A DNA stretch of 64,000 nucleotides, from assembly GCA_963815115.1 (NCBI GenBank), contig CAWFFN010000009.1, positions 1,728,001 to 1,792,000 of the forward strand, written 5' to 3'. A model generated the notes under the pieces. The model was not told the DNA's origin and did not search any database. It was given only the letters and a program-made list of their open reading frames with translations. Within the stretch, counting starts at the first letter, position 1. Each line of letters begins with the position of its first letter. This document shows, one piece after another, positions 1 to 64,000 of the stretch. This DNA is from an uncultured delta proteobacterium (GTDB lineage Bacteria; Desulfobacterota; Binatia; DP-6). The position numbers and the translations under genes are program-made.

Positions 1-749
1 GCGGCCGCCTGGTCCCGCAGGCGATCATCCCGACCACCGGCATCGACGACGCGGTCGCCGAGCTCGAGTGGGCGATGCAAGCACGGCCACAGGGGCGCGC
101 TGATCGCCGCCTTCCCGAACGGCGAGCTACGAGACCAGCGCCGAGGACGACCGCTTCTGGGCGATCGCGGAGGAGGCCGAGTTCCCGCTCGGCATCCACA
201 TCGGCAGCTTCAGCGAGACCGGCCTGCAGGCGACCATCACGCAGAGCACGCTGAGCTTCCTCGCCCACGCCGGCGGCTCGAAGGCGGGCGCCGACTCGAT
301 CCCGGCGGCGACCAAGGTGCTGTTCTCGCGGCGCCTGCGAGAGGTTTCCCCGCCTGCGCTTCGTCATCGTCGAGGGCAACATCGGCTGGATCCCGACGGC
401 GATGGAGCAGGTCGACGACATGTTCCTGCGCTACCGCTGGTACACCGGCGCCAGCGAGATGATGACGACGATGCCGAGCCGGCTCTTCCACCGCAACTTC
501 TGGGCGACGTTCATGATCGACACCATCGGCATCGAGCTGCGCCACCACATGAACGTCGACCACCTGATGTGGTCGACCGACTATCCGCACACCGGGACCG
601 ACTGGCCGAACAACCGCGTCACCATCGCCCGCCTCTTCCGCGGCGTGCCCAGGGACGAGGTGAAGAAGATGCTGCACGACAACTGCAAGGCGCTCTACCA
701 CCTCGACCACATTCCGGATCATCTGCCCGATCGCCTGCCCGGCCGCTGA
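1..749 (+). CDS. Amidohydrolase family protein (amidohydro_2), 5'-partial, apparently frameshifted
   Basis: C-terminal ORF 402-749 has NFWATFMID...LMWSTDYPH, typical of amidohydrolase-2. Upstream frames give matching pieces (DRFWAIAEEAEFPLGIHIG, FVIVEGNIGWIP). Confidence 0.8.
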
Positions 750-753
750 GCGA

Positions 754-3145
754 GTGCCTGCTCCGCTCGCCGGCGTCCGCGTCCTCGACCTGTCGTCCGA
801 GATCGCCGGGCCGTACTGCACCAAGCTGCTGGCCGACGCCGGCGCCGACGTGCTCAAGATCGAGCAGCCCGGCGCGGCGATCCGCTGCGGCGCTGGAGCG
901 CGTCGGGACGGCCGCCGGCCGGGACGAGGACGGCGTGCTGTTCCGCTTCCTCAACACCTCCAAGCGCAGCGCCGCCGTCGATCGCGGCTCCCCGGCGGGC
1001 CGCGAGCGCGTCCTCGAGCTCGCCACCGGCGCGGACATCGTCGTCGAGAGCCTCGGGCCGGGGGCGATCGAGGCGTCGGGCTCGATCCGGAGGCGGTGTG
1101 GACGCGGAACCCCCGCGTCTCGTTCGTCTCCATCTCGCCCTTCGGTCGCGGCGGGCCGTGGAGCCGGCGGCCGGCGACCGAGTTCACGCTCCAGGCGTGG
1201 TGCGGCTCGACCGCGGCGCGCGGCACGCCGGATCGGCCGCCCCTCGCCGCCGGCGGCCGGCTCGGGGAATGGCTCGGCGGCGCGTACGCGGCGGCGGTCG
1301 CGCTCACCGTCTGGCACGGCGCGCGACGCGACGGCCGCGGCGAGCACGTCGACCTCTCGCTCCTCGAGGTGATGGCGCTCACCATGGCGCCGAACACGAT
1401 GGTGTGGGAGAGCCTCGCGGGACATCCCGGGCCGTTCACGCGCACGGTCGAGATCCCGTCCATCGAGCCGGCGCGCGACGGCTGGGTCGGCTTCTGCACC
1501 ATCACGGCGCAGCAGTGGCGCGACTTCCTGGTGCTGATCGAGCGTCCCGACCTGGTCGACGACGCGGCGCTCGCCCGCTGGGACGAGCGCGTGCGGCGGG
1601 CGCCGGAGGTGAACGCCATGATCCATGGCTGGACCGGGCGGCACCGGGTCGCCGAGATCGTCGAGCGGGCCGCCGCGCTGCGCATCCCCGTGGCCGCCAT
1701 CGGCAACGGCGAGACGGTCACGACCTTCGACCACTTCGTCGCCCGCGGCGCCTTCGTGCCCCATCCGGGCGCCGACTTCGTGCAGCCGCGGCCGCCCTAC
1801 CGGCTGTCGGATGCGAGCCTGCGGCCGCTGTCGCCGGCGCCGCGGCTCGGCGCGGACGCGGCCGCGTGGCTGGAGGAGCCTGCCGGCACGGGCGAGCCTC
1901 CCGGAGCCGCCCGGCGACCGCCCGCTCGCCGGCCTGCGCATCGTCGACTTCACCGCCTTCTGGGCCGGCCCGTTCGCCACCCAGTACCTCGCCGCCATGG
2001 GCGCCGACGTCATCAAGGTCGAATCCATCCAGCGCCCCGACGGGATGCGCTTCCAGAGCGTCCGGCCGCCGACCAGCGACGGCTGGTGGGAGTGGAGCGC
2101 GCTCTACCAGACCGTCAACCTCGGCAAGCGCGGCATCACGCTCGATCTCGGCCGCGCCGCCGGCGTCGAGCTGGTGAAGCGCCTGATCGCGCGTTCCGAT
2201 GCCGTGGTGGAGAACTTCTCGCCGCGCGTGATGGACAACCTCGGCCTCGACTACGCGGAGCTCGCCGCGCGCACGCCGCGCCTGATCATGGTGCGCATGC
2301 CGGCCTTCGGCCTCGACGGTCCGTGGCGCGACCGGGTCGGGTTCGCGCAGACCATGGAGCAGCTCACCGGCATGGCGTGGCTCACCGGATTCGCCGACGG
2401 GCCGCCGGTCCTGCCGCGCGGGCCGTGCGATCCGCTCGCCGGCCTGCACGCGGTGGTCGCGCTCCTGGTCGCCCTGGAGCATCGCAACCGCACGGGCCGC
2501 GGCCAGCTCGTCGAGTCGACGATGGTCGAGGCCGCGCTGAACGCCGCCGCCGAGTCGATCCTCGAGTGGGGCGCTCACGGCGCGCGCCTGGCACGCGACG
2601 GCAACCGCGGTCCCGCGGGCGCGCCGCAGAACCTCTACGCCTGCCGCGGCGAGGATCGCTGGCTGGCGCTCGCCGTCACCAGCGACGCCCAGTGGCAGGC
2701 GCTGGTCGACCTGATGGGCGAGCCCGGCCTGGCGCACGACGAGACGCTCGCGACGGCCGCGGGGCGGCGCGACCGGCACGACCGCATCGACGCCGCGATC
2801 CGCGCGTGGTGCGAGGGGCAGGATGCCGAGGCCCTGGCCGACGCGCTCGCGGCACGCGGCATTCCCGCCGCGCCGGTGCTTCCCGCCGCGGGGCTGGGGC
2901 GCAATCCGCAGCTCGCCGCGCGCGGCTTCTTCGAGGCCGTCGCGCACCCGGTCGCCGGCACCCACGTTCATCCCGGCCTTCCCGTGCGCCGCCGCCGCGA
3001 ACGCGGGCGCTGGTACCTGCGGCCGGCGCCGACGCTCGGGGAGCACACCGAGGAGATCCTGCGCGACCTCCTCGGGCTCCACGAGGACGAGATCGAGCGC
3101 CTTCGTGCCGACCGCGTCATCGGGACCCGGCCGCTCGGAGGGTGA
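754..3145 (+). CDS. Double-domain CoA-transferase family III (CaiB/BaiF), split by several frameshifts
   Basis: Two starts of the family motif (PLAGVRVLDLSSEIAGPYC and PLAGLRIVDFTAFWAGP), plus LNTSKRS, VNLGKRGITLD and the APTLGEHT C-terminus, spread over ORF frames 754, 317 and 1625. Confidence 0.85.
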
Positions 3146-3162
3146 TCCTGGACCGCCTTCGC

Positions 3163-5437
3163 TCAGAAGGAGATCGGCACCGGCATGTCGACGAGGTTGA
3201 TGATCCCGATCGGCGCGCAGGTCGAGGAGTTGGCCGGCGACGAGAAGGCGACGGTCGCGCGCACGGCCAGCGGATCCGAGGCGCCGCTGGCGGCGATGCT
3301 CACCAGGATGGTGCCGTCCTGTGACCCGGCGGCGGGCGGCCCCACGAAGACGCCATCGAGCCGTGCCCGCCCGGGGCTACCGTTCGTCTGGGCCGAGTTG
3401 GGCAGCTGGAAGCTGCCACAGGGAGTGAGCGCCGTGATCGGGAGCGGGTTGGTGGCGACCTGGGCGGGACTCACCTTGAAGACGTTGATCGTCGCCGTCG
3501 TGCCGCTGTTGGTCACCCGGGCGAACACCACGCTGCCGTCGGGGTGCAGGCGGAAGAAGTCCTCGGCGTAGCTCGAATCGAGGAACTGGAGCGGAGCCGG
3601 CCGCAGCCGCCACAGCCCGGCCGAGTCGAAGCTGGCGAATACCTGCGAGCCGTCGCTCGACGCCTCGAGGTGGGTGGTGTTGTCGATGTCGTCCGCGCAG
3701 CCCGAGAGCCCCTCGACCGCGTCGATGCGGGGGATGAGCGTCTGGTTGGTGCCGTCGCTCTTGCGCACCGCGACCAGGCTCTCCTCCTCGCTCCGGAAGC
3801 AGGTGCTCAGGTCGAGCTGGTGGTTCTCGGCGAGGTACACGCGACCGCCGCCGTCGGCCGAGAAGCCGTCGCAGGCGAGGTGAACGGTGTCGCTCGTCGT
3901 CCGGTCGATGATGGCGATGCTGGTGGTGTTGCCGTTGGCGTCGAGCGTGACCCGCGCCACGTCCACGCCGAGCTCGTCGCCGTCGGGACTCGGGTTGGGA
4001 TCCGTGAACGCGCCGTCGTCGCTCAGCAGATAGAGGCCGCCGGCGCCGTCGGAGCACATCTCGGCGGGATCGAACTGGTTGTACGACGAGCACCCGATGC
4101 CCGAGCCCGGGCAGTCCGCCGGCACGGTGCAGGCCTGGCCGCTGCGATCGCCGCCGAAGCACTGGCCGGTGTGCGGACAGGTGCCTCCGTTCGGGGCGCA
4201 GTCGGCGTCGGTGATGCAGGTGTCGCCCTGGATGAATCCGTTGGCGAAGCACTGGTACACGCCGGTGTCCGGCGCGATGGGCGCGCCGCTCGGCAGGAAG
4301 CCGCGCACGACGCCGAAGTTGTCCGAGAACAGCACCGGCTGCGCGATCTGCGTCGGTCCAGGGCCCGGAGCGCTGCCGCCGAACCCGTGCGCCAGGAAGG
4401 CGGCGAACTGTCGCGTGCTCCTGGGCGTCACCACCGCGATCGTGGCCCCCGCGTGTCCCGCGACCGGGGGTGCGAAGGTGACCGTGACGTCGGCGCTCTC
4501 CTGCGCCCTCAGCAGGAGCGGCTGATCGGTCGTGGAGGGCGTGAGGCCGAAGGCGGATCCCTCGGAGGCGAGACACACGACCAGCAGGCTCGGCACGACC
4601 TTGCTCGGGTCGTTCGGGTCGACCAGGTCGGGGGCGGTGTTCGTCACCCGGAAGGTGAGGGTGGCGCTCGACCCCGGCGCGACGGCGCCGAACTCGAGCG
4701 GACCGTCCGCGGTGATCTGGGGAACGCCCGGCTGGTAGTCGCCCGCGGGGTACGGGCAAGCGGTCAAGGTGACGGCCGCGCTGCCGGCGTCCTGCCCGTC
4801 GCTCACCGTGAGGCGCACGGTCATCGGCCGTTCGTCGCTCGGGTAGACGTGATCCGGAGAGACGTCGCTCGACGTCGCTCCGTCGCCGAAGTCCCACGCG
4901 TAGGTGAGCTCGTCGCCCTCCGGGTCGAAGCTCTGGCTGCCGTCGAAGTCGATCGAGAACCCGGGAATGATGATCCGGGACCCGGGATCGAGGATCGCGG
5001 TCGGCGGCTGGTTGGGGCGCTCGTCGGCGTGGAACCGGATGCGCACGATCTGGCGCTGCCCGCGCCCTTTCGAGCCGGGGTTGCTTGGTCTGCACGAGCA
5101 GGCGCAGCCGGTTCGAGCGGCGCCGGCCGGTGCGTATCCGGTCACCGGGCAGCTTCGCCCGCACGCCGATCTGCTCGCCATTGGCGTCCGTCATCGGCGC
5201 GAAGAGCGAGCTGATGTCGCGGCTGCCGAGGCGAGCCCGGAAGGAGCCGGGGTCGGCGTTCGCGGCGAGGCGCACGACGATGTTCACGAACGGATGCGCG
5301 GAGACGGTGGCGCGCGCGGCCGGCGTGACGACCGTCATGAGCCCGACGGCTGCCTTCCTGTTGCGTGCCGTGCCCGCGGCGGGGCCGAGCAGGAGGATGA
5401 CGGCGCTGATGGCGACGAGGCGGACGGCCCGACGCAT
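3163..5437 (-). CDS. Secreted multidomain protein: PKD, Ig-like and Cys-rich repeat domains plus a propeller-like C-terminus; one frameshift near 5070
   Basis: Signal peptide MRRAVRLVAISAVILLLG (ATG 5437); PKD motif FDGSQSFDPEGDELTYAWDFGDG; LEFGAV...TLTFRVTN Ig-like domain; C-x-G...TC..DADC repeats. Confidence 0.7.
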
Positions 5438-5523
5438 GTCTCGACGGACCATATGGGAGACGTGGTCCGATTGGCAATCCGACGAAAGGGGGCAGGGTGC
5501 GGGCGGAGGCGCGCGGATCGTGC

Positions 5524-6750
5524 CTAATCGCACGTTCCTGAGATGTCGACGAGCGTCACGTCATTCGGGAACGTGTTCCGGAGCTCGTCGGTCTGGGAGA
5601 ACGGCGCGCCGTCGGACTCGGGCAAGCCATTCGCATCCAGCCGGTACGCCTGGACGCGATCGACCGCTCCGCCGCCCACGTAGAGCACGCCGTTCCTGAC
5701 GAACATTCGGAACGGACTGGTGCGGATGTTGGCCTTGGTGATGCGCGTCGCTCCCGAGGGAAGCGAGCCGTCGTCCCTTAGAGTGAACGCATCGATGCGA
5801 CCCTTCTGGAACTGCGAGCCGAGGATGGTGCGCCCTGCCAAGGCAAGCGCGTTGTAGCGGATGTCGTTGCGGGTCCGGCTCAGTCGCGGCTGCCGGAAGC
5901 GATTGGTGACCACGCCCTTGTTGTTGGTCTTCGGATCGTTGAAGAACCCGCCCGGGGGACAGACCGCGGGGTCCGAGCTGAACTGGTTCGGGCACAGCTG
6001 GAAGGACGAGATGGTCCTCCGGAAGCGCTCCCCCACGTAGAGGATGTCGTCGAGCAGGACGAGCGGCGCGGCGCCGTTCAGCTTCCTGCGCTGGGAGTAG
6101 GGGACGACGATCGCGCTGCAGCCCGCCGCGGCGACCGGGTTGCCGTCCGAGTCGGCGCCGTCGAGGAAGTTGCCGTCCGGTCCGAGCTGGTACACGGCCA
6201 CCTCGCCGAAGCCCCCCTTGGTGCGGGCGGCGTAGAGGAAGCCGTTCGCGACCACGATGCTCTCCCACCCCGCCGGCGCGGTGTCCCGCACGCAGGTCTC
6301 GCCGTCCCGCGGCGTCCCGGTAGACAGCCCGTCCGTGTTGAGCGGGAAGGCGGCGATGCGGTTCTGCTGGCGCTGGGGCAGGTAGAGCACGGACCTGCTC
6401 CCGTCGGGCGAGAGCGCGACCGCGATGTCGTGCGAGTTCATGCCCCGCAGCGCCGGCGGGTCGGGGATCTGGCCGGTACGTTCGAGCTGGCCGCGGTCGC
6501 CGATGCCCCAGACCTCCGTCATGTTGGTCTCGCCGACGTAGAGGAACCTGCCGTCGAGCGAGGTGACGAGCCGGCTCGGCGCCTTCCCGTGCGTTGCCAC
6601 GTTGACGATCGGGTTGGGATCGATGGCGCCGTTCGGACCGATGCAGTAGCCGGTCACGGCGCCCGTGGTGGCCGCCGTGGCGTAGAGCATGGTGCCTGCA
6701 GCCGCCGGCGAGGCGGCCGCGAGCGCGAGAGCAAGCAGGGCGCGGTGCAT
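5524..6750 (-). CDS. Secreted beta-propeller protein (lactonase/YncE-like)
   Basis: Signal peptide MHRALLALALAAASPAAA; repeated blade motifs (DGRFLYVGE, NGFLYAA, DILYVGE, NGVLYVG). Confidence 0.65.
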   Translation of the reverse strand: MHRALLALALAAASPAAAGTMLYATAATTGAVTGYCIGPNGAIDPNPIVNVATHGKAPSRLVTSLDGRFLYVGETNMTEVWGIGDRGQLERTGQIPDPPALRGMNSHDIAVALSPDGSRSVLYLPQRQQNRIAAFPLNTDGLSTGTPRDGETCVRDTAPAGWESIVVANGFLYAARTKGGFGEVAVYQLGPDGNFLDGADSDGNPVAAAGCSAIVVPYSQRRKLNGAAPLVLLDDILYVGERFRRTISSFQLCPNQFSSDPAVCPPGGFFNDPKTNNKGVVTNRFRQPRLSRTRNDIRYNALALAGRTILGSQFQKGRIDAFTLRDDGSLPSGATRITKANIRTSPFRMFVRNGVLYVGGGAVDRVQAYRLDANGLPESDGAPFSQTDELRNTFPNDVTLVDISGTCD

Positions 6751-6838
6751 ACGGGACGCGGGTTATAGCAGCGCCTCCCACGGCGGGGAAACGTTGCCCA
6801 GTGTGGCGCCGGCTGGCGCCGGCGCGCATAACCGCACC

Positions 6839-7375
6839 GTGGACGACTGGAACGTGCTCGCGACGTCGGTGGAGGGTGCCCGCCCGATCCTGCTGGCCTG
6901 GCTCCGGCGTCACGCGGCATTCCGGGGAGGCGGCTATCGCAACGTCGCCATCGGGCGCGTCGCCGACGTGCCGGCGTTCCTCGACGCCCTGCGCGACGAC
7001 CTCGCACGAGACCCGGGGCGGGGCGCGGTGCTCGGCCGCGTCCTCCCGATCGAGCGGACGCTGCTCCTCGACCCGACGGACCCGCTCGGCAGCCTCGAGG
7101 CGGCCGTCGAGCCCCTGCACGACCGCCTGGCGGGCGGATCCTACTTCGTGCGCCTCGAGCGGCGGGGGCTGCGTGACGCCCTGCACTCGAGCGACGTCGA
7201 GCGTACCCTCGGCGCCGTGCTCTGGCGCGCCCTGGAGGCGGCTGGCCACGCGCCGCGGGTCGCCTTCCGCGATCCCGACGCGATCGTCGTGATCGAGACC
7301 CTGGGCGAGCGAGCGGGGATCGGGATCATCGACCGCGCCCTGCGCTCGGCCTATCCGTTCGTCCGCATGCGTTAG
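6839..7375 (+). CDS. Stand-alone THUMP domain protein
   Basis: SYFVRLERRG...SSDVERTLG...[23 protein letters not shown] fits the THUMP fold pattern; GTG start at 6839 is inferred. Confidence 0.7.
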   Translation: MDDWNVLATSVEGARPILLAWLRRHAAFRGGGYRNVAIGRVADVPAFLDALRDDLARDPGRGAVLGRVLPIERTLLLDPTDPLGSLEAAVEPLHDRLAGGSYFVRLERRGLRDALHSSDVERTLGAVLWRALEAAGHAPRVAFRDPDAIVVIETLGERAGIGIIDRALRSAYPFVRMR

Positions 7376-7456
7376 GACCGGCAAACTCGCTGCGCACGAA
7401 TCGATGGCCCGCCGCGCTTGACGGGCTGCGGTGCGAGCGAATATCGCCCGCACACG

Positions 7457-8896
7457 ATGGACCACACAAGAGTCGACCTGCCCCGCACGGCACGCGGCGC
7501 GCGGGAGATCTCGCGGCGAACGATCCTTGCCGGCGCCGGCGCGCTCGGGCTCGGCCTCCTGCTGGGGGGCGCGAGCGACGCGGCGGCGGTGGTGCACCGG
7601 CGGCGGAAGCCCGGCTCGCTGCCCTTTCCGCACCTGCCCGAAGGCACCGACACGCTGCCGCAGATCGAGCACATCATCGTGCTCATGATGGAGAACCACT
7701 CCTTCGACGATCACCTCGGCCTGCTCGGCCGCGGCGACGGCTTCCCGCTCCGCAGGGGCGTCCCCGCCGCGGTGAATCCGGACCTCGACGGCAATCCCGT
7801 GCACGCGTTCCACATGCCGAGCACGTGCCAGCTCGACGGCGCCCCGGGCCAGAACTGGAACGCGAGCCACACGGCCTTCGACGGCGGCCGGAACGACGGC
7901 TTCGTGCGCGCGAGCGGACCCGTCGCCATGGGGTACTGGACCGGCGACGATCTGCCCTTCTACTACGGGCTCGCGCGCACCTTTCCGCTCGCGGATCGGT
8001 GGTTCTGTTCGTGCCTCGCGCAGACGTATCCGAACCGGCGGTTCCTCCTCGCCGGTACGGCGGCGGGCATCGTCAGCACGTCGTTCGAAGCGCTGACGGC
8101 GCCGCCCCCGCCCAACGGCAACATCATGGAGCGGCTCGACGCGCACGGCATTCCGTGGCTCGACTACTACTCCGACCTCCCGGGCGTCGGGGTGCTGCTC
8201 GACTACACGCTCGCCCACCAGGACCACCTCGCGCCGATCGCCCGGTTCTTCACGGATGCGGCGGCGGGCGCATTGCCGCCGGTGTCGTTCGTCGATCCGC
8301 TCTTCGACGTGGAGTCCGAGGAGAATCCGCAGAACATCCAGGTGGGCGAGGAGTTCGCGGCCCGTGTCATCAACGCCGCCATGGCGGGGCCCGGGTGGCC
8401 CAAGACCGTGCTCATCTGGTGCTACGACGAGCACGGCGGCTACTACGACCACGTCCCGCCGCCGCGTGCGGTGGCGCCCGACGACATTCCGCCCGACATT
8501 CACGTCCCGCCCGACCTGCCCGGCGGCTACGACCGCTACGGCTTCCGCGTGCCCGCCGTCGTCGTCTCCCCGTGGGCCCGCCGCCACCACGTCTCGCACC
8601 GCGTCCGCGACCAGACCGCGATCCTGAAGCTCATCGAGACGAAGTGGAACCTTCCCGCGTTGACCTTCCGCGATGCGAACTCCGACAACCTGCTCGACTG
8701 CCTCGACTTCCACCGCCCGCCCGCGTTCCTCGAGCCGCCGCTGCTGCCGGCGCCGGGCCTGGTGACCCGACCGAGCGGCTGCCTGCCGGGCAACCCGGGA
8801 GGGCCGATCCCGCCGTCCGCTGGCCTCGTGCGGGAAGGCAATCGCGGGTTCGGGTCGGTCCCGATGGCGCGATATCTCTGGCCGAACGGCCGCTGA
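7457..8896 (+). CDS. Tat-exported phosphoesterase / phospholipase C (AcpA/PlcH family)
   Basis: Twin-arginine SRRTILAG; IEHIIVLMMENHSFD; TYPNR; YDEHGGYYDHVPPP; YGFRVP. Confidence 0.9.
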   Translation: MDHTRVDLPRTARGAREISRRTILAGAGALGLGLLLGGASDAAAVVHRRRKPGSLPFPHLPEGTDTLPQIEHIIVLMMENHSFDDHLGLLGRGDGFPLRRGVPAAVNPDLDGNPVHAFHMPSTCQLDGAPGQNWNASHTAFDGGRNDGFVRASGPVAMGYWTGDDLPFYYGLARTFPLADRWFCSCLAQTYPNRRFLLAGTAAGIVSTSFEALTAPPPPNGNIMERLDAHGIPWLDYYSDLPGVGVLLDYTLAHQDHLAPIARFFTDAAAGALPPVSFVDPLFDVESEENPQNIQVGEEFAARVINAAMAGPGWPKTVLIWCYDEHGGYYDHVPPPRAVAPDDIPPDIHVPPDLPGGYDRYGFRVPAVVVSPWARRHHVSHRVRDQTAILKLIETKWNLPALTFRDANSDNLLDCLDFHRPPAFLEPPLLPAPGLVTRPSGCLPGNPGGPIPPSAGLVREGNRGFGSVPMARYLWPNGR

Positions 8897-8990
8897 ATGA
8901 GAGGCGAACCCACGATCAGGCAGGCGTCGGTTTCGGCCCCGTGGCCCTGGGTGTACGATGCTGGCACCCTGTTCCCGATGGAGGACCCCG

Positions 8991-9698
8991 ATGGCACGTG
9001 ACGACTCTCTCTCCGAGATCGGACTCCGCCCGGTCGCTGCCGAGGAGCGCGTCGGCGCCTTCCTGCGCGGGGTGTACGGCTGGATGGCCGTCGGTCTCGC
9101 GCTCACCGCGGTGGTGGCCTTCTTCGTTGCGAGCAGCAACTGGATCGGCTTCCTCGCTACCCATCGCTGGGTGCTCTTCGCTCTCTTCATCGCGCAGATC
9201 GGCGTCGTGATCACCCTCGCGGCCGGCGCCTCACGCATCGCACCGGGCGTCGCCACGGCGCTCTTCCTCGGGTACTCCGCGCTCACCGGGGTGACGCTGT
9301 CATTGATCCTGCTGGTCTACACCCGCGAGTCGATCGCCGGCACCTTCGTCATCACCGCCGGCATGTTCGGCGCGATGGCGCTCTACGGCACCACGACGCC
9401 GCGCAGCCTCGCGGGCTGGGGGTCGTTTCTCTTCATGGGACTCATCGGCGTCGTGCTCGCGTCGGTGGTGGGCATCTTCTGGCAGAACGATGCACTCCAG
9501 TTCCTGATCGGCTTCGCCGGGGTCATCGTCTTCACGGGGCTCACCGCGTACGACGCCCAGCGGCTGAAGGCCATGGCCCTGGCCGTTCCGGAAGGGCAGA
9601 TCGGCTCGTACACCATCGTGGGCGCGCTCTCGTTGTACCTGAACTTCGTCAACCTGTTCCTGAGCCTGCTCCGGCTCACCGGCGGCCGGCGCGGCTGA
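8991..9698 (+). CDS. Bax inhibitor-1/YccA family membrane protein
   Basis: About 7 hydrophobic segments; FLRGVYGWM, FTGLTAYDAQRLK, GALSLYLNFVNLF; GGAGG RBS before ATG 8991. Confidence 0.9.
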   Translation: MARDDSLSEIGLRPVAAEERVGAFLRGVYGWMAVGLALTAVVAFFVASSNWIGFLATHRWVLFALFIAQIGVVITLAAGASRIAPGVATALFLGYSALTGVTLSLILLVYTRESIAGTFVITAGMFGAMALYGTTTPRSLAGWGSFLFMGLIGVVLASVVGIFWQNDALQFLIGFAGVIVFTGLTAYDAQRLKAMALAVPEGQIGSYTIVGALSLYLNFVNLFLSLLRLTGGRRG

Positions 9699-9709
9699 CC
9701 GTCACCGAG

Positions 9710-10798
9710 TCAGCCCTTGCGGCCGCGTTTCTCGGCGGCCGCCTTGCGGCGGTTGGTGAAGCGCGCGTTGCCGAGTCCGGTCCCGATCGTCAGCACGCCC
9801 CAGCGCTCGTAGTCGCGCATGAAGGGCAGCTCGCTCAGCCCCTGCACGACCGCGTCGTTGTGCATCACCACCAGCGTCTCGTGCGCGCCGATCTCCGGGA
9901 TGGCCTCGCGGATACAGGCCGGCAGGTTGAAGCGGCGGCTCTCCCAGTTGCCGGGCAGGTTCTGCGCCCCCTCCTCGATCGACCCGTCCTCGTCGATGCG
10001 CCCCGGGCAGCCGATGCCGATCACCGGTGCCAGCGTGAGCTTCGCCTTGTCGGCCCGACCGATGAGGTCCTCGAGCATCTCGATCAAGCGATCCACGGCC
10101 TCGTCGCGCTTCGTCTTCTCGTCGCCGTGACGCCACAGCTCGGACTTCCAGACCCCCGCCTTGGAGACATCGGCCGCCTTGGCGAGGTTGCTCTCCACGA
10201 CGCCGGCCCGGATGTTCGTCCCCCCGATGTCCACGGCCAGGATGCCGCCGTACCCTTCGAGCATCCACGACGGCATCAGGTGCACCGCACCCACCAGGCC
10301 GGCCTCGTCGGGATGCGAGCGAATGGGATGGAAGTCGAGCGGCATGCCGTCGGCCTTCAGCAGGACGGCCGCGCGACCGATGGCGAGCTCCCCGACGCGG
10401 CTCGCGCGGAAGCCGCCGCCCATCACGATGCTCTCGGTGTCCTTCCAGCCCTTCGTCTTGACGAAGCGGCGAATCACCGCCGTCAGCTCCTGCGCGAACT
10501 CCTCCACCGCGCTGTGCACCAGCCCCGCCGCTTCCGGATCGCCCTCTGCCAGCAGCTGGTCGAGCTTCTTCTTGCTGACGTTTTCGGACGGCGTCTCGCC
10601 GAGCGGGTCGGCACCCAGCGCGCGCAGCGGCTCGCGCCACTTGTCGAGGATCTCGAAGAACGCGCGCTTGCTGGCACGGTCGCCGACGAAGCCGTCGCCG
10701 TCCTGAAGCGCGAGGTTGTAGCTGTCGACCTCGACGCTGGGCAGCCGGGTGCTGCCGTGGGACGGAAGCGGCGTGTCGTCGGCGGCGCGATCACTCAT
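9710..10798 (-). CDS. ROK family sugar kinase-like protein
   Basis: LAVDIGGTNIRAG, IGIGCPG, MHNDAVVQGL and LTIGTGLG in the C-terminal part of ORF 9710-12265; ATG at 10798. Confidence 0.85.
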   Translation of the reverse strand: MSDRAADDTPLPSHGSTRLPSVEVDSYNLALQDGDGFVGDRASKRAFFEILDKWREPLRALGADPLGETPSENVSKKKLDQLLAEGDPEAAGLVHSAVEEFAQELTAVIRRFVKTKGWKDTESIVMGGGFRASRVGELAIGRAAVLLKADGMPLDFHPIRSHPDEAGLVGAVHLMPSWMLEGYGGILAVDIGGTNIRAGVVESNLAKAADVSKAGVWKSELWRHGDEKTKRDEAVDRLIEMLEDLIGRADKAKLTLAPVIGIGCPGRIDEDGSIEEGAQNLPGNWESRRFNLPACIREAIPEIGAHETLVVMHNDAVVQGLSELPFMRDYERWGVLTIGTGLGNARFTNRRKAAAEKRGRKG

Positions 10799-10878
10799 GT
10801 CGCCTGGGTGTAGCACCGCCCAGCGATGGCGCCAGGGGGGCCCCGGCGACGGTCCCTCTGCGGTGTGAGCCCACACCG

Positions 10879-12399
10879 CTACCCCGCTGCGTGCAGCGTG
10901 CGGCGGGTCGGATCCGCGGCCGGCGCGACCGGCGCACGATTGCCGAAGACGAGGGCGCCGTCCTCGAGCGGGCCGAGACGGATCATCTTCTTGTCCCGCG
11001 AGTAGTTCTGCGGGTTGATCCAGGGCTCGCGGTCCCCCTGCTTGGGGAAGCGGTGCATCACCCGTTGCATGTAGCCGGACGAGAACTGGTCGATCCAGGG
11101 GCGGGGCGGCATGTCGCGGTCCGTGTCGCGCAGCCGCGGCGTCACCTGGCGCACGCCGCTCTCGTCCATGTGGTTGATGAGCCGGCAGGCGTATTCGGCG
11201 GTCAGGTCCGCCCGGAGCGTCCACGAGGCGTTGATGTAGCCGAACGTGGAGATCAGGTTCGGCACGCCCGAGTACATCATGCCCTTGTAGGTCCACGTCT
11301 GCGCGAAATCGACGGGCGCGCCGTCGACCGTGAACCGCATCTCGCCGAGCACCACGAGGTTCAGGCCCGTTGCGGTCACGATGATGTCGGCGTCCAGCTC
11401 CCTGCCGGACGCGAGCGTGATGCCCGTCTCGGTGAAGCGTGCGATATGGTCCGTGACGATCGACGCCTTGCCGGACCGGATTGCCTCGAACAGATCGCTG
11501 TTCGGCACGAGGCAGAGGCGCTGGTCCCAGGGGTTGTACCGGGGCGTGAAGTGGGTGGCGACATCGTAGTCCGGGCCGAGCTCCTTCCTCACCATGTCGA
11601 GGAGCTTTCGCTTGACCTGCGCGGGATGGGTACGCGTGCGGCGGTACAGGAGCTGCTGCAGCGCGACGTTCTTCCAGCGCGTGACGGCGTAGGCCCAGCG
11701 GTCCGGCAGCACCCGGCGCAGCGCGTTCGCGATCACGTCGGTGTCGGGCCGGGACACCACGTAGGTCGGCGAGCGCTGCAGCATGATGATGTGGCCGGCG
11801 TCCCGCGCCATCGCGGGCACGAGCGTCATCGCCGTCGCCCCGGAGCCGATCACCACCACCCGCTTGCCCCGGTAGTCCAGATCGTCCGGCCACTGCTGGG
11901 GATGGACGATGGTGCCCTTGAACCGCTCCAGGCCCTCGAACTCGGGCGTGTGGCCCTGCCGGTAGCTGTAGTAGCCCGCGCACATGAGGAGGAAATTGCA
12001 GGTGAAGCGGACGCTCTCGCCCGTGTCCGCCCGCAGCGTCTGGACGGTCCAGGCGGCATCCTCGCTCGACCAGGCGGCCGCCGTCGCCCGGTGCTCGTAG
12101 CGGATGTGCTCGTCCACGCCGTACTCGGCGGCGGTCGCCTTCACGTAGTCGAGGATCGAGGAGCCGTCGGCAATGGCCTTCGCCTCGCGCCAGGGTTTGA
12201 AGCTGTAGCCGAGCGTATGCATGTCGCTGTCCGACCGCACGCCCGGGTAGCGGAAGAGATCCCACGTGCCGCCCATGGCTGGGCGACCTTCCAGGATGAC
12301 GTAGCGCTTGTCCGGGCAGGCCCGGTGCAGATGAACGGCGGCTCCCACTCCGGACAGGCCGGCGCCCACGATGAGTACGTCGAAGTGTTCCGTCGCCAT
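10879..12399 (-). CDS. ethA: FAD-containing Baeyer-Villiger monooxygenase (EthA-like)
   Basis: GAGLSG, GGTWDLFRYPGVRSDSD, FKGTIVHPQQWP, IGSGATA, PRYNPWDQRLC. Confidence 0.85.
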   Translation of the reverse strand: MATEHFDVLIVGAGLSGVGAAVHLHRACPDKRYVILEGRPAMGGTWDLFRYPGVRSDSDMHTLGYSFKPWREAKAIADGSSILDYVKATAAEYGVDEHIRYEHRATAAAWSSEDAAWTVQTLRADTGESVRFTCNFLLMCAGYYSYRQGHTPEFEGLERFKGTIVHPQQWPDDLDYRGKRVVVIGSGATAMTLVPAMARDAGHIIMLQRSPTYVVSRPDTDVIANALRRVLPDRWAYAVTRWKNVALQQLLYRRTRTHPAQVKRKLLDMVRKELGPDYDVATHFTPRYNPWDQRLCLVPNSDLFEAIRSGKASIVTDHIARFTETGITLASGRELDADIIVTATGLNLVVLGEMRFTVDGAPVDFAQTWTYKGMMYSGVPNLISTFGYINASWTLRADLTAEYACRLINHMDESGVRQVTPRLRDTDRDMPPRPWIDQFSSGYMQRVMHRFPKQGDREPWINPQNYSRDKKMIRLGPLEDGALVFGNRAPVAPAADPTRRTLHAAG

Positions 12400-12626
12400 G
12401 TCGCTTTTCATCCTCACCTGTCGGACCTCAGCTGTCGCACGCATCCAGGAGGCTCGTCCATCCTGCAGACGACCCCAGGAAGCGGTCTGGGGACCGTAGC
12501 GCGGATGTCTCCCACAGGGAAGCAACGATACGGCCGTCACCCGGCCGTTGCCCCCGTCACGGCGTGGCGCTAAAGGTCCGGCGGTGAGCGTCGTGCGAGC
12601 GAGCGCTCGCGAGGAGGTGGCGATTC

Positions 12627-13073
12627 ATGCCGAAGAAGGTACGACCGATCCCCAAGGGTTATCACGCGGTCAGTCCGTCGCTGACGCAGGACGACGCCGG
12701 GCAGACGATCGAGTTCTGCAAGAAGGCGTTCGGCGCGAAGGTGCTCATGCGGATGCAAGGGCCGAGCGGCAAGATCATGCACGCCGAGGTCCTGATCGGT
12801 GACTCCATCGTCATGCTGAACGACGTGATCCAGGAGCCGGCCCAGGCGGCGAACCTCTTTCTCTACGTCCAGGATGTCGACAAGACCGTCGCCCGAGCGA
12901 GCAAGGCCGGGGCGACGGTCCTCATGCCGCCGCAGGACATGTTCTGGGGCGACCGCTTCGGTCGGATCCAGGATCCCTCGGGCAACCGGTGGGGCATCGC
13001 GACGCACCGCGAGGACGTGCCCCCGAAGGAGATGAAGAAGCGCGCGGCGGCGGCATTCTCGGCCGCGGGATGA
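12627..13073 (+). CDS. VOC/glyoxalase (PhnB-like) protein
   Basis: PIPKGYHAVSP...IMHAEVLIGDS...DMFWGDRFGRIQDPSGNRW; GAGGAGG RBS. Confidence 0.9.
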   Translation: MPKKVRPIPKGYHAVSPSLTQDDAGQTIEFCKKAFGAKVLMRMQGPSGKIMHAEVLIGDSIVMLNDVIQEPAQAANLFLYVQDVDKTVARASKAGATVLMPPQDMFWGDRFGRIQDPSGNRWGIATHREDVPPKEMKKRAAAAFSAAG

Positions 13074-13287
13074 GCGGCGCCGCGGGGCCCCGCCGCCCGC
13101 GGTGTTAGGCCAGCGAGCCGGGGTGGGGTGCCGATGTGCCGGCACGGACGGCGTGGGTCGCCAGCGCCTGAGCTTCGCAAGGGCCAGGCGGCCCTGCGCC
13201 GATCCTCCGGCCGCCCCTTCCGCGACGGGGCGGCAGGAGCGCGAGGTCACGCGCACGCTCGAGACGACGATCTACGGGAGGGCATGA

Positions 13288-13303
13288 CGGCATGGAGCTT
13301 GCT
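13288..13303 (+). promoter_or_regulatory. Putative sigma54 (-24/-12) promoter of the transhydrogenase operon
   Basis: CGGCATGGAGCTTGCT has GG-N10-GC spacing and the TTGCW element; it lies just upstream of the GGAG RBS and ATG 13331. Confidence 0.55.
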
Positions 13304-13330
13304 GCCACCCCAGGAGCCACGGAGATGCAG

Positions 13331-14500
13331 ATGCCAGGGCCGCAACGAGATCCGCTGACGATCGCGGTTCCGAGAGAGATTGCGCCGGGCGAGCACCGCG
13401 TGGCGCTGACGCCGGATGCGGCCGCCGCGCTGGTCAAGGCCGGGATGAAGATCGTCATCGAGACGGGGGCGGGCGCCGGCGCGTTCCATTCCGACGCCGC
13501 CTTCGAGAAGGCTGGCGCGCGCATCGCGCCCGACGCGGAGGCGCTCTATGCAGGGGCGGACGTCATCCTCAAGGTGCAGAAGCCCGCGCCTGGTGAAGTG
13601 AGCCGGCTGCGCGAGAACGCCGTGCTGGTGGCGTTCCTGCAGCCGCTCACGAGCCCAGACCTCGTGCAGCAGCTGGCCGATCGACGGGTCACCGGCTTCG
13701 CCATGGAGGCGATCCCCCGCATCAGTCGTGCGCAGAAGATGGACGCGCTGTCGTCGCAGGCCAACATCGCCGGCTACAGGGCGGTCCTCATCGCGGCCGA
13801 GTCGCTGGCGAAGTTCTTTCCCATGCTCATGACGGCGGCCGGTACGGTCTTCGCCGCCCGTGTGCTCGTGATCGGCGCTGGCGTGGCCGGACTGCAGGCG
13901 ATCGCAACGGCGCGCAGGCTCGGAGCCCAGGTCTGGGGCTACGACGTCCGACCCGCGGTGAAGGAGCAGGTGGAGAGCCTGGGCGCGAAGTTCCTCGAAT
14001 TCGACCTGCGCATCGCCGACGCCGAGGACAAGGGTGGCTATGCGACGGCGCTGTCCGAGGACACGGGCCGCCGGCAGCAGGAGATGCTCGGCGAGAAGAT
14101 CCGGGACTTCGACGTGGTCGTGACCACGGCGCTGGTCCCCGGCAGGCCCGCGCCGCGCCTGGTCACGAAGGAGACCGTCGCGGGGATGCGGGCCGGCTCG
14201 GTGATCGTCGACGTCGCCGCCGAGGCCGGCGGCAACTGCGAGCTGACCGAGCCCGACAGGGTGGTCGTCACGCACGGCGTGACCATCCACGGCCCGACCA
14301 ACCTGCCCGCCACGATGCCGGTGCACGCCAGCCAGCTGTACGCGCGCAACGTGACGGAGCTGCTCAATGAGCTCGTCAAGGACGGTGCGCTGGCGCTCGA
14401 CTTCGACGACGAGATCATCAAGGCCGCCTGCGTCACGCACGCCGGGGCGGTCGTCAGCCAGGCGGTCCAGGCCGCGCTGGCGGCGGGCAAGCCGGCATGA
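13331..14500 (+). CDS. pntAA: NAD(P) transhydrogenase subunit alpha part 1 (domain I)
   Basis: EHRVALTP, RAQKMDALSSQANIAGY, FFPMLMTAAGT, GAGVAGLQAIATARRLGA, GGNCE. Confidence 0.95.
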   Translation: MPGPQRDPLTIAVPREIAPGEHRVALTPDAAAALVKAGMKIVIETGAGAGAFHSDAAFEKAGARIAPDAEALYAGADVILKVQKPAPGEVSRLRENAVLVAFLQPLTSPDLVQQLADRRVTGFAMEAIPRISRAQKMDALSSQANIAGYRAVLIAAESLAKFFPMLMTAAGTVFAARVLVIGAGVAGLQAIATARRLGAQVWGYDVRPAVKEQVESLGAKFLEFDLRIADAEDKGGYATALSEDTGRRQQEMLGEKIRDFDVVVTTALVPGRPAPRLVTKETVAGMRAGSVIVDVAAEAGGNCELTEPDRVVVTHGVTIHGPTNLPATMPVHASQLYARNVTELLNELVKDGALALDFDDEIIKAACVTHAGAVVSQAVQAALAAGKPA

Positions 14501-16317
14501 CGAGCGAGCTCGAAGTCGGCCTCTACATCTTCATGCTGGCCGGGTTCCTCGGCTATCATCTCATCACCCGCGTCCCGCCCCTCCTGCACACGCCGCTCAT
14601 GTCGGCGACCAACGCGATCGCGGCGATCTCGCTGGTCGGCTCGCTCGTGGTGGCGGGCAGCGACTACAGCGACGTTCCGAACGGCTGGGTGTGCACGCTT
14701 CTCGGCTTCGTCGCGGTGACCTGCTCGTCCACGAACGCCATCGGCGGCTTCCTGATCACCGACCGCATGCTGCGGATGTTCAAGACCGCGGAGGAGCGCG
14801 CGCGAGGGATCCGGCGCCCGGTCGAGCTGCAGGCGGCCGGCTTCGTGCTCGCCGTCTTCGGCGCCGTCGCGGCCCTCCTCTACTGGACGAAGCCTGCCGG
14901 GATGGCGATGGGGGACTACCTCCGCGATTACGTCGCCCCCGAGGCGCTGCGCTACTGCTACATCCTGTCGGCAGCGATGTTCGTGCTCGGGCTGAAGGGC
15001 CTGAGCTCGCCCAAGTGGGCGCGTTCGGGAATGGCGCTGGCGGCGTTCGGGATGCTCATCGCCGTCGTGGGCACCCTCTTCCACCCGCACATCGTGACGT
15101 ATCGATGGATCGCGCTCGGCTTCACGATCGGGGCCGTGGTCGGAGGCACGATGGGTCTCCGCATCCCGATGACCGCAGTGCCGCAGCGCACGGCCCTGTC
15201 GCACTCCCTGGGGGCGCTCGCTGCCTGCCTCGTGGGTATCTCCGAGTACTTCCGCTACCAGGGGGCGCTCGGCCGCGTGACGCTGACGGCGCTCGTCTTC
15301 GAGGTCGTGATCGGCGGTCTGACCTTCGCGGGCAGCCTGATCGCAGCGGCCAAGCTCCAGGAGCTGCTGCGCGGGCGGCCGATCACGTACCGCGGCCAGA
15401 ACGTGATCAGCCTGACCCTGCTCGGCATCATCGTCGCCTCGGGGGTCCACCTCGTCGTCACGCAGGCGGCGACGCCGTTCTTCTACGTGATGGTCGCGAT
15501 GTCGCTGATCTTCGGCCTGCTGCTCGTCATCCCGATCGGTGCCGCCGACATGCCGGTGGTGATCGCGCTCCTCAACTCGTACGGCGGGCTCGCCGACGCC
15601 GCGATGGGCTTCGTGCTGATGAACAAGATCCAGATCATCACGGGCTCGCTGGACGGGACCTCGGGGTTCCTGCTCGCGCTGCTCATGTGCCGTGCGATGA
15701 ACCGCTCGGCAGTGAACGTGCTGTTCGGCGCATTCGGCAGGGTGTCGGAGGATGCGGTGGCGGCCGCCGCCGAGGCGAAGGGCACGGTGCGCAGCATCGC
15801 GCCCGAGGAGACGGCCGTCCTCTTCGAGACGGCCCGCAACGTCGTGATCGTACCCGGCTACGGGATGGCCGTCGCGCAAGCGCAGCACGCGGTGGCCGAG
15901 CTGGGCAAGATACTGAAGGAGCGCGGAGTCGACGTGAAGTACGCCATCCATCCCGTCGCCGGACGGATGCCGGGCCACATGAACGTGCTCCTGGCCGAGG
16001 CCAACGTCCCCTACGAGCAGCTCGTCGAGATGGAGGCGATCAACCCGTCCTTCCCGGAGGCCGACATCGCGCTCGTCGTGGGCGCCAACGACGTCACCAA
16101 CCCCGCGGCCAAGAGCAACAAGTCGAGCCCCCTCTTCGGCATGCCCATCCTGGAAGTCGACCGCGCGAAGTCCATCATCGTGCTGAAGCGCAGCATGCGT
16201 CCGGGCTTCGCCGGTGTCGACAACGACCTGTACTACGACGAGAAGTGCATGATGCTCTTCGGCGACGCCAAGGACAGCGTCACCAAGCTCATCACCGAGA
16301 TGAAGTCGCTGCTGTGA
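14497..16317 (+). CDS. pntB: Fused NAD(P) transhydrogenase alpha part 2 and beta subunit (PntAB-PntB)
   Basis: N-terminal LHTPLMSATNAI...TDRMLRMFK (PntAB), a linker, then the beta motifs SHSLG, GAADMPVVIALLNSY, AMNRS, VPGYGMAVAQAQH and HPVAGRMPGHMNVLLAEA, all in one 606-aa frame. ATGA overlap with pntAA. Confidence 0.92.
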   Translation: MTSELEVGLYIFMLAGFLGYHLITRVPPLLHTPLMSATNAIAAISLVGSLVVAGSDYSDVPNGWVCTLLGFVAVTCSSTNAIGGFLITDRMLRMFKTAEERARGIRRPVELQAAGFVLAVFGAVAALLYWTKPAGMAMGDYLRDYVAPEALRYCYILSAAMFVLGLKGLSSPKWARSGMALAAFGMLIAVVGTLFHPHIVTYRWIALGFTIGAVVGGTMGLRIPMTAVPQRTALSHSLGALAACLVGISEYFRYQGALGRVTLTALVFEVVIGGLTFAGSLIAAAKLQELLRGRPITYRGQNVISLTLLGIIVASGVHLVVTQAATPFFYVMVAMSLIFGLLLVIPIGAADMPVVIALLNSYGGLADAAMGFVLMNKIQIITGSLDGTSGFLLALLMCRAMNRSAVNVLFGAFGRVSEDAVAAAAEAKGTVRSIAPEETAVLFETARNVVIVPGYGMAVAQAQHAVAELGKILKERGVDVKYAIHPVAGRMPGHMNVLLAEANVPYEQLVEMEAINPSFPEADIALVVGANDVTNPAAKSNKSSPLFGMPILEVDRAKSIIVLKRSMRPGFAGVDNDLYYDEKCMMLFGDAKDSVTKLITEMKSLL

Positions 16318-16479
16318 AGGGTGCGGCCGGGCGGCCGTTACCGAGGCGGTCGGTAGACGGTCCCGGACGGGCCATCGGAAAACTCCATTTTTGGTCGTGA
16401 CTCTGGGACGGTCGGCGAGTACAGGGAGTAAGAGGCCTCGCGCACCGTCGTGTGACCTTCAACCTCGAAGGAGACTCCG

Positions 16480-19400
16480 ATGTACGACCGGCCAGTCGAC
16501 TCCAAGCCCCAGCCATTCAGCCGGCAGACGGTGGCGAAAACGTCCCGGCTCCGCGGGGCAACGGTCACCGAGAGCGTCTGCCCGTACTGTGCCGTCGGCT
16601 GCGGCCAGCTCATCTACGCCAAGGGCGGGCAACTCATCGACATCGAGGGAAACCCAGAAGCCCCATCAACGAGGGCACCCTGTGCCCGAAGGGCGCGAAC
16701 GCCTTCCAGCTCGCCGTCAATCCCCACCGCGTCACGCAGGTCCTCTACCGAGCACCGTTCTCCGATCACTGGGAGACCAAGCCGCTCGACTGGGCGATGG
16801 ACCAGATCGCCGACCGGGTGAAGGCCGCGCGGGACGCGGACTTCACGGGCCGCAACGAGGCGGGCCGCCTGCTCAACTCGGTGCGCAGCATCGGCACCCT
16901 CGGCGGGGCGACCATCGACAACGAGGAGAACTACCTCATCAAGAAGCTGTTCGGTGCCGGGCTCGGCGTGGTGTCGATCGAGAACCAGGCCCGGATTTGA
17001 CACTCCGCTTCGGTGCCCGGTCTGGGCGCCTCGTTCGGCCGCGGCGCGGCCACCACCTACCAGCAGGATCTGGCCAACAGCGACTGCATCCTGTTCATGG
17101 GCTCGAACATGGCGGAAGCCCACCCCGTGGGTTTCCGCTGGCCGATGAAGGCCAAGGAGAAGGGTGCGACGTTGATCCACGTCGACCCCCGCTTCACACG
17201 CACGTCGGCGCTGTGCGACGTCTTCGTGAACATCCGCGCGGGCAGCGACGTCGCCTTCCTCGGTGGGCTCGTGAACTACGTCCTGAGCAACGACCGCTGG
17301 TTCCACGAGTACGTCCTCAACTACACCAACGCGTCGACCATCATCCTCGGGGGCTTCAAGGACACCGAGGATATGGCGGGGCTGTTCAGCGGGTACAGCG
17401 GGGACGGAGAGAGCGGCACGTACGACGCCGTGGAGGGACACTGGGGCTACGACGGGTGCGGGGATGGAGCTGGTCCCGCAGGGAGCGGTCAGCGGCCCCG
17501 GTCGAGGATGCTGAAAGGAGAGCACGGGATTCAAGGTCACGACCTCGACGTGGGAGGCCTCTCGCACTCCGGGCAGCGCCGGCACATGACGACGCACCCG
17601 GACGGCGAGCTGCCGCACGACCCGACGTTGCAGCATCCGCGCTGCGTCCTCCAGATCCTCAAGCGCCACTTCGCCCGGTACACGCCGGAGGCCGTCTCCG
17701 AGGTGTGCGGCTGCACCCCGGGCGAGCTCGTGCGTGTGGCGGAGATCCTCTGCGCCAGCTCCGGGCGCGAGCGGACCTGCTCCATCGTCTATGCGCTGGG
17801 GTGGACGCAGCACACCACGGGCGTCCAGATGATCCGCACCGCCGGCATCCTCCAGCTGCTGCTCGGAAACATGGGCCGGCCGGGCGGTGGGATCATGGCC
17901 ATGCGCGGCCACTCCACCATCCAGGGCTCGACCGATCTCGCGACCCTGTACGACGTGTTACCGGGCTACCTGCCGCAGCCGGCCGCCGATGAAGAGCACG
18001 AGACGCTGGCATCCTACGTCGAGCACGAGGGCCTGCCCACGGGCTACTGGGTGAACTTCCGCAAGTTCATCGTGAGCCAGCTCAAGGCCTGGTACGGCGA
18101 CGCCGCGACGGCGGAGAACGACTTCGCCTTCTCGTGGCTGCCGCGCGTGGACGGCGACTACTCGCAGCTGCTGTACTTCGACCGGATGGCGCGTGGCGGG
18201 GTCACGGGCTACTTCCTCTTCGGGCAGAACCCCGGCGGCGGCGGGCCCAACGCCGGTCTGCACCGGACGGGCCTGCGCAACCTCGACTGGCTGGTGGTCC
18301 TCGACTGGTTCGAGACCGAGAGCGCGGTCTTCTGGAAGAACGACCCGAACGCGCCGCGGAGCGACGAGATCAAGACCGAGGTCTTCTTCATTCCCGCGGC
18401 CGCGTCACCGGAGAAGGAGGGCAGCCTCACCAACACCCAGCGGATGCTCCAGTGGCACGAGAAGGCCATCGACCCGCTCGGCGACTGCCGCTCGGACGCG
18501 TGGTTCGTCTACAACCTGGGCAAGCGACTGAAGCAGCTCTACGCCGGCTCGGCCGACCCGAAGGACCAGCCGTTGCTCCACCTCACGTGGGACTACGACT
18601 TCGACGAGCGCCCGCGCCTGCCCGACGGCACGCTCAGCCGGATCGAGGGCGAACCGGATCTGGAGAAGGTGCTCCAGGAGATCAACGGCTGTCATCTGCA
18701 CGAGATCGACCCGCGCACCGGCCGGCCCCGCCTGGCGGCCAGCTTCGCCGAGCTGCAGGACGACGGCTCGACGGCGTCGGGCTGCTGGATCTACACCGGC
18801 GTCTTTCCCGACCCGGGCCGCAACCGGGCGCGCGAGCGCACGCTCACCGACAACCCCCTCCAGCCCGAATGGGGCTTCGCGTGGCCCGACAACCGCCGGA
18901 CGCTCTACAACCGCGCCTCGGCAGATCCCGACGGGCGGCCGTGGTCCGAGCGCAAGAAGCTCGTCTGGTGGGACGAGGAGTCGCGCCGCTGGGTGGGCCT
19001 CGATCGGCCGGATTTCGAGCCGGAGAAGCCGCCGGACTACCGCCCGCCGCGGCATGCGACCGGCATGGCCGCCATCGCGGGCAACCAGCCGTTCATCATG
19101 AAGCCCGACGGCCGTGGCTGGCTGTACGCCCCCGGCGCCGTCAAGGACGGCCCGCTGCCGACCCACTACGAGCCGGTCGAGTCGCCGGTGGGCAACCTGC
19201 TCTATCCGAAGCAGACGTGCAGCCCGACGGTGCGGACGTTCGAGGGACCGCTCAACCACCTCGCTCACACTCCGACGGCGGAGTACCCGGTCGTGGCCAC
19301 CACGTTCCGCCTCACCGAGCACTACCTGAGCGGGCCGATGAGCCGCTTCAACAGCTGGCTCAACGAGCTGCAGCCGGAGATGTTCGTCGAGCTGAGCCCG

Positions 19401-19790
19401 GAGCTGGCCGCCGATCGCGGCATCGCGCACGGCGGCTGGTTGACGGTCGAGTCGGCACGGGGCCGGATCGAGGCTCGCGCGATGGTGACGCGGCGGTTGC
19501 GGCCGCTGCTGGTCGAGGGCCGCACCGTCCACCAGGTCGGCCTCCCGTTCCACTGGGCTTTCGCCGGCGAGGTCGTCGGCGGCAACGCCAACGACCTGAC
19601 CTCGCTGGTGGCCGACCCCAACGTGAGCATGCACGAGGCGAAGGCGTTCGCCTGCCAGATCCACGCCGGCCGGCTGGACGGCCGCACGCCGACTCCGACG
19701 AAGAGCCCGGCGCCCTGGCCGACGCGCGACCCGGTCCCCGACACGCCGGCAGCCGCCCAGCCGGAAGGGAGGCTCGGCCGTGGCAAGTAA
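16480..19790 (+). CDS. fdhA: Selenocysteine-containing formate dehydrogenase alpha subunit (Mo/W-bisPGD); one apparent frameshift near 16655
   Basis: CPYCAVGC...GTLCPKG Fe-S motif; ENQARI-[TGA 16998-17000]-HSASVPGLGASFGRGA matches the FdnG active site NQARV-U-H; MGSNMAEAHP, RGHSTIQG, FRLTEHY. Confidence 0.92.
16998..17030 (+). promoter_or_regulatory. Bacterial SECIS element
   Basis: TGA, an 11-nt spacer (CACTCCGCTTC), then the hairpin GGTGCCC-GGTCT-GGGCGCC. This is the same geometry and GGTCT apex as the E. coli fdhF SECIS. Confidence 0.88.
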
Positions 19791-20727
19791 GGAACTGGAG
19801 GTGGTCCACCGCCCGCAGGCGGAGATCCCGCCGTCCCGCGGCCGCCTGCCGGCGTTGCTGGATCGCCTCGTCGGCCCGTTCCAGCGCGGCGAGGCCCCGG
19901 AGCGCCAGCCGGCGATGGGCTTCTACACCGACACCACGGTGTGCATCGGGTGCAAGGCGTGCGAGGTAGCATGCAAGCAGTGGAACCAGCTCCCCGCGGA
20001 CGGGTTCGGCTGGACGGGGAACAGCTACGACAACACGGGGGAGCTGTCGGCGACGTCCTGGCGGCACGTGAAGTTCGTCGAGCAGTTCGCGGACGGCCGG
20101 CCGCCGGAGCCGACCGGGAACGGGCGGGGGCCCGCGAACGCGCTCCCCGCCCAGCCGCCCGACGGCCGCTGGCTGATGATGAGCGACGTGTGCAAGCACT
20201 GCGCAGCGGCCCCGTGCCAGCAGGCGTGTCCGACCGGGGCGATCATCCACAACGAGTTCGCCAACGTCTACATCCAGCCGGACATCTGCAACGGGTGCGC
20301 CTACTGCGTTGCGGCCTGCCCGTTCGGAGTCATCACCCGGAGCACCTTCTCCGGCCGCGCCCACAAGTGCACGCTCTGCTACGACCGCCAGAAGGACGGG
20401 CTGGTCCCGGCGTGTGCGAAGGCGTGCCCGACGGCCTCGATCCAGTTCGGACCGATCGACGAGCTGCGCGAACGGGCCCGCAGCCGGGTGGACGAGCTGC
20501 ACCGGAGGGGCGTTCCCGGGGCGCACGTGTACGGGGCCGACCCGACGGAGACGTACACCGAGCTGCACTCGTTCTACCTGCTGGTCGACCGGCCCGAGGT
20601 CTACGGACTGCCGGAAGCCCCGTTCAACCCGTGGATACACCTGGCGGGGGATTACTTCCGGACGGCAATCGCCGGGGCGGTCACGCTCGCGGTGCCGCTC
20701 GCCGCGTTCCTGCTGTGGGGAGGCTGA
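19780..20727 (+). CDS. fdhB: Formate dehydrogenase iron-sulfur (beta) subunit with C-terminal membrane helix
   Basis: CIGCKACEVAC, CKHC...PCQQACP, CNGCAYCVAACP, KCTLC...PACAKACP; hydrophobic C-terminus. Confidence 0.92.
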   Translation: MASKELEVVHRPQAEIPPSRGRLPALLDRLVGPFQRGEAPERQPAMGFYTDTTVCIGCKACEVACKQWNQLPADGFGWTGNSYDNTGELSATSWRHVKFVEQFADGRPPEPTGNGRGPANALPAQPPDGRWLMMSDVCKHCAAAPCQQACPTGAIIHNEFANVYIQPDICNGCAYCVAACPFGVITRSTFSGRAHKCTLCYDRQKDGLVPACAKACPTASIQFGPIDELRERARSRVDELHRRGVPGAHVYGADPTETYTELHSFYLLVDRPEVYGLPEAPFNPWIHLAGDYFRTAIAGAVTLAVPLAAFLLWGG

Positions 20728-20728
20728 G

Positions 20729-21622
20729 ATGCAGACCAAGGCCAACCTCGCGAGCCCGACCGGTTACGCGGGCATCGTGACCAAGGCGCCAGCGTGGCAC
20801 ACGTTCGTCGTCTTCGACATCCTCTTCAACAACCTGACCACCGGCCTGTTCCTGGTCGCGGCGGTCGGCGAGCTGGCCGCGCCGGCGACCTTCACGTCGG
20901 TGGCCACCTGGGCGTACCCGATCGCCCTCGCCCTGGTGCTCGCCGACCTCGCGTGCCTGGTGTTGGATCTCGGAGACCCGCTCCGGTTCCATCACATGCT
21001 GCGGGTGTTCAAGCCGAGTTCGCCGATGTCGCTCGGGACCTGGTGCCTGACGGGCTACGCGCTCGTCCTGAGCGTGATCGTCGCGGTCGAATTCGTCGCG
21101 GCGGCCGGGCGGGTGCCCGGCGGCCCGGCCACCGCGTGGTGGATCCACACGCTCGCGGTGGTCGCCGGGCTGCCGGTCGCGTTCGGGTCGGCGGCGTACA
21201 AGGGGGTGCTGTTCAGCACGACCGCCCAGCCGGGCTGGAAGGACGCCCGGTGGCTCGGCGCATACCTCGTGAATTCCGCCGTGACGCTCGGCGCAGCGCA
21301 ACTGCTCGTGATCGCTGCCCTGACGGGCGAGCCGCTGGCCGTCGCTGCGCTTCGTCCGGTCGTCGGGCTCCTCGTCGTGCTCAACCTGGTCGCGCTCGGT
21401 CTGCTGGTCGCCGACCTCTCTCCGCTGTTGTCCCGGCTCTACGCCCGCAGGGAGTTCGGGGTGGCCGGCCTCTTCGTATTGCTCGCCGGGGTCGTGATTC
21501 CGGTGGGCTCACTGCTCGCCGGCGTCGTCCCCGTGACCGCGTCCGTCGCGGCTGCATCCCTCATCCTGGCGAATCTCGGCGTCCGGGACGCGGTCGTTCG
21601 GTTGCCGCACGACGCCGCCTAG
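20729..21622 (+). CDS. NrfD/PsrC family membrane anchor subunit
   Basis: LVLDLGDPLRFHHMLRVFKPSSPMSLGTW and YKGVLFSTTAQPGW; multiple TM segments; directly follows fdhB. Confidence 0.88.
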   Translation: MQTKANLASPTGYAGIVTKAPAWHTFVVFDILFNNLTTGLFLVAAVGELAAPATFTSVATWAYPIALALVLADLACLVLDLGDPLRFHHMLRVFKPSSPMSLGTWCLTGYALVLSVIVAVEFVAAAGRVPGGPATAWWIHTLAVVAGLPVAFGSAAYKGVLFSTTAQPGWKDARWLGAYLVNSAVTLGAAQLLVIAALTGEPLAVAALRPVVGLLVVLNLVALGLLVADLSPLLSRLYARREFGVAGLFVLLAGVVIPVGSLLAGVVPVTASVAAASLILANLGVRDAVVRLPHDAA

Positions 21623-21749
21623 GGATCCCGGGGGAGGCTCGTCGGCTCGGCGCGCGTGTGCGAGGTGTGCGCGCTCCCCGCGCCCGGACGTCGGCACGTG
21701 ACGATCTCCGGCACGTCGGCGAGCAGAAGGCGCTCTTCGTCGATCATTC

Positions 21750-22199
21750 TCATCGGCGGGTCGCTTTGGCGCGATGGTAGGTGAGGGCGGCCGCGATGCA
21801 GCTGCGCAAGGCATCGGCCGGCACCACCTCGGCTTCATCGAACACGATGGCTCGGTTTCCCTCGAACTCGAGCTCCATCGGAAAGCGACGTCGGAACATC
21901 CCGACCAAGTTCGTCTGGCAGTGGAAGTACATTGCGTAGCGCCTCGGATCGGACGGCTTCCAGGCGATCCGCACGGTGCTCCCGCTCCGGCTCTTCGGGG
22001 TGAGGTACGCTGGCTCGCCCCACTTGAGCGCTTCCTCGAGCTCGCCCACGCCCTCGGTGGATGCCGCCGTGTCGAAGATGAGCTCGCGCAGGGCGAGGAG
22101 TCTGCGGCGCATGGGCGCCGGGTAGGCGGCGAATGCCCGCGCGACGGCGGCGTCCGCGAACGGCCTGCCGGGACGATCTCGACGCTTGGCGCGACGCAT
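21750..22199 (-). CDS. DUF1801 (YdhG-like) protein
   Basis: LRELIFDTA...LEEALKWGEPAY...YAMYFHCQTNLV...EGNRAI pattern. Confidence 0.8.
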   Translation of the reverse strand: MRRAKRRDRPGRPFADAAVARAFAAYPAPMRRRLLALRELIFDTAASTEGVGELEEALKWGEPAYLTPKSRSGSTVRIAWKPSDPRRYAMYFHCQTNLVGMFRRRFPMELEFEGNRAIVFDEAEVVPADALRSCIAAALTYHRAKATRR

Positions 22200-22250
22200 G
22201 CGAGCCCCATTGTCACCATGACCGGATCGAGACAACGCGCACGCATGCCG

Positions 22251-23984
22251 TCATCCGTGGTGATGCCGGTAGGGAGGAGCAGGCAGCGTCCCCGGCGCCT
22301 GCACCGGCGTGGCCAGGGGCACCGGCTGCGAGAACAGAGCCGTGCTGCTCGACGGCGTGCAGCCCTGCTGGGGCGCGAACCCCACCTGGCCGTGCTGGCG
22401 ATCGAAGACGGTGAGCAGGGTGTGCAGCGCGTTGGCTCCGATGATCGTCGGCGAGCTGCCGGCGCGTTCGATGCCGGAGCAGTAGTAGGCGTTCCCCTGC
22501 GTGTCGTCCTGGTGCAGGAGATACGACTCGGTGGCGGGAAGCTCGACGGTCACCGTCTTGCCCGTCGAGGAGGGGAACACCAGCGTGAGCGTCGGCAGCA
22601 TGGCATCGAGCTGGCCCTTCGTGAGGCCCTGGGACGGAAGAATGCAGGACGTCCCGGCGAAGAAGGACGGGCTGCCGAAGTTCTGCTGGAAGACGGGATG
22701 CGCCGCGACGGCCGTCGCGAGCGCCGAGAATGCCGCGTCCGGAAGGATGAGGGCGGTCGTGCCGATGTCGACGAGCGTGTCGCCGAAGGTCGCCGGCCCG
22801 ACGCCGAGACTGGTTCCTCCGACGCGCATGTCGGAGAGCGCGACGGCGTAGAACGGGCTCGCCGCGATCAGGGGCGTGAACAGGGGCGCAGCGGCGGCGA
22901 ACGCGGGGTCGTACCCGCCGAGCCACAGGCGGCCGCCCGATTCGCACAACTGCACGGCGAAGGCGTCGCCGAGCGTGCTCGTTCTCTCCAGGGTGTCGAG
23001 ATAGGAGCCTGTATCCGATACCGCCAGCGCCGCGCCTCCGAGGCCGATGATGCCCTGATAGGTGTCCGGGACGTTGACGAAGTTGCACGCGGCCGGGACG
23101 AAGAACTTGTGCTGCGACGTGATGGCCACGAAGGGCAAGAGCACGGCGTTCGCGGCCAGCGACACGCTGTCGCGGAAGACGGTTCCCGACCAGCTCGAGC
23201 CGTCGCCGAAGGTCTCCGACCTCGTGAGGCCGAGGCCGACCGCAGTGGGGCCCGGAGCATAGAGCGGAGACACGCCAGCCCCCGCGCAGCCCGTGCATGC
23301 GGTCGCCGCCACCCCGAGCGTGGTCGATCCGGAGTCGACGATGAGAGCGAAGGCCTGTGCCCCGATGGTGACCGCCGCCACGTAGCCAGACGACGCGCAT
23401 CCGGCCAGGGAGACGGTGGGCAGCGAGGACGGCAGCGTCGTCGTGGTGGTGGCCGGACCCATCGACGACGTGGTGCTGCGCGGTGCGGTGACGGTCGTGG
23501 TGGTCGTGGACGTCGCCGCTCCCGCACACGTGGCGTCGGCGGCGCAGGCGTCGGCCGTGCCGAACCGGCCCAGCGCGGCGCCGCACGCGCTGCCCTTCCT
23601 GCATGCGGCCGGCGAGCCGACGATCGTCGCCTTCACACTGCCGTTCCTCCTCAGCACGCAGCACACGGCGGCGTTGGGCTTCCCGCAGATGGATGCACGT
23701 TCACACTGCCGGACCAGGGCACGACACCGTCTCTCGGGAAGCAGAGCCGTGAGATTGGAAAGCTTCAGGGTCCTCCTCACGCACTTCCTGTACTGCTCGT
23801 GCGTCTCGCCCTGGCGGGTGCAGCCACAGGTGCTCTGGAGGAAGGCCCGTGCGTTCTCGATCGACGCCGCGTCGGTACACCGCGCGTCGACGCACGTCGC
23901 GACCGCCGGGGAGACGGTCGCGCAGAGCAGCAGAGCGACCATCGTCCCGGCAGCCGCGCCGCGCCCTGCCGCAGCGTCTCGCAT
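22251..23984 (-). CDS. Secreted pepsin-like aspartic protease (MEROPS A1) with N-terminal Cys-rich domain and Thr-rich linker
   Basis: LIVDSGS and LVDIGT catalytic motifs; GIIGLG and TIIG psi-loops; VFDRQHGQVGFA C-terminus; signal-like N-terminus. Confidence 0.85.
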   Translation of the reverse strand: MRDAAAGRGAAAGTMVALLLCATVSPAVATCVDARCTDAASIENARAFLQSTCGCTRQGETHEQYRKCVRRTLKLSNLTALLPERRCRALVRQCERASICGKPNAAVCCVLRRNGSVKATIVGSPAACRKGSACGAALGRFGTADACAADATCAGAATSTTTTTVTAPRSTTSSMGPATTTTTLPSSLPTVSLAGCASSGYVAAVTIGAQAFALIVDSGSTTLGVAATACTGCAGAGVSPLYAPGPTAVGLGLTRSETFGDGSSWSGTVFRDSVSLAANAVLLPFVAITSQHKFFVPAACNFVNVPDTYQGIIGLGGAALAVSDTGSYLDTLERTSTLGDAFAVQLCESGGRLWLGGYDPAFAAAAPLFTPLIAASPFYAVALSDMRVGGTSLGVGPATFGDTLVDIGTTALILPDAAFSALATAVAAHPVFQQNFGSPSFFAGTSCILPSQGLTKGQLDAMLPTLTLVFPSSTGKTVTVELPATESYLLHQDDTQGNAYYCSGIERAGSSPTIIGANALHTLLTVFDRQHGQVGFAPQQGCTPSSSTALFSQPVPLATPVQAPGTLPAPPYRHHHG

Positions 23985-24206
23985 CCGGCGCACCGTAGCA
24001 CATGGAGTGGAACGGAGCCCTGCGACCGCGCAGCCCGGGCGCCACTCCGCGCTGCCACTCGCGGGAACATGCAAACGCGCCCGTGCAGCGGCGGCGTGAT
24101 CCAGGTACGGCCGGCGAACGTCGCCGTACCCGCACCCGCGGCGCGGCCACCGGGGGGCGAACCCGCCACGTTGATTCGCGCGCCGCTCTTCGGCATTGCG
24201 CCTTCG

Positions 24207-25322
24207 ATGCGTGTCGCGGACCTCGTCGGCTACCCGGCCATCGTGCTCGCGTTCCTGAGTCACCACCTGATCGCCGGCGGACCGTGGGAGCCCGAGATCA
24301 CCTTCACCCTGGCGGCGATCGGTGTGATCCCCCTGGCCCATCTCATGGGCGAAGCCACCGAGGAGCTCGCCGCGCGCGTCGGGCCGACCTGGGGCGGTCT
24401 CCTGAACGCCACCTTCGGCAACGCCGCGGAGCTGATCATCGGCGTCATCGCGCTGATGAAGGGCCTGAACGACGTGGTGAAGGCGTCGCTCACCGGATCG
24501 ATCCTGGGCAACCTGCTGCTGGTGGCGGGTGGAGCGATGCTGGTGGGCGGCTGGAACCGGGACCAGCAGAAGTTCAACCCGAACGCCGCCGAGGCGAACG
24601 CGGGTCTGCTCACCATCGCCGTCGCCGCCATGCTGACTCCCGCCATCTTCCACTTCACGGCCGAGCACATGCACGATCGCCATCTCGGGGAGCACGAGCT
24701 CGGGGTGTCGCTCGGCACGAGCGTCATCCTGCTCGCGATCTACGCTCTCGGGCTCCTCTTCAGCCTCCGCACCCACAAGCATCTCTTCTGCACGGCACCG
24801 CGTGGTGGCGCGCAGCGCGGTAGAGGCTGGGGAGTGCAGCGCTCCGTGATGACCCTGCTCGTCGCGTCGCTCGGGGTCGCCCTGGTCGCGGAGCTGCTCG
24901 TCGGCTCGGCCGCGGCCGTCGCGGAGGGCCTGGGGTGGAGCCCGGTGTTCGTGGGCGTGATCCTCCTGGCCATCATCGGGAATGCGGCCGAGCATTCCAC
25001 CGCGCTCCGGCTGGCGCATGCAGACGATATGGACACCGCGCTGACCATCACGTACCAGAGCAGCCTCCAGATCGCGCTCTTCGTGACCCCGGTGCTGGTG
25101 TTCGTGAGCGTGCTCCTGGAGGCGTTCGCGGGCGGCGGCTCGGGCCACCTCGACCTGGTCTTCACGCCCCTCGAGGTCGTGTCGGTGATGCTCACCGTGT
25201 CGACCGTGGTCGTGCTGCTCGGCGACGGCCGGACCAACTGGTTCGAAGGTACGTTGCTGCTCGGGCTCTATCTGATCCTCGGCGTCGCCTTCTTCTTCAT
25301 GCCCGCGCCGGCGGTGCCCTGA
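24207..25322 (+). CDS. Ca2+/H+ antiporter (CAX/ChaA family)
   Basis: GGLLNATFGNAAELII, GSILGNLLLV and IIGNAAEH alpha repeats. Confidence 0.92.
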   Translation: MRVADLVGYPAIVLAFLSHHLIAGGPWEPEITFTLAAIGVIPLAHLMGEATEELAARVGPTWGGLLNATFGNAAELIIGVIALMKGLNDVVKASLTGSILGNLLLVAGGAMLVGGWNRDQQKFNPNAAEANAGLLTIAVAAMLTPAIFHFTAEHMHDRHLGEHELGVSLGTSVILLAIYALGLLFSLRTHKHLFCTAPRGGAQRGRGWGVQRSVMTLLVASLGVALVAELLVGSAAAVAEGLGWSPVFVGVILLAIIGNAAEHSTALRLAHADDMDTALTITYQSSLQIALFVTPVLVFVSVLLEAFAGGGSGHLDLVFTPLEVVSVMLTVSTVVVLLGDGRTNWFEGTLLLGLYLILGVAFFFMPAPAVP

Positions 25323-25415
25323 CCGCCATCCCGCTCCCCGGGGGGTCTCGATTGATCGGAACTCGCGCGGACGCCGTCTGGCCATGACCCGAATCCGCGG
25401 CTAAGGCTTTCAGCC

Positions 25416-26402
<987 letters not shown>

Positions 26403-26556
26403 ATGCTGACGCGCCTCCGCGAGGCGCGGTGCGGGTCACGGCGGTCGCGGGCTGCACCCGGGCGGAGGTACGCCCCGGGCGAGCTTCCGCTGATCGACGG
26501 GCCGGAACCCGAGCACCTTGCGGGCGAGAGCGGCGCCCTGGTAGGCCTCACGCGGC

Positions 26557-27204
26557 ATGCGAGCCTCGATGCTGGTCGCCCTCGTCCTCGCCGCGACCGT
26601 GCTCATCCCGTTGCCGGCTCGCGCCGAGCGCAAGGCGGTCTGCCTGCGCGAGTGCCGCACCGGCATCGCCGCATGCGCCGCCTGGCACGCGCCGATCAAG
26701 CGCCGCAGGGCCAAGCACATCTGCACCCGCGAGCTCATCCCGGGGTGCATCCGCGACGGCGTGGTCGAGTGCGAGCGTGCACCCCACTATCGCGGCACGT
26801 ACGCGTTCACCGGTGAGCTCGCCGGGACGACCTGTACCAGCTACCCGCCCGGCTTCTCGGTGGACCAGCAGTCGTTCGGGTTCACGGTGCACGACCGTTT
26901 TCGTGACGACCTCGACGTCACCATCTACGGGGACGACCTCATCGAGGACCATGGCAAGGGCGCGACGCTGCCCTGGTCGGTCGGCGACGAGGACGGGAAC
27001 TGCTGGCACGGCGACCCGAGCGGCGACTTTTGCGCCGGCGGGCGCCTCGAGGTCTACGGCCCCCCGCCGCGCAGCGCGATTTCGCCGCGCCCCGCGGCGA
27101 CGCTCTTCAGCGTGCTCAGCGTGTACCGGCCAGAGCCGAGCACGTGTACGCTCAGCTGGACGGGTGAGCTGGAGTACGTGCCGCCCCTCGAGGCGGCCGA
27201 GTGA
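26557..27204 (+). CDS. Secreted hypothetical protein with Cys-rich N-terminal module
   Basis: Signal peptide MRASMLVALVLAATVLIPLPARA followed by 6 Cys within about 45 aa; GC3-rich codon use. Confidence 0.6.
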   Translation: MRASMLVALVLAATVLIPLPARAERKAVCLRECRTGIAACAAWHAPIKRRRAKHICTRELIPGCIRDGVVECERAPHYRGTYAFTGELAGTTCTSYPPGFSVDQQSFGFTVHDRFRDDLDVTIYGDDLIEDHGKGATLPWSVGDEDGNCWHGDPSGDFCAGGRLEVYGPPPRSAISPRPAATLFSVLSVYRPEPSTCTLSWTGELEYVPPLEAAE

Positions 27205-27244
27205 GCCGGCGCCGCGCTCTCCCCGTTCCGCATCAGCGCAGCGC

Positions 27245-27338
27245 TGACCGGGTCGATCAGCACCAGGGCCGCAGCGCGGACTTTCGCCGGATTGAGATCG
27301 GCGCGGGCGAGCTGCAGCAGAGTCTTGGGCGAGGTCAT
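27245..27338 (-). pseudogene. 5' fragment of an isochorismatase/cysteine hydrolase gene
   Basis: MTSPKTLLQLARADLNPAKVRAAALVLID resembles the N-terminus of this family up to the catalytic Asp; similarity then stops. AAGGA RBS upstream. Confidence 0.45.
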
Positions 27339-27433
27339 GGTCCGTCCTTTGGGTTCCGGATTGTTCTGCGTCGAACGGTCCAGAGCGGTGTGACACTTGA
27401 ATCACCCGGCGCGGTGCGCGAAGCAACATCGCC

Positions 27434-27919
27434 ATGGGCATCGAGATCAACGGCATCGCGCACATCCAGCTCACGGTGCGGGACGCGGCCTGCATCCCGT
27501 TCTGGGAGAAGCTGTGCCACTTCCTCGACATGAAGACGCTGATCAACGCCGACGAGATCGTCTACTGCATCGGGGGTCGCACCGGGATCCTCGTGCGCGC
27601 CGATCAGGAGGCGAAGGACCGGGGAGCCTTCGATCAGCGGCGCGCGGGGCTGCACCATCTGTGCTTCCGCGCGCGACGACGCGAGGACGTCGATGCGGTC
27701 CACGCCTTCGTCGTCGACGAGCTGGGTGCGAAGGTCGTGCACCCGCCCGAGGACGGCGGGTTCGCTCCCGGCTACTACTCGGTCCTCTTCGAAGATCCCG
27801 AAGGCATCCGGATCGAGGTGAACTTCGTGCCCGGGAAGGGCCATTTCGGATCGGAAGGCCGGCTCGGTCCGGGCGGCGAAGGGGCGGCCGGCAAGCTCAC
27901 CGAGGACGGTTTGAAGTAG
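27434..27919 (+). CDS. VOC/glyoxalase family protein
   Basis: GIAHIQLTV...GLHHLCFRA...GYYSVLFEDPEGIRIEV. Confidence 0.9.
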   Translation: MGIEINGIAHIQLTVRDAACIPFWEKLCHFLDMKTLINADEIVYCIGGRTGILVRADQEAKDRGAFDQRRAGLHHLCFRARRREDVDAVHAFVVDELGAKVVHPPEDGGFAPGYYSVLFEDPEGIRIEVNFVPGKGHFGSEGRLGPGGEGAAGKLTEDGLK

Positions 27920-28118
27920 CGAGCTCTGGGTACCCGATACGCGATCGTCGAAATTTGCCACCCAGGCATCGCGGCAGTCGCGGCTCGTCGCGTCGAGCCG
28001 GTACGCGTCCGAGGATCAGGCGTTCATCGACGCGCTGTCTTCGGAGGGATGAGTGACCCGCGGGGAGGTGCGTCGTTGCCTCACCGACCGCGCGCGCGAA
28101 GCGCGGCGCGCGCCGCCG

Positions 28119-31019
28119 TCATGGCCCCTGGCCTGCGAAGGCCGCGAGCTGCAGGAGCCACGTGCCGGAGCTGAGCGACGCCGTGGCGGTGTAGCTTCCG
28201 GCCGTCGGCGCCTGCGCGTCCGCCACGAGATCGCCGTCGGGCGCGGTGACGACCCGGCTGGTGAAGCCGGGGCCCGGCGCGGTGAAGGTCGCACCGGTCA
28301 TGCCCGCCGCGAACAGCAGCTCGGATGCCGCTGCCGTCGTGAGCGAGCCGCTGCTCGCGGCGGAGCCGGCGCCCGATGCCGACGTGCCGGCGTCGAAGGG
28401 AGCGGTCGTGCGCAGGCCCGAGTACTCGGTGACGCGAAGATCGACGAAGACGGCGGGCTGGGAGAACGTCACGGTCACCGCGTTGCCGCCCGCCGGAGCC
28501 GCGGCGATGCTCGCGGCGTAGTAGATCGCCTGGCTCAACCCGTTGCCGCGGAACGTCGGGATGGCCGGTTGGTACAGGTTGCCGGCGGTGTCGGTCACCG
28601 AGGCGATCACGGACGTGGTGTCGTTCCAGCCGATGGCGACGATGTTGGTGTCGCCGGTGGTCTCGGCGCCGGCATAGGTGGCGGAGACCACGCTCTGCGG
28701 AGTCTGCGGGGTGGCGTACCCCTGCTGGACGAAGGCGGGTCCAGGCGGCGCGGTCGATGCGACGAGAGTGCCCGACGGGGCCGACACGTTGTGCGAGTAG
28801 TCGAAGGCCGCGACGGTGTAGGAGTACGAGGTGAGCGGCGTCAGGCCGGTATCGGCATACGTCGTCGCCGCCGTCGTCCGGACGAGGGTCCCGTTCCGGA
28901 AGACCTGGTAGCCCGCGACACCGACGTCGTCGGTCGAAGCCGACCACGAGACCGTGATCTGTGAGGACGAGATCGCGGAGGCCTCGAGTCCGGTAGGGAT
29001 CGACGGCGGGTGCGTGTCCGGCGGAACCCCGGTGGCTTCCAGGACCAGCACCCAGTCGCCGTCGCCGTCACCGTTGCTTCCCGGAGGCGTGAAGGTGCGC
29101 GTGCCGGCGTTCGCGAGCGGCGAACCGGGGATCGCGGTGAAGGTCCCGTTCGCCGGGTCGTACCACGACGCGTACGCCGGCCCGGCGAGGCGCGACATGG
29201 CGACGGTGATCGTGCGCACGGTGGGCATGTAGGCCATCACGAGCGCGCCGTCCGGGGTGCGCGCGGCGGTGAGGTAGTCGTTGTCGCCGAGAGCGCCGCC
29301 GTCGGCGAATGTACCGAACCCCGCGGTCACGACGGTGTGGCTCTGATCGGGGACGAGGTCGAACCATCGACGCGACGCGAACAGGAACTTCACGTAGCCC
29401 ATCTGGAGCGATCCGGGCGTATCCAGATGGCTCTGCCAGCCGCTGATGAACGGCCAGGTGTAGCGGTTGCCGTAGAGCTGGCCGGCGGCGCCGCTGAGCA
29501 GGGTCCAGTATTCCTGGCGCCGCAGGATGTTCGGCGTGCCCTCGTCGGCGGCGTTGTGCTCGAACTCGTAGTTCGCCTCGACCAGGAACGTCGGGACGAT
29601 GTCCGGGCGGTCGTAGTCGGCCAGCACCTGCGCATACGTCGGATAGTAGGTGTACGACGCGTTCAGCTGGATCAGCGGCGCCCAGGTGGGGTCGTCGAGC
29701 GAGCCGCTGACGGGATAGTCGAGCTCCACCGTGTGGATGTGACGGTCGTCCCTGTCCTGGATGCCGCGGGCGACCGCCTGCACCACCGCGTCGTCGCCCG
29801 GATTCGGCCAGCTCTGGAAGTCGTTGCCGCTCATCCAGACGATGTTGTCGACGTTGCGATACCTGCTGCCGAGGTACCGCCCGTAGTCGCGCGACTTCGC
29901 CACGCCGTTGCTGCCGAGGACGCTCAGCCAGCTACCCGTCTCGGCAGGATCGAGGAACACCGTGAGCCCGTGCTGCGCCGCGAGGGCGAGCATGTCGTCG
30001 ACGCGTGTGAAGTAAGCCTCGTTGGGCGTCGAGAGATCGCCGTCCGTCGTGAACGGGACGATGCCGTCGTACGTGCTGCCGTCGGGGCGCCCCCCGGTGT
30101 AGGTGGCGCACAGCAGGTTGATCCACACCGCGTTGAAGCCCGCCGCCTGGCGGTCGGCGAAGAACGAGTCGGCCTCCGCCTCCGAGAGGTTGACCATCAG
30201 CGCCTGGGGAGAATCGCCGGTGATGAGGAACGGCACGCCCTGCTGATCGACCAGGTAGCGACCGGTCGGGCCGACCTGCAGCGGATAGGCCGTCGGCGGC
30301 GGCGGCGTGGTCCCGGCCGTCCTGAAGGCGACCAGCTGCATCACCCACGCCGTGCCCTTCTGCGTCGCGGTGAGCTCGTGGGGGCCGGCCCCGGCGGCGG
30401 CCTCCTCGGCGGTCACGTTGCCGTACTTGCCGAGCCGTTTCTTGAAACCCCGGGTGAGCCGTCCGATGGATTTGCCGTTCGACTCGCCGCCCGCAAACAG
30501 CAGGTCGCCGGTGCCTGCGGTGGTGAGGACGCCACTGCCCATCGTGGGCGACGACCCGGACGCCGCCACCGCGCCCTCGAGCGGCGCGGTGCGGTCGAGA
30601 CCCGCGTACTCGTGAACGTAGAGCACGCCACGCGTGCTGATCGCGGTCGCGAAGTGGGCGGTCACCGTGTCGGGGCCGCCCGCGATGCTCGTGGCGTAGA
30701 AGATCTGCGCGCTGGACGCGTCGCCTGTCGCCTGCGTCGGGCCGATGGCGCTCGCGAACGTGTCGCCTGCGCTGTCGCTGACCGACACGGATCCCGCGTT
30801 GTCCCAGACGACGTAGGCGACGATCAGGTTGCCGGCGGTGGTCGGCTTCTTGAAGGTCACGCCGACGCTGCCACCCGAGATCACCCGGAAGTATCTCTTC
30901 TGGATCAGCATCCGCTTGGTGGCCGCGCCGGCCGGAAGCGGTGCGGCACTCAGCGCCGCCAGGCTGGCCGCCAGCAGGTACGTGCCGACCCCGAACCGTC
31001 CTGATCGTGGAGTGTCCAT
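28119..31019 (-). CDS. Secreted DUF4038 (apiosidase/GH140-like) glycoside hydrolase with FN3 and duplicated beta-rich terminal domains
   Basis: GRYLVDQQGVPFLITGDS, NEAYFTRVD, NIVWMSGND, PTFLVEANYE, WYDPANG...DWVLVL; FN3 motif VSWSASTDDVGVAGY. Confidence 0.8.
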   Translation of the reverse strand: MDTPRSGRFGVGTYLLAASLAALSAAPLPAGAATKRMLIQKRYFRVISGGSVGVTFKKPTTAGNLIVAYVVWDNAGSVSVSDSAGDTFASAIGPTQATGDASSAQIFYATSIAGGPDTVTAHFATAISTRGVLYVHEYAGLDRTAPLEGAVAASGSSPTMGSGVLTTAGTGDLLFAGGESNGKSIGRLTRGFKKRLGKYGNVTAEEAAAGAGPHELTATQKGTAWVMQLVAFRTAGTTPPPPTAYPLQVGPTGRYLVDQQGVPFLITGDSPQALMVNLSEAEADSFFADRQAAGFNAVWINLLCATYTGGRPDGSTYDGIVPFTTDGDLSTPNEAYFTRVDDMLALAAQHGLTVFLDPAETGSWLSVLGSNGVAKSRDYGRYLGSRYRNVDNIVWMSGNDFQSWPNPGDDAVVQAVARGIQDRDDRHIHTVELDYPVSGSLDDPTWAPLIQLNASYTYYPTYAQVLADYDRPDIVPTFLVEANYEFEHNAADEGTPNILRRQEYWTLLSGAAGQLYGNRYTWPFISGWQSHLDTPGSLQMGYVKFLFASRRWFDLVPDQSHTVVTAGFGTFADGGALGDNDYLTAARTPDGALVMAYMPTVRTITVAMSRLAGPAYASWYDPANGTFTAIPGSPLANAGTRTFTPPGSNGDGDGDWVLVLEATGVPPDTHPPSIPTGLEASAISSSQITVSWSASTDDVGVAGYQVFRNGTLVRTTAATTYADTGLTPLTSYSYTVAAFDYSHNVSAPSGTLVASTAPPGPAFVQQGYATPQTPQSVVSATYAGAETTGDTNIVAIGWNDTTSVIASVTDTAGNLYQPAIPTFRGNGLSQAIYYAASIAAAPAGGNAVTVTFSQPAVFVDLRVTEYSGLRTTAPFDAGTSASGAGSAASSGSLTTAAASELLFAAGMTGATFTAPGPGFTSRVVTAPDGDLVADAQAPTAGSYTATASLSSGTWLLQLAAFAGQGP

Positions 31020-31234
31020 CGTGTCGCCCCCCATCGGTCGTCGACTCGCCGCGACAGTCTATCTCACCCGATGTCGCGATTCGCCGCCAGGGATGACCTT
31101 ACCCGAGCGGCGACGGCCGCCGTCGCGGTTCAGCGCGGGACGGGTGGGGCAAAGTGCCACGCGATGCGCGCCGGACCGCCCCAGGCTCTCGCCTGGAGGG
31201 AGTGCAACTCCAGCGACGCCATGGGACCCGTCGC

Positions 31235-31250
31235 TGGCATCTCCGTTGCA
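31235..31250 (+). promoter_or_regulatory. Putative sigma54 promoter upstream of the dltD-like gene
   Basis: TGGCATCTCCGTTGCA is a near-consensus TGGCAC-N5-TTGCW, about 40 nt before ATG 31292. Confidence 0.65.
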
Positions 31251-31291
31251 CCCGGGACATCGGCGGAGGTCGCGCGGAAGAAGCGCGGGGG

Positions 31292-32710
31292 ATGAACGCC
31301 ACGAGAACGCTCCCAGGGGCGGCGGGGGCCATCGGACATGCGAGCGTGGAACGCCGTCCGGTGGGCGTCTTCGCGGCCATGCTGGCCGTCGCCATAGCCG
31401 TCGCCGCGTCGTGGGGCTGGCAGGCGCAGGCATTCCACCGAGCGAGCCACTACCAGCGTTCCGTGGCCGGGCTGTACGCGCCGGTCAAGTTCCTGACCCT
31501 TCCCTTCCAGCAGGCCGTGCTCGCCGACGGGCACACCCTTCCGATCTACGGCAGCTCGGAGCTCTACTGCTGCGGCGACCCCTATCGCCCGACGCAGCTC
31601 TTCGCATCGCACCCGACGGGATTCGGCGTGTTCGCGCTCGGGCGGTACGGCATCGGCAACCTGCTCTTCGCCCAGACGTTCGGGGCACTCGGGCGCGTGC
31701 TCGAGCGCAAGAAGCTGGTGATCATCGACTCGCCTCCCTGGTTCTTCAACGCGGAGGATGTCGACCCGCGTGCCTACGCCCTCAACTTCTCGCCCGAGAT
31801 CGCCAAGACGTTCATCTTCGAGTCGACGATCTCCCTGCCCCTTCGCGGGGCCATCGCGAGGCGCATGCTCGACTTTCCCGAGACGCTCGCCGGCGAACCG
31901 GTGCTGGCCGCGGCCGCGCGCGCGCTCGCCGACCCGACGCCGCTCCACCTGGCGGCGTATCGCGCCCTCGTGCCGCTCGGCGGTCTGGAAGCCTGGATCG
32001 AACGGGTGCGTGGCGCCAGACGCATCCGGCATCTCCTCGGTCGCATGAACGTTCCGCCACCGGAGCGGGGTGTCCGGCCGAGGTGCTTCGACTGGCTCGC
32101 CCTGGTGGCGCGTGCGACGAAGATCGCTGATCGCCGCGATTCTACCAATCCCTTCGGCTTCCCGAACGAAACCTACGCGCGACTGCTCGAGAAGGGCGTC
32201 ATCACGGGCGGCATCGCGCTCTATCGGAGCGGCTCGACCAACCGCGAGGGCCAGAGCTATCCGCCGCCGACGGCGTGGCACGACAACGTGCTCCACTCGG
32301 CGCAGTGGTCGGATCTGGCGCTCGCCGTGGCGGTCCTGCGCGAGCTCGGAGCACGGCCGTTCGTCTGGACCACGCCGCTGCCCGGAGTCTACGACGACTA
32401 CACGCCGGTCTCCGTTGCCGCACGGCAGGCGTACTACGATCGCTGGGAGCGAGAGCTGCGGAAGCTCGGGGTACCCTGGCTCGACTTCCGATCCGCGGAC
32501 GAGGATGTCTTCTTCATGACCGATACCGCCGCGCACTTCAGCCCGCGCGGCTGGATCTTCGCGGACCGGGCGCTGGACCTGTTCTGGCATGGAAAGGCGG
32601 ACGGCGAGATCCGCGCCGCGCTCGACACGCTCGCCCGGCAGGTCCCGCCGCCCCCGACCGCGACCACCTGGGAGCGGCGCTCCCGCGCGCAGGACGTGGC
32701 GCCACGGTGA
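31292..32710 (+). CDS. dltD: DltD-like (SGNH-like) membrane-anchored acyltransferase
   Basis: N-terminal TM helix; LPIYGSSEL (catalytic Ser motif), KKLVIIDSPPWF and FFMTDTAHFSPRGW (D-x-x-H) match the conserved DltD blocks. Confidence 0.75.
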   Translation: MNATRTLPGAAGAIGHASVERRPVGVFAAMLAVAIAVAASWGWQAQAFHRASHYQRSVAGLYAPVKFLTLPFQQAVLADGHTLPIYGSSELYCCGDPYRPTQLFASHPTGFGVFALGRYGIGNLLFAQTFGALGRVLERKKLVIIDSPPWFFNAEDVDPRAYALNFSPEIAKTFIFESTISLPLRGAIARRMLDFPETLAGEPVLAAAARALADPTPLHLAAYRALVPLGGLEAWIERVRGARRIRHLLGRMNVPPPERGVRPRCFDWLALVARATKIADRRDSTNPFGFPNETYARLLEKGVITGGIALYRSGSTNREGQSYPPPTAWHDNVLHSAQWSDLALAVAVLRELGARPFVWTTPLPGVYDDYTPVSVAARQAYYDRWERELRKLGVPWLDFRSADEDVFFMTDTAAHFSPRGWIFADRALDLFWHGKADGEIRAALDTLARQVPPPPTATTWERRSRAQDVAPR

Positions 32711-32729
32711 TGGAGAACGTGCCGCCGGC

Positions 32730-34418
32730 TCATGACGGCGGGCAGGCGCTCACGGGTGTGGGCAGCGCACCGCCGGTGGTGCGCACCGCGCCGAACGTCG
32801 ACCCCTCGAGGCGGGTTCTGTCCGACGGCTGCGACGGGATCACCTGGGCGTAGCCGCCGACGTATCCGCAGAAGCCGTTGTTCGAGGTGGTCGCGCCGGT
32901 GAGGACGAATTCGTTGACGGTCAGCAACGGGTCGCCGAGGAGTCGGTAGGCGTCCAGCGGAACGGGCTGGCTGCCGAAATTGGCCGTGAACCTGCCGTCG
33001 GCGGACACGGCGACGTTCGTCGCGATCCACGGCTGACCCACGGGCGCCTTGCTGGTGTCATCGAGCGGCTGGAGGCTGAGGTCGAGGCCCGTACCGTGAA
33101 CCTGCACGTCGGCCCGGAAGGACAGGACCTGCGCCGGCCAGATCACCGGGGCGAGCGTCAGGAGGTGAGAGCCCGTGACGTCGAACGCCGTGGTGTCGGC
33201 GGGCAGCGGAGGCGGCGCGCAGCCGCGCTTCGGGAGGGGATGTACGCAGCCGGCGGGCGCGCGTTTGAAGTCGACGTCGGCCAGCCAGATGTCGCTCGGC
33301 GACGAGATGCCCTCGAACCACGGCAGCTCCTGATCGACCGGGCTGGTGTACCAGGCCAGCAGGGACCGATTCCGGGAGAGCGGCGCCAGCGAGGTGTAGG
33401 CGGTGTCGCCGGAGCTCTTCAGCTCCTGGATCTCGCAGACCTCGATCGGCGCGCTGGGGTCGGTCAGGTCGCCCCGCAGCTCGTAGATCGCGGTCCGCTT
33501 GAACGTGCATGGCAGGTGCTTGCGGGCAAAGACGAAGCTGCGCGTGCGTCCGTTGGCGCGGCGGACCACCCAGGTCGGGCCGTCCAGGCGCTGCTCGATG
33601 CGGCGGCCGCACTCCCAGGTGGTGAACGGGTCGTGCGATGTGCAGATCGCGGTCTGTCCGTCGGCCAGGATGTCCTGGTCGTCGAGGCGGACCAGCGCGA
33701 CCGCGGTGTCGTGGTTCCTGCCGAGGAACTGCAGCTCGGCCTCGCTCGGCACGTCGTTGTATGACGCGATGATCGTGGATCGCTTCTCCCAGGTGATGCC
33801 GTCGTCGGAGGCGAACAGGCCGACCGCGACGTCGAAGTCCTGATAGCCCGTGGCGAACAGCGTCCGCCGGTGCCTGCCGGCCTTGACGTACGGGCGCTCC
33901 GTGTACCGCCAGAAGCCCCAGTACGTCTCCATTCCGGTTGCGTCGACGTCCTGGTACGTCCTCACCGGCGGGGTCCACGTACGCCCGCCGTCGCTCGACT
34001 CGGCGCGGACCGTCCATGCCTGACCGCCCAGGTCGCGGTAGTGGAAGCCCGGCACGCGGCTGATCGCGTAGAGAAACAAGCGGCCGCCCACCTCGACCAG
34101 CTTGGGATCGCGGATGTCCCGGCCGCCGGGGAGGTCGTTGGCATTCACCTCGCCCAGGAGGGTGAACGTCCGCCCGCGGTCGCGCGACTCGAAGATGTTG
34201 ATGTGCGCGCGCGCCGATCCGATCTGGCCCTGCTCACCGCCCCGAAATGCGAGCAGGATGCGACCGTGGAGACGGATCATCGCCGTGTTCTCGTTGTGCA
34301 ACCCGTCCGCATAGACGATGCGCTGATCGGTGGCGAAGCTGGCAGGAGCGGCGTCGGAACCGCGTCCGCCTCCGATCAGGGCGACTACGAGCGCGACGAT
34401 CGACGACCTCATTCGCAT
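32730..34418 (-). CDS. Secreted BNR/Asp-box (sialidase-like) beta-propeller protein
   Basis: Signal peptide; Asp-boxes SRDRGRTF, SSDGGRTW and SDDGITW; RDIRDPKL. Confidence 0.7.
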   Translation of the reverse strand: MRMRSSIVALVVALIGGGRGSDAAPASFATDQRIVYADGLHNENTAMIRLHGRILLAFRGGEQGQIGSARAHINIFESRDRGRTFTLLGEVNANDLPGGRDIRDPKLVEVGGRLFLYAISRVPGFHYRDLGGQAWTVRAESSDGGRTWTPPVRTYQDVDATGMETYWGFWRYTERPYVKAGRHRRTLFATGYQDFDVAVGLFASDDGITWEKRSTIIASYNDVPSEAELQFLGRNHDTAVALVRLDDQDILADGQTAICTSHDPFTTWECGRRIEQRLDGPTWVVRRANGRTRSFVFARKHLPCTFKRTAIYELRGDLTDPSAPIEVCEIQELKSSGDTAYTSLAPLSRNRSLLAWYTSPVDQELPWFEGISSPSDIWLADVDFKRAPAGCVHPLPKRGCAPPPLPADTTAFDVTGSHLLTLAPVIWPAQVLSFRADVQVHGTGLDLSLQPLDDTSKAPVGQPWIATNVAVSADGRFTANFGSQPVPLDAYRLLGDPLLTVNEFVLTGATTSNNGFCGYVGGYAQVIPSQPSDRTRLEGSTFGAVRTTGGALPTPVSACPPS

Positions 34419-34547
34419 CTGACCTAGGAAGCACAACGCGGGGATTCGGGCCAGAACCCGGCGCAGCCTCGGCGTGGGGCCGGGGGCGTGGCGGCCCGTG
34501 ACGCGGGCGCTCCCGCGGCGACGCTCGACCGGCGACCGGTCGGCGAC

Positions 34548-35903
34548 CTACGCGGCGGCCAGGATCTCCCCGGCGGCACGTTCGCCGGAGCGGACGGCTC
34601 CGTCGATCGCGCCGTACGAGATCGTCGCGGTCTCGGTGCCGGCCCAGTGCACTTGGCCGAACGGTCGGCGCAGCAGCGATCCGTACCTCGTCAGGATCCC
34701 CGGCGACCAGTGCGCCATCGAGCAGCCGCGCGTCCAGGGCTCTTTCCACCACGGCGTCTCGATGAACGCCGACGGCGAGCCCGCGCGCGGGCCGAAGCGT
34801 TCGACCATCGCAGCGATGACCTGGCGGCGACGCTCGCCGGCGTCGAGCGCATCGACGCGTTCGGCAATCGGCCCGAAGGTGAAGGAAGCCATCACCCCCG
34901 GCTTGCCAGCGGCGGGTGAGGCGTCGAGCGTCACTTCCGACGCAGACTGCGGACCGGCGGACTGGCCGCTGAAGCCGGCGATGCGCCAGAACGGCTCGTC
35001 GTAGACGAGCAGCGTCTTGGTCTCCGGACCCGCCGTCGAGTGCCGATACAACGCCACGCGGTCCTCGGGCAGAACGGGATCGAAGGCGATCTCCAGCGCC
35101 AGTGCGGGTGGAACGGCGACCACGGCGTGCCGAGCGGACACGGTGATGTCGGCGCTCTCGACGACGACGCGATCCGCACGCTGCAGGATGGCGCGCACGG
35201 GTGTGTCCAGGCGTACGGCATCGCCGAGCTCGTCGGCCACGCGCCGCGCGATCGACCCGGCGCCGCCGACGACCAGGTTCTCCTGGTAGCCACCCTTGAT
35301 CGACACCAGCGGGTTGAAGCCGCCCGATGCCTGGATCAGGAACAGCAGGTTGAGGAAGGACACCTGGTTCAGGTCGCCGCAGAACAGCCCGCGCACGACC
35401 GAGTCGAACAGGTCGCGTGCGATCGCGGTGCGGATCCCCGAGCGCTCGAGAAACCAGGCCACGGAGCGCGCGTCCCACTCCCCGGCGCGCGCGGCCGTCC
35501 ACGGCGCCTCCACCGGCAGGCGCTTCGCCATGCGATCGAGCTTGGCCTGCGCGAGGACGATCGTCAGGATCGCCGACAGGCCGATCTTGGGGATCAGACC
35601 GCGGTATCGCCGTATCCTGCCCCCGCCGACGAGCAGATGATGGCCGTCGTCGTACGTCTTGTACGTCGACACGCCCACCTCGCTCGCCAGCTTGCGGACC
35701 GCGTCGTGCCGGTTCGCGAGCCACCCACCGCCGCGATCGACCGGCGAACCGTCCGGCAGGTGGAAGGTCCAGATGCGGCCGCCGATACGGTCGCGCGCTT
35801 CGAGGACGACGACCGACTTGCCCGCCTGCGTCAGTCGCCGCGCGGCGGTGAGCCCGGCGTAGCCGGCGCCGACGACACAGACGTCCACGTCCATCCGCTC
35901 CAT
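34548..35903 (-). CDS. Flavin monoamine oxidase family protein
   Basis: VVGAGYAGLTAA, LEARDRIGGR, HWAGTETA...GAIDGAVRSGERAA. Confidence 0.92.
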   Translation of the reverse strand: MERMDVDVCVVGAGYAGLTAARRLTQAGKSVVVLEARDRIGGRIWTFHLPDGSPVDRGGGWLANRHDAVRKLASEVGVSTYKTYDDGHHLLVGGGRIRRYRGLIPKIGLSAILTIVLAQAKLDRMAKRLPVEAPWTAARAGEWDARSVAWFLERSGIRTAIARDLFDSVVRGLFCGDLNQVSFLNLLFLIQASGGFNPLVSIKGGYQENLVVGGAGSIARRVADELGDAVRLDTPVRAILQRADRVVVESADITVSARHAVVAVPPALALEIAFDPVLPEDRVALYRHSTAGPETKTLLVYDEPFWRIAGFSGQSAGPQSASEVTLDASPAAGKPGVMASFTFGPIAERVDALDAGERRRQVIAAMVERFGPRAGSPSAFIETPWWKEPWTRGCSMAHWSPGILTRYGSLLRRPFGQVHWAGTETATISYGAIDGAVRSGERAAGEILAAA

Positions 35904-36598
35904 CAGGCTTCGCCGACGGCTTCGTGGATGGCGCGGCAGTGGCGCACCAGGTGGTCGTGCGCCACGACGAAGCGCTTCAGCGGCGTGTCGATGTCGTAGA
36001 AGAAGATGTTCGCGACGAACCCGTAGATCCCGGCGTCGATGCTCGTCGGCCGCTCACCGTGGACGTAGCCCGTCGTCGGAACCAGCCGCGCGAGCACGCC
36101 CAGGTCCGCGAGGCCGCGCGCCATCGCGTCGTCCGGCTGGTAACGGCCGATGCCCTGGAAGTGGTAGCGTTGCGCGTTGTACTCGCGCGCGCGCAGGAGG
36201 GTCGCCTCCGTCAGTCCGGGATGCTCGCGCAACATCGCGTCCCGAAAGGCGGGCCAGTAGCGGTCGTCCTTCCAGCGCGAGTACGACATGACCCAGTAGA
36301 GGTCGTCGAGCAGGCGCGTGATCAGCAGGTTCCGATCGCGCTGCGCCTGGTCGAGATCGGCGTCGATCGTCAGGCGATGCTTGCGGACGAGATGGGCGAG
36401 GATGGTATCGCTGTCGCCGACGATCTCGCCGTCGTCGACGACGTAGGGGAGCTGGCCGCGCGGGGCATGCGAGGTGTCGACGACGTGCTCGTGACGGAAG
36501 GGGACGCCGGTGAGCCGGAGGAAGGCGTAGACCTTGAGGCCGTAGCCATTGTTGTCGGCGACGCCGAAGAGCCTGGGGTACGAGTAGAGCGTCAGCAT
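35903..36598 (-). CDS. Glutathione S-transferase-like protein (metaxin/FAX-like)
   Basis: LKVYAFLRL, APRGQLPYVVDDGEIVGDS, YWVMSYSRW, QGIGR. Confidence 0.8.
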   Translation of the reverse strand: MLTLYSYPRLFGVADNNGYGLKVYAFLRLTGVPFRHEHVVDTSHAPRGQLPYVVDDGEIVGDSDTILAHLVRKHRLTIDADLDQAQRDRNLLITRLLDDLYWVMSYSRWKDDRYWPAFRDAMLREHPGLTEATLLRAREYNAQRYHFQGIGRYQPDDAMARGLADLGVLARLVPTTGYVHGERPTSIDAGIYGFVANIFFYDIDTPLKRFVVAHDHLVRHCRAIHEAVGEA

Positions 36599-36936
36599 CG
36601 GCGGCTACGCTGCGGAAGACCCATACGCCGCCTGCGCGCGGAAGGGAAAGAGGGCCTCCGCGAACGACGCGCCCTTCGCGGACAACGGCGTCATGATCGT
36701 GCGACGCCTTGGCCTTGCCCTGCGCCTCAGCCGCCGGCTTCCCTGCCGACCGTGAAGGGATCACCAATCAGCCAGCACCAGGTCCCATCTGCCTGACGGC
36801 GCGCAAAGCGTCGCAATGGAGCACTCCGACGACTTGTGACTCGCGAGGATCCCAGCACTGGCGCAGCGCTGGCCCTCGGGCCTGGCCAATCGGCACCCTT
36901 CGCAACGGCGGCAATTCGGCGACCGCGGCCCGTCCG

Positions 36937-38928
36937 TCACGGCGCGCCGTAGAGCGCGAACGGATGCGTCGCGGGCAGACCGCGCGCCGTCGCGTCGGTC
37001 ACCGGACTCACCGCGCGGGTCTCGTCGAACCAGATGTACTCGTCGAACTGGTGCGGCAGCGAGGCGTGAAAGTAGTGGCTCTGGAGCTCGGTATCCGGCC
37101 GGTAGATCACCCCGATGGCACGCTCGAGCCGCGGCGGCTCCAGCTCCGCGCGCACCTCGGGACGGCGGGGATCGCGCAGATGCACCATGCCCGCCGCGAG
37201 GCCCGACTCGTGAAACACGCGCTCGTAGCTCTCCGCGTGCGCGGCGCGCACGTCCATCACGTGCATCGGCCCGTCCCACTCGTGCGCCGCGGCCACCGTA
37301 CCGTGGTCGGTCCCGCAGCCGACGAGGAACGCCGCCGGGCCGAAGGCCTGCCTGGCGAGATGGCCGACGTTGATCTCGCCGCGCACGCCCATCTCGGTGG
37401 CCGCCGCGTCGCCGAGGTGCGAGTTGTGCTCCCAGATCACGATCTTCGAGCCCGTCCCGTGGAACGTCAGCAGGGCCTGCACCGTGTCGAACATGTGGCC
37501 GTCGCGCAGGTTCCACGACTCCGCACCTCCGTAGTACATCACGCGGTAGTATCGCTCGGCGCTGGCGACGACGGCCGCGTTGCGGACCGCGTCGAGGAAG
37601 GAGGCCCCGTCGCGCTCCGTGTACTCCAGCTCCTTCGCGAGCAGGTCGCGCAGCATCGCCACCACCTCGCGCTCGCAGATGCGATACCGTCCCGTCACGG
37701 CGGCGCGCCCGTAGGTCGCCGGATCGCCCTCCCAGGGCGTCAGGCTACCGTAGCGCTGGCGCGCCACCTGGGCGGTCGCTGGGTCGATCCGGTCCAGGTA
37801 CTCGAGCACCATCCGGATCGAGGTGTACATGCTGTAGAGATCGAGGCCGTAGAAGCTCACGCCGGCGTCGGCGTCGCGCATCGCGTTCCACTCGCGCAGC
37901 CACTCGGCGAACTCGAGCGTCTCGTGGTTGCGCCACATCCAGGTGGGGAATCGCGCGAAGGCGCGCCACGGCCGTCCCGCCAGGGGCCGGAGCCCGTGCA
38001 CGTAGCGGTTGACGCGTGCCGCGTCGGGCCAGTCGCCCTCGATGGCGACGATCCCGAACCCGCGTGAGCGAATGAGCTCCCGGGTGATGCGGGCCCGCAT
38101 GGCGTAGAACTCGGAGGTGCCATGCGTCGCCTCGCCGATGAGCACCAGGCGCGCGTCTCCGATGCGCTCGAGGAGGGAGCCGAGATCGCCGCGCGCGATG
38201 TCGTCGATCGGCTCGGCCACCTCGCGCATCAGCCGCGCGATGGTGGCGGGACGGGAGGGATGCCGCGGGGCCCTTGCCGCCTCCGGAGCCCAGCCCTCCT
38301 CGCCGATGAGCGGCACGAAGCGGACGCCGCCCAGGTCCTCGTGCTCGAGGCTCCCGTCGGCGCGGCGGGTGACGCGGACAAGCTGCTGCGCCTTCTCCTC
38401 GCCGATGGGAATGACGAGCCGCCCGCCCGGAGCGAGCTGCGCCAGCAGCGACCCGGGGACATTCGGTCCACCGGCGGCGACCACGATGGCATCGAAGGGC
38501 GCATGCTCCGGCCACCCGAGGGTCCCGTCACCGTGCCGGACGAACACGTTGTGAAAACCGAGCTCCGCGAGGCGCGTCCGCGCACTCTCCGCCAGCTCCG
38601 CGTGGCGCTCGATCGTGTAGACCTCGCGCGCAACGCGGGCCAGTACCGCCGCCGCATAGCCGGAGCCCGTGCCGATCTCGAGCACGCGGTCGCGGGGACC
38701 CAGCTGGAGGGCCTCCGCCATCAGGGCGACGATGAACGGCTGGGAGATCGTCTGTCCCTGCTCGATGGGCAGGGGAGCATCCCGATAGGCGAATTCCTCC
38801 AGCTCCGGGCGGAGAAACCGCTCGCGAGGCACCGATCGCATGGCAGCCAGTACCCGGGGGTCGCGGACGCCCCGTCCAGCAATCTCTCGCTCGACCATGC
38901 GGTCGCGCTGGGTTGCGAAGTCGGGCAC
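36937..38928 (-). CDS. pcm: Protein-L-isoaspartate O-methyltransferase fused to an erythromycin-esterase-family domain
   Basis: GQTISQP, VLEIGTGSGY and APFDAIVVAA (Pcm), then LIGEATHGTSEFY, IEGDWPDA, WNLRD and WEHNSHLGD (Ere family). Confidence 0.9.
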   Translation of the reverse strand: MPDFATQRDRMVEREIAGRGVRDPRVLAAMRSVPRERFLRPELEEFAYRDAPLPIEQGQTISQPFIVALMAEALQLGPRDRVLEIGTGSGYAAAVLARVAREVYTIERHAELAESARTRLAELGFHNVFVRHGDGTLGWPEHAPFDAIVVAAGGPNVPGSLLAQLAPGGRLVIPIGEEKAQQLVRVTRRADGSLEHEDLGGVRFVPLIGEEGWAPEAARAPRHPSRPATIARLMREVAEPIDDIARGDLGSLLERIGDARLVLIGEATHGTSEFYAMRARITRELIRSRGFGIVAIEGDWPDAARVNRYVHGLRPLAGRPWRAFARFPTWMWRNHETLEFAEWLREWNAMRDADAGVSFYGLDLYSMYTSIRMVLEYLDRIDPATAQVARQRYGSLTPWEGDPATYGRAAVTGRYRICEREVVAMLRDLLAKELEYTERDGASFLDAVRNAAVVASAERYYRVMYYGGAESWNLRDGHMFDTVQALLTFHGTGSKIVIWEHNSHLGDAAATEMGVRGEINVGHLARQAFGPAAFLVGCGTDHGTVAAAHEWDGPMHVMDVRAAHAESYERVFHESGLAAGMVHLRDPRRPEVRAELEPPRLERAIGVIYRPDTELQSHYFHASLPHQFDEYIWFDETRAVSPVTDATARGLPATHPFALYGAP

Positions 38929-38939
38929 GACCGTACGCT

Positions 38940-38955
38940 AGCAGTGGGCGTGCCA
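38940..38955 (-). promoter_or_regulatory. Putative sigma54 promoter of the pcm-ere fusion gene
   Basis: The minus strand reads TGGCACGCCCACTGCT, a perfect -24 box with GG-N10-GC spacing. Confidence 0.6.
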
Positions 38956-39218
38956 TGACCCGTGCCCGACCCTGACAACGTGGGTTCCCGCCGCTGGGAG
39001 CCGACCGCGCGTCGTTTTCCCATCGCTGCGAGCGGTCTGCGCACCCCTCGACGGTTCCCGCTGCGGCGCTGAGCGTGCCCACGCCAGCGGTGCCGAAGAA
39101 GCGCGCCGCGAACGGCTGATCCGTTGCGCCGCCGACGGGCGCAGAGGCGTCTTGCCGGCGACGTACGCGTTGGGGTACCTCGGCCGGGCGATTGCTGGGA
39201 AGGGAGGGCCTTCGTGTG

Positions 39219-39680
39219 ATGTCGAATCGGGCGAGAGGAGGCGTCACGGCCGTCGCGCTTGCCGTACTGCTCTCTGGGACGCTTTCCGGGTGGGCACAGC
39301 CGTCGGGGGGAGCCCGAGGATGCTGCTGCCTGATGCAGGGTGTCACCTTCGTCTGCGGCGAGAAGACCCAGACCGAGTGTCTGGCGATCCTGCCGGCGGC
39401 GCCCACCTTCGCCAAGATCGCCGACTGGAAGAAGGCCGTGGCGGCGTCGAAGGCGCAGGAGGGTCAGCCGATGAAGGGCGGCTGGATCGGCGAGTCGTGC
39501 GCGAAGGGGGAGGCACGACCGGGGTGCTGCTGTTTCCCGAAGCTGCACCCGACCGGAGACGACCGCTTCGACTGCAAGGCGAGCATGACCGAGTTCGATT
39601 GTCGGGCCGAGTGCTCGATGTTCAAGGACGGGCGTGAGCCGTCGGGATGTACCTGGGCGGTGGGGACCTGCCAGCACTGA
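39219..39680 (+). CDS. Small secreted Cys-rich protein with two GCCC repeats
   Basis: Signal peptide; two modules GCCC...C...T..[ED]C...W..[GE].C. Confidence 0.65.
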   Translation: MSNRARGGVTAVALAVLLSGTLSGWAQPSGGARGCCCLMQGVTFVCGEKTQTECLAILPAAPTFAKIADWKKAVAASKAQEGQPMKGGWIGESCAKGEARPGCCCFPKLHPTGDDRFDCKASMTEFDCRAECSMFKDGREPSGCTWAVGTCQH

Positions 39681-39689
39681 GCCGTCCGC

Positions 39690-40775
39690 ATGGAGTTCGG
39701 TCTCTTCTTCGAGCTGTCGGTCCCGCGTCCGTTTGCCGACGGCGTCGAGCGTGCCGTCTACGACAACGCCCTGGAGCAGGTGCGCCTCGCCGACGCGCTC
39801 GGCTTCGACGCCGTGTGGGCGGTCGAGCATCACTTCCTCGAGGAGTACTCGCACTGCTCGGCGCCCGAGGTGTTCCTCACCGCCTGCGCCGTCCAGACGC
39901 AGCGCATCCGCGTCGGGCACGGTGCCGTCGTCTGCGTACCGGAGATGAACCATCCGGTGCGGGTCGCCGAGCGTGCGGCCGCGCTCGACATCATCTCCGG
40001 AGGCCGTCTCGAGGTCGGCACGGCGCGCTCGTCGACCTGGACGGAGCTTGGCGGCTTCAACTCCGACCCCGACACGACGAAGAAGACATGGGACGAGTAC
40101 GTGCGCGTGCTGCCGAAGATGTGGACGCAGGAGCGCTTCGCCTGGGACGGCGTCTCGTTCTCCATGCCCGAACGCGCGGTGCTGCCGAAGCCCATTCAGA
40201 AGCCGCATCCGCCGCTCTGGGTGACGGTGACGAGCCCCGGCACGGAGCTCGATGCCGCCGAGCGCGGCATCGGGTCGCTCGGCGTCGCCGCGGCGAGCTT
40301 CGCCGAGCAGGAACGCCGCACGCGCGAGTACCACCGCCGGATTCGCCAGTGTGACCCTGTGTCGAGCGTGGTCAACGACAAGGTCGCGACGCTGAACTTC
40401 CTCTACTGCCACGAGGATGCCCGGCAGGCCGCCGCGACCGGCATGCGCATGCTCGGGGTCTTCTCGTTCTTCAACGCGAACCTCCTCCCGACCCGCGAGG
40501 CGTACCCGACGCGGGCCTACCAGTCGCTCGGCGCGCTCGCCCCGACGCCGGGCGCCGAGGCCGGCGGCCCTGGCGATCCGCGCGGCATCCCCGACGGCAT
40601 CGCGATCGGGGACCCGGCCCGCATCGTCAAGGCCATCAAGCGCTGGGAGTCGATCGGAGTCGACGCGCTCAACTTCATCGTGAACACCGTCGAGACGATC
40701 CCGCAGGCGGACGTGCTCGCGAGCCTCCGTTTGTTCGCGACCGAGGTCATGCCACATTTCCGGAACGGCCGCTGA
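39690..40775 (+). CDS. LLM class flavin-dependent oxidoreductase
   Basis: MEFGLFFE, WAVEHHFLEEYSHCSAPE, HPVRVAERAAALD, PKPIQKPHPPLW. Confidence 0.92.
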   Translation: MEFGLFFELSVPRPFADGVERAVYDNALEQVRLADALGFDAVWAVEHHFLEEYSHCSAPEVFLTACAVQTQRIRVGHGAVVCVPEMNHPVRVAERAAALDIISGGRLEVGTARSSTWTELGGFNSDPDTTKKTWDEYVRVLPKMWTQERFAWDGVSFSMPERAVLPKPIQKPHPPLWVTVTSPGTELDAAERGIGSLGVAAASFAEQERRTREYHRRIRQCDPVSSVVNDKVATLNFLYCHEDARQAAATGMRMLGVFSFFNANLLPTREAYPTRAYQSLGALAPTPGAEAGGPGDPRGIPDGIAIGDPARIVKAIKRWESIGVDALNFIVNTVETIPQADVLASLRLFATEVMPHFRNGR

Positions 40776-40776
40776 C

Positions 40777-41511
40777 GTGCTCTTCGGAACCGCCGACGTC
40801 GACGCGCTCGCCGCAAACGCTCCGGTGATGGAGCGTCTCGACACCGAGCCGCTCGTGCTGCCGGACGCCTGGGTGCTACAGGTGACCTACGAGATGCCGG
40901 CGACGGCGCGCGAGGTGCTGCTGCCGCCGGCGCTCCAGCCGACCGATCCGCCGCTCGTGTCCTGGACGTTCCTCCGCTGTGCGTCGGGGCCTCTCGGCGC
41001 CTTCGTGCTCGCGCAGCTCCGGGTCGAATGCCGGAGCGGCCTGCGCCCACGGGGTTTTCTCATCACCTCGCTGATCGACGCGGCGGACGCCGGCCGCGCG
41101 CTCACGGCGCGCTGGGGCTACGGCCCCCGGCCCGGCGACGTGCGGCTCGCGCGCCAGTACGACGCCGTGACGGGGACATGCTCCGTGGACGGCCGCACCA
41201 TCCTCGACGTCGCGCTGCGGGATCCCGATCCACTCGGACCGCACGACATCCAGTACACGGCGAGCATGCATCTCGCGCGCACGCCGCGCGGCGTGCGCCT
41301 CGTCCAGGTCGACCCCACGTTCGCGGTACAGCGCGCGGAGCGCGGCCGGCCCCATCTCTCGACATTCGACGCCGCCGCGTGGGGTGATGCGCGGATCGTC
41401 CCGGCGCATCCGGTCTCGGCGTCGATCGCGGTCGCCGAGGTCACGCTGCCGAGGCTGCGCTACCTCTGCCGCCCTGAGGTGTGGGCGTTCGACGGGACGG
41501 AGAGCCTGTAG
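40777..41511 (+). CDS. Acetoacetate decarboxylase-like protein
   Basis: LLPPALQPTDPP...GAFVLAQLRVECR...WGY pattern; directly follows the LLM gene. Confidence 0.65.
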   Translation: MLFGTADVDALAANAPVMERLDTEPLVLPDAWVLQVTYEMPATAREVLLPPALQPTDPPLVSWTFLRCASGPLGAFVLAQLRVECRSGLRPRGFLITSLIDAADAGRALTARWGYGPRPGDVRLARQYDAVTGTCSVDGRTILDVALRDPDPLGPHDIQYTASMHLARTPRGVRLVQVDPTFAVQRAERGRPHLSTFDAAAWGDARIVPAHPVSASIAVAEVTLPRLRYLCRPEVWAFDGTESL

Positions 41512-41643
41512 CGCAGCGGTCTGGCTCGTCCCGATACACGCGAGCCTTTTCGCCACCGATCGCTGAGGCCTATCGGGAGAATGCCTTGTGCCCAGGATTC
41601 CCAGAGCGCTCGCGCCGTGTAGACTCTGCCAGTTGTCGCTCCT

Positions 41644-42354
41644 ATGGCCCTGGGCTCGGAGGCCCGGCTCGTGAGGCGGAGCGCGATCCTTGCGATTTCC
41701 ATCGCGCTGTTCGCCGGCTGCGGTCCTCCGCGGACGTGGGACGCGCATACGACGTCTTCGCTGATGACGGCCTCTCTGGATCCCACGACTCTGACGGGCG
41801 ACCGCGTGGCGACGTTCGGTGTCGTCGCCCCACCCGCTCTGCAAGGCCTGGCGCCGGCCCTGTCCCACGGGCTGGTCGCAGCGCTCGCGCAAGTTACGCC
41901 GCCTCTGGTCGTACAGCCAATTCCCGACACGCTGAACGCCCTCAACCAGCAGGGGTTGGCCGCGGAATACGCCGAGCTGCTCTCGGGTTTCGCCCGGAGT
42001 GGCGTGCTCGAGCGCAAGCGTCTGCAGTCACTCGGCTCGGCGCTTCGATCTCGGTACGTGCTGTTGCCTGGCCTGGCGGGATTCGACGAGGTCCTGGCCG
42101 ACAGTTTCGAGATCTCCGGTTTGAAGATCGTCCGGAGTCGGATCAGCACCCTTCGGTTGTGGCTCCAGCTTTGGGACACCCAAGCCGGCCGGCTGCTCTG
42201 GGAGTCGTCGGGGGAAGCCAGGGTGGCGAGCGAGCTCCTGCGACCCGACCGTACCGTTCCCTTCGACGAAACCGCGCAGAAGCTCTGGCTGCGCATGATC
42301 CGGGAAGGACTGCTCGGCGAGCAGACGAGAGTCCTGGGAAGGAGATTCCGGTAG
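41644..42354 (+). CDS. Hypothetical lipoprotein
   Basis: Lipobox ALFAGC after a hydrophobic stretch; LQLWDTQAGRLLWES resembles CsgG/LpoB-like lipoproteins. Confidence 0.6.
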   Translation: MALGSEARLVRRSAILAISIALFAGCGPPRTWDAHTTSSLMTASLDPTTLTGDRVATFGVVAPPALQGLAPALSHGLVAALAQVTPPLVVQPIPDTLNALNQQGLAAEYAELLSGFARSGVLERKRLQSLGSALRSRYVLLPGLAGFDEVLADSFEISGLKIVRSRISTLRLWLQLWDTQAGRLLWESSGEARVASELLRPDRTVPFDETAQKLWLRMIREGLLGEQTRVLGRRFR

Positions 42355-42507
42355 CTATCCTACCGGCGGAGGTGACGAGGTGGCGCTTCTGTCACCGCCC
42401 CCGGACCTGCACCGACGAGAAGAACACCCCGTTACCGAAGGGCCGCGGGCTGGTAGGCGCGAACGGCGAATGTCGGTTCATGCGCCGCACCTTCTCACTT
42501 TCCGGCC

Positions 42508-42621
42508 TCAGGCCGCGGCGGCTTTGTAGTAGGCGAGGCTGCCGACCAGGCGGGTGACCGAGTCGGTTTCGTTGACGGAGCACAGGCCCGCCTCCCGCAT
42601 CAGCAGCGGAAGGCGCCGATC
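42508..42621 (-). pseudogene. Possible C-terminal remnant of a class I SAM methyltransferase
   Basis: Reads RLPLLMREAGLCSVNETDSVTRLVGSLAYYKAAAA*, similar to UbiE-like methyltransferase ends; no 5' part is present. Confidence 0.3.
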
Positions 42622-42643
42622 GCGCCTGACGGCCGGCGCGCCG

Positions 42644-43414
42644 CTACCCGTCGTCACAGCCGTCGACGGCGTACGTCACGAGCGGCTCGGGCACCCCCTT
42701 CACCTCGACGGCGGGCAGGGCGCGCAGGTGAAAGCGCCCGTCGAGCGCGCTGCCGACCGCCTGGGTCACCAGGATGTCGACGCCGTGCACCCGGGTGAGC
42801 CCCTCGACGCGAGACGCCAGGTTGACGGCCCGTCCCACCACGCCGTACTCGACCAGCTCCGCGGTGCCGATGACGCCCGCCACGACCGCGCCGCGGTGGA
42901 TGCCGATGCCGAGTACCAGGGGCGGGACGCCGTCGCGCGCGAGGGTCTGGTTGTAGTCCGCGAGCGCGCGCCGCATGGCGAGCGCGGCGCGCACGGCGTC
43001 GTGCGCCTGCCACGGGTCGTGCTCGAGCGCGCCGAAGAGCGCGAGGAGTCCGTCGCCGAGGAACTTGGCGAGGTGGCCGCGGTGTGCGGCGATGACCCGG
43101 CTCATGGCCTCGAAGTAGCCGTTCAGGACGGCGACCAGTCGCGCGGGCTCGAGGCGCTCGGTGAGCGCGGTGAACCCCTGGAGGTCGGCGAACAGCACGG
43201 TGACCTCCTTGGACTCCGAGCGGGTCGAGATGCCCCCTGCGATGATGTCCTCGACGACCTGTGCCGGAGCGAAGCGTGCGAACGCCTGCTGGAGCGCTTC
43301 CAGCTCGCGGGCGGCAGCTTCGAGCCGCTGGCGCGCTCCCGTGGCACGCCGCCGCGCCGCCACGGCCAGCCAGCCGAGTGCGGCCACGAGGCCCAGGAGC
43401 AGCCAGGTCAGCAC
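42644..43414 (-). CDS. Membrane-anchored class III adenylate/guanylate cyclase
   Basis: N-terminal TM and coiled coil; VTVLFADLQGFT, KFLGDG, GIGIHRG, VNLASRVE, VKG. The GTG at 43414 overlaps the upstream stop. Confidence 0.88.
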   Translation of the reverse strand: MLTWLLLGLVAALGWLAVAARRRATGARQRLEAAARELEALQQAFARFAPAQVVEDIIAGGISTRSESKEVTVLFADLQGFTALTERLEPARLVAVLNGYFEAMSRVIAAHRGHLAKFLGDGLLALFGALEHDPWQAHDAVRAALAMRRALADYNQTLARDGVPPLVLGIGIHRGAVVAGVIGTAELVEYGVVGRAVNLASRVEGLTRVHGVDILVTQAVGSALDGRFHLRALPAVEVKGVPEPLVTYAVDGCDDG

Positions 43415-44496
43415 TGTGCGAGGACGACGCTCGCGCGGCACAGTGCGTTGCCGGCCGCCGTCACCCCGACCACCTCGAGGAGCTGCTCGACGCTCAGCTC
43501 GAGACCGCCCGCGAGGGCGCGCATCCGCGCCTGGATCTCCGCCGGGCTGCACCGAACCGTCTCGCGCGCGAACGGCACCAGCTGGGTCTCGCGGGCATCG
43601 AGAGCGGGCGAGGAGAGATGGTCGAGCGCCTGCGCGACGTCGGTTGCGGCCATGCCGGTGGCACAGAGCGCACTGGCGGCCTCCTGCTCGCAGCGGGCGC
43701 ACTCGAGTGCCCGCGCGATCACTGCCAGCATGAGCAGCTTGGTGCGCCGCGGCAGCACCGGCGAGGCGAGCGCGGCGTCTATGGTGCGGCGGAGCACGCC
43801 GGCGGCGGGCGACGTGCCGAGCGCCGCCACCACGGGCGCGCCGAGTCCGTCGTTCGGCACGGGCGGGGGCTCCGGCGACTTCAGCCGTGGCTTGAACATG
43901 CGCGCCAGCACCGGGCGCAGCAGGCGCCCGGCGAGCTGGTAGCCGCTGCCCTCGATCGCCTCGGGCGGCAGGGCCACCAGCGTGGACACCCGGTTGGCGA
44001 ACACCGCGGACGCCGCGGCGAAGACGAGCTCGGCGATCGCCTCGCGCGAGCGCCCGGAGCGCTCGAGCGCGGCAAGCTGCGCCGCCCCGGGCCTCGGGCT
44101 GCCGCGCGACACCTTGCGCGCGAAGTCGAGCGCGAGCTGCGCAGACGGATCGGGATCGACGAGCTCGTCGCGCTCCAGCCGATCGATCGCGTCCAGCTCG
44201 AAGCCGAGGATGCGCATCAGGGCCCGCTGGGTGCCGTAGCAGAAGCGGCACGAGTTGTCGCGGCTCACCACCAGAGCGACCAGCGATGAGTCGCGGATCG
44301 GCAGGCTCGCGAACGGATCGGACGTCATGTCGCTCATCGCGCGCACCAGCCACGGCAACGGCGCGAAGCGCGCGGTCCACCCCGGAACGAACCCCTGGTG
44401 CGCCCGGCGCACGACGGTGAGGAGCTCGGGGGCCGGCGCCGAGAGCGGGACGAGGCACTCGCCCCAGGGCATCGTGCTGACGAAGTCTTCGCCCAT
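43408..44496 (-). CDS. Tandem AhpD/carboxymuconolactone decarboxylase-like protein with two CxxC motifs
   Basis: LVALVVSRDNSCRFCY and LAVIARALECARCE, each followed by an ALDFARK/LVPFARE helix. Confidence 0.7.
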   Translation of the reverse strand: MGEDFVSTMPWGECLVPLSAPAPELLTVVRRAHQGFVPGWTARFAPLPWLVRAMSDMTSDPFASLPIRDSSLVALVVSRDNSCRFCYGTQRALMRILGFELDAIDRLERDELVDPDPSAQLALDFARKVSRGSPRPGAAQLAALERSGRSREAIAELVFAAASAVFANRVSTLVALPPEAIEGSGYQLAGRLLRPVLARMFKPRLKSPEPPPVPNDGLGAPVVAALGTSPAAGVLRRTIDAALASPVLPRRTKLLMLAVIARALECARCEQEAASALCATGMAATDVAQALDHLSSPALDARETQLVPFARETVRCSPAEIQARMRALAGGLELSVEQLLEVVGVTAAGNALCRASVVLAQC

Positions 44497-45032
44497 CACG
44501 GATGTCGCGCTGCGAGCCGGTTGCGGGCGGTGCGACGGCCGGCGGCCGCACGCGCCCGGCGGCGGGCGCCGTAGGCCGGCGGCGCTTCGTGCACCGCGTC
44601 TCCGAGGAGGGGATTGAAGACGGTGACGCTCGGGAAGCGCGTGAAGTCGCGATCGGCCGTCCACAGCTCCCGGACGCCGTGGAGCTGGCAGAGCGCGGCG
44701 ATGCGGGCGTCGTGGATGCGGGGCCCGACGACCCGCCCGATCCTCACCGTCGCCGAAAGCACCGGCCAGTAGTCTCCCGTCTCGGCTAGCACCACGAGGC
44801 TCGGCGACGAAAGCCACGCGTCGACCTGCCTCGACGCGTCGTCGAGTGTCGACGGTGGCAGGAACGTCCTCGGGTTCGTCACCACGGCGAGGAACTCGTG
44901 AATGCATGGCCAGGGAATGGCCCAGGTGCCCCGGCCCTCGCTCAGCACGGTCAGGCACCGATGGGCCGGCTCGTAGAACGGCGAATCGCGCCGGTGGGCG
45001 TAGACCAGGATGTTGGTGTCGACGGCGATCAT
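44496..45032 (-). CDS. vapC: VapC PIN-domain toxin
   Basis: MIAVDTNILVYA, CIHEF, IHDARIAA, WTADRDF. Confidence 0.92.
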   Translation of the reverse strand: MIAVDTNILVYAHRRDSPFYEPAHRCLTVLSEGRGTWAIPWPCIHEFLAVVTNPRTFLPPSTLDDASRQVDAWLSSPSLVVLAETGDYWPVLSATVRIGRVVGPRIHDARIAALCQLHGVRELWTADRDFTRFPSVTVFNPLLGDAVHEAPPAYGARRRARAAAGRRTARNRLAARHP

Positions 45033-45301
45033 TTGTCGTCGTCCTCGTCACGCTGGTACTGGCTGTAGTCGTAGGCCAGCTCGCGGATGCGCTCCCAGCC
45101 GAGCGCCGCGGCCTCCGGGGTGAGCCCCCTGCCGCCCTTGAAGCTGCCGTCGCGCAGCTTGAACGGCTTGGCCGCGATCTTGGCGGAGAGCACCGCCCGC
45201 AGCCCCTCCTCGACGAGCGCCCGCAGCGTCGTCTGCTCGCGCTCGGCCAGGGCCTTGGCCTCCTCGAAGAGCGGATCGGCGATCTCGATGGTGGTCTTCA
45301 T
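45029..45301 (-). CDS. vapB: VapB antitoxin (RHH type)
   Basis: MKTTIEIADPLFEEAK...TLRALVEEGLR; ATGA overlap with vapC. Confidence 0.88.
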   Translation of the reverse strand: MKTTIEIADPLFEEAKALAEREQTTLRALVEEGLRAVLSAKIAAKPFKLRDGSFKGGRGLTPEAAALGWERIRELAYDYSQYQRDEDDDK

Positions 45302-45315
45302 ATGGGTACCCATAT
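45300..45315. promoter_or_regulatory. Perfect 16-bp palindrome, probable VapBC operator
   Basis: ATATGGGTACCCATAT directly abuts the vapB start codon. Confidence 0.7.
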
Positions 45316-45338
45316 CAGGAGATACGGACCCCCACCAG

Positions 45339-46346
45339 TCACGCCGTCAGCAGCACCTTCCCCACGTTCCGCCGCTCCTGGATGTAGCGGTGCGCCGCCG
45401 CCGCCTCGGCCAGGGGGAAGGTCTTGCCGACGACCGGCGCGATGCGCCCCACCTCGGCGTCGGCGAGCAGAGTCAGCATCTCGCGCCGCAGCATGTCGAT
45501 GCGATCCCAGAGATGCCCCAGGTTGACGCCGATCACCGCCTTGTTGGCGTTCATCAGCTGGACGGGATGGAACCACGGAATCGCCAGCAGCTTGGGAATG
45601 GCCGCGAGACGGTTCGGCGTCATCCCGCTCGCGGCCGAGGAGAACCCGAAGCAGACGAGCCGCCCGAGGGGCGCCAGGCAGCGATAGCTCTTGCGAAAGG
45701 CGCCGGTCGCGTCGAGCACGACGTCCACGCCGCGGCCGCCCGTGATCCGCTTGACCGCCGCCTCGAAGTCCTCGGTGCGGTAGTCGATGGCGTGCGCCAC
45801 GCCGTGCTCGCGCAGCGCCGCGTGCTTGCTCGCCGACGCCGTGCCGATCACCTCCGCGCCCGCGGCGCGGCAGAGCTGGATCGCCGCCATCCCGACGCCG
45901 CCGGCCGCCGCGTGCACCAGCACGCGCTCGCCGGCCTGGACGTTGCCGAAATGGCGCAGCATGAGCACGGCGGTGAGGTAGTTCACCGGGATGGCGGCGC
46001 CCTGCTCGAACGACAGCGCGTCCGGCAGCGGGAAGACCTGGGCCGCCGGCACCGCCACCCGCTCCGCATAGCCGCCGAAGCGGGTGAGCGCGACGACGCG
46101 CCGCCCGGGCTCCGGACCGTCGCCGCCTCCGGTGCCCTCGACGACGCCCGCGACCTCGTAACCGACGACGCACGGAAACGGCGGCGCGTCCGGGTAGACC
46201 CCGAGCCGTGCCGAGACGTCCGCGAAGTTGACGCCCGACGCCCGCACCCGGATCAGCACCTCGCCCGCACGCGCGACGGGATCGGGTCCGTCCCGGACCT
46301 CGAGCACCTCTGGTGGCCCCGCCTTGGGAATCCAGACCGATCGCAT
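45339..46346 (-). CDS. MDR-family NADPH:quinone oxidoreductase (VAT-1-like)
   Basis: GVNFAD, VVGYEVAG, PVNYLTA, HAAAGGVG, RRNVGKVLL. Confidence 0.9.
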   Translation of the reverse strand: MRSVWIPKAGPPEVLEVRDGPDPVARAGEVLIRVRASGVNFADVSARLGVYPDAPPFPCVVGYEVAGVVEGTGGGDGPEPGRRVVALTRFGGYAERVAVPAAQVFPLPDALSFEQGAAIPVNYLTAVLMLRHFGNVQAGERVLVHAAAGGVGMAAIQLCRAAGAEVIGTASASKHAALREHGVAHAIDYRTEDFEAAVKRITGGRGVDVVLDATGAFRKSYRCLAPLGRLVCFGFSSAASGMTPNRLAAIPKLLAIPWFHPVQLMNANKAVIGVNLGHLWDRIDMLRREMLTLLADAEVGRIAPVVGKTFPLAEAAAAHRYIQERRNVGKVLLTA

Positions 46347-46447
46347 GACGGCGACGGCAATCTCCCGCTGCCGCGAACGCGTTGCAACCGGGCACGGCGT
46401 CCCGCTACGCTGCCGCGAATGCCGACCCCTGCCGGGCAGCCGAGCCG

Positions 46448-47068
46448 ATGACCTGCCGCGCCGTGATCTTCGACCTCGGCGGCGTCGTCGTCGGCTCGCC
46501 GCTGCACGCCATCGCCGCCTACGAGCGCGAGCTGCGCCTGCCCGCGAACGCCGTCAACCGCGTCGTCGTGGCCGCCGGTGCGAAGGGTGCCTGGTCGCGG
46601 CTCGAGCGCGGCGAGCTCGGGCTGGAGGAGTTCTACCCGCTCTTCGAGGCCGACTGCGGGACCGCCGGCGTCGCCATCGACGCACGGGAGATGATGCGGC
46701 GAGTCGCCGAGATCACGGTACCGCGTCCCGCGATGCTGGCGGCGATCGCCCGGCTGCGCGCCGCCGGCCTGAAGGTGGCGGCGCTCACCAACAACTGGGT
46801 GACCGAGGAGGAAGGCACGGGGGCGCTGCGCTCGTTCTTCGACGTCTTCGTCGAGTCGGCCGCCGTCGGGCTGCGCAAGCCCGATCCGCGCATCTTCGAG
46901 CTCGTCTGCCAAGAGCTCGACGTGACCCCGGCGGAGACGGTCTTCCTCGACGACATCGGCATCAACCTGAAGGCCGCTCGTGCCCTCGGAATGGTCACCA
47001 TAAAGGTCGACGATCCCGACGTGGCGCTGGCCGAGCTCGAGCAGGCCGTCGACCTCGATCTCCGCTGA
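46448..47068 (+). CDS. HAD family phosphatase
   Basis: VIFDLGGV, LTNNW, RKPDPRIF, FLDDIGINL. Confidence 0.9.
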   Translation: MTCRAVIFDLGGVVVGSPLHAIAAYERELRLPANAVNRVVVAAGAKGAWSRLERGELGLEEFYPLFEADCGTAGVAIDAREMMRRVAEITVPRPAMLAAIARLRAAGLKVAALTNNWVTEEEGTGALRSFFDVFVESAAVGLRKPDPRIFELVCQELDVTPAETVFLDDIGINLKAARALGMVTIKVDDPDVALAELEQAVDLDLR

Positions 47069-47071
47069 AGG

Positions 47072-47950
47072 TCACGGTCCGGCGCAGGTGACGAGGAAGA
47101 GCGGGCTGCCCGCACCCTCGCCGCCGAGGAGGTAGCCGCGACCGTCGGCGGTGTACGAGATGGCCTCCCCCTGCGGCTGCGACTGCTCCGGCACGGCGAC
47201 GGGCTCGACGTCGAGCACGTCCTCGAAGGAGCGGGCACCGGGGCTGCGCAGCTCCCAGGCGCGCGTGTAGGTGCGCAGCAGCAGGCGGGTGCCGCTCGGG
47301 TGCGCGTCGGCGCCCGTCGTGGTGGAGTCGAACTCCCGGGGCGCGCGCAGGGTCCGGATGCGCACCGCAGTGCCGCCCTCGCGGCTTCCCAGCCCGTCGA
47401 TGCGATAGACATCGCCGAGCGAGAACAGGGTCTTGGTGATCACGAAGACGCGCGCCGTGGCCGGGTCGACGGCCAGGGCCTCGGCGTCGTGCGGTCCGTC
47501 GGGGTAGCGGAAGGGCAGGATGGCCGGGACCAGCGGCGCGTCGTCGAGGCGCTCGGGCTCGGCGACCTTGAGCACCTGCACGCTCTGGCGGCGCGCTCCG
47601 TTGTCGCCGATGTCCCCGAGGTAGATGCAGGACAGCTCCGACCCCGCGGCGCAGGGGCCGACGGCGATGTCCTCCGGATCGCGCAGGTTGACGCCACGCA
47701 GCGCCACGGTGGTGACGATGGTGCCGTCGGCACGGAGAGCGTACAGGGCGGAGACGTTGCCCGAGTCGTTATGGGCCCAGAAGATGCCGGGATGCCGGCG
47801 GCTGGCAGCGAAGCCGGACAGCTCGCGGAGCACGGCGGGGACGCGCCCGGTCAGGCGTGCACGGGGATCGTACCGGGCGCAGGGCACGGGGCCCGTCGCC
47901 GGGGTGGAGGTCGCGAGCGCGAGGAGAAGACCGGGGAGCCAGCGCGGCAT
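47072..47950 (-). CDS. Secreted hypothetical beta-propeller protein
   Basis: Signal peptide; ELSG, WAHNDSG, DPEDIAVG, YLGDIGDN, DAEAL and QGEAI conserved-looking blocks. Confidence 0.7.
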   Translation of the reverse strand: MPRWLPGLLLALATSTPATGPVPCARYDPRARLTGRVPAVLRELSGFAASRRHPGIFWAHNDSGNVSALYALRADGTIVTTVALRGVNLRDPEDIAVGPCAAGSELSCIYLGDIGDNGARRQSVQVLKVAEPERLDDAPLVPAILPFRYPDGPHDAEALAVDPATARVFVITKTLFSLGDVYRIDGLGSREGGTAVRIRTLRAPREFDSTTTGADAHPSGTRLLLRTYTRAWELRSPGARSFEDVLDVEPVAVPEQSQPQGEAISYTADGRGYLLGGEGAGSPLFLVTCAGP

Positions 47951-48032
47951 GCGCGGCCGGATTCAAGCAGACGGCGGCCCGACCTGCGAGCAAGCCGATC
48001 GGATGGATGCGTGCGGGCTGCCTGCCCGGCGC

Positions 48033-49853
48033 TCAGTGATCGAGCAGCGCGAGCTTCTCGGCGGCCGCGAACTCCCGGCGGAGCGCGTCGAAATCCGCGG
48101 TCCCGAACGGCTCGAAGGTGGTGGCGCCTCGCCGCCGCCAGAAGATCGGCTCGTCGGGCAGACGGCGGCGGTCGAAGTGCACGCGCTTCAGGTTGCGCAC
48201 CAGGATCTTCTCCGTCTTCGTGTACTCGAACTCCGGCACGATCCGGATGAAGTCCGGCACCCACTTCCGGTCCATGCCGCCGTCGCGCACCTGGCGCTCG
48301 CAGAAGTCGAAGAAGGCCTGGGCATCGAAGCGCGCGTCCGGCCGCAGCTTGAGCGCGGCCATGACGAGCTCGTCCGAGACCGCGCACGGCACCCCGTAGG
48401 CGGCGGCGAGGACCACGCCGTCGTGCTCCCGGAGGAGCTGCGCGACCTGGAGGGCCGAGAAGTTCTCGCCGTCCTTGCGGATCCAGTCGTCGGTGCGGCC
48501 GTCGAAGAAGAGAAAGCGCGTGCCGTCGCGCTCGAGCACGTGGCCGAGGTCCCCCGAATGGTAGACGCCGTTGCGGTACTTGGCCACGTTGGCATCGGGG
48601 TTGTCGAAGTAGCCCTGGAAGAGTCCGGTGTCGGGCGCCACCCGGCAGATCTCGCCCACGGCCTCCGCGTAGTTGGTGATCTTGCCGTCGGCGCCGAGCT
48701 GCGCCGGCGGGCATTCCTGGTCGCGCTCGTTCAGGATCTGGACCGACGGGTCGCTGATCTCGCCGACCGAGCCGCGCGGGTCGCCCTTCTTGCGGAACGT
48801 GCTGATGGCGGCCTCGGTGGACCCGTACAGCTCGAACATGTCCTCGAGCCCGAGCCAGTCCATGAAGCGCTCGATGTCCGGAGCCGCCGCGCCGTTGCCG
48901 AGAGCCCAGCGCATCCGGTTGCGCGGGTTGCGGGTCACCTCGGCATGGATGCGCTCCACGTCGCCGCCGTACTCCCGCTCGATGGCACCGAGCACGTAGT
49001 GCACGGGCTCGCCGACGTAGTTCCAGAAGGTGACGCCATGGCGGAAGACGTCGGGCACGAAGCTCGACGCGCTGAAGCGCTCGCGCAGGGCGAGGCTGCC
49101 GCACACGTGCAGCGCGGGCTGGAAGCCGAGGAAGATCGCGTTGGAATGGAAGAGCGGCATGCAGGCGTAGCCGGTGTCGTCCATGCCGAGGCCGAGATTC
49201 GCCGACACCGCCATGCCGATGGCGAGGAGCTTGAAGTGGTTGTTGTTGATGCCCTTGGGCAGCCCCGTGGTCCCGGAGGTGTAGATCACCATGAGCGGCT
49301 TCATGGGGTCGACGTCGCCCGCCGGTGCGTCGAGCGAACGCTCGGCCGGTCCGACCTCGCTGCATAACGCTGCCTCGAGATCGGTGGCGTCGAAGTCCTC
49401 GCCCTGCGTTCGGACCACGAGGATGTTCTCCGGCGCCACGTGCTGCAGACGGGACCGGATGCGCTCGACCTCCGGCCACAGGCGCTGGTCGACGACCAGG
49501 ACCCGGGCCAGCGACTGGTCCAGCAGCCCGGCCAGGGTGTCGCCCCGCAACCCCGTGTTGACGCCGAACAGCGTGAGCCCGCCGTAGCCGCACGCGCCAT
49601 GGAGCGCGAGCAGCTCGAGATGGTTCTCGAGGAACATGGCGACGTGGCCCGGGCGCTCGTCGTCGATCCGTCCCAGCCGGCGCCCGAGCAGGTGCGCCAG
49701 CCGCACGCACTCGTCGCGGTAGCGCCGGAAGGTCCAGGTCCGGTCGTGCTGGCGCAGGAAGACGCGGCCGCCGACGTCGGGATGCGCGGCACGGGCTTCG
49801 ATCTGCGCGCCCAGGGTGAGCGGGGCGTCGAATGACGGGGATGGGACGGACAC
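48033..49853 (-). CDS. Acyl-CoA synthetase (FadD17/FATP-like)
   Basis: IYTSGTTGLPKG, YGSTE, YHSGDLG, FDGRTDDWIRKDGENFS. Confidence 0.9.
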   Translation of the reverse strand: MSVPSPSFDAPLTLGAQIEARAAHPDVGGRVFLRQHDRTWTFRRYRDECVRLAHLLGRRLGRIDDERPGHVAMFLENHLELLALHGACGYGGLTLFGVNTGLRGDTLAGLLDQSLARVLVVDQRLWPEVERIRSRLQHVAPENILVVRTQGEDFDATDLEAALCSEVGPAERSLDAPAGDVDPMKPLMVIYTSGTTGLPKGINNNHFKLLAIGMAVSANLGLGMDDTGYACMPLFHSNAIFLGFQPALHVCGSLALRERFSASSFVPDVFRHGVTFWNYVGEPVHYVLGAIEREYGGDVERIHAEVTRNPRNRMRWALGNGAAAPDIERFMDWLGLEDMFELYGSTEAAISTFRKKGDPRGSVGEISDPSVQILNERDQECPPAQLGADGKITNYAEAVGEICRVAPDTGLFQGYFDNPDANVAKYRNGVYHSGDLGHVLERDGTRFLFFDGRTDDWIRKDGENFSALQVAQLLREHDGVVLAAAYGVPCAVSDELVMAALKLRPDARFDAQAFFDFCERQVRDGGMDRKWVPDFIRIVPEFEYTKTEKILVRNLKRVHFDRRRLPDEPIFWRRRGATTFEPFGTADFDALRREFAAAEKLALLDH

Positions 49854-49968
49854 CGGAAACCTCCTCGGGTCGTTCGGCCGGGACCTTCTATAGTCGAGGA
49901 TGCGGCCGCGCGGAAAGGTGTCCGCGGTGAGCGTCCGGCCGCCGGGCCATGACGCAGCCCGCCATGGT

Positions 49969-50220
49969 CTAGCCCTCGAGCTCGCCCGGGCGGGCGATAC
50001 CGTGCTCGATCACCAGCCGCTCCAGCCCTGCCAGCCAGCAGTCGTAGTACGACGCCTCGGGATGCGCGGCGATCTCGGCGATCAGCCGCCGCTGGAACTC
50101 CACCCACGGGACGCCCAGACGCTCGACCACCGCGAGCGCCATGCCGAAGACGCGTCCCTGCCAGGGCGCTTCGAAGACCAGCTCGCCGTTCCGGCGCGGC
50201 AGGGCGGCCGGCCCGCTCAT
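49969..50220 (-). CDS. Nitrile hydratase accessory/activator protein
   Basis: LPRRNGELVFEAPWQGRVFGMA...YYDCWLAGLERLV, downstream of the alpha subunit. Confidence 0.85.
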   Translation of the reverse strand: MSGPAALPRRNGELVFEAPWQGRVFGMALAVVERLGVPWVEFQRRLIAEIAAHPEASYYDCWLAGLERLVIEHGIARPGELEG

Positions 50221-50249
50221 GCCGGTCACCTCGGCACCGGGACGGATCG

Positions 50250-50852
50250 TCACGGCCGTGCCGTCCCGATCATCGCGTCGCGGCTCACGAGGGCGGCCAG
50301 CCCGGCCTCGTCGAGCCCCTCGCTGCCGTCCGGCCGCTCCGGCAGCACCAGGTAGCGAGTCTCCGCGCTCGAATCCCAGACCCGGATCTCCACGTGCTCG
50401 GGCAGGTCGAGTCCCATCTCGCGGAGCAGGACGCGCGGCTCGCGCACCATGCGGGAGCGGTAGGGGGCGCTCTTGTACCAGGTGGGCGGCAGGCCGAGGA
50501 CCGGCCACGGGTAGCACGAGCACAGGGTGCACACGACGACGTTGTGGACCGCCGGGCCGTTCTCGACGACGACGAGATGCTCGCCCTCCGGACCGCCGAA
50601 TCCGAGCTCCGCGATCGCCGCCGTGCCGTCGGCGAGCAGGCGCGCGCGGTACGCCGGGTCGACCCAGGCCCGCGCCACGACCCGGGCGCCGTTCATCGGG
50701 CCGATGTCGTTCTCGTACGCGGCGACCACCGCGTCGAGGAAGCCGGGCTGGAGGATCCCCTTCTCGATGAGCAGCTCCTCCAGCGCCCGGGCGCGCAGCT
50801 CGACCGGCGCGAGCGGAGCGGGATGGTGGTGATCGTCGTCCTGCACGCTCAT
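50250..50852 (-). CDS. nthA: Cobalt-type nitrile hydratase alpha subunit
   Basis: [23 protein letters not shown] (Thr and Tyr mark the Co type); [13 protein letters not shown]. Confidence 0.95.
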
Positions 50853-51470
50853 GCAGGCTCCAGCCAGCGCTCCCAGAGGTCGACGTGCACGGTCTCGCGC
50901 GCGCCGCCCGCGCGGCCCCACAGCTCCCGCGCCGTGAAGCGGACGCCGTACGCCGGCTCGCTCGCCGGGCCGGCCGGCGTGGGCCGCGACGTCGGGCACC
51001 GGGAACGAGCCGTCGAGCCGCACCACGACGCCTCGCTTGCCGCGGACGTAGCGCGGGCAGCGCGTGTGTCCGAGGGGATGCGCGTCGACGACCCGGACGG
51101 CGGAGCCGACCGCGAAGCGCGGTGCGGTAGCCGACGTCACGGGGTCGGGCGGAGGGAGCGGGGGAACCGGGCGCGAGAGCGGGAAGCATCCGCCGGCGCG
51201 CGTCTCGAGCTCTTCGGCGGTGACCGCGCCGTCCTCCACGAGCAGCGTCGCGAGCCCCGTCAGCCAGTGCTCGTAGTACGGCGAGGCGAGATAGTGCGCC
51301 GGGTCCATGCGCTCGATGGCATGGCGAAACCTGTGCACGTTGTGGACGCCGCGTCCGATCGCCATGCGGAAGACGGTGCGCTCCCACGCCGCGTGGAAGA
51401 CCGGCTCGGCCGCCTCGACCTCCACGGGGCCGAAGCCGTCCATGCCGCCCATGTCGTGGATGCCGTTCAT
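50849..51470 (-). CDS. nthB: Nitrile hydratase beta subunit; one apparent frameshift near 50970
   Basis: [44 protein letters not shown]. The conserved end [12 protein letters not shown]...[13 protein letters not shown] is in another frame and ends with an ATGA overlap on nthA. Confidence 0.9.
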
Positions 51471-51584
51471 GATCCCGCCGACCGATAGCACGGCGGCGCG
51501 CTCGCGTCATCGCGCGCGCGGACGGCGCTCGCGCGCTCCGCAGGGGTTGATCCGGGACCCGGAGCCGGGAGAGAACGTGGCCCC

Positions 51585-52817
51585 ATGATCGACTTCAGCT
51601 TTCCCCCCGACGTCGAGGACATCCGTCAGCGGGTGCGCGACTTCATGACCACCGTGGTCAAGCCCGCCGAGGGCGACCTCACCATCGAGCGCCACGATCC
51701 CGAAGGACGCGGCCGACTCGTCAGGACCATCCTGGAGCTCCGCGTCAAGGCCAAGGAGTGGGGCCTCTGGCTGCCGCACATGCCGGCGGAGTTCGGGGGC
51801 ATGGGACTCGGGCCGACGGCGATGGCCGCGCTGTCGGCCGAGTGCGCGCGCACGTCGCTCGGTCCGTTCGTGCTCAACTGCCAGGCGCCCGACGAGGGCA
51901 ACATGCACACGCTCCTGCACTTCGGAACGCCCGAGCAGAAGGAGAAGTACCTCCGCCCGCTGTGCGACGGGTTCCAGCGCTCGTGCTTCGCCATGACGGA
52001 GCCGGAGGTCGCGGGGTCCGATCCGACGCTCATCCAGACGCGCGCCGTCAAAGACGGTGACCACTGGGTGGTGAACGGCCACAAGTGGTTCATCAGCGGG
52101 GCGCGCGGCGCCCACTTCGCCATCCTCATCGCCAAGACCGACCCCGAAGCCGATCCGCCGCAGGCCCGCAACACCGCCTTCATCGTGGATCTTCCGGCGG
52201 AAGGGTGGGAAGTGGTGCGCGACGTCGAGACCATGGCCGGGGGCCACAACCACTGCGAGATCCGGATCGAGAACCTCCGCCTCCCGGACGCCGCCATTCT
52301 CGGCGGCCGTGGCCAGGGCCATCGGCTCGGCCAGGTGCGGCTCGGACCGGCGCGCCTCGCCCACTGCATGCGCTGGATCGGTCAGGTGGAGATGGCGCTC
52401 GAGATGCTGGTCGACCGGGCGACGAAGCGCTTCGCGCACGGCTCCTTCCTGGCGGACAAGCAGGGCATCCAGTGGATGGTGTCCGAGTCGGCGATGGAGC
52501 TCTACGCCGCGAAGCTCATGGTGCTGCACGCGGCCTACCTCATCGAGCATGGCAAGCCGTTCAACACCGAGGTGTCGATGTGCAAGTACCACGTCGCCAA
52601 CACGCTGTGGCGCACGGTGGACCGTGCCATCCAGGTGCACGGCGCGCTCGGCTACTCGAAGGACACGCCGCTCGCGGGCATGCTGCTCCAGGCGCGGTGG
52701 TCCCGCTTCGCGGACGGCGCCGACGAGGTGCACCTGATGCGCATCGCGAGCAACGTGGTCGACACCTACAAGAAGACCGGATCGCTCGACGGCGCCTTCG
52801 GCCACCTGCCCGTTTGA
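51585..52817 (+). CDS. Acyl-CoA dehydrogenase
   Basis: NCQAPDEGNM, FAMTEPEVAGSD, NGHKWFISG, IQVHGALG, DGADEVH. Confidence 0.95.
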   Translation: MIDFSFPPDVEDIRQRVRDFMTTVVKPAEGDLTIERHDPEGRGRLVRTILELRVKAKEWGLWLPHMPAEFGGMGLGPTAMAALSAECARTSLGPFVLNCQAPDEGNMHTLLHFGTPEQKEKYLRPLCDGFQRSCFAMTEPEVAGSDPTLIQTRAVKDGDHWVVNGHKWFISGARGAHFAILIAKTDPEADPPQARNTAFIVDLPAEGWEVVRDVETMAGGHNHCEIRIENLRLPDAAILGGRGQGHRLGQVRLGPARLAHCMRWIGQVEMALEMLVDRATKRFAHGSFLADKQGIQWMVSESAMELYAAKLMVLHAAYLIEHGKPFNTEVSMCKYHVANTLWRTVDRAIQVHGALGYSKDTPLAGMLLQARWSRFADGADEVHLMRIASNVVDTYKKTGSLDGAFGHLPV

Positions 52818-52835
52818 CAGGACTGCGGTTTCGCG

Positions 52836-54548
52836 ATGACCCGCCACCGGGGCCTCGACGGGCTCGTGCTCGCGAGCGGCACCGCCATCGTCGTCAGCGG
52901 GCTCGTCGTGAACTTCGTGCTCTCGTCGCCGGTCGAGCACCTGCTCGCCAGCTCGCCGGCGGAATTCGCGACCGCCTTCGGCAGGCTGACCGGGATAAGC
53001 CGCGGCGTGTTCACCGGGCTCGGGCTGCTGACCTCCGTCCTCATCCTGATCTCGCTCGTCCGCGAAGGCGGGATCGGGGCGCGCCGAAGCCGGCTCCGGC
53101 TCGTCGCCATCGTCGCGCTGGTGGGCGCGGGCCTCGTGGGTGCCCTGGCCATCGACCCGGTGCAGCGTGCCATCCTCGCCGCGGCACCGACGGCGTCCGC
53201 GTCGCTGCCCCCGCTGCTGGAGAGCTGGTCACGCTGGGGACGCGTGAACCTGGGGATGGCCGCCGTGGCGCTGATCGCACTCGTGCTCGCCCATCGGGCC
53301 CCCGTGGTCCCGACCGACCGCGCCGGTGCGCTCGCGCCTGCCCACCGCAGGCTGCTCCTGCTGCTCTCGACGGCGACGCTCTTCGAGGGCTACGACCGCT
53401 TCATCGTCACGCTGGCGCTCCCGTACATCGCGCGCGACCTGGGCGCCGGCGAGGGTGTGCTCGGATGGGCGTTGTCGGTGATCCGGGGCGGCGCCCTGCT
53501 CGCCATCGGTCTCTGTCTGCTGGCCGATCGCGTCGGCCGCCGCGGCGTGCTCCTGTGGACGGTGCTCGGCTACACCCTCGTCACGGCGCTGACCGGATTG
53601 TCGCGCGGCCTGTCGGAGTTCGTCGCGCTCCAGGTGATCGCGACCATCTTCCTGACGACGGAGCTCGCACTGGCGCAGGTGGTGATCGCGGAGGAGTTTC
53701 CCGCCACGTCCCGCGGGCTCGGCCAGGGGCTGTTGGGTGCATCGGCGGCCCTGGGCGCGGGCCTCGCGGCGGCACTGTTCCCGGCCTTCGTCGGCTCGGC
53801 GCTGGGCTGGCGCGGACTCTACTTCGTCGGCATCGTGCCCCTCCTGATCGTCGGCTACCTCCGCCGCTCGCTGCCCGAGACGTCGCGCTGGCAGCATCTC
53901 CACGATGCGGACCGGCAAGCCGGCGGCGTGCTGCGCGTGCTGGCGCCGGCTCACCGCCGCCGCTTCCTCGCGCTGGTGGCAATCGCAGCGGGGGCGACGG
54001 CCGCGTTCGCCCCCGCGTTCTCGTTCGCGTCGTACCGCGCCACGAACACGTTCCAGTGGACCCCGGCGCAGGTCAGCACGATGATCATCACGGGCGGGGG
54101 GCTGGGCTTCTGGGGCTGGATGCTGTTCGGCCGTCTCACGGATATCGTGGGGCGACGTCCCACGGCGATCATCTCCCTCATCGGCTCCGCCGCCGCGATC
54201 GTGGCCTTCTACAGCACCTCCGGGCTCTTCCCCGCCTTCGCCGCCATCGTCTTCTTCGAATCGGGCATCACCGTCTCGGTCAACGCGCTCACCACCGAGA
54301 GCTTCCCGACCGCGCTGCGCGCCACCGCGCGCGCCTGGGTCACGAACGCGGCCGTGGCGGGCGCCACGGTCGGGCTCGCGCTGGTCGGCCTGCTGTCGGC
54401 GACGATGGGCGGGCACGCGCCCATCGTCGCCCTCCTGGGATTTCTCCCGCTCGGGCTCGTGCCCCTGGTGTTCCTGATCCCGGAGACGTTCGGCCGGGAG
54501 CTCGAGGTGACCAGCGGCGAGGCCGCCGAAGTGCTGGATCGAGCCTGA
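52836..54548 (+). CDS. MFS transporter with an extra N-terminal 4-TM domain
   Basis: LADRVGRRG and LTDIVGRRP motif A, EEFP/ESFPTALR; about 160 aa hydrophobic extension before the MFS core. Confidence 0.85.
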   Translation: MTRHRGLDGLVLASGTAIVVSGLVVNFVLSSPVEHLLASSPAEFATAFGRLTGISRGVFTGLGLLTSVLILISLVREGGIGARRSRLRLVAIVALVGAGLVGALAIDPVQRAILAAAPTASASLPPLLESWSRWGRVNLGMAAVALIALVLAHRAPVVPTDRAGALAPAHRRLLLLLSTATLFEGYDRFIVTLALPYIARDLGAGEGVLGWALSVIRGGALLAIGLCLLADRVGRRGVLLWTVLGYTLVTALTGLSRGLSEFVALQVIATIFLTTELALAQVVIAEEFPATSRGLGQGLLGASAALGAGLAAALFPAFVGSALGWRGLYFVGIVPLLIVGYLRRSLPETSRWQHLHDADRQAGGVLRVLAPAHRRRFLALVAIAAGATAAFAPAFSFASYRATNTFQWTPAQVSTMIITGGGLGFWGWMLFGRLTDIVGRRPTAIISLIGSAAAIVAFYSTSGLFPAFAAIVFFESGITVSVNALTTESFPTALRATARAWVTNAAVAGATVGLALVGLLSATMGGHAPIVALLGFLPLGLVPLVFLIPETFGRELEVTSGEAAEVLDRA

Positions 54549-54642
54549 GCCCGCACGCTCGCCGGCCACGCCATCGCCGAAGAGGCCGCAGGAGCGCCCG
54601 GATTTGCGCTCCCGGACGATCGCGGGTAACCAGATCGGTTTC

Positions 54643-55632
54643 ATGGACGCCGGCATCGCCGCAATCAACGAACGCGTGCGCGAGGGCTCGGGCTTCGCCG
54701 TCCGCCTGCGGGAAGAGATCGCCACGGTCATCGTCGGCCAGCGTGCCCTCGTCGACCGGCTGCTCATCGGGCTCCTCGCCAACGGCCACGTGCTCCTCGA
54801 AGGGGTCCCCGGGCTCGCCAAGACGCTCGCCGTCAAGACCCTCGCCCAGGCCATCCAGGCGACCTTCCGGCGCGTGCAGTTCACGCCCGACCTGCTGCCC
54901 GCGGACCTGATCGGGACCCTGGTCTACAATCCGCGCGAGGGGTCGTTCTCCACCAAGCGCGGCCCGATCTTCGCGCAGCTCGTGCTGGCGGACGAGATCA
55001 ACCGCGCGCCGGCGAAGGTGCAGAGCGCGCTCCTGGAAGCCATGCAGGAGCACCAGGTCACCATCGGCGACGAGACGCACCCGCTGCCCGATCCGTTCCT
55101 GGTGCTCGCCACCCAGAATCCCATCGAGCAGGAGGGAACCTATCCGCTGCCCGAGGCCCAGGTCGACCGCTTCATGCTGAAGCTCAGGGTCGAGTATCCC
55201 TCGCGCGAGGAGGAGCGGCAGATCCTCGACCGCATGGCGACGACGGCAAACCACCGCCCCGCCAGCCCGGTCGTCACCACCGCGGACATCATCGCGGCGC
55301 GCTCGCTGGTCGATCAGGTGTACGTCGACGACAAGGTGCGGGACTACATCGTGAGCGTCGTCTTCGCGACGCGCGAGCCGAAGTCCTTCGGCCTCGATCT
55401 CGGGCCGCTCGTGGAGTACGGCGCCTCGCCCCGTGCCACGCTCTGCCTGACCCTCGCATCGCGGGCGCACGCCTTCCTCCAGGGCCGCGGCTACGTGACC
55501 CCGCAGGACGTGAAGGCCATCGCCCCCGACGTCCTGCGGCACCGGGTGATCGTCAGCTACGAGGCGGAAGCGGAGGAGGTGGACGCGGACGAGATCGTGC
55601 GGCGCGTGCTCGACGGGGTACCGGTGCCGTGA
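54643..55632 (+). CDS. moxR: MoxR family AAA+ ATPase
   Basis: LLEGVPGLAKT, RVQFTPDLLPAD, LADEINRAPAKVQSALLEAM, ATQNPIEQEGTYPLPEAQVDRF. Confidence 0.95.
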   Translation: MDAGIAAINERVREGSGFAVRLREEIATVIVGQRALVDRLLIGLLANGHVLLEGVPGLAKTLAVKTLAQAIQATFRRVQFTPDLLPADLIGTLVYNPREGSFSTKRGPIFAQLVLADEINRAPAKVQSALLEAMQEHQVTIGDETHPLPDPFLVLATQNPIEQEGTYPLPEAQVDRFMLKLRVEYPSREEERQILDRMATTANHRPASPVVTTADIIAARSLVDQVYVDDKVRDYIVSVVFATREPKSFGLDLGPLVEYGASPRATLCLTLASRAHAFLQGRGYVTPQDVKAIAPDVLRHRVIVSYEAEAEEVDADEIVRRVLDGVPVP

Positions 55633-55868
55633 TCTCCCCGGCGCCGCCGGCGGCATGTCGCGGCGTTCAGGCCTCGGGCTTCCGACGAAAAGTGACGCGA
55701 GGTGTCCGTGCGGTAAGTCCGGCTTGACGTCGTCACACTCGGTGCCGCGGTGAAAGACCACCTGCTCAGGCCAGCGGCCCGCGGCCCGTATCGGCGACGC
55801 CTCCTATCGGAGGGCGAAGATCAAGCGAGCGTCCGGGATGGGGGGTTGTGTCAGCCCGGGCCTAAAAG

Positions 55869-56125
55869 CAATGCCGGTCACTTTGCACGAGGCCTCCTGC
55901 GATGCGGGCGATTCCGCGGATCGTTGCTCATCTTGAGCTTGACGGCGCGCGGGTAGCGCCGCGGCCGCGGCTCGGGCAGGACGACGGGCGCGAGTTCGTC
56001 GAGCAAGGCCTCGAGCCGACGGGGCAGCGCCCCCGGCGACGTGTCCCACGCGGCGTGCCAGAAGGCCCGGACGGCGAGGAGGGCGTAGCGGTAGCTGAGA
56101 CGCACCGGCGGCACGCGGGCGCGCG
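55869..56125 (-). mobile_element. IS4-family remnant: transposase C-terminus plus terminal inverted repeat
   Basis: RLSYRYAL...LPEPRPRRYPRAVK tail; CAATGCCGGTCACTTTG at 55869-55885 resembles the IS4 IR (TAATGCCGATCAGTTAAG). Confidence 0.7.
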
Positions 56126-56139
56126 GCGACGCGCGGCTC

Positions 56140-56538
56140 ATGACGAGGCGGACGTGGAGAAGGGGCAGACTTCCTTCGGCCATTGATCGACATTGGGCTG
56201 CATCCGCTACGGGCGATCAGGGTGCCGAGCATGAGATCTATCACGACGATGCCGTATGTGAGTACCCACAGTCAGGCGAGGTCATCCACGGTCGGCGGAA
56301 CCTGCAGGCGCTTCGTAGTCAACACCCTGGTAGGCCATCGGGGTTTGTGGTCCGGCGGATCGTAGGAGAGGGCAATCTCTGGGTTACCGAGTATGTGATT
56401 ACCTACGAGGGCAAACGCGCCTACACCGTGAGTGTCATGGAGTTCCGGGATGGAAAGGTGTCGCACGAGACTCAATACTTCGCCGATCCCTTCGACGCTC
56501 CTGCTTGGCGCGCTCAGTGGGTCGAGCGCGGGGCGTGA
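56140..56538 (+). CDS. SnoaL/NTF2-like protein, integron cassette gene (5' end uncertain)
   Basis: IDRHWAAS...YPQSGE.IHGR...LWVTEY...VSVMEFRDGKV.HETQYFADPF; lower GC than flanking genes; followed by an attC. Confidence 0.8.
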   Translation: MTRRTWRRGRLPSAIDRHWAASATGDQGAEHEIYHDDAVCEYPQSGEVIHGRRNLQALRSQHPGRPSGFVVRRIVGEGNLWVTEYVITYEGKRAYTVSVMEFRDGKVSHETQYFADPFDAPAWRAQWVERGA

Positions 56539-56546
56539 TCGACGGC

Positions 56547-56606
56547 ATCTAACAACGGCATGCAGCCGACGCCGCAAAACGGCGCGGCTGATGCCGAGCG
56601 TTAGGC
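56547..56606 (+). mobile_element. Integron attC site (60 bp)
   Basis: R'' ATCTAAC and R' GTTAGGC flank the imperfect palindrome GGCAT(G)CAGCCG(A)CGCCG-CAAAA-CGGCG CGGCTG ATGCC, which has two extrahelical bases. Confidence 0.88.
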
Positions 56607-56918
56607 GGCTGCGGAGCGTTTGGACTTGGAGAGTCCACGATGAATCGTAAGGCTGACCCGCACCCCGGCCCGCGCAAGCATGTCGACCAGCGTGTCGATG
56701 CTGAAGAGCTCGATCTTCCCGCGCACCAAGTTGCTCACCCGGGGCTGTGTCACGCCGAGGATCTTCGCGGCCGCAGCCTGCGTCAACTTTCGCCCCTCGA
56801 TCAGTCGCCGGACCTGAACCATCAAGTCTGCCCGCAGCCTCAAACTCTCGGCTTCCTCGGCCGGGAAACCCAGGTCCCGGAACACGTTGCCGCTGGAACG
56901 CCGGACCTTCGCAGTCAT
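56601..56918 (-). CDS. HigA-like HTH antitoxin
   Basis: SSGNVFRDLGF...LTQAAAAKILGVTQPRVSNLVRGKIELFSIDTL. Confidence 0.9.
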   Translation of the reverse strand: MTAKVRRSSGNVFRDLGFPAEEAESLRLRADLMVQVRRLIEGRKLTQAAAAKILGVTQPRVSNLVRGKIELFSIDTLVDMLARAGVRVSLTIHRGLSKSKRSAAA

Positions 56919-57271
56919 CCGCTTCTCCTTGAGCGTCTAGCTCGCGCCCTCTGCCGCATACTCAACACGTCCCGCAGCCGCGACCGCGCCAAATCGACGT
57001 CCGGTTTGCAGGTCCGACGCGTTCTCTTCTCGAAGGCGTGGAGCACGTAGACAGCCTCTGCGAACTTTGCGATGTAGATCACTCGATGCTCAAGCGCCGT
57101 GTGAACGCGGATCTCCTGTACGCCCGGGCCGACGGAGGGCATCGGTTTCCAATCGGAGGGATCGAGCCCGCATTGAACCTGGTAGAGCTCGAAACCTGCT
57201 CGCTGGCGGGCGTCCTTGGCGAAGGCTCGCATGTCGTCACATGCACTCCCCATCCACAGCACCGCCTTCAC
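56915..57271 (-). CDS. RelE/HigB (gp49-like) toxin
   Basis: GFELYQVQ.GLDPSDWKPM.SVGPGVQEIRV...YVLHAFEKRT; ATGA overlap with the antitoxin. Confidence 0.9.
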   Translation of the reverse strand: MKAVLWMGSACDDMRAFAKDARQRAGFELYQVQCGLDPSDWKPMPSVGPGVQEIRVHTALEHRVIYIAKFAEAVYVLHAFEKRTRRTCKPDVDLARSRLRDVLSMRQRARARRSRRSG

Positions 57272-57287
57272 AGCGGCCGGCCGGCCA

Positions 57288-57314
57288 CATACAAGTTATT
57301 GTATGACATGTCAA
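57288..57314 (-). promoter_or_regulatory. Promoter/operator of the toxin-antitoxin cassette
   Basis: Inverted repeat CATACAA-GTTA-TTGTATG (57288-57305) next to a minus-strand TTGACA -35 (57309-57314); the -10 element is weak. Confidence 0.65.
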
Positions 57315-57318
57315 ATCC

Positions 57319-57345
57319 GCCCAACTCGGCGCTGCAGCCGGTCGG
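57319..57345 (+). mobile_element. Truncated attC (left half only)
   Basis: GCCCAAC (R'') followed by GGCGCTGCAGCCG, similar to the L'' arm of the first attC; no matching L'/R' seen. Confidence 0.5.
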
Positions 57346-57613
57346 CGAGCAACGAGCGCATTCTCCGTCCTTCGGGAGCCCGTTCATCCAACCCGTCCGT
57401 TCGGAAGGACTTGGAGGAGCAAGGGGAAGCGTCTGGGGGCGTCTGATAACACCCTTTCCGTCACCCATGAAGACGGGCTGTCCTGGTGTGGGGGGAGTTC
57501 GCTCCGGTCATCACCTCCTTCGGCGCTTCGCTGGTCCCGTCGATGGTCGACGCTCTCCATTCAACTTGCGAAAACGGCCTTGACTAATCTTGCCTGAACG
57601 GCCCTTTTCGGCG

Positions 57614-57645
57614 AAAGCTTACCGAACGGCAAAGCTTACCGAACG
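57614..57645 (+). repeat. Perfect 15-bp direct repeat (2 copies, 17-bp period)
   Basis: AAAGCTTACCGAACG at 57614-57628 and 57631-57645. Confidence 0.85.
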
Positions 57646-57838
57646 CCCCGACCTCGGACATTCACAATCCCATCGCCCTTCTGCAGGGAGCTCGCTGGTG
57701 ACGCGCTCGGTCAGGTCCTAAGTGACCGAGCTGGGTGACGACCCGAGGGTCAGGTCGGGCCTGGGGCCGGAAGACGGGCGAAGGTACCCGAGGATATGCT
57801 AGACGCTCGCCCAGGACTGCACGTTTCGGAGAGATCGA

Positions 57839-59344
57839 GTGACACGAAACAACGATGTCCTGATCGTCGGCGCTGGGCCTTCCGGGCTGTTCGCCGCCGC
57901 CGAGCTCGCCCGCCACGGAGTGAGCGCGCGGCTCGTCGAGCGCGACGTGCGGCCGCACCGCGAGGCGCGTGCCACGGCGATCCAGCCGGGGACGCTCGAG
58001 ATTCTGGATTCCGTCGGGTTGCTGCAGCCGTTTCTCGATGTCGCCGAGCAGGTCCGCTGCTCGCGCCTGTACGGCCCGGGCATGGTGGAGCTCGCCGCCA
58101 TGAGCCACGAGAGCATCGACTGCCGCTGCAAGTTCCAGTGCAGCCTGCCGCAGTACGAGACCCAGCGCATCCTCGAAGCTCATCTCACGTCGCTCGGCGG
58201 CGTGATCGAACGCGGGGTCACGGCGACCACGGTCGAGACGGACGCGGACGGGGTCGTCGTCGAGCTCGTCCACGCGGACGGTGGGACGGAGACGGTCCGC
58301 CCGAGCATCGTCATCGGGGCGGGCGGTGCGCACAGCGTCACGCGCCATTCGATGAGCAAGCCGCTCGAGGGCGCCACCTACCGCGGACATTTCCTCGTCG
58401 CCGACATCGCGATGCCGGCGCCGTTCCCGCGCGACGAGGCCGGCGTCATCTGCTCTCCGGATGGCCTGCTGCTGCTCGCGCCACTCCCCGGCGGACGCTG
58501 GATCAGCTTCCAGGACCTCGAGGAGGACGTCGAGAGCGTACCCGTCGAGAACGTCGTCGCCCGGGTCCAGGCACGGCTCGGCGGGAAATATCGGCCCACC
58601 GACGTCTCCTGGTTCACGCCGTTCCGGATGCACCGGCGGATGGTGTCGCGCCTGGCGGACGGCCGGCGGTTCCTGATCGGCGACGCCGCCCACCTGTCGA
58701 GCCCGTTCGGCGGCGAAGGGCTCAACGCGGGGCTGCACGACGGCTACGACCTGGCCTGGAAGCTGGCTCTCATCCTGCGCGGCCACGCGCATCGGTCGCT
58801 GCTCGACCACTATACGGTCGAGCGCCAGATCGCCGACCGCCACGTGCTCGACGTCTCCGACCAGGTGCACACGTCGATCGTGGACGTTGCGGATGCGGTG
58901 CGCCAGGGGCGCGAGGTCCATCCCGCGGTCGTGGACCCGATCGTTGCCGCGCTGCAGCGCAACGCGCGCGCCATGATCGATGTCGACTACACGGGGAGCC
59001 CGCTCGTCGCCGACCATGGAAGCGCCGAGGCAGGCAGCGAGGGACCACATCCCGGGCAGCGCTACCCGGACTGGGCACGCTTCGGTGGACCGTCACACCA
59101 CGTGCTCGTCTTCGGACCCGTCGCGGACTCCGCGTCACTCGCACGCCTGGGCCGGCGCTGGTCCAGGCTCGTGCAGATCGCTCACGAGCCGGGCGTCGAT
59201 CCCCTTCGTGCCGGCGTCCCGTCCGGCGGCGTGGTCATGATCCGCCCCGACCGCCACATCGGCTTCAGGTTTCCGTCCGCCGGAGCCGAGGCCTTCGCGG
59301 CGCTCGACAGCCACCTCTCCTCGTACCTGATTCCGCATTCCTAG
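57839..59344 (+). CDS. FAD-dependent monooxygenase (PheA/TfdB aromatic hydroxylase family)
   Basis: IVGAGPSG, LPQYETQRIL, FLIGDAAHLSSPFGGEGLNAGLHDGYDLAWKL, IRPD.HIG. Confidence 0.92.
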   Translation: MTRNNDVLIVGAGPSGLFAAAELARHGVSARLVERDVRPHREARATAIQPGTLEILDSVGLLQPFLDVAEQVRCSRLYGPGMVELAAMSHESIDCRCKFQCSLPQYETQRILEAHLTSLGGVIERGVTATTVETDADGVVVELVHADGGTETVRPSIVIGAGGAHSVTRHSMSKPLEGATYRGHFLVADIAMPAPFPRDEAGVICSPDGLLLLAPLPGGRWISFQDLEEDVESVPVENVVARVQARLGGKYRPTDVSWFTPFRMHRRMVSRLADGRRFLIGDAAHLSSPFGGEGLNAGLHDGYDLAWKLALILRGHAHRSLLDHYTVERQIADRHVLDVSDQVHTSIVDVADAVRQGREVHPAVVDPIVAALQRNARAMIDVDYTGSPLVADHGSAEAGSEGPHPGQRYPDWARFGGPSHHVLVFGPVADSASLARLGRRWSRLVQIAHEPGVDPLRAGVPSGGVVMIRPDRHIGFRFPSAGAEAFAALDSHLSSYLIPHS

Positions 59345-59510
59345 TTCGCGGAGACTGGCAGATAGCCGAGATTAAGGCGCTACTAATCGTTGTCTAGCAC
59401 CGCACGACCACAAGACCTGGTATGGCGTGGGCGGTTTGACCGTTGACGACGCGTCTGTCGCGGGCATCCCACGTTAGGTGGTCGGTGCGTCGACGACGCG
59501 ACGGTGACGC

Positions 59511-59563
59511 GGGTCCTTCCTGGCCCGGCCAGCGACGAGGCGGCGCCCCGCGAAAAACCGCTA
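59511..59563 (+). mobile_element. Lambda-like cos packaging site (cosQ and cosN-like)
   Basis: GGGTCCT (identical to lambda cosQ), then ACG-AGGCGGCGCCC-CGCG-AAAAAC-CGCTA versus lambda ACG-GGGCGGCGACCT-CGCG-GGTTTT-CGCTA; directly upstream of a terS-like gene. Confidence 0.6.
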
Positions 59564-59613
59564 GCCGATGGCCTCGACAAGGGGTTGATTGATTGACACG
59601 ACGGGGGCAGCCG

Positions 59614-60076
59614 GTGCGAGTTTCCCAGCGCGAATACGCCCGCCGACGCGGGTGCTCCGTCCAGGCGGTGAACGCCCAGACGGCGGCCCACGGCGGCCCG
59701 ATCCCGACCTACGGGCCGGCGAAGCAGCTCGACCCGGCGGAGGCCGATCGGCTCTCGGCCGGCGGCGCCGGCCCCGGCCGGCGCGAGCAACGACCAGCTC
59801 CGGGCGGCGCGGGCGGCGGCGCTGGTCGTCGACGTGCAGACGAAGCGCCTGACGCTCGACCAGCGCCGGGGCGCGCTCATCTCGCGGGACCGGGCGCTCC
59901 TGAAGGCGTTCGCCTTCGCGCGCATGCTCCGCGACGCCTGGCTGGCGTGGCCGGCGCGGGTGGGGCCGGAGCTCGCCGCCGAGCTCGGCGTCGAGCCGAT
60001 GACGCTGGTGCTGGCGCTCGAGGACCGCGTGCGGACCCAGCTCGAGGAGCTCGCCAGCGAGCGCTGCGAGTTCTGA
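59614..60076 (+). pseudogene. Phage terminase small-subunit (Nu1-like) gene, frameshifted or internally deleted
   Basis: N-terminal HTH VSQREYARRRGCSVQAV and C-terminal GALISRD...FAFARMLRDAWLAWPARVGPELAAELG lie in different frames. Confidence 0.65.
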
Positions 60077-60097
60077 CGACCGTCGGCCGCGCGGAAC

Positions 60098-61195
60098 CTA
60101 CGACCGCGAGGACCGTGCGGTGGTCTTGGCGGCCAGACCCAGACGAAGATTTTTGCTGCGGCCCTTGAGCTCTCGCTCGAACTGACGCACGAACTTCCGC
60201 CTGATCGAGTCAAAGACGCCGCGTGGGTCACGCTTGGCCCTGTACTCAGCGAGCCACGCCCGAGAGCTCAACCACAGGTTGCCGGCGCGCACGGCACGGA
60301 GTCGACCCTTCAGCACGAGCTGTCGGAGGTAGGGCGCCCCGTATGGTCCTTTCGCGGCCAGCGCGTTCAGGGGCACGAGTTTGGCCTCGCCCGCCAGATT
60401 CGGGATCAGGAACTTCGTGAGGGTCTCGCTCACGGCGCGCGCGATCACCTCGGCGAGCGCCTGCGGACTCCCGGTGTCGGCGAGGCGCAACGCGCGCAGG
60501 TAGCGCTGGCGCTGCGCCGCCAGAATCACGGCAGGCGGGTAGCCGGCCTGCACCAGCATGAAGTTGAGCAGGAGGCGACCGACGCGGCCGTTGCCGTCGA
60601 CGAAGGGATGGATGCGCTCAAACCACGCGTGGTGCGCGGCCGCGTGGACGAGGGGATGTGTCTCCTTGGCCCGCGCGGCCGTGGAGTCGCTCCACGCCTG
60701 GAGATCGGCAGGAATCGTCGCCGGGATGGAGACGGGCACCGCGCCGACGCGGACCGGGCTGGTGCGCCAGGCCCCAGGCGCGTCGCGTGTGCGCGGCGGA
60801 TTCACCTCCCACGTAAGCGCGAGTGCGACAAGGTGCACCTGGGACACAACCGCAACCGGCACGCCTGCGTAGTCCGCCGCGTGTTGGTAGACCCAGTCCG
60901 CTGCGCGGGCGTAGCCCTGGACATCGAGACTCTCGGCGAGCGTGCCCGCCGCCAGTCCCTGGTCGATGAGCGCCTGTACCTGCGCGCGCGTCATCGTGTT
61001 CCCCTCGATCGCCGTCGAGTTGTGCACGTCGTCGATCCAGATAGCCCGGAGGATGTGGTCGGCTTCGACCGCGTGCGGGAGGCCGCCAAGATGGCGATGG
61101 AGGAGCGCCACCTCCTCATCGAGCCGTGCTAGGACCTCGTCGAGGGAGGGGCGCCCCGGTCCGCGCTTGTGGGTTTTCCTACTTTCGGTGGCCAT
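60098..61195 (-). CDS. Fic family AMPylase with C-terminal HTH
   Basis: Canonical [12 protein letters not shown]; N-terminal inhibitory STAIEGN; C-terminal [25 protein letters not shown]-like segment. Confidence 0.92.
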
Positions 61196-61216
61196 GGAAT
61201 CGACAAAGTAGCAAAA

Positions 61217-61232
61217 ACCCAAGGCCTTGGGT
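61217..61232. promoter_or_regulatory. Perfect 16-bp palindrome upstream of the Fic gene
   Basis: ACCCAAGGCCTTGGGT, 22 nt upstream of the Fic ATG. Confidence 0.55.
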
Positions 61233-61244
61233 AATCAAGGATTT

Positions 61245-61322
61245 GGCAGGTGTCTCCGCGCCGGCCGGCGTGGGGACGTCGAGATGTACGACGACCGGCG
61301 GTTCTTCACGGTCACCGGGCGT
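61245..61322 (+). pseudogene. Fragment of a phage primase-polymerase (NrS-1-like) gene
   Basis: GDVEMYDDRRFFTVTG matches the E-x-Y-x3-RFFTVTG motif of phage/satellite prim-pol domains; it is cut by the IS30 remnant. Confidence 0.6.
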
Positions 61323-61687
61323 CACGTCCGAGCTCGCGGCACACCGTCGACGGGGCGCGTCCAAGCTGCCCGGCGATCTGCCGCACGCTCTGCCCTCCCG
61401 CCACGCCGCGCGAGATCTCCTCGCGCTCCGCCAAGGACAGCACCCGCGGACTGCGCCGGCGGGGGACCGGCGTGAAGCCGCCCGTGCCGGCGAGGACGCG
61501 CTGCACCACCGAGCGCCGGCGATCGATGGCGCGGGCGATCGCGTTCAACGCTTCGCCCTGGCGCCATCGTCGCCACAGCTCGGCCTGGTCCGCCGCGCTC
61601 AGGTGCCCCGCCATCTTCGTCGCCGCATCCGTCCCTCCCGCGCTCACGTGAGAGTCCATGATGTTGCGACGACCGGTTGGATGCACC
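61312..61687 (-). mobile_element. IS30-family remnant: left IR plus transposase N-terminus
   Basis: LWRRWRQGE...LSLAEREEISRG...SVRQIAGQLGRAPSTVCREL; terminal GGTGCATCCAACCGGTCGTCGCAACA (61662-61687) is an IS30-type end. Confidence 0.85.
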
Positions 61688-62024
61688 GACACTAGCGGCC
61701 TTCCGGGTCCAGGGCGACATAACTCTCCCGAACCCGGACCGTCGCCGGTTCTTCCCCTCCGATGGGACGGCCGAAGTTCCGGGGTGCGGATGAGCCCGGG
61801 ACGCAGCGGTCGTGTGCCGCCGGCGGCGACGCCGCCCCCCTCTGATTAGAGGGGTTCTCGGCGGGCGCTCCGGTAGGGTACACGGCTCCTCGAGATGCGA
61901 TCCCGTTCGGGATCGGCATCGTCGTCGTCGCCCCTTGAAGCCCCCATGTCCAGGGCTTGAGCGCGGACGTTGCGATCGCCGGGTCAGATCACGGGCTCTG
62001 ACAAACAAAGGGATGGAGCGAGTC

Positions 62025-64000
62025 ATGAGACGCACCGCCACCTTCGTTCTGGCCACCGCCCTCGACGCCGTGGGGATAGCCGGGATCGACGCGATGGGGC
62101 CCCGAGCGGCGAGTGCCATCGAGTATCTCTACTGGCACGAGGGAGGCGGCACGGCATCGACCGTGCATCGCGTCGAGGTCGACGGCACGGGTCGCACGTC
62201 GTTCCCGGTGGTCGCGGCGGTAGACGTCGCAGCCGGCTCCGACTACTTCGTCTACGGCCAGGATATCATGGGGGGAGACGCCATCGTCACGGATCTGGAC
62301 GGTGCCAATCCCATCGGCGTGGGGTTCGGTGATGGTATCCGTGGGGTCGCGACGAGCGCCAGCTACCTCTACGTACGAAACCGAGGCGGCTTGGTACAGT
62401 TGCAGCCCAACCCCTGGACCAGCGTCGCGTTCTGGAGCCAGGGGCCGTCCAGCTTCGCCGCCGACGACCAGTACGTGTACTACGCCCCTGACTCCGCACC
62501 GAACGTGATACACCGAGCGTCGCCCGACGGGAGCAACGACGTGCCGCTCGCGACCCTCGAGGAGGGGGTCCATGACATCGCGCTCGGCGGAGGCTGGGTC
62601 TACTGGATCGATGCGACGGACCGCCACATCGGCCGGGTGAAGACCGACGGATCCAGCCTGACCGAGAACATGATCGAGGTGAACGCGAACGCGCTCGCGG
62701 TCAGCGCCACCTACGTCTTCTGGGCGAACTACCTCGATACGACCATCGGGCGGTCGAACCTCGACGGGACCGGCGTGCAGAGCGATTTCGTCATGAACGC
62801 CGGAACAGACATCCGCCACATGGCCGCAGGGGGGACCGCCACCACCACGACCACGCTCCCGGTCACCGCCATCGACCACTTCCTGCTCTACGAGGTGAAG
62901 ACCAGCGAGGGCACGCCGAAGTTCGTCTCCTTCGCGCCGGTCACGCTCGCCGACCAGTTCCGCTCCGCCGGGTACCAGGTGGAGAAGCCGAAGTACCTCG
63001 GGCTACCGGCCAACAAGAATGCCGGGGGCGTCATGGATGACGTGACGCACCTGAAGGGTTACCAGGTGAAGCCGGTTCCCGGCACGCCAGACTTCGCCAC
63101 CCTGAGGGACGTCGAGATCGCGAATCAGTGCCATGCGCTGGCCCTCGAGGTGTCGAAGCCCGCGAACATCCTGGTGCCCACGCGGAAGAGCCTCGTCGCG
63201 TCGCCGCCGGCGCCGGACATCGCCGATCACCAGCTCGACCACTACCTCTGCTACAAGGCGAAGCCGCAGACCAAGCTCGCCGACGGCACGCCGCTCGCGA
63301 AGTTCCCGAAAGGAATCCAGGTGGACGTCGCTGACCAGTTCCAGACCCGGCGCTATGATCTCAAGAAGATCACGCGGCTCTGCACCCCGGTCAACAAGTC
63401 GGGCAGCCCGGTGATCGTGTCGGGCCCCAACACGGGTCAATCCTTCCCGATCACCCCGGCGCCGATCCGACATCCCGCCGATCATCTCGTCTGCTATCAG
63501 GCGAGGCGCGCGAAGAAGCTCATTCCTCAGACGGGGTGCGGCCCGGCGAACCCCGCCGCTCCCGGCACCAAGATCGTGCCGGCGCAGGCGAAGCACGTGC
63601 CACTCGACCCCGTCTTCGTGAACAACCAGTTCGGTCCCGAGGTGCTGCGCACGATCAAGGAGGCCGAGCTCTGCATCCCGTCGATACCCGGTTGCCGGAT
63701 CGGGGGGACCTTCTTCCCGGCCGGGGCCACGAACGGGCAATGCCAGGTTTGTCGTACGTCGGCGAGCACCACGAGCTGGACGAACCGCCCGGACGGCACG
63801 AGCTGCAACGACGGGAGCCTGTGCACGCAGACCGACACGTGCCAGGCGGGCATCTGCACGGGTGGGAACCCCGTCGTGTGTACGGCCCCGGACGATTGCC
63901 ACGACCCGACGTGCGATCCCGCAACGGGCGAGTGCAGCAACCCCGAGAAGCTCTACGGTACGCGGTGTTTCGTCGACGCGCCGTGCGTCGTGCAGGACAT
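62025..64000 (+). CDS. Large secreted protein with YWTD-like beta-propeller, Thr linker, DH(F/Y/L)xCY-repeat domain and Cys-rich repeats; 3'-partial, absent from the ORF track
   Basis: Manual translation from ATG 62025 gives MRRTATFVLATA..., VYWIDATDRHIGRVKTDG, VFWANYLDTTIGRSNLDGTG, TTTTTLP, DHFLLY/DHYLCY/DHLVCY and CNDGSLCTQTDTCQAGICTG, with no stop seen before the window end. Confidence 0.75.
   Translation, partial: MRRTATFVLATALDAVGIAGIDAMGPRAASAIEYLYWHEGGGTASTVHRVEVDGTGRTSFPVVAAVDVAAGSDYFVYGQDIMGGDAIVTDLDGANPIGVGFGDGIRGVATSASYLYVRNRGGLVQLQPNPWTSVAFWSQGPSSFAADDQYVYYAPDSAPNVIHRASPDGSNDVPLATLEEGVHDIALGGGWVYWIDATDRHIGRVKTDGSSLTENMIEVNANALAVSATYVFWANYLDTTIGRSNLDGTGVQSDFVMNAGTDIRHMAAGGTATTTTTLPVTAIDHFLLYEVKTSEGTPKFVSFAPVTLADQFRSAGYQVEKPKYLGLPANKNAGGVMDDVTHLKGYQVKPVPGTPDFATLRDVEIANQCHALALEVSKPANILVPTRKSLVASPPAPDIADHQLDHYLCYKAKPQTKLADGTPLAKFPKGIQVDVADQFQTRRYDLKKITRLCTPVNKSGSPVIVSGPNTGQSFPITPAPIRHPADHLVCYQARRAKKLIPQTGCGPANPAAPGTKIVPAQAKHVPLDPVFVNNQFGPEVLRTIKEAELCIPSIPGCRIGGTFFPAGATNGQCQVCRTSASTTSWTNRPDGTSCNDGSLCTQTDTCQAGICTGGNPVVCTAPDDCHDPTCDPATGECSNPEKLYGTRCFVDAPCVVQD

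Follow-up and report, generated by a model that had tools for sequence, protein, structure and literature searches.

A bacterial transhydrogenase locus with a free domain I and a fused alpha2-beta chain bearing a predicted linker helix

Results

Gene organization

Two overlapping genes for a putative NAD(P) transhydrogenase lie on the plus strand of the window (the whole stretch of DNA analysed here, 64,000 nucleotides). Their features are as follows, with the evidence for each in brackets.

13292..14500, plus strand: pntAA, free domain I (dI, NAD(H)-binding), a 402-aa ORF (AlaDh_PNT_N and AlaDh_PNT_C)
14497..14500, plus strand: ATGA overlap of the pntAA stop (TGA) with the start of the fused gene (ATG) (sequence read)
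14497..16317, plus strand: fused gene (606 aa plus stop) encoding alpha2, the linker helix and beta (ORF, Pfam, phmmer, AlphaFold2)
14497..14784, plus strand: alpha2 part, residues 1-96, with three predicted membrane helices equivalent to TM2-TM4 (PNTB_4TM 9-96; model)
14785..14946, plus strand: linker, residues 97-150 (54 residues), predicted to form a basic cytoplasmic stretch, a membrane helix and a short polar stretch into TM6 (sequence, model)
14821..14886, plus strand: predicted extra membrane helix, residues 109-130, putative analogue of TM5 of mitochondrial NNT (Kyte-Doolittle (KD) mean 2.03; AlphaFold2)
14947..15726, plus strand: beta membrane part, residues 151-410, with nine predicted helices equivalent to TM6-TM14 (PNTB; alignments to 4o9u_B and 9l76_C)
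15727..16314, plus strand: hinge (411-430) and domain III (dIII, NADP(H)-binding, 431-606) (phmmer, VIA-align, pLDDT)

The upstream ORF carries the Pfam domains AlaDh_PNT_N (residues 26-160, E 1.2e-47) and AlaDh_PNT_C (residues 164-389, E 2.2e-68). It scores 445 bits against NCBIfam PRK09424, for which the cut-off is 383, and covers only positions 2-372 of the 510 in that model, which leaves out its C-terminal membrane part. The real start of pntAA may be an internal ATG, because alignments to homologues begin only at about residue 22; for the dI genes of relatives the onset falls at residues 15-24 of the ORF.

The original prediction held that the end of PntAB (TDRMLRMFK) continues into the beta subunit without a stop, next to a free dI. 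This is what we found: the downstream gene is a single ORF with no internal stops, contains both TDRMLRMFK and AAGFVLAVFGAVAALLYW, and matches PNTB_4TM (PF12769, residues 9-96, E 2.1e-29) as well as PNTB (PF02233, residues 153-600, E 4e-174), while the AlaDh_PNT domains sit in their own ORF upstream. The ATGA overlap suggests that the two genes may be translationally coupled. An identical 4-nt overlap occurs in six of the eighteen fused loci that we identified in a scan of GTDB species (see below). The dI gene is immediately upstream of the fused gene in sixteen of these eighteen loci, and no dI gene was found within 2.5 kb upstream in L010 and L018. The host is a soil bacterium, and a formate dehydrogenase gene near the locus has an apparent 1-nt frameshift.

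Predicted structure and the linker helix

The AlphaFold2 model of the fused chain (mean pLDDT 88.6, pTM 0.86) has thirteen membrane helices (3+1+9), the number that had been expected. Helices of the alpha2 part span residues 3-24, 28-54 and 63-93, and this part matches residues 8-93 of the Thermus thermophilus alpha2 chain 4o9p_C (phmmer, E 6e-19). Those of the beta membrane part run from 138-168 through 377-400. Beyond the hinge, where pLDDT falls to 51-59, domain III matches R. rubrum dIII (1e3t_A) in phmmer with an E-value of about 1e-71 and overlays on dIII crystal structures with Z 27-28 and an rmsd of 0.9-1.1 Å (VIA-align). The beta residues named in advance as important are intact: H236, D351, N360 and R403 correspond to His91, Asp213, Asn222 and Arg265 of E. 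coli beta, by counting along the ungapped blocks in which phmmer aligns the chain with 9l76_C. Parts of three papers discuss the roles of these four E. coli residues (PMC5742237, PMC5026163, PMC13635403).

Between the two membrane parts, a linker of roughly 55 residues with one hydrophobic segment had been proposed. The linker has 54 residues and a single Kyte-Doolittle peak, whose top 19-mer, from residue 111 on, averages 2.03. AlphaFold2 places a 22-residue helix here (109-130, pLDDT 67-82 by 10-residue block), which is the lowest-confidence membrane helix of the model. Across seventeen fused proteins, mean pairwise identity is 16.7 per cent in the linker, compared to 80 per cent in alpha2, 74.5 per cent in the beta membrane part and 79 per cent in dIII. 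Given this gap (17 per cent vs 75-80 per cent in the flanks), we interpret the linker as a probable topological adaptor. In split relatives, the matches to alpha2 and beta end near residue 100 and restart near residue 150, with the linker missing.

The alpha2 C-terminus is cytoplasmic and the beta N-terminus periplasmic, so a covalent join needs one further membrane crossing. The predicted helix fits this argument and supports the earlier idea that the linker restores a required crossing like that of TM5. An alternative is that the hydrophobic segment is no membrane span but, for example, a re-entrant or surface helix, leaving a different topology or an inactive protein. Model confidence lower than that of the other helices speaks for this reading, but all seventeen proteins have a 19-mer of KD 1.89-3.12 at the helix position, which exceeds the value usually required of a membrane span, and Lys and Arg are biased 2:1 to the preceding side (summed over the seventeen sequences, 71 within the 15 residues that precede the helix vs 35 within the 15 that follow it). 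The eighteen fused GTDB loci also keep the linker at 41-53 aa, with a top 17-mer of KD 2.18-3.56. Without a crossing, either dIII or the alpha2 helices would land on the wrong side of the membrane. Inactivity would likewise be unexpected with flanking domains 75-80 per cent conserved and channel residues intact. We consider this alternative very unlikely, and a membrane-crossing linker helix is the reading we carry forward.

Comparison with known transhydrogenases

Transhydrogenases of one, two or three chains are described in parts of PMC5742237, PMC7614955 and PMC13635403, as is an inverted beta-alpha form. The window's system has dI, a membrane domain II (dII) made of an alpha helix bundle and a nine-helix beta bundle, dIII, and the channel and coupling residues. 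The three-subunit enzymes of T. thermophilus (4O9U, 4O9P, 5UNI) and Rhodospirillum rubrum (PntAA/PntAB/PntB) likewise have a free soluble dI, a three-helix alpha2 (TM2-4) without TM1, and a nine-helix beta plus dIII. Thermus beta matches the window's chain with an E-value of 9e-115 (phmmer) and overlays on the model with Z 36.2 and an rmsd of 1.6 Å. Alpha2 and beta are separate in this type, whereas the window joins them in one polypeptide through its 54-residue linker and has thirteen helices instead of twelve. The channel histidine of the window lies in the beta part, like E. coli His91; the aligned position of Thermus beta is Asn, and Thermus uses alpha2 His42, according to a part of PMC5742237.

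The E. coli enzyme PntA/PntB (9L76 and related structures) belongs to the same family and shares the channel residues (beta overlay Z 36.9). Its gene boundary falls between TM4 and TM6, with dI fused to TM1-4, whereas that of the window falls between dI and TM2, and TM1 is absent. Mitochondrial NNT (ovine 6QTI, 6QUE and 6S59), a single chain with fourteen membrane helices, joins its alpha and beta membrane parts through one additional helix that follows TM4 and precedes TM6, as is predicted for the window's chain. However, dI and TM1 are part of that chain, while the window has a separate dI gene and only three helices ahead of the linker.

In overlays on solved dII structures (Z 31-49), the whole fused chain fits ovine NNT better than it fits bacterial beta subunits. 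Residues 1-413 of the model align with 451-848 of 6que_B (Z 48.9, rmsd 2.6 Å, 388 residues aligned), with at most ten chain residues unaligned in that range, and 574 of the 606 residues align with 6qti_A (Z 47.6). For the beta chains of E. coli and Thermus, Z is 36-37, and the alignment takes in the model only from residues 146-148 on. The anticipated superposition on ovine NNT was thus obtained, at Z 47.6-48.9 against 36.2 for Thermus beta; the position of helix 109-130 on TM5 is deduced from aligned counts and ranges, not residue by residue.

Phylogeny and the mitochondrial enzyme

The fused proteins form a monophyletic clade (SH-aLRT 100) nested among split, three-subunit bacterial enzymes. 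A search with the NNT beta region against shorter proteins returned only fragments of eukaryotic NNTs and no bacterial relatives. When two-gene loci obtained by a genome search in Pseudomonadota are added, NNT falls inside a two-subunit clade (SH-aLRT 99). A tree grouping the fused proteins with NNT is then rejected (delta lnL 245.6, AU p 1.7e-62), a result that depends on the added Pseudomonadota sampling and on LG+G4 'quick' trees; on the smaller set of 81 rows, which had no Pseudomonadota, the AU test did not exclude this grouping (p 0.285).

These trees bear on whether the fused chain and mitochondrial NNT derive from one fused ancestor, in which case the linker helix would be homologous to TM5 and would bear on the origin of NNT. 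Such an ancestor would agree with the high rank of NNT chains, which are the top structural matches, with the alignment of the fused chain to ovine NNT in one stretch (query 11-598 to chain 504-1076) and with the first, 81-row test. Against it, NNTs are only 38-43 per cent identical to the window protein, compared to 46-60 per cent for bacterial split beta subunits, and one NNT is 48-54 per cent identical, over nearly its full length, to the top two-gene Pseudomonadota loci. In the phmmer alignment, NNT has gaps opposite the window's hydrophobic segment, and the fused chain lacks both TM1 and a covalently attached dI. With Pseudomonadota included, the position of NNT among two-subunit enzymes and the rejected grouping also contradict it. 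We regard common fused ancestry as highly improbable.

Since NNT sits among two-subunit enzymes and the grouping of fused proteins with NNT is rejected, the linker helix would be convergent with TM5, and we favour the view that the two are analogous rather than homologous. The original prediction had left open whether the layout was convergent with NNT or informative about its origin: convergence is favoured and relevance to the origin disfavoured. Likewise, its term 'mitochondrial-style' holds as an analogy but not as a statement of kinship.

Distribution of the fusion

Both Pfam domains were present in all 120 homologues among the matches listed (83-91 per cent identity, 594-607 aa). Fifteen of forty relatives matched residues 1-200 without stops (one of them over 2-157, at a contig end), and thirteen of these fifteen come from the twenty-four genomes of the window's own family. 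The scan of GTDB species identified the fusion as one ORF in at least 18 of the 80 loci kept, with labels of several phyla; further fused genomes (1, 3 and 1) were found in three phyla with 300 sampled genomes per phylum. The layout is therefore frequent in the window's family and rare elsewhere, in MAGs carrying several phylum labels, and its spread across phyla and any horizontal transfer rest on these labels, which may be wrong. As to whether the architecture was already characterized, we found no description of a fused alpha2-beta layout in the searchable literature; in PMC4916218, 'fused' denotes a fused-silica column. Genome G000 has a single PNTB_4TM match genome-wide and five other fused genomes have one each, so the fused chain would be their sole source of alpha2.

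Over the whole linker DNA (14785-14946), contigs from public metagenomes show 0 differences and 0 gaps. No indels are listed, and the stop or indel looked for here did not appear. Record 6 of X1 covers 14714-14953 and record 24 of X3 covers 14741-14963; these runs may contain the window's source sample and so are not independent of the assembly. A metatranscriptome run (X19) gave matches at 90-95 per cent likeness only, over parts that are conserved in relatives.

An assembly or sequencing artefact, in which a lost stop codon or frameshift has merged truly separate alpha2 and beta genes, has next to no chance of being correct: the apparent frameshift in the formate dehydrogenase gene means that the assembly may hold indel errors, and some library proteins resemble alpha2 and beta called as one without a helix, but nothing in split forms corresponds to the linker of roughly 50 residues, so a lost stop codon could not yield the fused ORF, the same architecture recurs in the 120 listed homologues and in eighteen independent GTDB genomes, the public-run contigs are identical to the linker DNA, and the helix-less candidates G918 and G662 are split by an in-frame stop. 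The comparison of sequences thus refutes this reading, and we treat the fusion as genuine.

In G918 and G662, the two matches had shown open frames of the same size, but the in-frame stop separates the genes, and both were rejected as helix-less fusions. P0189 and P0223 are examples of library hits in two stretches that also look like helix-less fusions. The representative-library search with residues 1-200 gave 5402 hits, the best 150 of which were mostly fragments and frameshifted calls. The ESM Atlas returned generic PntB clusters and one 576-aa cluster, mostly eukaryotic, with both domains.

A second alpha2-beta fusion

One further locus, L081 (from a MAG labelled Armatimonadetes), likewise has a dI gene upstream and encodes alpha2 and beta as one ORF of 584 aa. 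Its linker is shorter than the window's (30 aa, top 17-mer KD 1.76), and its beta part is 53 per cent identical to that of the window. L081 sits among split enzymes of MAGs labelled Acidobacteriota, and a single clade uniting it with the fused proteins is rejected (AU p 0.003). The linker of a library fragment, P0190, is similar to that of L081. Outside nature, the alpha and beta subunits of the E. coli enzyme have reportedly been linked by engineering, via fused transmembrane helices (Meuller et al. 2001, BBA 1506:163). That construct is a laboratory precedent for a membrane-spanning alpha-beta linker, but an artificial one.

Discussion

The two genes very probably encode a functional, proton-translocating NAD(P) transhydrogenase whose subunit layout is undescribed and whose fusion arose once within the three-subunit enzymes of bacteria. 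The first gene would supply the soluble dI, and the second a single chain of the alpha2 piece (TM2-4), the extra helix, the beta piece (TM6-14) and dIII. The extra helix would provide the additional crossing and act as a topological adaptor, with hydrophobicity and length kept and the sequence free to vary. Catalysis and proton coupling would be expected to resemble those of the Thermus and Rhodospirillum three-subunit enzymes. The fusion itself may mainly set the alpha2:beta ratio and stabilize assembly of the membrane domain. Its single origin within the bacterial three-subunit enzymes, from which it would have come to be present in several phyla, is probably independent both of TM5 in mitochondrial NNT and of the second bacterial type represented by L081. 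The gene structure and its conservation, the helix prediction, the charge bias and the phylogeny are results of the analysis; membrane topology, assembly and activity are predicted, and the benefit of the fusion is inferred.

On a wider view, towards which we lean with some reserve, the alpha and beta membrane parts became covalently joined at least three separate times (eukaryotic NNT, the window's clade and the L081 type), each time via one membrane helix of unconstrained sequence inserted at the same site. In that case TM5 would serve purely as an adaptor and play no part in conducting protons, and the window's clade would have spread between phyla by horizontal transfer. The bacterial counterpart offers comparative support for the view that the mitochondrial enzyme needs its extra helix for topology and not for chemistry, because this counterpart appears independent and keeps its hydrophobicity and length while its sequence drifts freely.

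The window's enzyme adds a further natural layout to those described for transhydrogenases, with otherwise ordinary function. A natural enzyme with a free dI and a single dII-dIII chain could be used for testing how tethering affects the alternating movements of dIII. For structural work, a membrane domain that is stable as a single chain and has a dI that can be detached could also be a handy sample. It would bear on a question raised in a part of PMC13635403, namely how enzymes without a covalent link to dI retain it. Databases name the fused proteins plain 'subunit beta', so PntAB (alpha2) could mistakenly be recorded as absent from a genome that carries one.

Gene structure and function

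The original prediction of a free domain I (dI) gene followed by an alpha2 (PntAB)-beta fusion was borne out, as a single open reading frame carries both Pfam domains and a separate dI open reading frame precedes it.

Features of the transhydrogenase genes
13292-14500, + strand: domain I gene, directly upstream of the fused gene (Pfam AlaDh_PNT_N and AlaDh_PNT_C)
14497-16317, + strand: fused alpha2-beta gene, single ORF of 606 residues, 0 internal stops
Fused protein residues 9-96: PNTB_4TM (Pfam, E 2.1e-29)
Fused protein residues 153-600, same chain as PNTB_4TM: PNTB (Pfam, E 4e-174)

The stop of the dI gene and the start of the fused gene overlap in an ATGA. Within the NCBIfam PntA model (510 positions), the dI protein covers 2-372 and fused-protein residues 1-96 cover 425-508. 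Across the 12 contigs of the genome (6.9 Mb) there is one PNTB_4TM match, in the fused gene. The key beta residues, noted as intact, are indeed present: where phmmer aligns the chain to 9l76_C without gaps, H236, D351, N360 and R403 fall on E. coli beta His91, Asp213, Asn222 and Arg265, which passages of three papers describe as channel or coupling residues (PMC13635403, PMC5742237, PMC5026163). Because none of the three domains is missing and each is conserved, we read this as a putative proton-translocating transhydrogenase of ordinary chemistry.

Residues 1-200 were matched without stops in 15 of 40 relatives (one only over 2-157, at a contig end): 13 of the 24 genomes that belong to the window's family, plus two from elsewhere in the class. 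Five of the 40, one of them in the window's genus, instead gave alpha2 and beta as separate matches. Contigs from public soil runs match the linker DNA exactly with 0 indels, agreeing with the prediction; these may include the source sample and so are not independent. The layout is real and conserved.

G002, a genome of the window's genus, has the split layout (C5:183873-184305). An open frame of 729 aa holds its 4TM match, at only 57% identity, and beta starts 17 nt downstream in another frame. With the window fused and G002 split, a single genus contains both types of transhydrogenase.

Linker and extra helix

Split relatives lack any counterpart of linker residues 97-150: their matches to the 200-residue junction query stop near residue 100 and restart near 150, in another gene that lies a few bases downstream. 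The linker had been predicted to hold one transmembrane hydrophobic segment, and it has a single peak (19-mer from residue 111, Kyte-Doolittle (KD) mean 2.03), one of the protein's strongest. An AlphaFold2 model, built without templates from a 100-row alignment that combined alpha2 sequences with fused proteins and split beta subunits (mean pLDDT 88.6, pTM 0.86), gives the 13 membrane helices expected, then a low-confidence hinge, then domain III (dIII), which binds NADP(H).

Helices predicted by AlphaFold2 (fused protein residues)
3-24, 28-54, 63-93: TM2-4 equivalents
98-103: short helix
109-130: linker helix (22 residues), block pLDDT 67-82
138-168 to 377-400: nine further helices

Conservation was measured over 17 full-length fused proteins (the window and 16 loci), excluding two loci cut by contig ends.

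Mean pairwise identity among 17 fused proteins
1-96, alpha2 part: 80.1%
97-150, linker: 16.7%
151-410, beta membrane part: 74.5%
431-606, dIII: 79.3%

All 17 keep a linker 19-mer with KD 1.89-3.12, and their Lys/Arg residues sum to 71 in the 15 residues before it vs 35 in the 15 after. This is the pattern expected of a predicted membrane-crossing tether, in which composition and orientation would be constrained and sequence free.

Ovine NNT chains give the top structural matches for the model as a whole. Chain 6que_B (Z 48.9, rmsd 2.6 A) aligns over 388 residues (model 1-413, chain 451-848) and 6qti_A (Z 47.6) over 574 of 606, whereas alignments to E. coli and Thermus beta chains (Z 36-37) begin only at model residues 146-148. 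The 6que_B overlay leaves no more than 10 NNT residues of 451-848 unaligned, so its aligned ranges and counts suggest that the linker would have to match NNT TM5.

Distribution and novelty

Scanning one genome from each GTDB species for the pattern gave at least 599 stretches, and the best 80 loci were kept for ORF analysis. Alpha2 and beta share one ORF in 18 of these (L008-L025, two cut by contig ends), with linkers of 41-53 aa and a best 17-mer KD of 2.18-3.56; 61 are split and one (L081) is fused through a different 30-aa linker. Sixteen of the 18 have a dI gene immediately upstream. All 18 records are MAGs (cultured strains 0/18), labelled Deltaproteobacteria, Candidatus Binatia, Syntrophobacteraceae, Phycisphaerae, Chlorobiaceae, Ignavibacteriaceae, Acidobacteria/Solibacteraceae, Gemmataceae and Planctomycetia. 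The cultured genomes among the best 80 loci, Frankia nepalensis and Pseudaminobacter sp., are both split.

Phylum samples (even, ~300 genomes each; fused counts exclude the genome each search was centred on)
Window's own phylum: any match in 23/301 genomes; one further fused (G006)
Phylum of G333 (MAG labelled Acidobacteria): any match in 148/301, including G386, a split form flagged unpublished; three further fused (G375, G378, G394)
Phylum of G334 (MAG labelled Gemmataceae): any match in 132/301; one further fused (G660)

The sequences of G378 and G660 confirmed the fusion, and each of five fused genomes has a single 4TM match.

Meuller et al. in 2001 reportedly engineered an alpha-beta fusion through membrane helices. 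Other papers describe one-, two- and three-chain transhydrogenases (PMC5742237), an E. coli enzyme engineered as a beta-alpha fusion (PMC13635403), three-gene vs two-gene pntA/pntB operons (bioRxiv 10.1101/2025.11.04.686620) and TM1 and TM5 as the human enzyme's extras (PMC5026163). The window's layout was not found in the literature covered by full-text searches, and older phylogenetic surveys in subscription journals could hold an earlier mention. The fused architecture is already visible in public domain annotations: both Pfam domains occur in 120 of 120 homologues listed (83-91% identity, 594-607 aa), under the source name 'subunit beta' only. This is thus an additional, apparently undescribed, subunit layout of a well-known enzyme.

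Origin relative to NNT

The original prediction left two explanations, convergence with NNT or a part in its origin, and convergence is the better supported. We built LG+G4 'quick' trees of the beta part, with tested groups set by architecture beforehand. The first had 81 rows (17 fused, L081, 48 split, 15 NNTs) and omitted L043 (a split locus whose beta ORF is unusually long), the two fused loci that are truncated and 12 split loci lacking a complete beta gene. In this tree the fused sequences are monophyletic (SH-aLRT 100); their clade sits among split bacterial forms and is distant from NNT. On these rows an AU test did not reject fused and NNT sequences as one group (delta lnL 7.5, p 0.285). 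Among 251 genomes sampled from Pseudomonadota (the phylum of the Pseudaminobacter genome), the best two-gene alpha and beta loci are 48-54% identical to a fish NNT over its residues ~51-1087; NNTs share only 38-43% identity with the window protein. In an extended tree, with 29 sampled beta subunits and E. coli PntB added and one partial locus dropped, 15 of 15 NNTs fall within a clade of two-subunit enzymes that has 42 rows (SH-aLRT 99). On this set the AU test rejects the joint group of fused and NNT sequences (delta lnL 245.6, p 1.7e-62). Our conclusion is that NNT, the window's clade and the L081 type each gained the extra helix independently.

Neighbouring genes and other layouts

Upstream of the transhydrogenase lie a flavin-binding monooxygenase-like protein (10879-12540, - strand) and a small glyoxalase/VOC-family protein (12627-13073, + strand). 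The downstream gene (16480-19790, + strand) encodes a catalytic subunit of the molybdopterin formate-dehydrogenase type (Pfam Molybdopterin and Molydop_binding) and has an in-frame TGA at 16998-17000 (ENQARI-TGA-HSASVPGLGASFGRGA). This looks like a candidate for the usual selenocysteine site of such enzymes. Near its N-terminus the + strand reading frame shifts at ~16655-16660, beside a short A-run, splitting the Fe-S motif (CPYCAVGCG...IDIEGNPE) from its continuation (SPINEGTLCPKG...); the cause is an indel in the assembly or else a genuine frameshift.

L081 (2480-4231), from a MAG labelled Armatimonadetes, is a second kind of alpha2-beta fusion with its own linker (YFLPVFLVAAVSTGGVDL...), which that of library fragment P0190 resembles. 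A single clade of L081 and the fused loci was rejected (AU test p 0.003, 81 rows). The beta ORF of L043 (2797-4767) is ~657 aa. An ESM Atlas cluster of 576 aa is 88% eukaryotic (commonest phylum Ascomycota), with PNTB on all members, PNTB_4TM on 89% and no dI domains listed; its members may come from NNT gene models that were cut short, or from a genuine split in fungi. Among the matches listed in a search for longer homologues, proteins P0271-P0278 are PntB-like, with 1068-1234 aa, 770-1096 bits and only 37-40% identity.
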